This document shows positions 1 through 64,000 of a stretch of 64,000 bases of DNA, piece after piece (position 1 is the first letter of the stretch; every line of letters begins with the position of its first letter). The notes beneath the pieces were generated by a model. It was given only the letters and a program-made list of their open reading frames with translations. It was not told where the DNA came from and searched no databases. The position numbers were made by a program, and so were the translations under genes. Source of the stretch: Takakia lepidozioides (taxonomy: Eukaryota; Plantae; Bryophyta); contig CM060731.1 of NCBI GenBank assembly GCA_030704615.1, forward strand, positions 31,000,001 to 31,064,000. Direction: 5' to 3'.

Positions 1-858
1 GGTTTGCATTACATCCTTGTGGAACTAGTAGCATTATGAGTTTGGTCTTCTCAAACAAACGTCCGTCGAAGACTGGATACTCCAACAAGACTCACTTTCA
101 GATTCCTTCTGAAAATGAGACACATGGTCTCAAACAGGATGCTGAGGGTGGTGGGGAGCAGGAGATGCAAGGAGCTAGTTTCACTGCGAAATATATTCTG
201 ATATGGTTATCTTTTGTTGGCCCCACCATTGGTCTCGATATTCCATCTTGCATTTTCAAAGTTCTCGTTCAATGCAGGTGACTATCAAACCACTCATAGC
301 TTGCAGGGCGTAGGGGGTTGCAGGAAATGGTGAATAAGTGACATGCAGCAAGGCGTGTCTCTCTCTTTCTTTTGTGCAGATTCAGCTGAGACATCAAATC
401 AAACCAGTTGAAATTGTATATTACTGCCTCAAATGTCTAGTCAAGCACATCTGTAAACCCATCATCTTGTTTTAGTTTGGGTTCCAGTGTGTAAAAGTTT
501 CCAGAGACGATATGTGATGCTCTGGCAGAGAACTATTTTTCAGCCCTCCTCAACGAAAGATAAGCACATAGTCTACATTTTGTCAGAAAGATATTTGGAA
601 TTCGGTGAGTCATTGGTGGACAAAGTATGGATCAATAGCATTTATGGTTGAACCAAGGAGACTGGTGGCTGGGCTTTCTTGGGCTGTGGTAAGTTCCACA
701 AGCTATAACCAAGGAGGTAGAATATATTAGGAAGTAGAAACTTGTCCAGTGTTCAAAGTAGGCCTTGTGAGTGTAGTCTGTCGTCAGAAGTCACTCCAGA
801 TCAGATTTCATGTCAGGAGATGAAATGCAAGAGAGGACCTCAGTGCCAAGAAAATAAT

Positions 859-967
859 ACTTAATAACGTCCGCGGGACCTCAGCTCTTTGAGCTTCCCG
901 CTTTGGCCATAAGCTCTTTGAGCTTCCCGCGGACGTTATTAAGTGTCATTTCATTTCAATTCATTTC
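859..967. repeat. Rearranged/inverted copy of the RTEX LINE 3' terminus forming a 20-bp perfect inverted repeat
   Basis: acttaataacgtccgcggga (859-878) is the exact reverse complement of tcccgcggacgttattaagt (925-944). The right arm, ccataagctctttgagcttcccgcggacgtta...(atttc)n, matches the LINE tail at 4028-4087. Confidence 0.8.
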
Positions 968-1018
968 TGCTCCACCTGCTGGCCCACCTGCCCCAACTGA
1001 CCTCTCCACACATCCTCC

Positions 1019-4000
1019 TCAAAGACAGCTTTTGATACACAGTGCTCGTATCTTCCTATCAGATGGATCCCAGATGGTGATGGAAGGCCAGTCACGGGTG
1101 TGATGGCCCTGACAATCTATGCGCAAGTGGCCATTCTTAGTAGTCACTCCTCTGCAACCGACGTGGCGGTTCCCATAGCATTTCCACAGATTGGATGGCA
1201 TACAAGTCATGTAGTGGCACCACGTACACCCTTTGTCCACATCTATGCCTGCATTTCCATCTCTCATATCTGCATTAGTCCGAGGTTTTGGGAGATGGAA
1301 GAAGGAGACGAAGCAACCTTACGCTTGTTTTTCTAGTGATGTGATAGAATGGTTTCTCAGTGGTTTATTCATACAGGGTAAAACTTCATAGTACTCAGAT
1401 TTCAAGGACCATGAACGCACTCTCTACATGTGAGCCACACATAGACTCCCACCAGATGGCTGGCAGCAAGATGAGAGGAGGGATAGAAACTGGGAAAAGG
1501 GGAAGGGAAAGGGACCAAAATGTGTGCCATTAAATTCTCCAGAGGATAAGATTACTCCTGTAGTGGAACGTACTTTTATAGACAAACTCGGCGAAAGAGA
1601 AATGCAACTTGAGTGAGAGAGATTTGCATGCTTCAGAAACTCTGCTTACTTGGGGACCATAGACAAAACCCTCCTGTAGTGGAACGTACTTTTGTAGACA
1701 AACTTGGCGAAAGATAAATGCAACTTGAGTGAGAGAGATTTGCATACTTCAGAAACTTTGGTAACTTGGGACCATAGAAAAAACCAACTAAAAGGTTAAT
1801 TTGGATTATGATGCTCATTGACATACTTGAAACCCAAAATGGTTGGGGTATGGTATATGATTTTGCCATACCTGTAAAAAGGGCAAGTAACCCAGCGACA
1901 TAGCCAGCAATGAGAAGGTTGAGAGAGATGATCCAAAAGATGTTCTGGTATACTGTGTGCTTTGATTTCACAGGTATGTCATCCGCATCGTAGATCACTG
2001 CTGGAAAACATTGCATGTTAATCCATTTGAAGTGGGGCCGAATGAAAAGTACAAATCCCAGAAAGAATCCAGCAATTGCTCCACCAAAATGCGCAAAGTT
2101 GTCCATCAGAGGCATCAGCCCATACCCCAGAGTGCAAGTAACAAAGAAGGATAATGAGGCCAGGGACCGAGTCCGGTTTTCATAAGTCTCCCAATTCACA
2201 ATTATCTCTGAGAATGTGGCCCCCAGTAAACCCATGAGAGCCCCTGAAGCTCCTACAGAAATGCGGCCATGTACAAATAAGGCCGATAGTAGAGACCCCG
2301 CAAAACCCGTCATGAAATACAGCAGCCCAACCTGTTGAAAAAATGGTTTTCTTATGCTGTTCGACTGGAGTTAGTCTTGTAGCATGCAGTCCCCCATGCC
2401 TGTGTAGTACCCAAGAATTTCAAGCTTCCGCAATATCTGTGTTAAAGTTTTTTTTTTTCTCTCTCTCTTTCCGCGGACGTTATAAAGCACCATTTCATTT
2501 CATTCATTTCTGTCTCTTCAGTCCCTGGGTCCTCTGGCCCTCCGAGGACGAATTAAATTTCTGTCTTTGAGCTCTCTCTGACCGTTATAAAGTACCATTT
2601 CATTTCATTTCATTTGTTTATTTGCTTGTGGAGGCCCCCTCTCTTTCTTGTTTCTTTCTTTCTCCTGTCCCATAAGCTATTTGAGCTTTTCGCGGACGTC
2701 ATAAAGTACCATTTCATTTCATTTCCTTTCTTTCTGGGGGACCAACCCAATCAGATCTCCTCTACGCTGATGATGTTGCCCTTTTGGCACAATCCCCGGT
2801 CTTTCTGCAACGCCATCTCAAAATTTTGGAACAGTTCTGCAAAGACTATGGGATGCAAGTCAATCTTAGCAAGACCAAGATCATGGTCTTCAATGGCCAG
2901 GCTGATCGTAGATTCATCTTCAACCAGCAGGAAATTGAGATTGTGAAATCATACCGGTACCTGGGTCTGGTTATCCACTCCCCCAAGTTTCACTTTGCAG
3001 CCACTGCCTTGAACAGATTGACTAAAGGTAAGGCGGCCTCTGTCCGCCTTCAGGCCAAATGCAAGCAAATACATCTGCGGCATCCCCCGACCAAAAAGTG
3101 GCTGTTTGACACCGTCGTCAGCCCTGCTACCATCTATGGTTGTGAGTTCTGGGCACCTGGTGTCCCTGTCTCCTGGTGGGAAAAGAATTTGGAACCATTA
3201 CAGTCATCTTTTCTCCAAGCAATGCTTGGCGCCAGGAACACAACTCCATTTCAGATCCTAGGTGCAGAGTTCGCATGTGTACCATTGCAATCCGAGGCCC
3301 TCTTCAGGCTTACAATCTTTCTCCATAGATTGCAGGCCCTTCCACCCAAAGGGCTAGTGGCAAGGGCCCTCACAACATCTATGAGGCTCAAAGCTGCAGG
3401 TTTCAGGAACTCCTGGTATGCTCGAGTGGACAGTTTATTTCAACGTAACGGACTTTCTACTGCTTTCCTATTACCAATGAACCCAGATGAGGTGGACATC
3501 ACATCCAGACATGACCGCAACAGACTCATTAGGAGAGAGCTTATGGAATTACATGTCAAGAGAACTTGAAAGCTACCCAATCTCACGACAAAGCTCCACT
3601 TCTATCGAGAGACATTCTTGGTGCTCCGCGATGATAGAATCTTGAGACCAAATTACCTTTCAGCACCCTTATCTCCTTCCCTCCTGAGGGCATTGGGGCG
3701 GTTCAGGGTGGGTTCCCACAACCTACGGATAGAGACTGGCAGATGGGAAAACCTGCAACGGGAGGACCGCCTATGTCCAGCTTGCATAGGGCGCAGCAAG
3801 GAAATTGAAACTGAAGAACACTTCTTCTTCTACTGCCCTCTATACTACGAGATCCGTGGGAGATTCCACTGTTTATTCAGTGGAACCCAAACTCTCACTG
3901 ATGTCTTCCACTATGAGGATCAAAAATGCTTGGCAGCCTACCTACACGAGGCCTTCACCCTTAGACAATCGCTAGAACATTAATTGTGGTTTCTGGATTT

Positions 4001-4705
4001 GTTCCTCTCTCATGTTTTCTTCCATTTTGTCCCATAAGCTCTATGAGCTTTCCGCGGACGTTATAAAGCACCATTTCATTTCATTTCTCTTTGGTACTGC
4101 CTGTTTCATACCATAGGCAATCAAAGAACAAGAGCACACAATCAACTATGGGTTACACATGCATGTAATCAAAGAGGATATATCTAGACAATGTTACAGT
4201 CCGCTCTGAAATAAGGGTGGCCGACCTTCAAAAAACCAAACTCTTGCTCCAGCCGGATACCAATGAGTAGAAGGCCCAAAAGATTTCCCACCAAATGGAA
4301 CACTCCAGCGTGCAGCCACATGGGTGTAAACAGACGCCAACCCTCGCCTGCTCTTGTTACTAACTCAGACTCGAGAGCTCCTAGATCAAGCAACGTCATA
4401 GCTGAGGGTCCAAGCAATGGGTTCTCGCTCAGTGGCTGGAAAGAGGTTTTCTTAAAAAAATTCTTGAAGCACTGCTTGTGTCGGTCTACTTTCTCTGGGC
4501 AATTGTTGTTATACAGGGCCACCATGAAGACTATCGTGAGCGCCACGGCCAGCACTGGAATAAACCATGGCCTGTTTTTGTGATGCTTCAAGTCGCTGTC
4601 ACGGCCAAAGTAGTGGATCTTCGTTTGAACCGGATATCCTGGAGGTATGGCGTACATTCCTGAAGAAACAGTTGCCATGAGCTCTGTCATCAAAGTTGGG
4701 TTCAT
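1019..4705 (-). CDS. Plant rhomboid-like intramembrane serine protease (RBL1/2-type); exons 4705-4226, 2331-1872, 1248-1019
   Basis: Motifs ENPLLGPS, GEGWRLFTPMWLHAGVFHL, SVGASGALMGLLGA (catalytic GxSG), DNFAHFGG (catalytic His) and the C-terminal CTWCHYMTCMP typical of plant RBLs. GT-AG junctions keep the frame (K|V phase 0; G|G phase 1). The true start may lie further upstream. Confidence 0.9.
1555..1786. repeat. ~116-bp tandem duplication in rhomboid intron 2
   Basis: Two adjacent units begin tcctgtagtggaacgtactttt and end gggaccatagamaaaacc. Confidence 0.85.
2468..2726 (+). mobile_element. Three stacked, extremely 5'-truncated RTEX-type LINE 3' ends
   Basis: Units at ~2468-2510, ~2567-2615 and ~2666-2726 each end in ...cgt(t/c)ataaag(c/t)acc(atttc)n, the same pattern as the tail of the longer copy at 4028-4087. 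Confidence 0.8.
2728..4087 (+). mobile_element. 5'-truncated non-LTR retrotransposon (RTEX/RTE-like), antisense in rhomboid intron 1
   Basis: RT motif LLYADD (YADD at 2763-2774), then VNLSKTKIMVF and YRYLG. C-terminal RFRVGSHNLRIETGRW...CPAC...EEHFFFYCPLY zinc finger. One in-frame TGA at 3567-3569; ORF ends at 3983. 3' stem-loop followed by an (ATTTC)n tail. Confidence 0.88.
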
Positions 4706-4984
4706 GTTTATGTGATTTGCATTCCGAACATGCCTCGTTCTAATTGTGCTGTGTGTACTCTGCGTGTTTAGGGGCGTTCTCTGATTGCAGTGTCTTTGCA
4801 GTTGTTACTATAAAACAAACTTGCAGAAGAAGAGGGGGAATATGAAACCACGCTTCCAAAGCTCTGTAGATAAGTGCTAGTGCTTAGAGACTGCGAGAGT
4901 GAGACCTAGAATGCCATGAGCAATATCTTATTGACAGCAGCAACAAACCCAATTCTGCAATAATCGTAGCTACAACCTACTTCG

Positions 4985-5305
4985 TCACACCACTGCATTT
5001 TGCCAGCCAGACTGACCTGGATGTGGGTGCGGTACCATCGCCGATAGCCCCATGTCACCGCTCGTCATGAAGGTAGGGGATCCCAATGAGGGTTGCAACG
5101 GACTCCCATAGCCATTAATGGCCGTCACTGCCACAGACGGACTTCCAACAGACCCACCAAGGCTTGAGCTTCTTGATCCTGGCTGCAATCCCTGCTCTCT
5201 CCTCTTGTCCCTGTTCTTATCTAAACTCGACCCTGTTGGTGGGGATGTCACTGATGGAGAGATTCTATTGTACTGATCCACCGACGGCACAAATGCACGT
5301 TCCAT
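4985..5305 (-). CDS. Ser/Pro-rich ORF, possibly an upstream N-terminal exon of the rhomboid gene
   Basis: ATG-initiated 106-aa low-complexity ORF on the same strand, ~280 bp upstream of rhomboid exon 1. Its splice connection could not be established. Confidence 0.35.
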   Translation of the reverse strand: MERAFVPSVDQYNRISPSVTSPPTGSSLDKNRDKRREQGLQPGSRSSSLGGSVGSPSVAVTAINGYGSPLQPSLGSPTFMTSGDMGLSAMVPHPHPGQSGWQNAVV

Positions 5306-7233
5306 TGTTTAACAATTCTTGCGCTCCCTTCCCACCAACTCTTCCCTCTTTCCTTCCAGAGCTGTATGCTCTATAAATTGTTGGACGTTAAACAAACGTC
5401 CTCCTCATCTTCATCTTCTTCTCACTCGCACACATCCCCAAGGATACCCAATGTCTCTCTTGTTCTCTTAGGTCTGAATGAATCATGTAGTAAGGCTGAA
5501 AACTCCCAAGTAGAAGCTAGTTCCAGATCATGGTCTGGGGCCTGCCCCGACGGAGGGTCTTCTTGGGGGCTGCCAGAAAAAAGAGACCTCACCTTCCCAG
5601 AATGGGGATAACAGTAATGAAGAGGCAGAGAGTGTCACAGTCATGGGACATTAACCACCTTCTACCTGCCCTATCCGGTCATGTAGGGAACAATGCATAT
5701 ATGTATGGGACTGTATAAGCAGTATCGAACCATCTACAACTTGGTTAGACAGGGAGATTTTCTTTCTTTCCCTTTTTGTTGCATGTGGATTTGATGATCT
5801 TCAAGTGTTCAATTCTCTTTGACACTTTCATACATGTGGGTTTGAAACACAAGACCTCTCAATTGGAACTCTCGGTTAACCAATCAAACTAGTTACATAC
5901 TTCGGCCTCAATGATTATCAATGGCAAGAGAGGTTCAATGGTGCGGATTCGAGATCCATCAATCCAATAAAACCTTTCCCTTGCTGATAACACTGTAAGA
6001 CTGCTACCACTTGGAATTCCAACTTGCTTCCATTACTCAGAAATACAGTAGATTCCTACTGTGCCTCGACATGTCAGAGAACAATGGGCAAGGTATGAAT
6101 CTTGAGAAACAAAGAGCCTCGTCCATGTGCTTGAGTTGAATACACTTCTGGCATAAGTATCATAGAGCAGAGGCTATTTGCATTTCTAGTTTTACGACAT
6201 CACCGCATCAAGGACACAGTCAGCCTCTATTGCAAAACCATGCAAGACAGCACCCTTACTGCACCTGTCCTTTTCAGCAAAACGAGCTGTGCACAGCTGA
6301 GCCTTGCATCCTCACCCATCATGGCAGGCACAATGAGGGCCCTTTATTACTGAAACAACTTTGCAAACACATGGCATCGGATAAGCAATTGATATATGAA
6401 TGGCGCTAGCACAAGATCCAATGAGGAATTTTTTTTTTTCCTCTCAATGAATTGGGACTTGATGAATCAAAACTTCCAATCTTACTCTTACTTGATATTA
6501 CTACTTACTCCAGTTCACTTGGGACTTGTTGATTTTTCAATTGATCAAGATCTTACTTGTTTACTTAAGTAACCAAGTACTTAGCAGAGTCAGCTTATGC
6601 CATCCCATTCGAAGGATTTCATGGTCTCCATAAGTTTCCCACCACAGGTACATTCTGCACAACAACAAACACTCTTGTGAGCAACAACTTCTGGCATAAT
6701 GGTCTGATAATTAATCCTTAACTAGAACCCATCTATTGAGCTTTATACCCCTGTCATGACTCACAGTTGCACTTGCACTTGCAATTGTGAGGTTAGTGGC
6801 AAACCATAGAAACCATTCATTCACTATATGACACAATCATGTTTTCTGTTTGGAAGGTGCCCTACACTTACAAAGGTCTTCTTGGTGCTTCCATACAAGT
6901 AGCACCTATACACTGAGGATCTGAGTAATGGGCATGCCCAACTTTAAGGCAGATACAATGGGTACTATGACATGTCTTCAGAATCTGCCCTTCTGTGTCT
7001 CATGCAACCTAGTTCTGTAGCATGTACAGTCAAGAACCTGACACAAAGTACACCTGCAATGTTTGGGATGCAGTGCTTACCTTTAAAAATTTAATGTGAC
7101 AACGAGCTCCTTTATGACCATGCCTGCTAGAAGTCCCAAGTATTTGAATGATGACTAAACGTTTGAAATCTCCTGTCATTTGCCACCAGATTACCATGCA
7201 AGATCCCTCAGAAGGTGACAGGTGTTCCATGTT

Positions 7234-9847
7234 TCATGTTTTGGCATCAAGAAGGCTCAAATCTGTGCTGCTACTGGTGGCAGCACCAACCAGCTCTCCA
7301 CCAAGGTGAAAACTGTCACTATCAACAGAGGTGGAGTCTAAGCCCTTATATTTGCTGTGAGAAAGAGGAAGGCCGGCACCACACAGCAAGGAAGTCCCAG
7401 TCATCTTCATTTTTCGGCTCAGGCTATTTGAGGAAGGGCCAAAACGCAGTTTATTAATGCTTTGCAGCTTGTGCTGCGTCTCAGGGGGCAAGGTGTTGAA
7501 GCAGCTGTAACATACACAGCTACTGTCCAGCCCACATTGTCCAGAGGGGCCATGGGGTGAGATACGGGTGTGCTTTACACAAAAAACACTCTGGCACTCT
7601 CGGCAAAAATGCTTGCTGAAACTCATCCGCCAATCTGACCAGTAATGCCAACGATCAAAGCGCACTTTGCACCCTTCACGATGATTGCATCTGCATTCAA
7701 CCTCAAGTGTGCAAAATTATCGTGAGATGATTACTTCATCATATCATACATTCAAATCAATATAAGCTAGTCACTGTTTTCATTTTTTGTATTTTGTCAA
7801 TGTTGAAGTGCCATCTTCAGACATACAGCAGGCGCTGCCTGTTAACTGAGAAGGACCTCCTAAAACAAGTATCACTGCATTCTTCAAGAGAGGGTTAGTT
7901 TAAGAGTGCAATACAATAGACCAGAAGCTTCGCATATTGCTTACATTGACATCCTAGTACAACATCCAAAGTTGTCAGACCCTAAGATGCAGTGAAGGCC
8001 AAATGATTTAGGGAAGTCACCAACTTTTGCCAATGAACAGTTCTCACCTGTATTTCCTTCTCTGTTGAGGCTTAACCCCATTCACTTTGAAATCCACATC
8101 CCATTTCGTCTTCAAATCATTGTTACTATGAGTGTGGCCACTGGGATTGCTCGAAGCTGAGACCCGTTGACTGTCCACTTGGTTGAAGGAATGTACACTG
8201 GTGGAATGGACGCCGGATGGTCCCGACAATTTGAAGCTTCTGGTGATACTATTTTCCCCGAAGTAAAGGGCACTGCTGTTGGAGTGATTTGACCCCTCCG
8301 AAACACTTCTGGCATGACCCTCTCGGAGCTCTGTAACAGGTGAGACAGTTTGCAGTTTGCTTTCAAATGAAGGCAAGCTCAATATTGCATTGTCCAGATT
8401 GGAATTGAAACTAGCCGCCTGCCTCACTATCCTGTCAGTACAGATTGCCTCCAGACTATCAGCTCGTGTAAAACATCTTGCAGACTTTTCTGTGGATGAG
8501 AGTCCGGACCTTCCGACACCTTCTTTAGGCTGTGCTAGGCTAGAGAGGATCAAGATATGGGTATGTATGTAGTTCCAACTCATGAGAACCAAAACACAAA
8601 AACGAGCCAGAGTCCTGAGGCACAGATAACGACTTTCTTGCCCGTCCACGACAATCAACCAAAGCCGACTCACCACCTTCACTTTAAGGATCACCCAAGC
8701 TGCCACTGTTACGCGTGAGCAGAAGCTGTTCCTTGAGAAAATAGCCAGCAGCAGTAGGCCGCCATTAAAGGATGAGATCCATCCCCATGAATCACCTGCA
8801 CTGCTCCAGACATTCTTCTTCCTGTGAAGATCTGACAGAGATACATAGCTGGGCTCCCCTTGATGAGGAACTGGATAAGCATGCTCAAGTGAAGGCATAT
8901 TGGCATTGGAGACACACTGAGTTGAACCAGGATGAAGCAGGGCTATACATCCACCCAGCACTAACCAATCAGAAGGTCCATGGCCCCCCCACGCTTGTGC
9001 TCTGTAAGACAATGGCCTTCCAAGACTGACTAAATCTGTGTCCAAGAAGAAATCCTCGCTGGTATCGGCAATCTGTACCCATGTCAAGGTAGTGACCGAC
9101 CAGCGCTGAAGCAAGTACTTGTGCACAGGGGGATAGCCTCTGGAGGAGGGTGGGGCCCAATGCAATTGGATGCCACCAGAACTGGAATTTTCACACAGCA
9201 AACCTTGAGGGGGACCAGGGGTGGCCCCAATCCCAAAGATCTGTCGCACTATTGCATGGGTAATCTTTGTTCGGTGCAGCAAACTCTTCACCCCCAACTC
9301 CTCTGCCAAAGCTCTGCTCTCATGTTCAATGAGAGCTGGGAAATCAAGACCAGTGATTGCAGTCCAACGGAATGTCTCAGCATACTGTGGTAACTGAAGC
9401 CCATGAGTGATCCACTCCACTACATGGTCGGCTGTCATCATATTTTGCAAATGGTTCTGCAACCGCACAGATGTCCCCCTCATTTGAACAAGGCATTCGA
9501 AGGTACCAACAGGTTGACAGCACATTAGAGCACAATAGATCATTCAAAGATAAAAATAAACTATGGGCAACTGTAGGTACAAGAATTCTTTCTTTGAATT
9601 TTGCAGAAGTCTATCCCCAGCATTCATAAGCCTCACAACTTCAGGAAGGTCACTGCTTTTGTGGAAGATGTCCATTGGGTAACAGCAATTGCCATGACCT
9701 TTACATAGCAGTCTTCAGGCAATTACATCCTTAAGAGCCCATCACCACGAAAATCTCTAATATACTGTTTGTGGAGTCAAAAGTCAGTTCATGAGATTCT
9801 GGATATTTGCTACTGTCCATCATACCATTTCAATTCTTACATTACTA

Positions 9848-9880
<33 letters not shown>

Positions 9881-10973
9881 TTGACAAAAATAAGAAAAGC
9901 CCCTCCTGAGCGAGGACCCATTCTTCTGGCCACATGGGAGAATGTCTTTTGCTAACGCTATATCTGACCAACAGAAACCACAACACTCCAATGGCTAATC
10001 TTACCAGCAATTCTTCTGTAGAGATTGCATTGCCCCCATAGCTGAAATTGAAATCAAATGGACGAGACATTGATGAATCAGTCATCCTCTCTATTGGTCC
10101 GGACTTATCCTCCTCTGATTTGTCCAGTCTTGCATCAAGTGATTCCAAGAACTGCCACCTCCACATTTGATGTTAAGTGATAACCAGATGTGTATACAAA
10201 GAGAAATAGACAAGCATGCGAAAAGATTAACCAGATATATGCAGATGGCCAAGAAGATGGTTCATCTATGTGCTATTGCAAAACAGAAAAAACCTTCAAC
10301 ACAAATAGGACAAGCGACGGCCTGCTGAAAACCTTGGTGGCTTCGCCCTGCTCAATCTCTCCATCCCCATCCTCGTCAACAGAGCAGAAAAAGCTTTCCA
10401 AGTTGTGGTCTAAGTCTGCATAGCACGATATCAGGGCAACCTCGTCACCACCTCACATCAACATGCCCCTACTTAGGACACATAGATAAGCATGTAAGGA
10501 CATTAGCAATCCTGACTCACACACATATGCAGGTAGGGATGAACTTCTGATGGTCATCCCATTTTGTGAACTCTAGCCTCTCATCACCCTGAGGAAGATA
10601 AGGAGATAGGAGGATAATTGGCTGTGAGGCGGGACGCACAGGCTTAATAAGTTTTGTATTGCAGTTGACAGGTTTAAGTACAATTTTCGGTACACACTAC
10701 TGTGGAATGGCCACCAAATTTTCCAAGGACCTCCCCAAATGCAAGTTGCCTCGACAAAGTTTGGACCTGGAATGCAAAGTTTCAGGATGTACTTCTCAAT
10801 TTTTCTAACGTCCCTGCAGAACCTAACCATAAACATGGCGCCAGGAAAAGAAGTGCACCTTTTGGTTTCCAGGTGGTCGCTTTGGAGGCGGGGAACAACA
10901 ATAGCAGGAACAGTAAAGGGCGGAGGAATTTCCGTTGTCCGCAGCTCAAGCTGCGTGCCCCACATCTAGCCAT
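7234..10973 (-). CDS. STIM-like EF-hand/SAM protein with FN3, hydrophobic (TM) segment(s) and C-terminal FYVE-like Zn finger; exons 10973-10859, 10415-10333, 10151-10005, 9456-8048, 7690-7234 (~736 aa)
   Basis: All four introns are GT-AG and phase-consistent (1,0,0,2). Signal-peptide-like RPLLFLLLLFPASKA; EF loop DEDGDGEIEQGE; SAM MTADHVVEWITHGLQLPQYAETFR...HRTKITHAIVRQIFG; FN3 PGPPQGL...LHWAPP...YRAQAWGGHGPSDW; Cys cluster KHFCRECQSVFCVKH...CVCYSC. The exon-1 donor and start codon are less certain. Confidence 0.8.
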
Positions 10974-12385
10974 AGTAAGCCGACAATGCCTTGTGTCGTT
11001 GGCCATTCCTTCTCTCTCACAATTGCCCCCCATATGCAGTGCCTGAAGGGGTTGTCCCGCCCTGGCGCGTGAAGTGTACCTCTCGCCTGCCGACACAACG
11101 GAGGATGACTAGCCAAGAGTACTAGAGGTCACTTCAAAAACCGGGTGGTTTCCTGAAAGCAAGCTGTAACCCAGTGTAAGAGAATGTCAGCCCAACAGAT
11201 ATCAGAATCCCTCCACAGGCAATCGAAGTGCATTTGACCACAGCAATTCTCCCTCAAACTAGTCTGGATGTGTACTACAACTGAATGTCTGTGTATATTA
11301 CCAAGAAGACAGCCAGGTGACCTCCAACTTTCTCAAGCAGCATACACCAAGGCGAAATTCATTAGCCAGAAAGAACAGTAGCAGGAGAAATAATGTTAGA
11401 CCGAGGTTCTACAAGCTCACCATTGCACCCATTATCGCTTTTACAGAAAATCATAGAAGCTGAAGCGTAATCCAGACTCAGATTTCTTGCTCTGCACTCT
11501 ACCGAATGGGACCAGGGGAGACGCACGTGTGCTGTTTTCGTCCATAATAAGACAGCATCCCGCCACGGCAAGAGCTCACAACACTGAACTCTTCCCAACA
11601 CTCTCCACTGACATGTCTGTCTGTCTGTCTCTGCCTACTCTTTCTGGTTATCGTCCGTTACCGACAGTATTCTGCTGCTTCTCGTCAAACACAAGGACGT
11701 ATTTCCCATGTGTTCGTCCGGGAATGAAAAGTATATCCTCTTACACTCAATCAATTGCATTTTCAGTTATTTTTGTATTTTCAAACGTTTAGTAAGGGCA
11801 GTTGATGCAGATCTTAAATCGCAGAATCTTACCCCTACTCGATATTACAGCAGGAGATATCGCCACGATTCAGGAATGAAGGGCCAGATCTGTGTCTCGG
11901 CCTCCCAAGGCGGATTGATCCCTCAGGAATCGTTCCAGAGAACGGAACGGAGGAACAAAGAAAAAAGTTGTACCAATTTTTCTTAACGGCCAACAAATTT
12001 ACAAATCACCAATGTGTAGTTCAAGGATTGAACCCAGGATCACCCAGGATATTAAGAAAGGCTTGTCATAGAAAGGAAAATTGAGTATCGGCAAGGCCTG
12101 GCCTCGTGGCGTGCGTCAGCCGCCCTCGTGCTTATTCGGACGAATCCTCTCGCGCCACGTGTTTTTATTTTCTCACTGTACTGAACCAACACACCGCCCC
12201 AGACAGGTGGGAGAAGATGATATCACACACAACTATAGGATTTGAACCCAGAGTAATCTGGGTGGCACTCATGGTTATTAAGTTTTATTTTAATAAAACA
12301 ATGTAAAAGAAGAGAAGAGAAAATAGAAGAAAACGGAAAATTGTCAAATTCAGAAATAATGGAAAGAGAAAGGAAAGACTGTAAG

Positions 12386-12435
12386 TATATAAAGAGTGCG
12401 AAGCTAGGGTTTGGCGAACTGCACTCAAACCCTAG
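12386..12435 (+). promoter_or_regulatory. TATA box plus two oppositely oriented telo-boxes upstream of cyclin L1
   Basis: TATATAAA at 12386-12393, ctagggttt at 12404-12412 and aaaccctag at 12427-12435, about 110-160 bp before the ATG at 12548. Confidence 0.45.
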
Positions 12436-12547
12436 ATTGTTGAGAGAGACGACCTTGCTGATTGCACTTAGAGGTTGTGGGGATTGATGTAGCTTTGGTC
12501 GATTGCTGGATTTGGTTATTGGCCGCGGGTGTCAGTCTCTGCACGCA

Positions 12548-13828
12548 ATGACTTACACCGGGTTAGACAGCTTTGTTTCCAAGGAGGAACTGTTGGATTC
12601 CTGTTCAAGGAAGGATGGGGTTGACGAGGAGACTGAAACTATGTTACGCCGCTATGGCTGCGACCTGATCCAGGAGAGTGGAATCTTGTTGAGGTTGCCT
12701 CAAGCAGTCATGGCAACAGGACAAGTGCTTTTGCATCGGTTTTACTGCAAGAAGTCATTTGCGGAGTTCTTTGTGAAGACGGTGGCGGCAAGTTGTGTCT
12801 GGTTGGCAGCAAAGCTCGAAGAGTGCCCGCGGAAGATTTCGGACGTCTTGCAAGTGTTCCATCGAATTGAGCGCAGGCGTAACATGTCACCCCTTACCTT
12901 GTTGGGATTAGCCTCTCAGGAGTATGCACAGATGAAGAGCGATCTGATCAGAACAGAGCGACACGTTCTGAGGGAGATGGGATTTATTTGCCATGTGGAA
13001 CACCCGCACAAGTTCATCATCAGCTATTTGAAGCTGCTTGAGGCGCCGGAAGAGCTCACGCAGGTGGCTTGGAATCTTGCAAATGACAGCTTGCGAACTA
13101 CGCTTTGTGTCCGGTTTAAGAGTGAGGTTGTGGCGTGCGGAGTTGTGTATGCTGCGGCAAGGCGATTCAAAGTACCGCTGCCTGACGACTGGTGGGTAGT
13201 GTTTGATGCAAAATTTAGTGAAGTTGAGGAGGTTTGTGTAGTTCTTGCAGACCTGTATCGACAATCAAAGGTCGAGTACGTCAAAATTGGAAGAGATTCC
13301 AAACTATGTATATTGAACAGCAAATACTGGGAACTGTCCCAGGCTGTACTACAAGAATTGACATCGAAGGAAATAGTGAAAGGAGCTGCCCCTTCCTCCC
13401 AGGCACTGCTGAGCAGGACCTCTGATGGTAGGGTTGCAAAAGACCCTGCGGTAAGAGGGGAATTAGCTTTGAAGGATCTACGGAAGGATCTGGAAGTAAT
13501 TCGAGTATTTTTAACTAACGTGGATAAAACTTCAGCAGGAAAGGTTGATCCGGTTAATCAAACTGAGGATGACAACAGTAGGGGAAAGAACATGGGGAGA
13601 TCTACGGATAGAGAGCATGGGAGGGCGCACCAAAGGAAGCGGGACAGAGAAAGGATGATAGAGAAGTACAGGGAACGAGGTAGAGAAAGTGCTCAAGATC
13701 AGCAGTATGGGCGCAAGGAGGTAAGCAGGGACTTGGGTCATTTTGAAAATCTTGGAAGCCGCCATTCTTCTCAGAGGGATGTTCGGCTGGTGGTTCGAGA
13801 AAAGAAGCGGTCGCGGTCGCAACATTAA
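12548..13828 (+). CDS. CYCL1: Cyclin L1 (intronless)
   Basis: YGCDLIQESGILLRLPQAVMATGQVLLHRFY, EMGFICHVEHPHKFI and AWNLANDSLRTTLCVRF match plant cyclin-L1; R/E/S-rich tail. Single uninterrupted ORF. Confidence 0.92.
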   Translation: MTYTGLDSFVSKEELLDSCSRKDGVDEETETMLRRYGCDLIQESGILLRLPQAVMATGQVLLHRFYCKKSFAEFFVKTVAASCVWLAAKLEECPRKISDVLQVFHRIERRRNMSPLTLLGLASQEYAQMKSDLIRTERHVLREMGFICHVEHPHKFIISYLKLLEAPEELTQVAWNLANDSLRTTLCVRFKSEVVACGVVYAAARRFKVPLPDDWWVVFDAKFSEVEEVCVVLADLYRQSKVEYVKIGRDSKLCILNSKYWELSQAVLQELTSKEIVKGAAPSSQALLSRTSDGRVAKDPAVRGELALKDLRKDLEVIRVFLTNVDKTSAGKVDPVNQTEDDNSRGKNMGRSTDREHGRAHQRKRDRERMIEKYRERGRESAQDQQYGRKEVSRDLGHFENLGSRHSSQRDVRLVVREKKRSRSQH

Positions 13829-13844
13829 CGAAATCCTTCTAGGA

Positions 13845-16450
13845 GGACCACATGGAAAACCTGGGGGTGTTACTTTTATTATTGACCGAATTCAGTGCCA
13901 TTCTGTGCATTTCAGGGCATGTTTTTCTTACATCGGTGCAGATGAATGTTGCTCTGATCATTGCCTCTGTCCTTATTTCCGTTGAGAATTGCTTGCAGGG
14001 AGACCTTGTGTTGACCAGTTTCATGACAGTCCATCTTTCTGCAAGGAGCCCTGCCTGGGTGCAAGAGAGGCACTAATTACTGGGGGGCAATTCTCCATAT
14101 ATCTGGGGTAAGATTTTCCCAGTTTCTCCTGTATAATTTACATCACTGCAGCAAGTGTTCTTAGCAGATCCTACACCAACCTTTGGAGAACTGGTGTGTC
14201 ATCGTCAATGTGTCTGTGGTTGGGGCTATATTGGAGGGTAGATGGCCATCTGTTTGGTATCCTGTCTTCTGATGGGTCATTCACCAAGTTGTTAGATAGA
14301 CTGAAAAGAGCAGTGCTGTGGGCCAGCAATGTTGGCTTCCTGCTAAAACGAGCCATACAAGGCTGGCTGTACATGGACATTTGAAATGCATCTTGTCAAG
14401 GAACAGATGAAGCAGTTGTATACAAAGTCTCTGAGTAAAGTGAAGTTGTCTACTTGAAACTCATTACTGTTGAATGGTGGAAAACTGCAAATTTGTTGCG
14501 CAAAGTGACAATGTTTTGTGCAAAGGCTAGCGCACCTTATGGCTATTAGACCTTGATGCAACTGATTTGTTGAAGTGTTCGGAACTGAATGGCACATGTG
14601 GGAAAAGAATAGCTATATCCACTGATGTGACTTTGCTCATGTGGCCTTTCCATGTTGGTAACTGCATGATGTGTACAAATTCGAGCTAACTCTATGTCAC
14701 TCTGTACAACCCATGAGAATGGGTTGGATATTTATGGGAGTGTATGTAGAGATTAGAACTGAATTTGTTGACGGGGGAATGGCCTTAGTGGGCTCTGAAG
14801 AGATCAAAGCTTCTTGATATGTCTTGTATCCACCCCAGAGGATATGGGTACACGAGCAATTCTAGAATTGGGTGAATGATGAACTCCACAACAGTCATCT
14901 CTTGTCCAGTCATTTCTAGATATGAGATGAGATGACTGTTCTTTGATTTCATCGTCTACCCAACTCTGCAAAGCAGGATGATACTTCAGCAGTTACATCT
15001 CGGTAATCACACTAAAGATGGAGCACCTGGACATAGTAGGGAAGAGAACAAGGATAGGTCAACAGCTAGATAGCATGGAAGAGCAAACAAAAGGAAGTGG
15101 GCAGCAGATGGATGAGAGACCATCGGTGCATGTAGAGAAATCAGTTCATTCTCATCATGGTAATGCCTGAATGAGGGTCACATGGAAAACCTGGGTGCGG
15201 TGCTCAAGAGTGCCAATACATGCATGCTTTCTGACATGTCTGTAGGTTTATGTTGCTGCCTGGGCAACCCAGGGAAATCCTCTTCTGACTTGTACTTTTC
15301 TTGCTTATTTCTCTGGAGAGTCTCTCACAGGGAGACCTGATGTACGACAGCTTTATCATACCCATCTTCCAGCAAGGATCACTGGCTGCAGGGACACTCC
15401 AGACAGAGCATGAGCGTATTCCCTCCATGTGAGCTGGGGGTAAGATTCAATGTCACTGAATTTGTGCTCCATTCACACAATTTGTAGCGAAGTATTTCTA
15501 GCAGACCCTACACATAAGCTTGGAGAAGGAGTTTGTCACTATCAATGTCTTTGTAGTTGGGGCTCTCTCGGGAGTAGATGGCCATGTGGTTTTGTTCCTG
15601 TGTCCTGATGCCCCATCCACACTCACTACTGGTTAAATGAGCGGAAAAGAGTATGTCCCTGGGCTGAGCAAAGTTGGCTTGTCGTATACAAAGCTTTCAG
15701 TCTAGATGTCAAGAGGCAGGTTTAAGTGGTTCTATCGTTAGTCTTTGAGTTAAGTGAATTTGTCATTCATATTTAGTATCGGGCAATTGAAAATTTGATG
15801 TGTAGAGTGACACATATTTGTGCAAAGGCTAGTGCACCTTGTGGCAGTTATAACTTGAAGCATTATATCTGTGGGTGAGTTGTTTGAAACTAGATTGCTA
15901 TATCCAGAGAGGTGCCTGCTGAAGGTGGCTTTTTTATGTTAGTTTATGCACGATTCATACCAGTGATGGACCCGGCATCAGATGGGTTGAGTATTTGTGC
16001 AAGCATTTCTAAAGACTAGAATTAAATTTGTTGATCTGGGAATTCCCTCCACGGCTAATCAATTGTTCTTTTTATCTGCCCCAAAAGATATGCCAATTGA
16101 CGTGCAATTCCAGAACTGGGTAGATTGCGGATTCTGGGAACTGTGATCTCCTCTGCTCATTTCAGGATGTGAGATGACCGTTATCTGATCCATGATTTCC
16201 ACTATGGAACCGGACTGTACTTCAACAAGAAAGGAAAATCAAGTTATTTACACTAAAAAAGGAGCAGTGGACAACAGTAGAGAACAGGGGTAGGTCAATG
16301 GATCTAGAGACTGGGAGGGCACACTAAAAGGTGGGACAGAGAAAGTGCGAACAGGGGTAGGTCAATGGGGATGTAGAGACTGGGAGGGCACACTAAAAGG
16401 AGGGACAGAGAAAGTGCGAAACATCAAGAGAATGGGTGAGGAGTTTCAAT
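13845..16450 (+). repeat. Two diverged ~1.3-kb tandem units, possibly decayed cyclin L duplicates
   Basis: Shared anchors catggaaaacctggg (~13849, ~15181), gggagacct (~13998, ~15331) and gcaaaggctag(c/t)gcacctt (~14520, ~15822). Both unit ends resemble the cyclin 3' coding segment gacaacagtag...gggagggc.cac.aaagg..gggacagagaaag. Confidence 0.6.
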
Positions 16451-16909
16451 CATTCTAAAAAGAATTATTTCCGAGGGAAAACTTACGGTAGACGTAAAAC
16501 TATTTGCGGGTATCCTCTTTAGTATGACATCTTGTGTAACCAGTCGGTAGCTCATTTGGAGAGAGCACTCAGTGTGATCCCATCTTACTCATGCAACCCA
16601 CACACAAGAACAGCAGGATGTGCATGCCCTAGGCCCTTCTGCAATCTCTAAATGCAGCGGTTTTCCTTGTCTCCTCCACCGTGCAATAATTGAATTGCTA
16701 CAACAAATGGAGGTTTTTTGACTGCAGGTTTGTGCCCGCAGGTTTGTGCCCGCAGGTTTGTGCCGGTCATTTGCATGTCTGACTACAAATACAACTTGTA
16801 GTTGTATATGGCAAGGATGTTGTTAGTGCAGATATAGTAGTGACTATATGATTCCACGAGATGTGGTCAAAGAAGGTTGACCATCTTCATGTGATAATTG
16901 ATATGACTA

Positions 16910-17379
16910 AGGGCGCTACCACATGAGCGGCAGTGGAAAGTCCCCGCAACCTGCTGAAGGCCTGTTGATTGGTTGATGGATCGTAAGTCCCCACAACCTA
17001 CTGAAGGTTTGTTCATTGGTTGATGGATTGTAAATTGACAGCCTCACCTACCACATGGGAGGAACGCCAACGAGAAGGCAATGTGACGTGGTGCTTATGT
17101 GGAGCCTCTCCGTGAAAGTAGGATTTGCAGGGACTATTGCCTAGAAATCCGAAATGTTAGGGAACTTCTTTGTCGTGATCTACTCCTTCTTGTCGTGGAA
17201 CTCATCTGAGTCAATCATTTTTGCTTCTTGGCTATCTGTTCCCGTGCCCGTCAACTGCCGCTCATGTGGTAGTGTTTCTTGTTTTTGCTGACATGGGCCT
17301 ATTCTCCATAACATCACTATGCTACAATCCTAGCCAGGGACTTCCATATCACTCACTGCCGCTCGTGTGGTAAGGCCCT
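16910..17379. mobile_element. MITE-like element with ~25-bp TIRs (Harbinger/Tourist- or TA-target type)
   Basis: Left agggcgctaccacatgagcggcagtg versus right cactgccgctcgtgtggtaaggccct, flanked by TA on both sides. Internal ~47-bp tandem repeat at 16938-17030 and an extra internal TIR copy at ~17255. Confidence 0.75.
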
Positions 17380-17394
17380 TAGTTAATCACGCAC

Positions 17395-17470
17395 TTGAGC
17401 ACAGTGGTTGGGTGTTTGTGCCTTGCCCGTGCGTAACCTATGTGATCCTAGGTTCAATCCTTCAACATGT
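17395..17470 (+). mobile_element. tRNA-derived SINE-like head (degenerate)
   Basis: A-box-like agcacagtggttggg and B-box ggttcaatcc. No valid cloverleaf. Confidence 0.3.
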
Positions 17471-18021
17471 CAAACTGTCCATTGGGCCCTCGATGGCCTG
17501 TGTGTTGAGGAATGGGCTTTGTAAATTCACCGGACGATAAAGAAACTTTATCTTTATGTGATATTTGTAGCCCATTGCTATTATTGAGAAAAAATTAACC
17601 ACTTCAATATTTATAACCGTCCAAATACATCTCTCACACCGGACCATTGTATCTTTGGCAATTCAGTGTAGGAAAATTTCCACATGTCGTCCCCAAACAT
17701 ATCAAGTGATCAAGATTCGCAACCATCACCCATTCATATTGATCCACCTCCTTAGCAGCATTCCCATTATCCACCACAAAGTCCTACATCGGATCAGCTC
17801 GAGCATCTTCTACAAGGTCGTAATCATCATCATCAGCTTTCACAAAGCAAGACCAACAAGCAGCTAGTCGCGTAATGGCTCCACCCTAAAACTCTTAAGT
17901 TGAAAAATTCCTATAAATATTATATTGAAATAAAATATAACATATATTCAAATTATATGTAAAACATGCTTTACGGCTGTATCCCCACGGGTTATTTTTC
18001 CTGTATTTCTTAATGTATTTT

Positions 18022-18117
18022 CCAGGGCCTCCGTCCCCTGTTCCAAAAATAAATAAAAACAAAATAGTCTGCATAAGAGAAAAAGTTATTTATTTAGTTA
18101 TTTGACAGAGGCCCTGG
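18022..18117. mobile_element. Tiny TIR element (CAGGGCCTCCGTC termini)
   Basis: ccagggcctccgtc ... gacagaggccctgg inverted pair (13/14). Similar termini recur at ~38338 and ~38729. Confidence 0.45.
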
Positions 18118-18204
18118 CAGCACTTTATTATATTGATGTGTGAATTAAATATTGATGTATTCGGATATTACAAAACTGATCTTTGGATTTATTAGTTATT
18201 AAAA

Positions 18205-18480
18205 TATTGAAATGCTTGTTGAAATACTCACTGAACTATTCAAATACTTGTTAAAAACTGGCTGAAATATTAAAATAATTGCTGAAATACTGGCTGAAGT
18301 ACTGAAATATTCGCTGAAAAACTGGCTGAAATACTGGCTGAAATACTGAAATGCTCGATGAAAGAATCTTGATTGAAATACTGAAATAGCTAATGAACAC
18401 TGAAATACTCGCTGACAAACTGGCTGAAATGCTGAAATACTTGTTGAAAATCTTGATTGAAATACTGAAATACTGAAATA
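18205..18480. repeat. Degenerate minisatellite of (g)ctgaaatact units
   Basis: More than 15 imperfect copies of tgaaata(c/t)t. Confidence 0.8.
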
Positions 18481-21400
18481 GAGTCCAAGTGAATGCTCTC
18501 AAGATTGGAAGCTGCACATCCACTTGCTGGATCAGATCATAGAGAACCTTGTCTAAATATTGGCTTCATGGCAACATTGTAACTACAACACTGAGAACTA
18601 GCAGATTTTGTGCCAAGGTAAAGAAAGCTGATTATGGACAAATACTAACCAAGCATACCCTCACTAAGCCGTGTTACAACAAGCTCTTAGGTTTCAAGAA
18701 ATGGACAGATAATCAACCCAAACAGATGAATGATGGCTGGAGAGCTTCGGGGTTTTCTTGTAAGCTTAGCAAACTCTGATCTCAGATGTTCTCTGATCAC
18801 TTCTACTGTCACATAATTGTCTACCCCCAACAACCCAGATCAGATATAGAGCCACACCACAGTTTGGAGGTATGGTCACCTGAGTGAGCAAATCAGCTGC
18901 TGTCATCAAAGCACACCCTAAAATCTGTTCTGATTTCCCCCAAGTTATGCAAAAACATCAACATGGATACCAGATTGCCTCACCAACTATATTTCCCTCA
19001 ACTTGTCTAATCTATCCTCAGTGGTTGGTGAACCCATGTTCGCCATGCTGTCCAAGTTAGAGCTTCCATTTCTTATGTTCTTGAAACTGTCGGTCAGAGG
19101 ATGCCGAGCACAGACCTGCAAGAACGGGAAGGGCTGGCTAGTCAGAAAAGTCATTTCCAACACAATAGCAGCGGCAGTAAAGAGAGTTGCGCACACTGAG
19201 GCAACACAGTAAGAGTTGGGCCGCTCCAGAGCCTCACAATCCCGCTGCACAATCAGAAAATCAAAAGAAAAACCATGTCCATAGTTACCTTCTAAATGGA
19301 CGCATTGAAGACTCAATCATCCCTCTTAAGTGAAAAGAGCACTATTGTGTTCAAGAAATATATGAGAACCCTGATTGATCCACTCTCAACAAGAGAAAAC
19401 CGTGGGGCCAATCAAGCCCCAAAGAAGAAGACACACCTGGTAAGTAATGGCATCAAGAGCACTAATACGATCGAGACGCAAGGACTTGCCAAAGAGCCTC
19501 TCATGCATTCCATGGTTGAACCGCCCCGCCTTTTGTCCGAGTGTGTGTTGATGGAGGGGGTCAGTTGCCACCTAGCTCCAACAACCTCGAGACCTTCTCT
19601 TTCGACTCTTGAAACCCAGGCAACAAACACTGAGAAGCCACTAGATCCTAAACGGCGCTAAACCCAAACCCTAAACTCTGATGCCACTTTTTCATTTATA
19701 AGGAACTTTTTCATCCATTCCATCACGACATTCATTCTCTATTTGAGTCTACTCAAGGATTTGACCCTACCACCTTCGCAACCTGGCACAACCATGATAC
19801 TACCAAGATATAACCTGTTCCTGCAAAATAAAAATGAGTAATTATGTTTATAGATGTTTATATTTGTTTTGTATACATGCATGGTTCTACATTTGTCAAA
19901 TCAGATGCTTTCAACTCAACCCATTGTACTCAAATTTATTTTCTCATTATTATTCTCATTTTTTTGGGGCTCCCAGTCTTTCACCATGATTAAAAAATGT
20001 GACTGTAATATAGAATACAAAATCTATATAATAAATTGTAATAAAAATATTTTCCTCTGAAATTTTTATTGTAAATATTATGAAACATTGAATTATTTAA
20101 AATATATATACTCCAAATAATCACTTGTAAAAATATATATATATTTGGAGGTTACTGTTTTATTTTAATGTTAAGCAAATATAATACATTCTACTATGCA
20201 TGCCTATTGCGTTTTCAAGGAAATCTGGGAGCGACAGCCCCAATTCAGGCAGTTGAGGAGGGAGAAAAATACAGATATGTGTATCCCTATATACCCTTCA
20301 TTTATGGGTCCTCATTTATAAATATTTAATGTGTAAGATTCATTTATGGGTCTTATTCAATCAAGGTAACATTTAAGTGGGGGAGGATTACCTGTTTCAT
20401 GTAGGTACTATCTAGAGGAGGTATATCAGGATCTTACTCATTTTTGGCACCAATGTGTGGTCTCTCCCTTATAGGGAAGAGCCAATAAACACATATGAAT
20501 TCAATGTTGCACCGCTCCAACATAAAATGCCAATAAAATATGCGAGTGCCCAAATGAGGGAGACAACAACAAGAATGCTTCACAATGCGAGCTTAGCAGT
20601 GCCCAATGAAGGCGATTGTCATGATTTAGTCCTGGTTAACTAGAATTACCTACTTCTAGTTAATTAGGATATTTAGGATATTTATATTTGTATTTTGTGT
20701 GTTGGGATTTCATTCGGTCTCCAATTGAGGTGTCAAGCCTTACTTAAGACATGGAGATAGGCTTTCCCCTTGTGAGGGTTGAGGAGGCTCATCTTCTTGT
20801 AGTTGAGCCTCCATCAGCCTCTCTTACCTCCATAGCTCTAGGTATTGAGAGGGAGTGTGTTGAGGGCTTTGTAAGGTGGATTCGTTTAGCCAAGGTGCCC
20901 TTGACCCGACTTAATTTATGTAATAGAGTGGATTTTCATTAAGGGTTTGCTCTTAGTCTGATTGCTTTCATGCTTGTAGTGTTTTTTTTTCCCCCCTAAA
21001 ATTTTAAAAAAATGGAGTTTTTTTTTTTCTTTTTTTTTCAAATTAGATATTCGAGAAAAAATAACCTCGTGTGAGGTCATTAGGCAATACAATCGTGGGA
21101 AACCTCCAAGAGAGCAAAGGGACACTAGTTCACTAAGTGTTTTCCTTTTCTTCAACTTATCTATTTCTCATTTTTTATCATTGACATAGCTTTCTAGGAT
21201 TGTCTGCTTAGAATGTGTGGTGGATAACTATGTATGTTGTGGCACGATGCTTAGGTGAACGACATCTCTAAACATCATTCCAGAGTGGTTTCCACATATG
21301 AGGGATATCATTGAGTAAATTTATCATGAAGAAATCAATGACCTACATGGACATCCGGCTATTAATGCAAGTTTTATCTACAATTTGTGCTAGGCATTCA

Positions 21401-21624
21401 AGTAGATACTTGAGTACCTATGACATGCTGCGAAAATGGATGAAATGGATATTTGCAATAGATTAGGTACTAAACACGAACAGTGACCCTAGTAAAAGTA
21501 TAACCTTTTATCATTTCACTGTGGGATGGCCATCTTTTCAATATATTTCTAGACATTATTTTCGATTTGATTTATATATTCTATGATCGGGAGATCAGTA
21601 GTTAGCACTAACTAAGGTCAATAC

Positions 21625-22405
21625 CAGTGTTGGGCGGTTACCCGCTGGTTCAGGTTAACCGGAACCGGGCCCATTCTAGAGAACCTGACCCGGAACCGGA
21701 ACCTGCCAATGGGGATCGGTGCAGACCCGAACCGGCGGTTCCTGCTGGGTGTGAGAACCGGAGAACCGGGGCATATAGGGATAAAAACAGGTTCCTTCTT
21801 GAACCCACTAAGAGAGCTGGTGGGCCAGGGCAAAACTTCTTTAATGCTCTCAAGCTCATGAGATCCTGGGTTCAATGCTTGAAGGCCATGAGATTCTATG
21901 TTCAATGCTTCAGCGCCATGACCTTGGGTTCAATCTCCGGCTCCAAGATATCCTGGCTAAGTTCATTAATAAAATGTTTGAAGATGCCAATACTTGCCAC
22001 GTAGCTGAATAGTACTTTCAACCCATAAAATTTTACCCATTTTCTTCTACCAGTCTATTTAGAGTATTTTTGTTTGTTTTTCTGTGTTAGTGAAAAGTAA
22101 CAAAATCGTTGGATTTTAGTTCAAATATGTGAATACACTACTATTTAATCTACCGGACTGATAAAATATTTTAAAATCTAATTAAATTAAACAAATATAT
22201 TTTTAAAATAGAACCGGAACCGATGGTTTTAATCAGCAACTAACCGGTAACCGGAACCGCCCCCATGTTTAAAAGTTGGATCCGGAACCGGACCGGAACT
22301 GGCTCAATAAATAAAAACCGGAACCGGATCCGGAACCGTCTCTTGAAATAATTGTGGAACCGGAACCGAAGGTTCCTTCACAAATGCAAGAACCGCCCAA
22401 CACTG
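21625..22405. mobile_element. Non-autonomous hAT-family element
   Basis: Perfect 15-bp TIR cagtgttgggcggtt / aaccgcccaacactg; 8-bp TSD gtcaatac / gtcagtac (7/8); subterminal ggaacc/ccggaa repeats. Confidence 0.9.
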
Positions 22406-22480
22406 GTCAGTACGTTCATGTTGTTCAAAAGTGTCGGATTGTTTTTGAATTTCCAGTTTTGAGTCTTTCCCAAAACCCTG

Positions 22481-22489
22481 AAACCCTAA
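22481..22489 (+). promoter_or_regulatory. Telo-box upstream of NUP214
   Basis: AAACCCTAA about 250 bp upstream of the ATG. Confidence 0.35.
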
Positions 22490-22732
22490 AACGCCTTCGC
22501 AGGAGGAAGCCTTTCTCTTGATTGTAAGACATACACAAAGCTGTAAATGTTGATGGGAAAAGTTCTGCTGGAAATAACTCTCTGGATATGTGTGCCGGCC
22601 AGCATATGTACAGTGACGGCCTCGGAAATCCAGGCTCGTTTTGGATTTCTCGGAGTGTTGTAATCTGCTCTCCCTATCTCTCTCTCGCTGTAATTTTCGA
22701 CGCACAATGTTGTGAGCCTCCGAGGTACAGTA

Positions 22733-25700
22733 ATGGATTTGAGGGAGGCAAATACAGTAACTAGGGATCTCCTTTTTCGGAAGATTGGCGTGGATATTCC
22801 CCTGAATGGAGGATCGCAAGCGTTTTCGGAACAAACTCCAGCGCGGGCTCTTGCTGTCTCGAACCAGTTCGGAATTGCCTTCTTTGCGAATTCTACAGGT
22901 GAGTGGAGATTTCACAGATGTTGCAACCAACACGTGAGCTTCAGTGAGTTGGGATGGTAATTCTGATATAATCGTAACGTCGGTGTCACCTGCCGTTCCA
23001 TTGCCAATCGCATGGTCGAGTCCAGCTAGGATCCCTAGCTATGCTACCAAGGCAGATTGTTTTGCAAATGGATGATTGGTGGGAGACGATGGAGTTTGTA
23101 CTGAGACACTTCGTAAGGCTGTGTCACGTGAAAAGCACATCTTACCTTTCTCCCCCGTTTGGCTCAGTTTGAGGGTCCAGGAAAGCTGTGAACCTCCTTG
23201 GTTCTAAAATTTGGGGGAATACTCGTAACAAGAACAAACTATGGTACGTAGTGCTTTTTTGGAAGAAAATGTGGAAAGCTATACATAACCTCACCTACAG
23301 AGATGGGTCCCAATTCTAAGGCGGGAAAAGCATACCTTACCTTTCTCCTCCCTTTGGCTCAGTTTGAGGGTCTAGACAATGCAGGAAAGCTGTGAATCTC
23401 CTTGGTTCGAAGTTTTGGGGGAATACTCTCTTTTGGAAGAAAATCTAGAAAGCCATACGAACTCACCACAAAATTGCGTCCAATTCTTAGTCGCGCCACC
23501 ACAACAAGGATAGACCTAATTGTAGTCCTCCCCCTTGTTACCCGCTCATGCAAACTGAGTGAAGGTGGCCAAAAGGCTGTGGCACACTCTCTATCTCCCT
23601 CCCTCATCACACACACATGCATACAAAGCAAATGTGTAAAGAGTACCTTTCTATGCCCTGGGCTGCAACCTCCCCTTTGCTGTAATGAGGTCCACTCTCT
23701 GACTGCATGTTTGTCACTGCCTTATCCTAAGCTTCTATCAAAAGCTGCACATTAGTCGGGCCTTTGAAATAATTGGATAGATCCGACTCTGGGTAGAGTC
23801 CAGCCGCAAGGATTGAGACATATTGCTAAGTTTGGTAGGGGGAAGAGAGTCGAGGAGGATGCAAGTAAAACTATCGTCCCTTGGTCACACTGTAAGTGGC
23901 CATTATAAGTGTATCTTCTAGATGTAGGAGTTCCCTTGAGAAATGGTGGTATGTGCTGGCTCTTGGAATCACTAATTTCTGGGTATGTGTGAGCAGGGTT
24001 TTCAGTCACAAAAACCTCAACTTTAGTGCAACTGGCCCAGCACTTGAAGGATGGCGCAGATGACAAAACGGCACAGGATGACTGTTACCTGAGTTTATCA
24101 GTCCCAGACATCCATTTGCTATCTCTTTCAAGAGACGAGCTGACACTGGCAGTGTGTACGGGGGAACATTCCATAGAGCTTTATGATGTGCCAACTCTAA
24201 TCCATAAGGTGACTTTTCCCTCTTCCTCACTGTCAAAGCCTTAACACTTGATATGAAATCTTCAAGCCTTTGGACTTTTGGGGCAGAGATATTAGTTTCT
24301 TTTTGTGGTCCAACTGCTATGCATTGTGGCTAGAGTTCTTTCTGCGTTAATGCAGGCACCAAATGGTAGTGTGCTCAACACAAACGGTTTTCAGGCACCA
24401 GAGGACTTACCTGAACCACATGAGTTTGTGAGGTACTTTTGCCTTGGCCTTACGTGTGCGACAATACCTGTCACATGATGCAGTTGGACAAGAACCCATT
24501 CGAAACAACAAATGTCCCAGGAGGCTTTGCCAAGGATCTGGGTTGGAGTCCTGCCGACAATGGCATTTACCTGTTTCTATCCAGTCAAGGCCAGCTCTTC
24601 CGTGGGCAGATTGGGGCAAACCAGAAGTGTTTGGTGGAGAGAGGCGTAGTGGCAGGTAACTTGCTCTCCCTTTCCCCAAGCCATTTCCTCCCTTCTCCTC
24701 TTATACACTGCTTCTGTAAGTAGCTGTCAGGTAGTCAACGAAGTGAGCATGCATTTTCCAACTTGACAAATTCTACACTCTAGTCACTGATTTTGTCGAG
24801 TTATGAATGAGATGGAGTCATATTCAGATTGCTTCAGTTCTGTCTGGACAAAGAGATCGAGTCTGTGCCATCCTCTTTTATGTAGGTTTCCGCACTCCCT
24901 TCCAAGAGAGCATCGAAACCCAACAACATTGCATGTGCTTGTGTGTTTGTTATGAATGATGCATATTATGTGTTTGTTGTCAGCTTCCTGGAGTCCAGAT
25001 GGAAAGCATGTTGCATATGCAACAGAGGGCAGATCATTGCACATTGCTACATCAAATTTTGAAAGCTCATTTGTACTCGAGCTCCCAGCCCAGCTTAGTG
25101 AGGACGACAACAACCTGCAGTTGCATGGTAGGTCACTTGGTGGTTTAGCAGGGAAGATCTCTACTTTCAGGCTCGTTAATTTTGCACAAGTGTATGCAAA
25201 TGTAGGGATCATCTTTCTTCCCCAAGTCATTTATTTTAATAAAATTTCTAGAAGTTTTGTAGTCTTTAGAGTGTCCCTTTCTCGATAAGCACTTCAAACC
25301 TTCTGCACATCAACCAGAACATAGGGGTAGATAATCTACCAAACAGGAATGCAGCTGGGTGGCCATATGTTTGTGATCATTAGTCAACTGCTGGAGGTTC
25401 CAACGGGTGGCACTGTGTTATGGGAAATAGCCACACGTTATGTGTCCTGAGGTCAAATGTACCCATGTCCTATGCTGCAGACTGCATGATGTTCTAAGGG
25501 GAGGATTGGGTACAACATGCCAGCTGGCACTGTCTGTGGGTTTTTAAAAAGTGCACCTCTTACTGTACGTGGGTCAAGGAGGCACTGATGTACATGAGAG
25601 TCCATCATTGTCATTCTGCTTCTTTCTCCTTAGGTGTGGACTAACTTACCGAAAATCTATGGCTGCTGTCTTGTTTGACAGTGGAGAGCATACGCTGGGT

Positions 25701-28700
25701 GCGCCCCGATAGCTTGCTGGTTTCTTACATACGAAGCAATAAGGATGGGGAGGAGGATGACTGCCCCCTCTTCCTTCTCACTTCTAGGAATGGAGACCTT
25801 GCAAAGGCAAACTTGAATCCTTCATTTTTTGGGGGTCTATGCATGACACGTTTGTGGTTATTTTTATTGCAATGAGTGTTTAATCAGGGCCCCCACATTA
25901 TGTAGTTCTCTCTTTGTTCCTCTCTCTCTCTTGTGTACCCAGCTACATGTGATTTATGCTATCAGAAGGGAAAAGTCTGACATTAGTTTTGATTTTATGG
26001 TAAAGAAGGGAAGAATCAGCTTCTTTTCCGTCCTCACCTTGTGAAGGTGCTCCTCTTTTGCAATGCAAATTGTCTGGCCACCAGTCCATGGCAATCAATG
26101 ACTGATCAGACATCTCGTGTCTGATAAACATTGGCATACATTGTGCTTCTAGACATTCATTGTGTTTGGGAGAGGAATCTGTAAAGCTGTTTGCTGTCTT
26201 TTGTTGGTCGTGCAGGAAGGTGGAGGTACAGAAGGGGTGGTTTTTTGTCACCTTTTTCCATCCACTGACCCATCTGTCAGTCCAACTGGAATTGGGCCTT
26301 TCATGCTGGCCGAATACCTAGAGTCCTGGTATGGTAGACATGTGCTACCTGGGTTTTTTCATAGGGCTTGGAGTATGGTGTGTATTTAGAGATAATCAAG
26401 AAGTTAGGAAAATTGGTTATTAGATTCAACTAGAATCTGTAATTTGGATAAGTGTCTTGTGAATTGAGTCACCAACTTTGAAAACTGTAGTAATAAAAAA
26501 TCCTCCCAACGACATGAAGAACACAGTGAATACAAATATAATTTCTTGCAGAGAGCTCACATTGAAGTTGTTCAGCACAAGAGGCACAGTAGGTGATTGA
26601 GAACCAATGCTGTAGAATTAATTATCATTGGAACATATGGTTTGATATAAACAACACAAGGGAACTTCCAGCCATCTACCAAAGGCCCGAACCGGTTATG
26701 GGACGAGTGAGAGAGAAAAGCTCAAACCAAGGCCTGGCAACCTGTCTGCGGATATCAGGAAGAGCTTCTGCTGAGAGCCCTCGCATGTTATTTTGCATCA
26801 TTGATGCCGCTTCAACACTATGTTAAGCTACATCTTTCATGATAACCACAGTGCTGTGATGGTCTGGTTTTGCGACCACTGGACAATCTTTGCTTGCTTT
26901 GTAGTGGGTGCAAGCAGTCCTCGATTATTTTGTCTGCTGGTGGGCATCTCATTTCTCAGGAAGATGGTGGTGGCTGCAAATAGGCGCAGTGTAGACGACC
27001 ATATTGTCACTGTGGGTTGGCTTTCTGAAGAAGGTCCATTGCAGGCCTACAACATAGAGCTTAGCAACGATGCCTGGGTGCCACGAATCGAACTTCAAGG
27101 TTCCTTCAAAACGCTGTGTGGCTCAAATCTCTGCGGGGTTATCAATGTTTAGATCTTGAATCGGCTGAAGGGAGCCCATCTATGCTTTGGATGGATGGTT
27201 CCAATTACAAAACAGAGGAGGGAACGAATTCATTTCTGCTCATTTTGACAATGTTAATTTGCAGGCTGGGAATAAAGGCATGATGTTCACGTGTGATGGC
27301 TGGTCAAGGTTGTTCGTTTTTGTAATTAGAGTACTGGTGTTGTTATTCCAATACCGGAGATTTCTGGTTACATCTGTGCATGAATGGATGGGTACCCTTT
27401 GGCATTTGTATAATTCAGTCGGACTTGGGTGGGAAGTAGATTGTGTTGATTTAAAGAATTATCAGAATGGAAATGTTGATGAAATGGGGGACCGAGTAAG
27501 CAGAGAGGATGGTGTTGGCTATGGCAGAGAATGGGGACGACAATGTCTTACTGGGGCTAGCCTTGGACCGCACAACTGTTGACCTGCAGCTAGCTGACCC
27601 CCGAGATGACAGTGGGGACACAAAGCTGCCACCATGCCCCATCTTGGTCTGCCTATCTTTTGGAGGGAAGCTAAGCCTCTTCTCAATTGCTAGGTTTGTT
27701 GCCCTGCAACACTTATTGCTGTTGAGAGGGGCCAACGTCTCCTCAAGGGTCTTTTATTACGATGTGGTTTTTGCTTACTTGAGAATGGTAGATTGAGCTT
27801 TCAAACAGTTTCCAGTTTCTTGAGGGAGGGAGGGGGCCCGGGGGGGAGGGAAGAAGAATGTACTCGTTAGATTTGTCTTGTTGTGTGTTAATGGACCCTG
27901 CTCTGAAGTGAACAGTGGAAGAAAGGGGGAAGTGGGGATACAGGAAACAGTAGACAGTAGACAGAAGGGTTCTAACATGGCTGAGGGCTTGCTTGTTAGT
28001 AGGACTAACTTTGATTGATTAAAATGGTTTGGACCTTCCCAATTTTCTCTTAAAAGCTTTCTAGATCACATTATTTGTTCCCCAGTCTCCTTTATGAAGA
28101 AGTTTGGGGTTAAAAGTTGTAGTCGTACTTGCAGGCTTGACAAGATTGACAAGGTCCAGGAACTGGTGTCCCCTCCTTCAGCAATCCCTGAAAGCCAACG
28201 TGGAAGGCCTGTGTCTCCAGGCACTATTGAGGTTGGTATCACCTCGGCTCACTCACAGCCTGCTAGCAAGGTGCCCCCCGACATGCTACAGACGAACAAT
28301 AGACTTTCTGAGGCAGCTATTAAGGTTGTGACCACTCCCACCCAAACACAACAAGCTAGCAAGGTGGCCCCCGATATCAACACACAGTCTCTAGCAAGTA
28401 TTGAGATGACTGCTACACCTACCCAATCAGAACTTGCTGGCAAGGTGCCCCCTGACATATTGCAGAGCGAAGTACCCTCTATTGTGGTTGCTGCTACGCC
28501 TGCCAAATCGCCCCAGGCTAGCAAGGTGCCGCCTGACATGCTACAGACCAGCAACAAACCAGCTGAGGAGCCAGTGGAAGAGGATACATCTTTTTCTTCG
28601 GCGAGTGAGTCAGATAGAGGGGAGGACGATCAGACGGATGAAGAGGAAGTTCCATCGCATTTTGCTGGTGCTGTCATTTTCTCGTGCAATGTGTTTGTCT

Positions 28701-31700
28701 CCCTTCATTGGACCTGCATGCACCCTTCAAGTGCAAATTCATGAGTAGATTGACCTTTGTTGTCAATGGCAATGGAATGTGCAGAGAAATAATCACTAGA
28801 GCTTCTACTCACATGAGAAAGGTTTGATGCTGCTGCAGATAAACCAGGGAAATTGATGAGAGCAGAGAGCAATAGCTCGTCAGACCAGGAAAGTGAGAGT
28901 GCTTCACCAAATGATATACCCCCTCCTTCCAGTCGTCTACAAATCCACCCTGCTCCAGCCTTGAGCATTGTAGCATCCAGTAAACCTGCGAGTGTGGCTC
29001 CTCTCCGTGCAATCAAGAGTGCTCCAGCTGGAGTCGGTCAGATTCAATCAATGGGACCAGCATTCGAACAACCCACGCTCGTTGCCAAACCAGTAAGCGG
29101 GTCCATAAGCCAGGTGCAGCTACCTGCAGGCCAGAGGTCCTCTATTCTCTCAAACACTGGTCAAAGACAAGCACTGATGCATAGCACAGGCCTTTCTGGG
29201 CAAGCAAGCAATGACAAAGGCAGTGGAGCCCGTACATCCACATCATCTGCCTTTTCTCAACCACCACCTGTGCAAGTAGAACGCAGTATTCAGACAGGGT
29301 CTGGCCTCACCAAGACTTCAGAAACATTGGAAAGAGTAGCAACAACCACTGCTGCTATGTCACGGCCATCTGGTTTTTCAGACATGGAAGCAGCCTTTAT
29401 TCTAGAGCTGCAGGAGGCAAGGCTTGTCTCTCTCTTGCTCTCACACATGCGCACTGCACTTTCATAGATGCTGTGTGCCTGGCTGTCATGTGTGTGGATA
29501 ATAGGTGGCAATGGCAGCCATGTTGGAATAGACTTTGTGTTTCCTACCATTATGTCTATACCAGCCCGTATATCAGACGCTAAATTCCCTGAAATGGTGT
29601 TGACTATGCATCCTGCCAAGGCAATTTTGGGACTTTGATGTCTCTCATTAATTTCTCTCTCTCGAAGTAGTTCCTGATTTAGTCTACCATCTCCCATTCT
29701 GGCCCTCTGTGGACATTAAAAGTTTGTTTTATTGTTTGATTTTGCTCTTAGAACCCAAAGTGTGTGGCAGCTTCCCTGCATGAGGCACTTCATCTTTGAC
29801 GAACCTGGGTGTATGTTGATGTGGGTTTTTGTTGTTTCACTTTGGCTCATGGGCCTCAGGGGTCTCTTCTGTCTTGCTTGTCTTGCACGATCCTCAGTCT
29901 ACCTTACAAGGGGATTGTTGCCTTTGACAAATTTTAGTGTATTAGATGTGGACTATTGACCAGATATGTTGTAGTTTATGCTTGCAAGGAACTGTCAGTT
30001 TGTATATCACTTTCTCTCCTTCTATAGCCCTCTGGATGGTGGTGGGTGGACACCCATGGTAGGATCCGTGTTGTGAAGAGCCATGATCATGGCATCGTCA
30101 CTTTCCCCTTTGCACTTGTTCTTTTTGTTTTGCATGTTCTAATGCAGGTTACACACTCTCCAGGTAAAAAGGATGGGAGATGAAGTGGACAAACTGATGG
30201 CTTACATTGAGGGTAGGAGTGAGAAGGTCAGGGACAACGAAGGCTTCACCTTTACAGAGCAGTCTCTAGAAGAGCTGGAGCTTGGCGTATGCAGTCTTGG
30301 CGACAGTTGCAGGAGAATCAGGGTAATGTTCTTTTTCCTCTATTTTGTTTGACCCAGAAGTTTTTATCTATGCTGGAAGGTGGAGCTGCATTTATTTGCC
30401 CACTTGGACCATGGGCTGGGGAAAATAAGGGGATGTAGGGATAAAATGCTCAAATTGTCCTTGATGCATTTGAGCATAAGTCCTTTTAAACAGCTCCCAC
30501 AGGTCCACTGGAGAGAGAAAGCACAACTGTGTTGACAACAGATACAAGTTTAGACAGGCTTACTTTTATGCAATGGTTTGTCTGGGATTGTCTTAACATG
30601 TGCATCTCTTACCACAGGAGGGGCTTGAGGAAGAGAGGCAGGGTATCGAAAGTCTGCAAGATGAGAGTGTGAGAGGTATGCCTCACCAACAGGCTTCAAA
30701 CTCTAGTGTAATGGACTCTATTGGAAACTATGAAACTTGTTGTTGGTGCAGTAACTGACTGAGCCATAAGGGGTACTTCTACCCGAGGCTTGCAACTATT
30801 GACCTTTCAAATATAAGCTCATGGATAGGTGGGTATGTTACTGCCACCCTCAGCCTATGGCATCCCATTGAATGGCCACAAACATGGATGGGCCAGAGTG
30901 GCAAGTGTATACAGTTCGGTATGCACACCCACTGCTTGTCCTAATGCCCTGAATTTCAGACGAAAGGCATGTCCATGGAGTTCATGGTGATCCCCAGGTG
31001 GGCTGATTCAGTCTTTCCAAGTTGTATTCAACCCCTCTCTGCCTGAGCTCCAAAAGCGGATCATGGGTCAGCTTACTACCGCAGTTAACTTATAGGGGGT
31101 TTCATGGACACATGTCCTGAATACTGTTTGGTCAAATTTTGCTAGAAATATGATGGATGCCATTGGCTGGCCATAGGCAAAATCTGGAAAATCCCAAAAA
31201 ACTTGAAGTTTTAGGCTCATTGACTCCAAAAATTTCTGCAAGAGCCAAAGATGCTATGGATCGAATGTGATTACCAAAATGATGGTGGGTAAAGTTTTCC
31301 CCCAGAAAAGGCAGATAATAAGGGGGTGTTGACCCCCCACGAATGCATACAAATAAGCCATACTATGACAAAAGCAAATATCCTGCTAATTGGCAGGCAA
31401 AGAGGGCTATGTTCAAACTCACCAAAAGAAGATAGAATTCAGTTCAAGAAAACCAAATCTGCTATGGAAATATGATCCTTTCACCTTTGGAGAATGGCGC
31501 CTTCAACTTTTTGTCCCTACATGGAACAGCTTTGATTTCTAGATGGATTTGGCCAAATCTTTTTGACAGGTAGATATGGTAGGTACTTACTAGACATCTG
31601 CTATCACCTCTTCTGGGGCCAAAGAAATTGAATTATAATATCTCTGATCGGATGAAGGTAAGAAAATTACCTAAATTTTGGAAGAACAGGTTCAGCCAGT

Positions 31701-34700
31701 TACGGTTTAAAGTTGCCTGTGATAGTAGCTTAGCAATACATTCTGAATTTAAGAGAAGTTTTAGAATGTCCATTTTTCCCAGTCACTGGTGTTTAGAAAT
31801 GAAGACATGGTCTTCAGTCTCTTTTCCAGAAGTCACAAACATGGTTATCAACTTTTGATCTGGTCACCCACAGAATTTGTAGTCTTAGGGTATTTCAGTT
31901 TGGTAGGTGTCTGAGGTAGTGGCAATCGCTATGGTTGGATTCTTGCCTGCCAATTTTTCATGGGCTAAGAGCTGTTAGTACTGGGTCAGAAACAGTTTCA
32001 TCGTAACTGCTGTCAATACAGTGAATGCATGGCGAATCTATGCACAGAGCTTGGCTAAGCAAGCTGCAGACAACCGACACCGACAGCTATGGAGTCAGCA
32101 AAAACTGCCCCCAGATCTGGATGCGAAACGAAGACGTGTTTTCATGGCTGAACAGGTATATTAGTGGAGCAAGTATCCAGGCATTCCTGATGCCTCTTCC
32201 TACCCACTTTCAGATGGTATAACACTGAATGGGCTTCAGCGAGCTCCGTCGTTGACTAGTTTGTTTTAGTAAATTATGGAAGCAAATGCTTTTTATTTCT
32301 TAGGTCAGTTCTCCAGTCTTTGTTTGAGGTTTGCAAATCTCATGTACTGATTTGTCGTATCTGACTCCTATTTCTCAAGTGGATTGGGTCCACCTGTGTC
32401 CATCTCTTGTCTCTCTCATGAACCAATGGGTGGATGTTATTGGGTTTGAATCTTTTGTTCCTTCTTTATTTCCTTTTCCTCTTTTCTACTCTTCTAACTG
32501 GTATAGGGTCTATGGCCACAAGACTATGGCAAGGATGCACTTCTGGGTACATTTTCTCCACAGTGCATTGTGTTTTCAGCAGGGGTCAAGTGGGTGGGTT
32601 CCCTTCTGCAATAGGGAGGCATAGGAAAGCTCATGTGTGCCATAATTTGTTCGGGGAAAGCTCAGGTTTTGAAGGAACAGATAGCTGGACTAGAAGAGCA
32701 TGTCCATCATCTGGAGCTTGATTACCGAAGGCGCCTTATTGGGCCCAAAGGGGGGCAGATTAACCATAGCAGTCGTTTGAGCAAGGGGTGAGTAAGGTTA
32801 CTTTCTTCCATTTGGTTTTGTGTTAGGACTACTTGGTGCTTGAGATTCAAATACAGGATATGTCAGTAGTGTCAGGGTCATCGCATGGATGTGCATTGGG
32901 GGGAAGAGGGGGCTGGGTGGTTTATCCTGTTCACTGTTATCGAATCACAAGATGGTACTCACCTATTGAATCACTGCAAGCAGGCAGGGTCAGTCAGTAC
33001 AGAACGTCTACAACACTGTGAATGGGCTTCTGGCCTCAGCTGAATGTCTCTCTCAGCGCATTACCCAGCAAATGGAATCTCTAAACATCTCCACTCAGCC
33101 AGCAACAGCCTCCAAAATCTTAAAATCTGTGGGCTTATCCATTGACAACGTGTCGCTCCCTGTGCGGCCAGCACTGAATGGGGTAGCATCAAGGCCCCAT
33201 GCTCGGCATCAATTGACTTACTCTCCATCAGCTAGGCCTGCCTCACGGACCACCTCACTTGCCACCCCTCCAAGGCGCTCTCTGACAGCAGACCCAGGTA
33301 TTGGAGCACCATCAACAACGAGGCGAAGGAGGGACTCCATCGATGTGGTAACTGCATTCTGATGTTAATGGCATAGAGTTTGTGTTGGTTCCAGTGATAA
33401 TAGATGGAAGGGACAGAACAAGGCAGACATACATTAATTTGGAGTAGTGTCTTGTCCCCCCTGTGCCTGTGGAGAGGGGCGAGGGATGCCATGAGTCCAG
33501 CCACCCATTGGGACCCACACTAGTGCCTGACCACGATGCCTAATCAGCTTCTCCTGCAGTTAGATAGCAATTATAGAGCTCACCCCCACTTGGGGCAGTA
33601 CCCTCACTTGCTAGGGGAGGTGGCTCTGAGTAACGGTTGGCTTTGTCTGGAGTCTTTTTTCTCTCTCTTAGATAGCCATGGATATCTCTTTCTAACTGAA
33701 CAGGTTGAAAGCTTTGTTGAGATTAGTGATTCCCTGGCCATTGTACATTTTGAAAACCAATATACGCTCGCGCACTTGCTAAACACAGTATTATCATCTT
33801 CATTGCAAAGTTTGATTAATCTCGTTGTGGCTGTTGAACATGTCGTAAAGGTGCGGATACAGATGGGAGGCACGTCACCGAAGACAACTATGAAAAGGAT
33901 GCCACATATTGTATTTACACAGCAGTTAGTTCCTCCTAGTGTGACGAGTGTTTCACCAGCCAATCAAGGACGGCTTCGTTCATCTCAGGTGCTGGAATCT
34001 CCCTCCTCCTTTGTTTGCAGCTAGCTTGTGTTCTGGATATGGTAGTCTACTTCCAGCATGTGATTATGCACTTGAAGATGTTCATAATATTTTTGTATTG
34101 GCAGGATTCCTCGGATGAAGGCACAGCCCAGCCACGGCATGTCAAACGGATCCAGTCCATTCAGATGTCATCAACTTCTTCCAGTTCAACACCTTCTGCC
34201 TTCTTGTCGAGCTCTGAGAACAAGGCATTTTTCAGTAGTGGAGGTGCATCCAGCACCAGTATCTCAGCACCACAACGGTCACTCTCACCCTCTGCATGGC
34301 AGGACCAACAGTCGCTAGATGGTCGACCAGAAGCAAAGAGGACAAGTACCTCCGAGTACCAATCCTTTAGTGTCAAGCCATTAATGATGTTCAGTGGTGG
34401 TTTTTATGCTCCTTTCTGAGGGGATGTGGAAAGTCGTTGTCTAAATCAGAATGGCTTAGGTATTGGTGCTCCACACAAGCGCACACCCTGCAAACCTCCC
34501 TGCAAACCACTGACACTTGTTATGGACATCTCTTTCACAATGGATGTTTTCCCTCGAGGGCAAGTGGGAAGGAAGTGGAGCATTTTCAGAGGCAAAAAAC
34601 TCCAGGTTTGCCTGCAGAAGGCTTGATGCATAACTATCGGTTCTGGGTGTTTGAGACGGTCACTAATTGAGATTCAATGTGTAGCTTACAGACGTGGCTG

Positions 34701-36801
34701 TGTATGTGTTAAACGACAGAGTGCCAAAATGACCGACTTTAATCTTCTGAAATTCCTGGTTTTGCTTGTGGCAGTGTCAAGGGGTCCCCTCTCTTTTGCA
34801 GACAATTCAGCTCAAACATTTGCTTCTTCACGATTTGGGCCAGCACCTTCAAGCATTACCCCTACCCCTACCCTTATTCCAACATCCGTGGCTGCCTTCA
34901 CATCGAACCCTCCTACAGAGAGTTTGTTCAAGTGGGCAAATAGCAGATCACCAACTTCCGCGTCTTCATTCTCATATGTTTGCACATCAGCAGCAGGCAG
35001 GGCTAGTACTGCATCAGCTGTGGACAGAGCCATTCCATCAGGAACACCCACAAGCATCTCTGGGTCAGGTGCAGGGATGGTTTTGTCAACACCATCTGTT
35101 TCTTCAGGCTTTACAAGTGTTGGGTTTGGCTCCAATCAGACACTTGGGATCCAAGCTAGCGGCAAACCTGGTTCTGAAAGCATGCCAAGCATCTCCAACT
35201 TCAGTTCTGAGAGCAATTTGAGGCCTGGATTTCAAAGTGCAAAGCCAGAGAAAGCCGATTTTGGAGCCAAGAGTACCTCAGCTGGAGCTATCCCTCTTTC
35301 TAGTGCAACACCATTCGAAGGAGGAACCTCAGCCAGTTCCCTTGTACAGGAGGCTATTGGAGGGCAAACTGCCACTGCCAGCACGATGTCCTCGATAGCC
35401 TTCCCTTTGAATAATAGGGAAGAGTTGCCTGAAGCGAAGTCCAAAGAAACGAAGGTTGTAGTGCCAACTACTCCCAATGCCCAAGCTGTATTTGAGCAAA
35501 AGGATCTGAGCAAGGCAGTGACAAGTCTGGGTGTCCGTCTTCCCACCCTGCCTTCTGTCTCTATGGCTCCAGCAATCGTCGTCATCCCACCGGCAGCTGA
35601 CAAACCTGTTTCTCTTCTTTCTCAGTTTATTCCAATCCCAGTTTCCAGCCAATCCCCCATCTCTCCACAAGCAGGGCCCCCCTCTTCACCATTGGGGGTG
35701 GAGAATCAAGGAATGTTAGCAACAGCTGCCCCAAAAACCCAGTTCATGTTCCCTGCAGCTACTTCTTCAGCCTCTTCTCTGACCCCTGCACCAACTACAG
35801 CTACAGACCTTGAAGAGGAAGATATGGAGGAGGAACCTATCAGTATAGGATCATCTGGGTTTGCAGGCCTTGGCGGGTTAGGGCTAGGGTCAACCCCCTT
35901 GGCAGCTACAGCTCCAAAAAGCAACCCCTTTGGAGGTCCGTCCCCATTTGCTTCCCAACAATCGTCACCATCATTCTCTTTGGTGCCCCCCCCACAGGGT
36001 CAACTTTTCCGTCCAGCAACATTCAACTTACCATCTGTTCAGTCATCTCCCCAAGCGAGTGGAGCTAGTCCTTTTGGAAGTGGGTTTGGGTCTGCCGCAG
36101 GCAACCCTGTGAGCGGCAGCCTTTTCAGTGCAAACTCAGCAGCAGTGAGTCCAGGGTTTGGGAACCCTACTCAGCCTGGAGTAGGGGGTTTTGGGCAACC
36201 TTCACAGCTTGGACCTGGACAGCAAGCCTTGGGCACTGCCCTGGGAGCATTTGGACAGACCCGGCAAATGGGTGCTGGATTGGCTAGTCCATTTGGAGGT
36301 GGGCTTGGATCGGCGATGGGGGGAGGCTTTGCTAGTGCAGCTACTGGGGGAGGTTTTGCAAGTGCTGCCACTGGTGGAGGGTTTGCAGGAGCAGCAACCG
36401 CAAGTGGGTTTGCAAATGTTGCATCTGGTAAGTCATCAAAAAACCATGACTTATGAATGCCTCATTTTCCTTATTTTGAACTTTCAAGAGATGAAATTTT
36501 TCACCGCGTAGAGGTCCAAGCACTCTTTTTCTTACAAATGAAATACTAACAGAGAATGACATGCTCTCAGTGATTTGCTGCATGTTATCAAAGACCTGGA
36601 CTAGAGGCCTCCTGACTTGTTGATTTCAAAAAAGGTGCTGACTTTGCAGGAGCAGCTGGAGGTGGAGGGTTCAAGGCCTTTAGTGGGAACCAAGGTGGCG
36701 GTGGTGGTTTTGGGACATTTGCAGGAGCAGCGGGGCCAGGTTTTGGTGGCAGCCAAACAACTCCTAACCCGACCCCTCTCTTCACACAGATGAGGAGATA
36801 G
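22733..36801 (+). CDS. NUP214: Nuclear pore complex protein NUP214 (CAN/Nup159 orthologue), multi-exon
   Basis: N-terminal beta-propeller exons (FRKIG...PARALAVS, LSLSRDELTLAV, ASWSPDGK, VESIRWVRPDS, ANRRSVDDHIV, WVPRIELQ, LPPCPILVCLSFGGKL). Coiled-coil exons (LWSQQKLPPDLDAKRRR, AECLSQRITQQM). Acidic EEEDMEEE, FG repeats (GFGQPSQLGPGQQALG, GGGFASAAT) and the plant-typical terminus LFTQMRR*. Confidence 0.92.
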
Positions 36802-36917
36802 TTGACAACAGGTGTCTCTTGTCTGTGGGAGCGTGAACGGAAAGCTTGCAGCCTCGCTGAGGCCTTGGTGAGGTCCTCCAAGCAGCAAGGATGGACAATA
36901 GAGATCCATTTAAAATG

Positions 36918-37349
36918 TGGCTAGGTGTAATGCCTGGATGATGTGTACTTGAAACTCAGCCTCCATGCCCCTTCTTGCCCTTGGAGTGGGTCAGCAGGGT
37001 GGTAAAAACAGAGAACTCGTTGGAGCTTGCACTGGGCTTATGTTCTTATCAAGGACATATGGCTAGGTGTAATGCCTGGATGATGTGTACTTGAAACTCA
37101 GCCTCCAAGAAGCCCCTCCTTGCCCTTGGAGTGGGTCAGCGAGGTGGTAAAAACAGAGAACTCGTTGGAGCTTGCACTGGGCTTATGTTCTTATCAAGGA
37201 CATATGGCTAGGTGTAATGCCTGGATGATGTGTACTTGAAACTCAGCCTCCAAGAAGCCCCTCCTTGCCCTTGGAGTGGGTCAGCGAGGTGGTAAAAACA
37301 GAGAACTCGTTGGAGCTTGCACTGGGCTTATGTTCTTATCAAGGACATA
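36918..37349. repeat. Three near-identical tandem units of 142-145 bp just 3' of the NUP214 stop
   Basis: Units start tggctaggtgtaatgcctggatg at 36918, 37060 and 37205, and each ends ttatcaaggacata. Confidence 0.95.
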
Positions 37350-37923
37350 ACAAGACATTGACAAGTCAAACTTGCTTACATCATGCTAGCTCCATGAAAA
37401 AGCTATGGCCTCTACCAATATTTCCTATCCTTGCCCCCTGCTATTTACTATGTCTGAACTGCTGAAACTGCAGGGCTTGGGTTTTGATGTGAATTCGAAT
37501 AACAATATTTTTGAAAGCACTGAAACTGATAGGATACTGGTTTCAGTGTTGGGTGGCAAGTAATATATGCAATACTGAAACATGGTTATCATCACAAACT
37601 TGAAATCCACCATAGGCCACTTAAAAGATATAGAGATACCTTCACTAAGCCCACTCCCTGCAGGACATGGGCGTGTGGCTCTTTTTCATGTTGGTTCAAG
37701 TCTCTCCATGATTGGCAAATTTCTTACCATATACCTAGTATGGTTATCTCCTTCATATCCTAACATTTTGGCTCAACTCTACAAGACTTTAAATAGCCTC
37801 ATCACAAAAGATATCTTGGTACAATGGGTGCTATTTACATCTATCTATTCTTTTTTGAAATATTTTCTTAAAATATTGGATTGGCTATCCACAAGGGGAT
37901 AACCGATGAAATATGACCGGCTA

Positions 37924-38027
37924 GAGCCGGTCTTCCAAGTGTGTAGTTAAAGCGACATACATATGCATGATTCAAAGCCGGTCTTCCAAGTGTGTATTTA
38001 AAGCGACATAAATATGCATGATTCAAA
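37924..38027. repeat. ~52-bp tandem duplication
   Basis: agccggtcttccaagtgtgta.ttaaagcgacata.atatgcatgattcaaa occurs twice. Confidence 0.85.
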
Positions 38028-38337
38028 CTACATGTATACACCAAAAATTCATTAAAACCCAACCTTATAACACACACTCGAGGTTAAATATTAATGGCGT
38101 TTCATCTTGCATCATCCATGTCCAATGGTGGTTGGTAATGATACATGCTTGTTTTCATAACTTAAAAGTCATCATCCATAAACAGAATCATCATGTTAAA
38201 TGTGTCCAAAATCTGTTTAATGCATCCAAGACCAATTAAACAAAGCCCAAACCTACAACAATGTGCTACTAATCCTTACCATACCATACTAAATTGAGAG
38301 TTTCTCATGTTAGTGTTGGAATGTTATGTATGATCTA

Positions 38338-38729
38338 CAGGTCTCCGTCCCCTTTATTTTTATTTTTATTTTTAAACATTCATAAGTGACAATAAGTTAC
38401 GTCTTAGGTGGCCGATATTACCCAACAGGTTTTTTTTAATAAAAGCCATATCTAATATTTTAATATTAATTACACCATGTATAGTTTGTTTCGTTCTGGT
38501 GCGACATTCCCTCTTGTGTGCCCAATGGCTCATATGATAGGGGTTTTTTTTTTCCCTCCTCCTAAAGGGCCAAAATTGTGAGCAGTCGCTTCCCGGTTTC
38601 TTTTTCTTTATAAAAAAAAAAAAAACAACTATAAAAATACTCTTCAACATTTATATAATTGAATTTCAACTAGATTGTTTTAGTTTTTTTTAGTTTTTTT
38701 TTTTTTTTGAACAAGGGACAGAGGCAATG
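38338..38729. mobile_element. AT-rich MITE-like element
   Basis: caggtctccgtcccct ... agggacagaggcaatg imperfect inverted termini, related to those at 18022-18117. Confidence 0.4.
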
Positions 38730-40499
38730 GATGAAACTTTACTAAGGATTATTTGAAGGGAAAAAATGAGAACCCCTGATTGCCCGTATGGTGCTGTTGG
38801 ATAACTCGCGAACAGTGACTGAGAAATGAGACACCGTGAAACATACAATTTGACACCATCAAGATTGGGATGCTAGCAGCCTAGAAAATACCCAGCGATA
38901 CCATAAGAGAAGCTGCCATTTGGGAGCACAGGTAAGTCCATGCAATAGCCATTAGAGGCAAAGACAGGGCCAGTGAAAACGCCCTAGCAGGAGCAGAGGA
39001 CGAAGGGCGGACTGAACAGAGCGACGGTGAACCCTAAAGAAGGAGGGCCGAGGGTAACATGAACTGGGAGGCAGGAGCGAGAAGGGGTTGGGCAGCGAAT
39101 TAGGAAGAGAGCAGAAGATTGGAGCTGACAGTGGGGTATCAAAAAACAGAGAGATGTCTACTCTCCCTCATTTTCTGCTCATATGCTTGATCTTCGAAGG
39201 GTATTGTGCAGATTCAGAGGTGCTGGGTTAAAGGTCAAGCTAAAAAAATGCGATCTCTGTATGGCTGAGCTTCATTTCCTATGACACATGCTCTCTGCAG
39301 CATGTATCAGCCCTGACCCTAATAAGCTGTGTGGGAGTATCCTACCCCTCGTGACAAGAACTGTGTGCATGCTTTCTTAGACTTGGCATCGTACTATCAT
39401 AGGTTCATCAAGCACTTTGCTAAAATAGCTGTTGCCCTTAACATGTTGTTATGCAAGCATGTGAAGTTCACTTGGGGGCCCTAGCAGCTTTCTGCCTTTG
39501 AAAAGTTGAAAATTGCTTTGACTGTGCTTCCATTTTAATCTTTCCAAACTTCACCCAACCCTTCCTGCTACAAAGTTCAAACAGATGCCTCAGACTTGGC
39601 TATGTCAGTCATTCTATGTCAAAAACGCGACGGTAGAGAACATGTGGTAGCTTAAGCTTCTCGCCACCTTGATAAGCATGAGAAGAACTATGGTATTACT
39701 GACAAAGAAGGCTTAGCAGTCATTTTTGGAGTTAAACATTTTAAGTAGTACTTGCATGGCTGTCCTTTTGTTGTTGAAATTGATCATCTACCTCTAAAAG
39801 CACTCAAGACTCCTCATGAATTTGTCTGGAAGGCTGGCAAGGTGGTCCTTGACGTTGCAGATGTTTGATTATGATATTCGTTACAAGAAGGGCAAGGCCA
39901 ATGCTAATGTTGATGCCCTAACTCGTAGCGAACCTAAGTCCTCTCAACCCTACATGACTTTAGATGATCTTGCTCAGCAGTTGCCTGCTCCTGCTTCATC
40001 ATTACCCTCTCCTGTTTTTGATGGCCCTAATTTGTTAGTTCATTTTGCTACTGTTCCTACCTCTCCTCCTGATCTCATGTCAGAATGGGATATGCTTTCT
40101 TTTGCTGCTGGTTAGCTAGTTTATTGGGTGCAGCACTGTCACCGAGGTCACCTCCGAGGTCTAGTTGGTAAATCCCTCTCTTTCTATGCACTTGCTTTCT
40201 CTTGCTGCTGTTCCTGGTTTTGGTCTCTTCCTCTCCATACGGCATTTGCTTGTGTGCTTACCAAGTACAGTCTGCTCTGTCACTAAGCAACCCCTTTTTC
40301 ACGTGGTTGAGCTACTCATACCCTGGAGCAAACTAAGGCGAACACTCCTTGGTTGCTCACACTAACCTAAGGGTGTAGCTATGTACATCTGCAGACATGG
40401 AAGATCAACTGTAACATCAAGCCCTCCTCTAGAAGTGTAAAACTGGCACACATCTGCAGGGTCTCTCCTCCCATACTATGAGGCAAGTAAACCTATTAA

Positions 40500-40845
40500 G
40501 GTGGCCATTTTGGTCCACATCATAGGTATGGATTTGAAGTGACAAAATCATTTGTCATTTGATTCATATGGACTAATATATGTAAAAACAAAATAGGCAT
40601 TTTTTGAAAAGTCCATAGCTCATCTTGTTTTTTGGATTTTGGGTGTCATTTTTTTTTTCTAGAAGTATAAAAACCTATAATCTTCAATGGCTAGGTGGCA
40701 TATTGATTTTTTTTTGTAAACTCTAATTTTTAGTTTTTCACAATTTCTCTAAATAATAGACTAAAATATTTAATGAATTATATCTTTAATATTTGGGGTA
40801 GGACTCTTTACTAAATATGTTCAGTATACCATTATCTATCACTGA
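40500..40845. mobile_element. AT-rich DNA-transposon-like insert, an inverted partial relative of the 41059-41810 element
   Basis: aatatttggggtaggactctttactaaatatgtt...tatctatc (~40789-40840) and agtccatagc.catctt..ttttgg (~40610) match the reverse complement of 41172-41225 and 41365-41400. Confidence 0.55.
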
Positions 40846-41058
40846 TGCAACTGCCCTAAGGGTCATAGCTATGTTAGTGTAGCTACTGATTACTTGTCTA
40901 AATGGGTTGAGATCCGGCTTTTGGTTGCTAAGGATAGCGATGAGGTGGTTCAGTTCTTCTTTGATGAAATCATGTTGCGGCATGGCTGCCCCCTTGAGAT
41001 CTTGACTGACCAGGGTACTGAGTTCTATAACCAGTTGATGGAGGTTGTGTGTTTCAAT

Positions 41059-41810
41059 AGGCAGTTGCAGAATTGGATGGATCAAAAGCGGCACATGTTG
41101 AGTCCACTGGAAGTCCATGGATTTGTTTTATTTTTTTGTCGAGTCTATTGCTTTCAGTTTATTTTTTAAAGATAGATAGTAGTATACATAACATTTTTAG
41201 TAAAGAGTTCATCCTCAAATATTGAAAACACTCTTTACTAGATATTTTAATCTTTAATTTGAAAAAACATTTAGACGTCAAAATCTAGAGTGTACAACCA
41301 CTTGTCCATATACCACTTGGCACCTCTAAATTATAGGTTTGTATGCCTTTTTAGTAAAGGACTACACCTCAAAAACCCAAAACATAAGATGCTATGGACT
41401 AGAGCAAATCAACCTGTTTTTATGTGAAAAATAGTCTATAGCTCTCAATTCCTAAGATAACTAGTCCATATAAAAGTGGATTTGGGTTGGATTTAGAAAT
41501 GACACCTTTAGTGTGTTTTCCTTTGTGCCAGTGTATGAGTGTACACGATGTTTTTTCAGTCCATAAGATTTTATGTGTAACATCTGTACTCCACAGTAAT
41601 CAACTTTAAAAGTCCGTGGCTCTCTGGTACATGATTGTTTTTGCAATCTAACAATTGGTACACATACCTATTGTAATTAGAAACCCTATACCATATATTT
41701 AGATGAAATATTGAGTTGTTGGACAAATATGGGTAAAACCATGTAGGGAGGGCACTGCAGAAACTGCCATGTTACACAAAAACTGAGACACCCATCCTGC
41801 AAATACCCCA
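41059..41810. mobile_element. Non-autonomous DNA element inserted in the Gypsy integrase (3-4-bp TSD, superfamily uncertain)
   Basis: Removing it restores the integrase frame EVVCFN|LDVKH. Duplicated (c)aat flanks; diverged termini ggcagttgcagaattgg versus ggtatttgcaggatgg (reverse complement). Confidence 0.6.
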
Positions 41811-42071
41811 ATCTTGATGTCAAGCATTGCTTGACGGCTCCTTATAACCCCTAGTGCAATGGGCTCACTAAAAAGTTCAACAAAATTATATGCCAGCTTC
41901 TTAAAAAGAATGGTGTCCTGACAGATGAATGGGATATTACCTTACCTATCCTAATCTTTGCTTATAGGACCTCTGTACATGCTAGTACCCGCCATTCTTT
42001 TTTTGAATTATTCTATCCTCGCAAAACTCGGACACCACTACATGTTCTTGTGTTACAAACTCAAATGGAGG

Positions 42072-42713
42072 CACTACAACAAATAGGGGGGGGGTTACCG
42101 ACGCTAGCCGCGCCCCCACGCCCCGCGCGGCGCTAAGCCCGCGACGTCGAGCCCGCGGCGCTTTTTTGTGACGCCCCAAAGTCGCAATCTCCCGTTGCGA
42201 CACCATTACGACGCCCAGCCGTCGCAAGGTGGCATCAAGGGGAAAAGAGGGCCCTCGCTGCGACGGATTTTCGTCGGGGCGTCGCAAATTCAAATAAAAT
42301 AAAATAAATAAAAATAAAAATAAAAAATAGACGTTGCGACGCCTCAGCATCGCAAAAGCGTAACTGAGGGCGCCCCAGCACCTCTGCGACGCCAAGGCGT
42401 CGCAATAGCATCACCACAGTGTGAGTTTTTTTGTTTTTTTGTTTTTTTGGGCTTTGCGGCTCTCAACTTCACAAAAACGTCGTTGGGTCGCCCTGCGCTG
42501 GGACGCCAGGGGGTCGCCACAGTGGGTCGCAATGGTGTTGTAGTCAACTTAGGTCATCACAAGGACGTCGCTTGGGGCGCCTGGCGGTGGGGGGGTGCAA
42601 CGACGACGACGACGCTAGGGCTGGGGCTGGGGCTGGGCACTAAGGCTGTGAAGGTTGCAACTCCCCGGCATCATAAGAGGGACCCCTTTAGAAGGAACTT
42701 GAAGGAAATCTTC

Positions 42714-42749
<36 letters not shown>

Positions 42750-43360
42750 TGTTTTTGTGATACATAGATGTAGCGTAGGTGTGTTGGTTAGTCTGTAGTG
42801 TCTTAGAAATGTTATAAAGTGGAGGTCTCAGGTTCAAATATGCATTGCATGATATATATAGAACCATGAACATATCACCATTAGACAGAACTGGAGTCAA
42901 TGATCAACGCTGGAGTCAATGGTCAACAAGTTTTTGAAATTCAAAATTTCAAATATAAAATTTCCCGCCTAAATTCAAATGTACCCCTTAAATTGCGACG
43001 TCCGGGCGTCGCACTTTGTGACCCCCGGACGGTGCTAAATCTGCATTGCAGAGTAGGTTTTTATTTTCATTTTTATTTTTTATTTTAATTTTTAATTTTT
43101 AATTTTTAATTTTTAATTTTTAAATAATATATTTAATAAAATAAATATTTATTTATTTACTACAAATAAATTTTATGCGACGCCCGGGCGTCGCAAATCG
43201 CGGTTTCGCCTTTTTGCGACCCCATTGGTCGCAAATTTGCAAAGTTTCTTTGGCGACGGGCTTGCGACGCCCGGGCGTCGCAAATTTGGTTCTTCCCCCT
43301 GCCCGAAAAGGGCTGTTTTACGACGCTGCGGCGTCGAAAACCCCCCCTTTTCCTGTAGTG
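42072..43360. mobile_element. Non-autonomous CACTA/EnSpm element nested in the Gypsy integrase
   Basis: Termini CACTACAACAAATAGGGGGG ... CCCCCCCTTTTCCTGTAGTG; 3-bp flanks agg/aag; dense gcgacgcc/ggcgtcgc subterminal repeats. The Gypsy frame continues across it (QMEE|EPVVW). Confidence 0.9.
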
Positions 43361-45136
43361 AAGAACCCGTGGTATGGAAAGAATTTCTAAACCATCTTAC
43401 TGCTTATCGTTTGCGTTTGCTTGAAACTGCCAAGCATAACATTCAAGTTTCTCAGGTAGTCGAGGCTCGGAATTATAATAGAAGAGTAGTCTATTCTGAA
43501 ACTTTTGCTATAGGATAGACTGTTTGTGTTCACTTGCAGCCTGGCAAGCAGGTGACGAAGTCCAAGATGAGATTGATGGCCCTTACCTGATTCATGCCAT
43601 CCTACCGGCCGTCAATACCGGCTTCGACAACATCCTTCTATTGCGGAGATTGCTGGGACTGTCAATGTTTCCCAGCTTCTTCCTTCCGAGCTGCAGTTTG
43701 ATCTTAGCTGCATCAACATGGAGAATCGGCATGTTGTTTTGATACATATGAAACGAGCTCGCATTGATCCGGCTTCAGAACTGCAGGAGTAGTTTTTAAT
43801 GGTGACACTTGATTTTTGATTGGTTTGGCTTTGACATTTGAGTCACCATGGCTTCCTTTTCTTTTCGAACTGAGGTTGCACACCTCATGAGATAGGGTTT
43901 CTCCCCAACAAGGTTTTATCCTTCGCTCATACTACAGAGCAAGGTTTTCTTTGTTGAGGTTTTGTCATCCCATCTCAGTGCAACCTTGAGCAGCACTGCT
44001 CCCTGTCTGAGTGTAGTGTTGGATAGATAGCTCGCTCCTCTGTGTGCCATGAGGCTTTACATATGTGATGGCTAGATTCCCTCTGCACTGCTTTCTCGAC
44101 ATCTGGATGAATGGACGATGACAAATGCGGATGAATGGCCGTTGGGCAAAAGGTGGATGAATCTATCTGGCAGATCTATTTATAAACATGAGTGTCTTAT
44201 GCTAACAACTAGCTTATATCTAAGTTAGGTGAAGTGGCATCCTATCTGGATGGGCACCTAGCTGGAATCCATGCAGCCAATCAGGGTTTGCCACTCTGTT
44301 GAATAAGATTATGGGCCTTCGTTTATAAAAATGATCAGCACGAAGCTTAGGGCGGCTGGTGTACTTTACAAGTGTAATTCCTATGTACTGAGAGACGAAT
44401 GTGCATGTGTCTTTGGATGAACCAATATTTCCGTGTGAGCAGCAGTGACCTCTACGAGTGATTCTACCTTCCTCATATGCTTGTTCTGCCGAGCTGACAT
44501 CCCTCACTTAGCACGAACCTCTAGAGGGGGGAATAACCTAGGTGGTGCAGAATCTCGGCTTTACAGTGTTGTTCTCCTTACGTCTCTCGGGTGGGTGTAA
44601 ATTAGAAATCACAACTGTAGCGTGGTTTCTGACTGTTACCATAATCACTTGGTGGGAAACCATGAGGCCAAGTGATGGACACAACATATTCCCATGGGCC
44701 CAACACTCTCAGGTTCTATATCCTCAGGTTCTATTTTATTGATATTGAGAAAGCTGCACGAAGCAGCAGTAAGCAAAGTTTAACTAGTTAAATTTAAACA
44801 GACGTACCATTTTTGTGCCTTCAGGGAAAACATGCTATCTTAGCCTAAGTTATGTGTGTGTGTAAGATTCCTCTTCACACACACACATTGCCTTAAACGC
44901 AGAAAAGGGAGTAATAATATTTCATTGCTGCTAGCTATATATGGATGCAACAACATACGATTGTATTTGTATATGAGCACCGACGTGGATACACGCATCA
45001 TACTAAATAATTAGTTGACTAATTGAACTTGGATCTTCACTTGCGCATCTTCCTGCCTCTGACTGCAAATTCTTGATCCGCAACCTCCTCGTCATCAACA
45101 TGTACTGGTGCAGATTCATGCAAAGCGCGTCAATAG

Positions 45137-45471
45137 TCAACAGTCAAACCACACCAAACGCCCGTTATCGTTCGCAATATGGTAATTTACATCGAATCGT
45201 GTTTGTGCTATCCAATTAGTGCTGCCATCAAGCTTCTTGCCAAACAGCCAAAATATCGAAAAAAAAAATATTGATTCATATATCCAAGTGAGGTGCACGA
45301 GTCTATATAGCCGTATCCCAGCACCAAGTTCCCGTTGTCGTTGGCTATAAGCCAGTCGAGATGTAGTTCCGCTTGCCATATGACCTCCCCATTCCATAGG
45401 TCGCAGTTGGCTCTGATAATACTCCCGTCAAGGGTTATTCCCCAGCAAGAACGCGTTAAAATAACCACCAA
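45137..45471 (-). pseudogene. Cyanovirin-N homologue (CVNH) lectin domain, frameshifted
   Basis: Repeat 1, SCWGITLDGSIIRANCDLWNG...LHLDWLIANDNGNLVLG..YIDSC, and repeat 2, KKLDGSTNW...RFDVNYHIANDNGRLVW, lie in different frames. A T10 run (45259-45268) sits at the junction. Confidence 0.7.
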
Positions 45472-45840
45472 ATCATTAATATGCCTTTAATTTAGAAGCA
45501 TACTTGATTTCACAAAGTAAATATTCTGTTGCAAAATTCAGACTTTGCACTAATAATAATATTGCGGATTTTAGTACGCAAAGTGAAGCGAGCCTCATTG
45601 TCAAACATTCCAGCATCTGCAATGAGGTCCTCCACTTCATCAATCGTATTGTCTTCCAACAAAAAGAAATACTTGATTCCTTGCTCAACCACCTTGCAAT
45701 CCGTCCGCACGTCATCCGGCCCATTATTATTTAAAATTAGCACTAATTTGTCGAGGTTGTCAATGCCAAGTCGACACCCCTTTCTTTTAGAAAAAAAAAA
45801 GAAAAAAAATCGATATTGCCCTACCGACATGTGCTAAAAA

Positions 45841-46650
45841 ATGAAAAAGTTGACCAACAGAATCCTCCCGGTATCTGCTATGTTCTCTAATCCCCCAGCC
45901 GCTTGCTCTTCTTGCAATTTGCAATCCCTGGAGGATTTGGAGCACTGTTTTGTTGCCTGCCCTTTTGCGCAAGTTGTTTGTAATAGGGCTTGTGCTTTGA
46001 TTTCCCTTTGGAACCCAGGCTTGACTTATTCTCCTTTTGCATTGTTGTTAAATGTCGACGGGGGTCATGTTTTTTGCTCTTGCCTGGTGTGGGAATCACT
46101 TAGAGGGATAATTCTGTGGAACTTATGGAGGATGAGATGTGGAGAGCTATTCCAGAAAGTGAGGCCTTGTCTGCAGAGAGTGTTGCATTGGGCTCACTCA
46201 GATCTGGTGTGTGAGGCTCGCAAAGCTTGGCTTGTTATTGTTGCAGCTCTTCCCAAATGTGGCAACATAAGGAGAAACCAGTTGCTTGCATCCTTCGACA
46301 ATTCTTGGGGAAAGGGCAAGATCTTCGGCACCAGAATTTCAGACTCTTGGGTTGTGTGGGAGGACAGCTTCTCTTCCTGCTGGCAGTGAAATTAGCGTGA
46401 AGAATTCTCCTTTAGAAGAGGCTGAGGTTAATTGGAGGCACAAAAGAAGCCTTAGGAAGGGCAAGTCAAAACTCAGCTCTCCTTTGATTCTCCCAAGCGT
46501 AAGAGTACATGTAAATGCATGTCGCTCACCTCCCATCCTCCCCCGAGCTTTTTATTTTTATGTCTTGCAAAAAATACCAACTTGTGCCCTATTTTCTGTA
46601 TTTGTACCGAAAAGTGAAAACAATACAAACGATATGGGATTATAAAAAAA
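45841..46650 (+). mobile_element. 3' fragment of a plant L1 LINE (zf-RVT region)
   Basis: CSSC...EDLEHCFVACPFAQVV and IILWNLWRMRCGELF; A-rich end near 46640-46650. Confidence 0.75.
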
Positions 46651-48072
46651 TTAACTTGGAAGAGTACGTTCCCCCTCCTCAACGGCCTGATTTAGGGCTG
46701 TCGCTCCCAAGTTTCCTTAAAGAAAAATATAAAATACAAGGTGAATTCTGAACTTACCACTGCTGAATCTGTAAGTTCTTACAGTGTTCTTTATTTTTAT
46801 TTTTATTTTTTATTTGTTTTTAAAGAAGGCGCCATAAAACTAAGGTGAAAAGGTCCAAAAAGAACAAGGAATCGAGGGCAGAGACTGCTTCCTAACTACC
46901 AAGTTGTCTTTCACATATCTGTACATATTTGCATTTGGAGAAAATTAAGTATGGGGTAAGGCCCGGCGACACTTGTAAAAAATGTGAATGTATCATATAT
47001 GTATGTCCGAAGTGCTCCAGTAGTTCAGTCTTCATTGATTGGAGCTCACCATCCTGGGGCAGGTGTTTGGCCATACTTATTAACATGGTTTCATATGTAT
47101 GTCTATATAGTTTGAGCCGCATTCCAGGCTACAGTCTACCCTCCATAAATGTTCCCTCCATATCTGTTAATCTGTTATCATTTTTTAATTCCCGAAGATT
47201 TGACAAGGCAAGTGTTAAGTGTTATTATGTTCGCTCCTTTACTAAATGACCCTTAATAAGCTGTAAAGAACTGGCTCAAATATCTTAGTGTATGTGGAGG
47301 GTACCATACGGGGTGTAAGGTGCCATCCTCTCGACCTTCCGCTTAAAGTTCCTCCTCTGGAGCCACCTTACGCCCCGAAAGGTTCCTCCTCAATCATGGC
47401 CGTAGATGAAAATAAATCCGAACCGTCTGTTCGTAAAGAAATTTGAGCCTATTACTTTACGCTGGGTAAGGGCCCCGCAACAATTGCCTTCAAGCACCAT
47501 GGAAGCCTCAGAAAAAATTGACCCCACCTGAAGTACGTAAGTGACCATCGGAGTACTGAGCAAGGATAATAGCAATGGACTACAGTTGTTTGAGACTGGA
47601 TGAGCTGAGGTGGGTTCCCTTCAGAATTTCACTTTCACGCCAGATTCTTGGATACTGCATACAACTCTGGCATGCTCGGCTGCTTGAAGCCAATGCAGTT
47701 TACAATAGTCTCAGCGAAACCAGAGAGTGGGGGAAAACAAATTGAGGTGCTACCCATCGCTGGCAAACAGGCACCATCTAAGTATGCTGTTTTCCATGAC
47801 TTCGAGAGCCTCTCTCTTAATTGGTGGAGTATGAATTGATCGGCAGCCAAGGACCGAGAGAGGAAGAGTTGTTCTCAGTGTATCCCACCACTTGCTGCTC
47901 CTGGGTGTGGACATCTCTTCAAAGCATTCTTGATATTAGGCCAACCACTGCCATGGGCGTAAAGCACAACAAATGGAAGTGTATACATAACTGCAATAAA
48001 CTATCAAATAGAAGAACAAACATCAACAAACGTCCGATAGAACAATAATTTAGAGCTCACCCAATAACTATG

Positions 48073-51219
<3,147 letters not shown>

Positions 51220-53149
51220 ATCTGAGCTCTCTCACGCGGAGCTTTCTCCCTATCCCTTCTCCTCTGATGAATTTTTGTTTCTCTTGTAGGGAATTCGTCA
51301 GGTTCCTGCAGAAGAAGCACCCAATACTGCACAAATCTGTACAATGAGGCAAGCTTCGATAGCCAGCATGACTTTGGGCTCTCGAGATCTAGAAATCATA
51401 GAAGAGGTCACCTTTAACACAAGCATATGAGGAAACAGGTAGAGAATGCACATCCGCTACAGTACATGAGTTGGGTTCTGAAGGTCCATTAGGAAATCCA
51501 TCAATCAAACCAAGGCTGTCTCCTCTGTCTGCTTATCCATCAGCAATCGGAATGCATTTCAACATTGAACCTGATCAGCTGAAGTAAGACTTCGTCACAA
51601 CTGCCCGAGTCATGCCAGTTCAACAGCAACCAGGATACGTCATAGAAGAGAAACTAAGCAAATCAGCTCTAGGGTGAGGATGGGTGATGCAGACGAGCAA
51701 CCATAGGCTTGCGAGGTCCTATGTCGAGCTCAAAACAGCTGATACTCACACAATTGATTAGAAATGATAGACCATACACTCTCCGACAGAGCGTAGTGCA
51801 CACTCTACTGTCACGTCGACACTGAGTCAAACAACTCCGCAGAAAACTTCGATGCTACATCTCCACGCATCATCCAAACTACCACAAGCAGAGCTGTTGC
51901 AGTGTGAAGGGCCAGAATCTCTCTTCCTCTCTCCGGCATAGCGTTGGATTCCAAGACCACCAAGACTACCAAAGTGAACCTTAAAAGACACTTTCTCCAT
52001 TACAGTCACACTATGTTCGGTAACATGAAGCGCGGAGGAATGCGCAAACGTTGTGCGATGAAGTGCAGTGCAAGAACATGTCTGAAGGCTACATGTTACT
52101 GTTCAAACGAGAGTTGTGCGAGATGCCCACTAAGTAGGCCTAGATCTGAACACCAACATTTGGAGATTTTTTGGTAGGCTGCGGTTTGATCGATGCATGA
52201 CATACAAGTATGCCCCACAATATTCAGAAGTGTTGCTCTTATCTCTCTGTTCTGAGTATCAGTTGAAGAATAGGTTACATCTATCCACAATGGCGTACTG
52301 TGTAACTAGCCCACTCCATCTTCAGATGTCTATTAAGTCCATCCATGTCACAAGCCAAGACTTTTACAGCTTTCTTTCTTAAACTGATCTTACTCCTTGT
52401 GAACGTGGCCGCCTTACAGACAAAAACAAACCTCGATGAAAATTCTTTGATAGCAATGTAACAGAAAGTCCATTGCACACATTTGGCATGCCACTCCTGG
52501 AGCAAAGCAACATACAATGCAAGAGCACATGGCAGGCATTTTGCGTCTTAGTTCACGACAGTTGGGTTGAATCATTTGCCCATCATATCACCAGGGGCTA
52601 CTCTTCTACTGTGTGGCATGTAAAGTTTATACTTGCCTCCCAGATTATTGAAGGCTGGATAAACTGTGGAGAGTGTCTCTAGCCCACTTGCAAGCGAACT
52701 CTGCCATTTCACCAACAAGTGTTGATCAAGACCGGACCATCTGGTGGAAAAGAGACCTTTCAGGTGTAGTCCATAGAGAACTAGCAGTCCAGTTCTTCCA
52801 ATTAAGTATGAGATTGGGATGATAGATCTGAGTTACCAGGGTGGACATGTCTTTGGTGAGTGAGTGCATCTCTTTCAGTTTTGTAATCCACCACTGGTCT
52901 GGTGCAACCTTGCCTTAAGCAGCCTTGACTTTTCTTGTCCTGTCTACTAACTGCAGCATTGTGGCACAGAGCATGGGTGCAGACCAAACTGGAGATCCCA
53001 CCAAATATGGAAAGCATGACAGTAACTGCCACGAGTAAGCATTACTTCTTGTCCCCAGGCAGAATACTTTCTTGTTGAAAGGACAAGAGAGCAACTGTAG
53101 CTTGTTTGGAATCCTACATGTAGGGATCTGCAAGCGACTGGCCCTGCAA

Positions 53150-54946
53150 GAACCATTAGAACCTACGGCAGTCACATGGCTGGAACAGCTGCACACCCTT
53201 CAAAGCCTTGTTGCCCATTTCGTTCAAGTCGGGAACTGACCACCTCCTGCTTTTCCAGCCAGATAAGACCACTGTTCAATTTCACCACTCTGCTTACTGA
53301 CCCACCCTGACGGTTACTGTGGAACATGATACTGATGTAGGCATGTGAGACCACTCTAGCCAAGCCTTGAGCTTATTTGCTTTCCATGCCTTGAGCTTAT
53401 GACCACCAAAATGGCTTTTGCCACTGGATTTTCAATCCCACACGATCACTCAAGCTACTTTTGCTGTCTGCGTGTCTCCCCCGTCCCCCAATTTCCACCA
53501 CTTCGTACCCTGTGATCAGAAACCAAGAGACTTGAAAGCATGTACCTGCAAGCTCCTTCCCAGGGGAGGATGCCTCTTCTTGCCCTCTCTCCTCTGTTGC
53601 TGAAGGCTGTGGGGCCATGTGACCTTGGGCACCTGCTTCCCCATTCTCATTGGTTGATCTCTCACCTTGGACTTTTGCATCAGTAAGCAACAGACCCTTT
53701 CTCATGTCCCCTTGATGGTGCTCCTGGATTGACAGCACCCCAATCTTTGTACCACGCCTAAACCCTAAACTCTACATACCGAGCTCTTCCCGATGTAGGG
53801 CCACCATGCCCAGCTCCAGCCTCACTTCCTGCATGCTTGAGGGAGGGTACATGAGCTGCTAATCATTGGACAGTAACAAATACAGCTAATCCAACATGGT
53901 CACAGTTACATGGACTTCCATAACAATCACCCATCTTGCCCATCTCCCCTTCTTTCCCCTGCTCGGCCAAATGACCCACTGCAAACTGGTATACATCTCT
54001 GGCCATGCAAGGGTGTTTAACTTCAGAGAGACCACAGACGACTACATGCAAATGGATGGCCGGAATGTGGGCCAGAAGACGGCAACTCCTCAACAGAACA
54101 TTGCTTATATCTTGTGGTCGCCTAGAAGGGAATGGAGAAGAGGAATGGTGAGTGAGAAGTCAAATTTCCTCTCGGGGATCAGAATCTATGATACAGGAGG
54201 GCCCAAAAACAACTGCTAGCACCACACCCTCTACGAAGCATCTAAGCTCCAATTGCAGAGGCTTTACCTTCTTCCTGCTACAAGAAGTAACTAACACTCC
54301 CCTCGGTGATTTGTAGTCAGAAGCAGCCTTCTCCACCTGTCGCCGCTCCAGCTGGAGAGCTCTGCACTGGGCAAAATCTTGGTGGGTTTTCCAACTCTTC
54401 CAGGAATGCCAAGTAATCTGGATCTGTGGCAGCCAGTGTCAGAAGACAATCCGTAGGCCCCTAACAGGCCAGACTGCAACAATAGCTAACAATGTTGACC
54501 CCCCTCCACCTGTCTCCCTCTAGTTAGCTGCTGTGATCCAAGAGGTCCCTAACTGCTTGAGAATCCACCCTATCCACCCCCAGGACTAAATACCAACCAT
54601 GCATTTAAGGAAAATATTAACCTAAATATAGAACATGCGATCAAAGGGATAGTTTCATTGGGGGCGTAACCTTTGGCAAGAGTTCCCTCCCGGACATCCT
54701 TTTTGGATCGAGGTCTTGGCACTCCTTGATATGGGGCATACTCCACCGATGCCTTATACTGGGTCCCTGTGGCCAAGAAAACTCTATCCTCTGTAATGCA
54801 GCCGATTGACATAGGGACAGAGAGGAGAGATTCAATATGCTGCCCTACAGAAAAATGAATGGCCATCCAAATCCTCGTAGAAATCAAGAACATCCTCAAG
54901 TTTCTTGAAGCTGATGTATGCCCTTGCAAAAACCTGGCGCTTATGG
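53150..54946 (-). pseudogene. UPF3: UPF3 (Smg-4/UPF3 NMD factor) pseudogene with introns
   Basis: HKRQVFARAYISFKKLEDVLDFYEDLDGH, GTQYKASVEYAPYQGVPRPRSKKDVREGTLAK|DPDYLAFLEEL...LPSAE..QLERR. Frameshifts, an apparently lost donor site, and no recognisable first exon. The recognisable core is 54335-54946; the downstream limit is approximate. Confidence 0.7.
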
Positions 54947-57109
54947 CTGCCGAAAAATCATTTAGACTAAATGCAAGGCCGTCATCAGAAACAATGGATT
55001 CACCTGAACAAACTCTTCTTGAAAGGTGCTGAGATTTTACTGCAAAATCTCATCAGAGACTGCGTAGGGTTTTAGACTAGACCTTTTCCTGTCCAAGCTC
55101 TCATTACTACAAAATTGCCTGCACCGTGTACACCCATGTTGACCACACTGACCTGAAAGTCCAATGTGATATTGCGTGTCTTCTGTGCAGTAGAGGTTCT
55201 ACTGGTTCACCTAAACCACCCCTTTTCTGAGCAGGAGCATGTATTGGAAATATTACAAGCTGACTTAAAGAAGCAAGACCTAAAGTCAGCAAATCGCATA
55301 GTGTCCACAAACCCTCAGCAAAGCTGTCAGTGTGAAAATCCAATATCCAATATCATGATCTCTATTGGTGATTGCTGTCGCCATCGTGACACTTCAGAAG
55401 GTAGTTGCAGTTGTAGTAGTGAGAAGATAAGTAATGCAGCAATGGTGGACTTGCATTTTGTGTTACATTATATTCCTAGAATAACACTGTCACACCACCT
55501 CATCAGGTTATGGCACCACCTTCCTAAATCATCCCATTGAAAAAAATGTTCAACTCCGTCGCAGATTCTCAGCCAGGAAGCTGGGCACTCCTTTTGTTTC
55601 TGCAGTCTGAACATGAATGCACGACAAGGCAAGGAGCACACAGGACCATGTTTCACGTGGATAATGGTAGATTCCATGCAAGACCTTCTCTAGTCACGGA
55701 TCGATGAGGACCGACGCCCATAATACAAGAGAAATTCAAGAAATGGAAATTACCAATGACAATAAGGAATTCCTTCTGACCATCCAGGAGAAAAGTTTTA
55801 TAGACATCCACCGCCGCGACCATCTACACTACGCCCTGAGGAAGGTTTGGCACGCACTTACGTTCTCTAGAAATTCAGATTGACTGCCTTATAAACCATT
55901 CATCCAATATAAAGTCCACCTTGAGTACGCACAACTTCCAAAAGCTGAGAGAGAGAGAGAGAGAGCATATTTTATAAAGACAAAAACCAATGGCGACGGG
56001 AAGAGACGGATCACCTGGATTTCCCAGAATAGAAAGCAATCCAGGTGTAGGAACCGGAATATTTGCATGCAATTTGCTCCTGAAAAGTTGAAGGCGACAA
56101 CGAAGCAGGGAGATGGCGCAACACCACCTTGGTACTCTTCACGATGCCCTCCCCTCTCTCCATCGCCATAGCCAGATTCCCCTTCAACCGAACCTACTCC
56201 CTAGCCTACCACCTAGCCTCGACCCAAGCCTGTTTCTTTTCGAAGCTGAAGCCAAAATGTCGTGGATGAAAAGTATTCATCAGAATCTCTTTGTTGATGC
56301 TCTTCTATGCTCAAGCACGTGCAACCCCATGCTAGGACCGTCTGTGGTCAGTAGCGGTTCGAACCCATACCACCTGACTAATTAGCACCATCCAAGTGGG
56401 CTACCTACTACCTACCTCTCATATAACTAAAAGATAGCGACGAGATAGTCTCGTGACAGCCGCCCTCGATTACACCAAAGTCCACAGATAGAAAGCTGAT
56501 CTAAACCGTTCATCTTCCATCTCTATGAATTACTGTGCCGTCGATTCTAAGATCCCGAACGGTTAGGATCGCGCATAACTGAACTCTACAGACGCGTCGC
56601 TTGGAGTGCGCGACACTTGGCACGGTTGTTTTTGCCTGCTGCCACGAAGAAGGCGAGGGCGGTGGGCGGCTGCGTCTTCCTCACGACCACCCGCCCGTTC
56701 TGAAGAAGCCTCGCGAAGACTCTCGTGTCGCGGTGGATGCGTGCTTGCCTATAAGAGAATCGTGCGGTCTTGGTCTACCCTAACTTTTAGACTCCAGACT
56801 TGTATTGTTGAGACCTTCAAACCCTCGAGATCATAGCCCCGATTAGTGTACCTGACATTTCAAACAACATTGTGTTCTTTGGTTGCATCACCAGAGACTC
56901 TCGCCATAACGTGTGTTCCCAGTGTGTTGCGCCTTGCTCAAGCCGGTCAAGTCGTCTTGTAGAAATCGGAGATCGCTAGCCTTTAGTTGAGCATATTTTT
57001 CTTTTCGTCTACTACATCTGAGCGTCTGTCTTGGAAAGCCCTTTTGGGGTTTGTTGCCTCTTGAAAGGTTATCTGTTTGTTTTGGGAAAACCTGTTTCTT
57101 GCTTGTAGG

Positions 57110-57934
57110 ATGGACTCGGCCGTGGGCCTGGCTGGACAGCAGGTGGTGTACCGAACTCCGAGGGAGGAGATGGCTCCTGTGAAGCGCAAGTGGAGAAACA
57201 GGGGTCCGAATCAAAGGTTCAGGAAAAAGTCTAAGACTCAGCCGAAAGGTCAAGTTCTGACACAGGCTGGAGTCTACGATCCGCCAAGATTGAGAGATTT
57301 GCAGCGGAAAAACCATTTGAAGACAAGGAAGTATTTCCCAAGGAGGAGGAAGAGTGTGCCTAGGGCTCCTTTCAATAACAGTTCGTTCCTGATGAGAGTT
57401 CGCCGTTCAGGGGGTTTGGCGTCGCTTGTCTCTCCTGCGACTCCCGCTTTCCTAACAACTTCCTCTTTTTCTCCTGCTCCTCAGTATAGAGAGGGCCTTG
57501 TGGAGGAGGTGAAAGAGTTCGGGGTTAATGGTTACGGGTCCATGACTGGTCTTATCCATCTTCGATCTTCTGATGAACCATCAAGTACTAGCACTGCAAG
57601 CAATGAAGTAAGTAACATGGGCAATAGACAGCCACCAGTCACTAACGCACAGTCTGTTCAGCAGTTGGAGCAGCGGCTTGATCGTGATGTAAGCCGGTTC
57701 GAAATGACTTACCCTACATCAGATACAGACAATAACTGCCAGCAGCAAATGGAAGTACGCCTTGAAGAAAAGGAAAGTCACATAGCATACTTGGAGGATG
57801 AGAACTTGACCCTGAAAGAGCGCCTCTTCTTGATGCAACAGGAATTAAACGAGCTTCGGCAAAGATTAGAGGGAGGTGTGTCTGTCGTGGTAGATGGGCA
57901 GGATGCTTGTTCTGATTATGGCAGTTCAGATTGA
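57110..57934 (+). CDS. Plant 'PRLI-interacting factor A'-type basic/coiled-coil protein (HEXIM-like motif order)
   Basis: APFNNSSFLMRVRRSGGLASLVSP, FGVNGYGSMTGLIHLR, RLDRDVSRFEMTYP and HIAYLEDENLTLKERLFLMQQEL are family-typical blocks. Single coding exon, preceded by a ttgtag acceptor-like site. Confidence 0.8.
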   Translation: MDSAVGLAGQQVVYRTPREEMAPVKRKWRNRGPNQRFRKKSKTQPKGQVLTQAGVYDPPRLRDLQRKNHLKTRKYFPRRRKSVPRAPFNNSSFLMRVRRSGGLASLVSPATPAFLTTSSFSPAPQYREGLVEEVKEFGVNGYGSMTGLIHLRSSDEPSSTSTASNEVSNMGNRQPPVTNAQSVQQLEQRLDRDVSRFEMTYPTSDTDNNCQQQMEVRLEEKESHIAYLEDENLTLKERLFLMQQELNELRQRLEGGVSVVVDGQDACSDYGSSD

Positions 57935-60713
57935 TGTGTTTGTCACACATGTCTGTTTGATGTGGCTTTTTCATTCGTTTGTGCTGCTCGGTGCTGTGAG
58001 GTGGCCTCTCCATTGGAGCTTTTGGAGTTGGCATGACATCAAGTGAGCGGGGGCCCACGGGATGCCTTCTTGATGATGTGCATGCCTCATCTGTAAGTGT
58101 CAGAAGCACTATATGCAAGTGTTCATCTTTTATGTACAGCTTTGCGCTGTAGGATATTCGTAAGGTGGACAACGATTCATAGTGGACATGTGCTATTTCT
58201 AGAACTCTATTGAACATAGCTGATAGTTTGGGATGAACTTCTCTACAGGTGGTTACCTCTAGCAAGCACGATCTCACGGTTGCCTTGAGGTGCCTGGAAT
58301 GGTAAGGGATTCACCCTACTGAGATCTATCTGCTAGCAGATGATGGCACGTCGCTCATTTAATGTCAGCTCGTTGGTGGTCGTCTGACCACTTATATGTC
58401 CGAACTGCTAGAGAGTGGAAATTTTGAGAGGTAGTTGTAAATAGCCTAAGGGTTACGAAATGAAAATTGTAGACGAACATGTATGCTCTAAGCAATATTC
58501 GCTTGCTGAACTTTCTGGCTCATCTTGTCTCTTGCAGCATGTTCCAAAAAAAATTGCACGCCAGATATGAATTGCAGTTCTCTTGATTATGGTATCCAGG
58601 CCTCTATGTACACTCTTATCTGTGCTGCAGGTCTTGAGTGTCATGATGGTCTTCTGGTATGTTGCAGTGTTTTTGGGGTGGGGGTTCAACTTCATGTGAT
58701 GTAGTTTTGTGAGCTTATGATCTTCATTCTGGACATGATTTAGCTTGAGTGTGCATGGACAGTTCTCCTAGTATGCTGTTCATGTCCTTGTTCTGGGTGA
58801 GATGTGACATTGGTAACTTTTTTGGAGTGGCAGGGCTCTCATGATATGTGCCTTGTGTTCCCCAAGTGGAAAAGCCTTCCGAAGAGGCAACCGATGTTGT
58901 CATGCAAGGTGATTGAATGGATTCTGATGGATAGAAGGTGGTGTACATAGTTTGGGTTGTGATCGGCAGTTTCCTGTGCATCACATGCTTTGAATGCAGT
59001 CTATTGATTTCCTAGCCTTGGGTTTCACACTTGAAAAAGGTGGGGTTGGCATTTATGTTTCTGTCTCAGGCTTCGGTGTCTGTTGCTGGTGAACAAGACT
59101 GCAACAAGTCTCTTTGAGGAGTTGCATGCATCTCATTTATCATCTTATCTGTCCTATGTATGTCTCTGTAGTGTTCGAATATAATATTATGATTGTGTTT
59201 TAATGATATTTGTCTTAGTTGTGGTCTGGAACTAGTATATGATTTTCTAACTGTTCTGATGGTACTGAATGAACTATTCAGTTTTTGTCATGAATCTTAA
59301 TTGGTTTTGGTAAAAATTTGGATGGTGTCGAAGTCCCTCACCACTGTTTTCAGTATTGAAAACTACTTTCAAGATGGATGATGGTGGGAGAAGGTTGTCG
59401 GAGTGGGATTTAGATCAGAGGGATGTGACATATAGTAAATCTCTCATAACCAGAAGAAATGGTTGTTATGTGAAAGGCAGAAAAGCAGGATGAGTCATGT
59501 TCCTTTTAGCTTTTGGTAGGGTGTTGAAGTGCTAGCGGTTTGTGTTGAAGGGCATGTATAGGGTATGTCATCTTTTGAAGTGGTTTTATTACCACAGTGA
59601 CCAGTACAATATGCACGGATGGGAGATTGCAGTGAACGGTTATCTGCGTTTGGAAGAATGTTTGATAAGTTGGAAAAAATTTTCACTACTTTTTGTTTTC
59701 TTTGGTTATCTGATTTTGGAAGAATGTTTGTAGTAGTTTTTTTTCACTACGCCTTGTATTCTTTGGAATCAGATGGATTTGTGCTTCAGATTTATGCTAT
59801 ATGTACGTCAGAGAGATAATGATGATTTCTTAGTTTACAACTGAAGGAAAGAGTAGTGTGATCTCTTGATGCAACCACTTCAGGTGTTTAGGAACTCTGT
59901 GGCCTATTTGCAAACGGCTAAGAGCTCAGGAGGGAAGAATAATAATTCTGACTGTAACATAACGCAATGGGTTTACACTTCACACTTAGTTGTAAATGAT
60001 AAATTGAACTAGATAGTGTTTAAGTACATTATGCTGACAACTGATGTCTGATGCCCACTGGTTGCCACATTTCATAGCTCTAACCATATGCTGAAAATTG
60101 ATGACATCGTCATCTTCCTGCGACACTTTATAGGTCCTCTTTAAATGTTTAAGAAAAATATTAATGGAATTCATGCAAGCTCTACTCTCTAGTAATTATG
60201 AATAGATAGTAAAAATCTGGATTATCACATTGTATTATACATATCGTGGTAAGAGGATTTGAGCCCTGAATCATCCGGATGGCTCGCAGGGTAATATCCT
60301 CATTTATTGCATAAGTCCAAACACCTGTTCATCCAGGAGATATTATTCATTAGAAATATGGACAAAATATTGTGGTGGCAACTGTCTGAATGGGAAGTTC
60401 CATTGAAGGTACGGGTGCTAAAGCAGCCGAAACCCTTTGCATAGTCCTGCCTGTAGGAAAGTAGGCCATCAGAATAAAGGATAAGTATTGGTTTCCTGGA
60501 GCGAGGTGCTCACATTACATAACCCACTCGAGCGACGAGGTATTGTATTCCACGAAATAAGCCCACTTGAAATCCAACACATGTTATTTTTTTCTTAAAT
60601 CCTTGCATATGATTATATCTTGAGGATTTGTATGGGTCTATAACATGAAATATGGTGAACTTATTTATTCAGCTATCTTATGGGGCTTTATTCATCTATT
60701 CGACTTCTATTAA

Positions 60714-61358
60714 CCCTTAAACGCCCGCGAGGTCGAAACTAAAGATTTTTTGGTAACCATAACTCTTTCAGATCTTGATCAAATTTTGCAAAATCAGGGC
60801 CGGATTTTCTCCCATCCTCTAGTTTGCAGATGGAAACCCTGATAGCCCTAATTCCTGATTAGCTAGTTGCAATTGCAATTTTTCTGGAGGTGGGGTATGT
60901 GGGGAAGCGTGGAGGTTCCCGTGTTGTGGTTGTGCACGCTCCAGTTCCTGCACGTTTGCAGGTGGTCTGACACCCCTGCTTAGACCGACCACCAGCAGAT
61001 TCTACTTGGCCAATTTGAGCACTTTTTGGCTTGTTGGATGTAGGATGTGGTGGGGATGATCACTGAGATGCATCAGCCCAATCGAGTTCCATCCCCTCAT
61101 CCAAATTTCAGGAAAAGCACTTGCAATTTTATTCTTATTCTTTTTGCCCCAAAAAATGCACCCCACATGCAATGATGGCGATTTTTTTATTTCCATCCGA
61201 TTGGCCTGGAATTTTGCAGGTGTATGCAGGGGGTAGTTAGGAAGATAATGTCTGGTCAAATTTCCAAAATTCCTTTTTTCTCGGATATTACAGGGTTTTT
61301 TCATCCCAAGGGTAATGATTTTGGGAAAAGTCAAACTTATCCAGTGGGCATTTAAGGG
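60714..61358. mobile_element. Non-autonomous piggyBac-like element
   Basis: TTAA|CCCTTAAACGCCCGC ... GTGGGCATTTAAGGG|TTAA: TTAA TSD, CCC/GGG ends, 13/15 TIR match. Confidence 0.75.
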
Positions 61359-61829
61359 TTAATTTATTATGTCAGGGTTTGTGTTTTTTTTGGCACCTTG
61401 CATGTGCAGAGCCCCCTAGGTACTAGTAAGTAGTAAGTGAGAGGGGGGAGAGCCCCTGACTCTTTTTATATATCCTCACAAGGTGGTGGGACCTTATAGA
61501 AGCCCGCTGGAGTTGTTAAGTAATTAATTACTAATTACTAATCATGGCTCTTTCATCACCCCCTACTATGAAGGAGTTGTTCCGGTTCGTAGCGCCTTTG
61601 CCATACTAGGGCAAAGTAGTACTGATTGGCTAAGGAGCCCTCAGCAGTGGGACCATTTTAGAAAGTCGCCTCCATCACGTACACTTCTCCGTCTACGGTT
61701 GGTGGGTACCACTGCTGCACTATCCATGTATTAATGTCCCTGGTATGGGGTGCGCAGTTTTCCGGGCCCTCTCCGAGCCCTCTTCTTAGCTTTAATAGAG
61801 GCGTTCCAGTTCCCTGTGGGCCCTAATTA

Positions 61830-62385
61830 ATTCCTGGACCACTCTCTAATCCCCACACCCCATTTCAAACCTGCCCCTTATTCAGCTTAGTTTGTTGTTC
61901 CCATTAATTAATATACCTGTTCATGTTTATGTTTTTTCTAAGGGGGCATGTTCCTGCATAACCTACCACTTATTATCTAGTGGTAACTTAGTAAGAACTA
62001 GATAGGGGGCTCTTGTTTACATACCCTCTCAGGACGGTGGGTCCCTTCTATAAGCCCGTTGAATCCTACGTGGTGGGACCCTTCTAGAAGGTTGTCCTCT
62101 GACGTGTGAGCCCTAGCGACCCTTCTTACCTTCTTATTTGCAACATGAACCCTCCCCCATTTAATAGCTGTCGGCTTCATGTCTTTTTTTTTTTTTTACC
62201 CCCATTTGCATGATGGTTATGAATTCAAGTTGTGGTGTAGCTTACTATATCACCCGCTTTATAATTCCTGGACTACCCTCTAATCCTCACACCCCCTTCA
62301 AACCTGGCCCCTTATTCATCTAACTTCAAACCTGGGCCCTTTATTCATTTAACTTCAAACCTGGGCCTTTATTCATCTAATTTCT
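61830..62385. repeat. Direct and short tandem repeats, probably from a transposable element
   Basis: cctggac.ac.ctctaatcc.cacacccc..ttcaaacctg.ccccttattca at ~61833 and ~62267; ttcaaacctgg(g)cc.ttattcat.taa three times at 62296-62380. Confidence 0.6.
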
Positions 62386-64000
62386 GAGGGGATAAAGATT
62401 ATGGGATGTTGAATATACAGCTATGGTCAGATACTTCCAAATACACCCAATTCCCCCACTTGCAGTCATTCAGCCTCTATATGTCCCTGTCTTTGGTTGG
62501 TCGATTTTAATTTTCAAATCAGTGGAGGTTCATTTCATCCCTATGACCTTTGCCCGGCCGCTTGCCGAAACAAACGCATACCCCATGAATTTGCCTATGA
62601 CGTGTATACACGTACATATATAATAGGCATGTGATAGTAGAGGACAAGTCCGTCACCCTCTGCAATGCTGCCACATAGTCGACACATGTGGCTGGTGCAG
62701 AGCTGCCAGGCAGCACTGCCTTACATCCTCAATCAGTTTGGGCCCACGTATGCAAATTTGGGCAGCTGAAGCGACACCCAAAATTGTTGTTTCTTTTTTA
62801 TCGGGGTTTTTATTTTTTCGATCTGCTTTGATGTTCGTTTCTACAAAATGGACAAGTTGATGAGGACATCGACTCCTTGTTGGTAGGGGTGTGTGTCGCA
62901 GCCCTTTGCCTTGAGGGCAAGGGGTCGGGACACAAAAGGGGCTGCCCCTGTGGTGGGGGCAGTGGCAACAATAGATACGGGGGATGAAGCACCCTTGAGT
63001 GCCCAAGATACTCAAGGAGGCGGAGGCGCTCACTAGGTGGGACCCCGCGCACCGGGTTGCGGTGGGGGTGGTTCCACGAGGGGTGGTGGTAGCTTAGTGG
63101 GACTTAGTGGAGGTAGCATAGGACTCACCATGGGGTGGAGACCTTGTGGTGGGAATCGTGGGGAGTCTTGGGACTCATCACAGTCCAATGGGGCCGTGGT
63201 GGGTGGGCTAAGACTCACCGCGACTCACCACCGGGAATGGAGGATCTTCGTGGTGGTTCGCCATAAAAGAATGGTGTTGTTTGTGAAAACCCTGTGGACA
63301 GTCACAGAAGTATATATATGGAGTAGTAACCCCGAGAACGGTGCAAGCCCGTTGGTGATCAAAAACTAGTGAGTAAGCGTGCAAGCCGGAAAGCGACCAA
63401 GGTGTGGGGAGCTGTTCCGGACTGCCAACAACCAAAGGGAATTTCCACTATGCCCGAATTGAGAGAGGGTCTTGTGGAGGAGCAAAGGGGGACTGTTATG
63501 TCCCGGTGAGCAGCTGAAGCTCCGAGTTGGCCCGGCGGCCAGTTTGGGAGTTAGGCACGCACATCAAAGCGAGTAACTATGACTTGAAGAGGAGCTCACC
63601 GAAGTGAGGTGTGCGACAGTCGTGGCAACAATTCGTTTTTGTGGTGTTTGGCGTTTACTAATATGCACGGTGGTTGGACAGATCCGGTGGCTCCAAATCT
63701 GGAATGGATCCCAGAGTACAATGGACATGTGGAGCTTCCCCAAACCCGACAAACTGTTTGACCCCACATTCGACATGGATGAACTGCATGACATGGTGGT
63801 TTCAGGTACTTTCCCATGCTTCATTTGGCGCTTCTACTCTTGTATCGGGTGGATTTATTGTATTTATTGAGGAATGCGGTCTGATGGAGAATCTCCATAG
63901 GTGACGACGAATGCGAAAGAGCAGCTTGACACCCAAGCACATCAGTTCAAGCTGGAGATTTCTGGTGAAGCAGAGAGCCTACTCGACTATGTGACGAGAT

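Follow-up and report, generated by a model that had tools for sequence, protein, structure and literature searches.

A STIM-type EF-SAM module joined to a different output end in a Takakia gene and its relatives

STIM has been described in reviews as missing from plants, green algae and diatoms, which keep Orai, and whether SOCE (store-operated Ca2+ entry) exists there has been questioned (PMC11894410, PMC8318260, PMC11085791). Among green plants Orai is reported as far as the gymnosperms, with none in angiosperms and again with STIM missing (PMC11894410, PMC8318260). It is also reported from diatoms, brown algae and oomycetes, in which a different protein was expected to do the job of STIM (PMC11085791). 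In an earlier survey Orai was not found in oomycetes and a match of SAM alone to STIM1 in P. infestans was dismissed (PMC4820453), and the reports on oomycete Orai are thus in conflict (PMC4820453, PMC11085791). No protein other than STIM is said to join EF-hand and SAM (PMC11506743), and the origin of STIM has been placed near animals (PMC7016017). A first-pass annotation of 64,000 nt of the Takakia lepidozioides genome (contig CM060731.1, positions 31,000,001 to 31,064,000; this whole stretch is called the window) noted that STIM is generally described as missing from plants while Orai homologues are reported from algae and non-angiosperm land plants. It read a spliced gene in the window as a STIM-type Ca2+ sensor and suggested that it may be the ER store sensor of a plant SOCE-like system. 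The question raised by the locus is whether the gene carries a true relative of the STIM sensor and, if so, what such a sensor would act on.

The gene is encoded by the minus strand and its coding part ends at 7234 (stop codon 7236-7234). Contigs assembled from two public runs, which belong to two studies, skip six GT-AG introns. The RNA nature of both runs is a guess of the database tool; we read them as transcripts because their contigs skip introns, which fits transcripts. The joints in the coding region were located at 10415/10859, 10151/10333, 9456/10005 and 7690/8048 in contigs of the two runs, and those in the untranslated regions at 11163/11302 and 6654/7081. The exons defined by these contigs are as follows.

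11302..11400, minus strand: 5' UTR exon, upstream end approximate (joint 11163/11302, run X2)
10859..11163, minus strand: exon 1, with 5' UTR, ATG 11033 or 10973 and a signal-peptide-like segment (contigs, hydropathy)
10333..10415, minus strand: exon 2 of 83 bp, with the canonical EF-hand (exon shared with Sphagnum and Selaginella)
10005..10151, minus strand: exon 3 of 147 bp, with the exit helix of the EF-hand, a variable insert and the hidden EF-hand loop
8048..9456, minus strand: exon 4, 1409 bp, SAM, FN3, membrane helix, two more helices and low-complexity linker
7081..7690, minus strand: exon 5, Zn finger, tail, stop codon 7236-7234 and 3' UTR
6600..6654, minus strand: 3' UTR exon, downstream end approximate (joint 6654/7081, both runs)

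The four-exon model of the first-pass annotation, with the EF-hand in an 83-bp exon, was joined by contigs of both studies, and all peptides quoted in it are present in the spliced frame. Its interval, 9230-10973, was too short for the gene, which runs on to 7234. The joined frame was translated for reading frame and hydropathy, single exons being used as queries in database searches, and it was open over 756 aa with ATG 11033 as start, or over 736 aa with ATG 10973. Introns 1-3 are identical in codon and phase in Sphagnum and Selaginella, as is the 83-bp exon. A second transcript, about 85-90% alike, contained the same EF and SAM exons behind another 5' exon (contigs over 8898-10417) and is derived from a paralogue elsewhere in the T. 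lepidozioides genome. Three differences between the window copy and the paralogue were listed in the EF exon, all of them silent, and 21 of the 36 differences listed were at third positions. Mis-splicing is ruled out by the transcript joints and the intron positions common to Sphagnum and Selaginella; a pseudogene is ruled out by the open frame, transcription and the third-position differences from the paralogue.

From its N-terminus the protein carries a signal peptide, a canonical and then a hidden EF-hand, SAM and FN3, followed by a membrane helix, two more helices, a disordered linker and a FYVE-derived Zn finger. The segments were located as listed below.

~10973-10878, minus strand: signal-peptide-like segment with a basic n-region, the core LLFLLLLFPA and an A-x-A end (hydropathy)
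10377-10342, minus strand: canonical EF-hand loop DEDGDGEIEQGE (motif)
10046-10011, minus strand: hidden EF-hand loop FSYGGNAISTEE with the equivalents of F108 and I115 of STIM1 (alignment)
9232..9441, minus strand: STIM-type SAM, above the Pfam cut-off, with I204 and I208 at the positions of L195 and L199 of STIM1
8947..9219, minus strand: FN3 (weak match to Pfam fn3), predicted on the same membrane side as EF-SAM
8734..8787, minus strand: probable transmembrane helix with a conserved Arg at its end (19-residue helix in an orthologue model; alignment)
8542..8730, minus strand: two helices, 28 and 31 aa in an orthologue model (model, alignment)
7501..7689, minus strand: FYVE-derived Zn finger with 12 conserved Cys/His (profile)

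The core of the signal-peptide-like segment had a KD value of 2.86 over 10 aa in the window protein, and of 85 family members 64 showed, by hydropathy, a similar hydrophobic core ahead of the EF-hand. By motif, the first EF loop was canonical in 96 of the 106 non-animal members. The second was canonical-looking in 34 of 90, many of them algal, and the strand-helix pairing of the hidden EF-hand was seen in both orthologue models described below. STIM1 is kept quiet by two residues in its last SAM helix, Leu195 and Leu199 (PMC11506743). Their equivalents were I/L and I/V/M, respectively, in all 11 land-plant rows of the alignment, and the equivalents of F108 and I115 were kept in the same 11 of 11. 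Two N-glycosylation sequons, at residues 121 and 225, are predicted to face the lumen or the outside. The LPQY.ETFR likeness to STIM1 noticed at first is present in this protein, and its T is particular to this copy, as orthologues mostly have EAFR. Within the window SAM (9441-9232, minus strand) FRWTAITG stands in place of FRQNAING of the orthologues, the Asn being more than 90% conserved in the first alignment. The window copy may be slightly relaxed relative to the paralogue because this Asn is replaced.

When the window SAM piece alone was searched against PDB sequences, STIM2, STIM1 and worm STIM came first (E 6e-5 to 1e-4), and the next SAM followed about 100-fold behind (E 0.012). A moss EF-SAM likewise retrieved STIM first (E 7.5e-7). 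A profile of plant and diatom sequences placed worm STIM at rank 1 in PDB, and among the matches listed only STIMs covered both parts. By HH-align, the profile of 106 non-animal EF-SAMs matched the STIM profile at 99.65% (E 4e-25, 131 columns). Structures were predicted on orthologues from Ceratodon (moss) and Selaginella (lycophyte). The top three Foldseek hits of the Ceratodon EF-SAM AlphaFold model (pLDDT 81) were STIM EF-SAM structures (E 8.6e-6, TM 0.62), with a VIA Z of 13.2 over 139 residues, compared with 7.5 against other, lone SAMs. As alignment A3 had contained 4 animal STIM rows, its search and the Ceratodon model were partly circular; because of this, search and model were redone without animal rows, and the outcome was unchanged. 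The Selaginella model built in this way matched STIM EF-SAM with E 1.9e-6 and Z 13.1 over 141 residues. In these orthologue models the last SAM helix is predicted to pack on the EF-hands in the manner of STIM.

Compared with animal STIM1 and STIM2 (PDB 2K60, 2L5Y) and C. elegans STIM (6PW7), domain order and predicted packing are alike, as are the hydrophobic anchors at L195/L199, and equivalents of F108/I115 exist in streptophytes. Land-plant members differ in that some 15-20 aa are inserted between the two EF-hands. Taken together, sequence and models indicate that the EF-SAM module is almost certainly homologous to that of STIM, as one unit. The proposed order of canonical EF-hand, hidden EF-hand and SAM behind a signal peptide was borne out by sequence, profile and predicted structure, and so were the expected profile likeness to STIM, with STIMs ahead of unrelated SAMs in PDB, and the STIM hits of the predicted structures. 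Among observations open to computation that had been named in advance as speaking against such a gene, such as transcripts that fail to join the EF-hand exon to the SAM exon or searches favouring unrelated SAM families, none appeared. Four animal STIM-type proteins (P0155, P0190, P0212 and P0213) contain two tandem EF-SAM modules each.

The first-pass annotation had described a land-plant gene. A word-based search returned 19 relatives, including mosses, Selaginella and Ginkgo, and a diverse full-length alignment used as query in the same kind of search returned nothing informative. A full profile search, run over 1.84 billion representatives, yielded 1103 matches at E <=0.001. Members of the family come from green algae, from bryophytes, lycophytes and gymnosperms, and from diatoms, oomycetes, thraustochytrids and haptophytes; presence in land plants was thus correct and restriction to them was not. 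Named members were found in Physcomitrium (two, XP_024371677 and XP_024374730), Ceratodon, Sphagnum, Selaginella (XP_002974863), Diphasiastrum, Ginkgo (two), Spirogloea, Closterium, Chara (GBG85518) and Chlorokybus. Further named members belong to Picocystis, Tetraselmis, Gonium (KXZ44899), Pedinophyceae, Ditylum, Phaeothamnion, Mucochytrium and Pavlovales, and one cluster dominated by Oomycota had 70 members. The databases name these proteins automatically as 'Calmodulin', 'EF-hand domain-containing' or 'uncharacterized' and assign them no function, and their architecture is that of the window gene. Calmodulin and CML proteins consist of four EF-hands alone, whereas here one or two EF motifs are part of a multidomain membrane protein. 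No angiosperm member was recovered in any search, which is good and not conclusive evidence, since the 50% clusters could hide members. A description of the family was not found in the searchable literature, six accessions included, and an earlier passing mention is possible. It is also possible that the SAM-only match dismissed in P. infestans (PMC4820453) is a member of the family. In a subgroup with Mucochytrium (P0061, P0062, P0063, P0069, P0073, P0075, P0078 and P0092) EF-SAM-FN3 apparently occurs twice, as judged from two profile stretches and a second FN3 at about residue 450-600.

A quick, unrooted tree, with no choanoflagellate STIM among its rows, separated 16 STIM rows from 106 family rows by a long branch with support 100, so that the family was not nested within animal STIM in this tree. 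The rows with all named green species formed one clade (99) that roughly followed the species tree, and the window copy grouped with mosses (96/89). Contamination or recent transfer from an animal is ruled out by these two groupings. Spirogloea and Closterium lack flagella, and their family members rule out a purely ciliary role.

In STIM a single transmembrane helix directly follows SAM. In the family FN3 lies between SAM and membrane, a feature absent in the animal STIMs examined. FN3 was present in 89 of the 94 long proteins among the best 150 of the 1103 matches, and the FN3 of the Selaginella model matched titin FN3 with Z 15. On a rough, uncalibrated insertion scale the transmembrane helix was marginally hydrophobic and weaker than that of STIM, and the first helix after FN3 had the best score in most orthologues. 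Because the helix was scored on such a scale, the topology is one that we infer, and a single membrane pass is most likely according to the models. The two juxtamembrane helices are conserved in land plants and zygnematophytes, are unrelated to CC1/SOAR and may act at the membrane surface or bind a partner. An Atlas search with the post-membrane helices gave nothing informative. The linker behind them was long and of low confidence in the orthologue model.

The CC1/SOAR region, the Orai-gating part of STIM, was looked for and was absent. The first STIM reading held for the EF-SAM module, and the suggested role as ER store sensor of a SOCE-like system is a candidate one. The best match to CC1 reached 9.5 bits in one sequence (E 0.011), compared with at least 77 bits in STIM controls. 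The best match to SOAR was 2.2 bits in 155 family sequences, window exons 4 and 5 included, compared with more than 130 in the controls. SOAR/CAD (PF16533) was absent from the Pfam families listed for 62 members (control P0219, E 2e-36), and HH-align of the post-membrane profile with the cytosolic part of STIM gave 0.75%, which is no match. The window protein has no polybasic tail, and basic ends occurred in only some family members. No ER-retention signal was found in the family tails; the STIM tails inspected were likewise without a classical one, though STIM stays in the ER. Because neither CC1 nor SOAR was found, the gene product is no canonical STIM.

In place of CC1, SOAR/CAD and the lysine-rich tail of animal STIM, the family carries the FYVE-derived finger, which was present in 75 of the 94 long proteins among the best 150 of 1103 matches. 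Its profile best matched WDFY3, Vps27, EEA1 and Hrs in PDB (E 1.5e-5 to 1e-3). Pfam recognised FYVE in 17 of 40 fingers, the window protein lying below the cut-off. Eight zinc ligands occur in FYVE spacing, one of them being His. The Cys/His spacing is that of these four FYVE proteins, and the family finger differs from them in four extra conserved Cys/His and in sitting on a membrane protein. The PI3P motifs WxxD, R(R/K)HHCR and RVC are degenerate in plants, the window protein having SKHFCR and SCVC and no WxxD, and diatom-type members are nearer to FYVE and keep the R/K-H-H-C motif. In several algal members (P0070, P0089 and P0126) short W-containing basic amphipathic motifs follow the finger and may be calmodulin-binding helices, judged by their looks. 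A conserved sensor with a replaced output end is, as read from the sequences, what is new relative to STIM.

We consider the protein most likely to be a luminal sensor of Ca2+ depletion whose output end is unlike that of STIM. Owing to its signal peptide, EF-SAM-FN3 would lie within the ER lumen and the Zn finger on the cytosolic side. Ca2+ on the canonical EF-hand, to which the intact loop points, would hold the last SAM helix in the EF-hand cleft, as the predicted packing suggests. When luminal Ca2+ falls, EF-SAM would by homology loosen and oligomerise as in STIM, and FN3 may act as a rigid spacer that relays this change to the membrane helix. Once clustered, the FYVE-like finger could bind phosphoinositides of the facing membrane with higher avidity, replacing the polybasic tail of STIM, and the juxtamembrane helices or the finger might engage Orai in the stead of SOAR. 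Of the parts of this model, a Ca2+-dependent switch is likely and a location in the lumen of ER or endomembranes fairly likely; Orai as target is tentative, its chances falling somewhat short of even. That the STIM-homologous luminal sensor acts as store sensor for plant and algal Orai is correspondingly put forward as a tentative reading, a little below an even chance.

Orai is favoured as target because of distribution. The range of the family resembles the published range of Orai; this overlap is at the level of lineages and is taken from published statements, and the shared absence of sensor and Orai in angiosperms amounts to a single event. Conservation of the juxtamembrane helices is limited to streptophytes, so that no family-wide Orai-binding segment besides the finger is evident. 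The lack of CC1/SOAR and of an ER-retention signal, the cell-surface-like FN3 and the weak membrane helix all stand against the Orai reading. It is possible, with doubt outweighing confidence, that the activator of Orai which is missing in green algae, non-flowering plants, stramenopiles and haptophytes is this family. In that case store sensing by EF-SAM and its coupling to Orai would be older than the divergence of animals and plants, SOAR would be a later replacement of the output end in the animal line, and angiosperms would have lost sensor and channel together.

The intact EF-SAM without SOAR would also suit a STIM switch with another target, the protein being a tether or trafficking adaptor at endosomes or at contacts of the ER with endosomes or vacuole, or a regulator of a pump or another channel. 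The FYVE-derived finger is the sole cytosolic domain kept family-wide, and the R/K-H-H-C motif of diatom-type members points the same way. We regard such a target as rather unlikely, as it leaves the apparent co-loss with Orai in angiosperms unexplained and the PI3P motif is mostly lost from plant fingers.

FN3 is typical of cell-surface proteins. Signal peptide, FN3 and one membrane helix, together with the two sequons and the lack of an ER-retention motif, are the layout of a plasma-membrane receptor, in which an EF-SAM-FN3 ectodomain would sense cell-wall or external Ca2+ and the protein would signal, or be endocytosed, via the Zn finger. The sequons are equally compatible with an ER protein, STIM, too, stays in the ER although its inspected tails show no classical retention signal, and no kinase or other known receptor output is present, which makes a receptor improbable. 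Very improbable is a mere resemblance to STIM, in which an ordinary pair of EF-hands was fused independently to an ordinary SAM, or a relic that has lost its Ca2+ sensing: the Pfam EF-hand_STIM1 match is weak and below the cut-off, the EF exon alone fails to align to a STIM, the branch between STIM and family is long and AlphaFold, trained with STIM structures seen, may be biased, yet the SAM alone prefers STIM to every other SAM, 131-141 residues match in colinear order, most members have a canonical EF loop, the EF-exon differences from the paralogue are silent, and only two non-family EF-SAM proteins, both animal STIM-type, were recognised in the best 150 of the 1103 matches from 1.84 billion representatives.

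Whichever its target, a broad, vertically inherited family with a STIM-type EF-SAM contradicts the statement that STIM is unique in this respect (PMC11506743), and its breadth suggests that the sensor module arose long before animals did. For the Orai reading, the family is a candidate for what switches on the unexplained plant and algal Orai channels, and if this is true, Orai gating without SOAR is possible. With two named genes in Physcomitrium, a tractable moss, and with volvocine, diatom and oomycete relatives, the SOCE question becomes testable.

Other features were observed around the sensor gene. An uninterrupted cyclin ORF (12503-13828, plus strand; Cyclin_N and CycT2-like_C, cyclin L-like, with an R/E-rich tail) lies head to head with it about 1 kb apart and is possibly a retrocopy. 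Downstream of this ORF about 1 kb is duplicated (13823-14785 and 15153-16048, about 1.3 kb apart, 71-74% identity). A Rhomboid protease gene (~5305-4200, minus strand; Pfam Rhomboid E 1e-12) lies downstream of the sensor gene on the same strand, and a degenerate short-period repeat array with spacings of 12 and 20 bp occupies 18194-18457.
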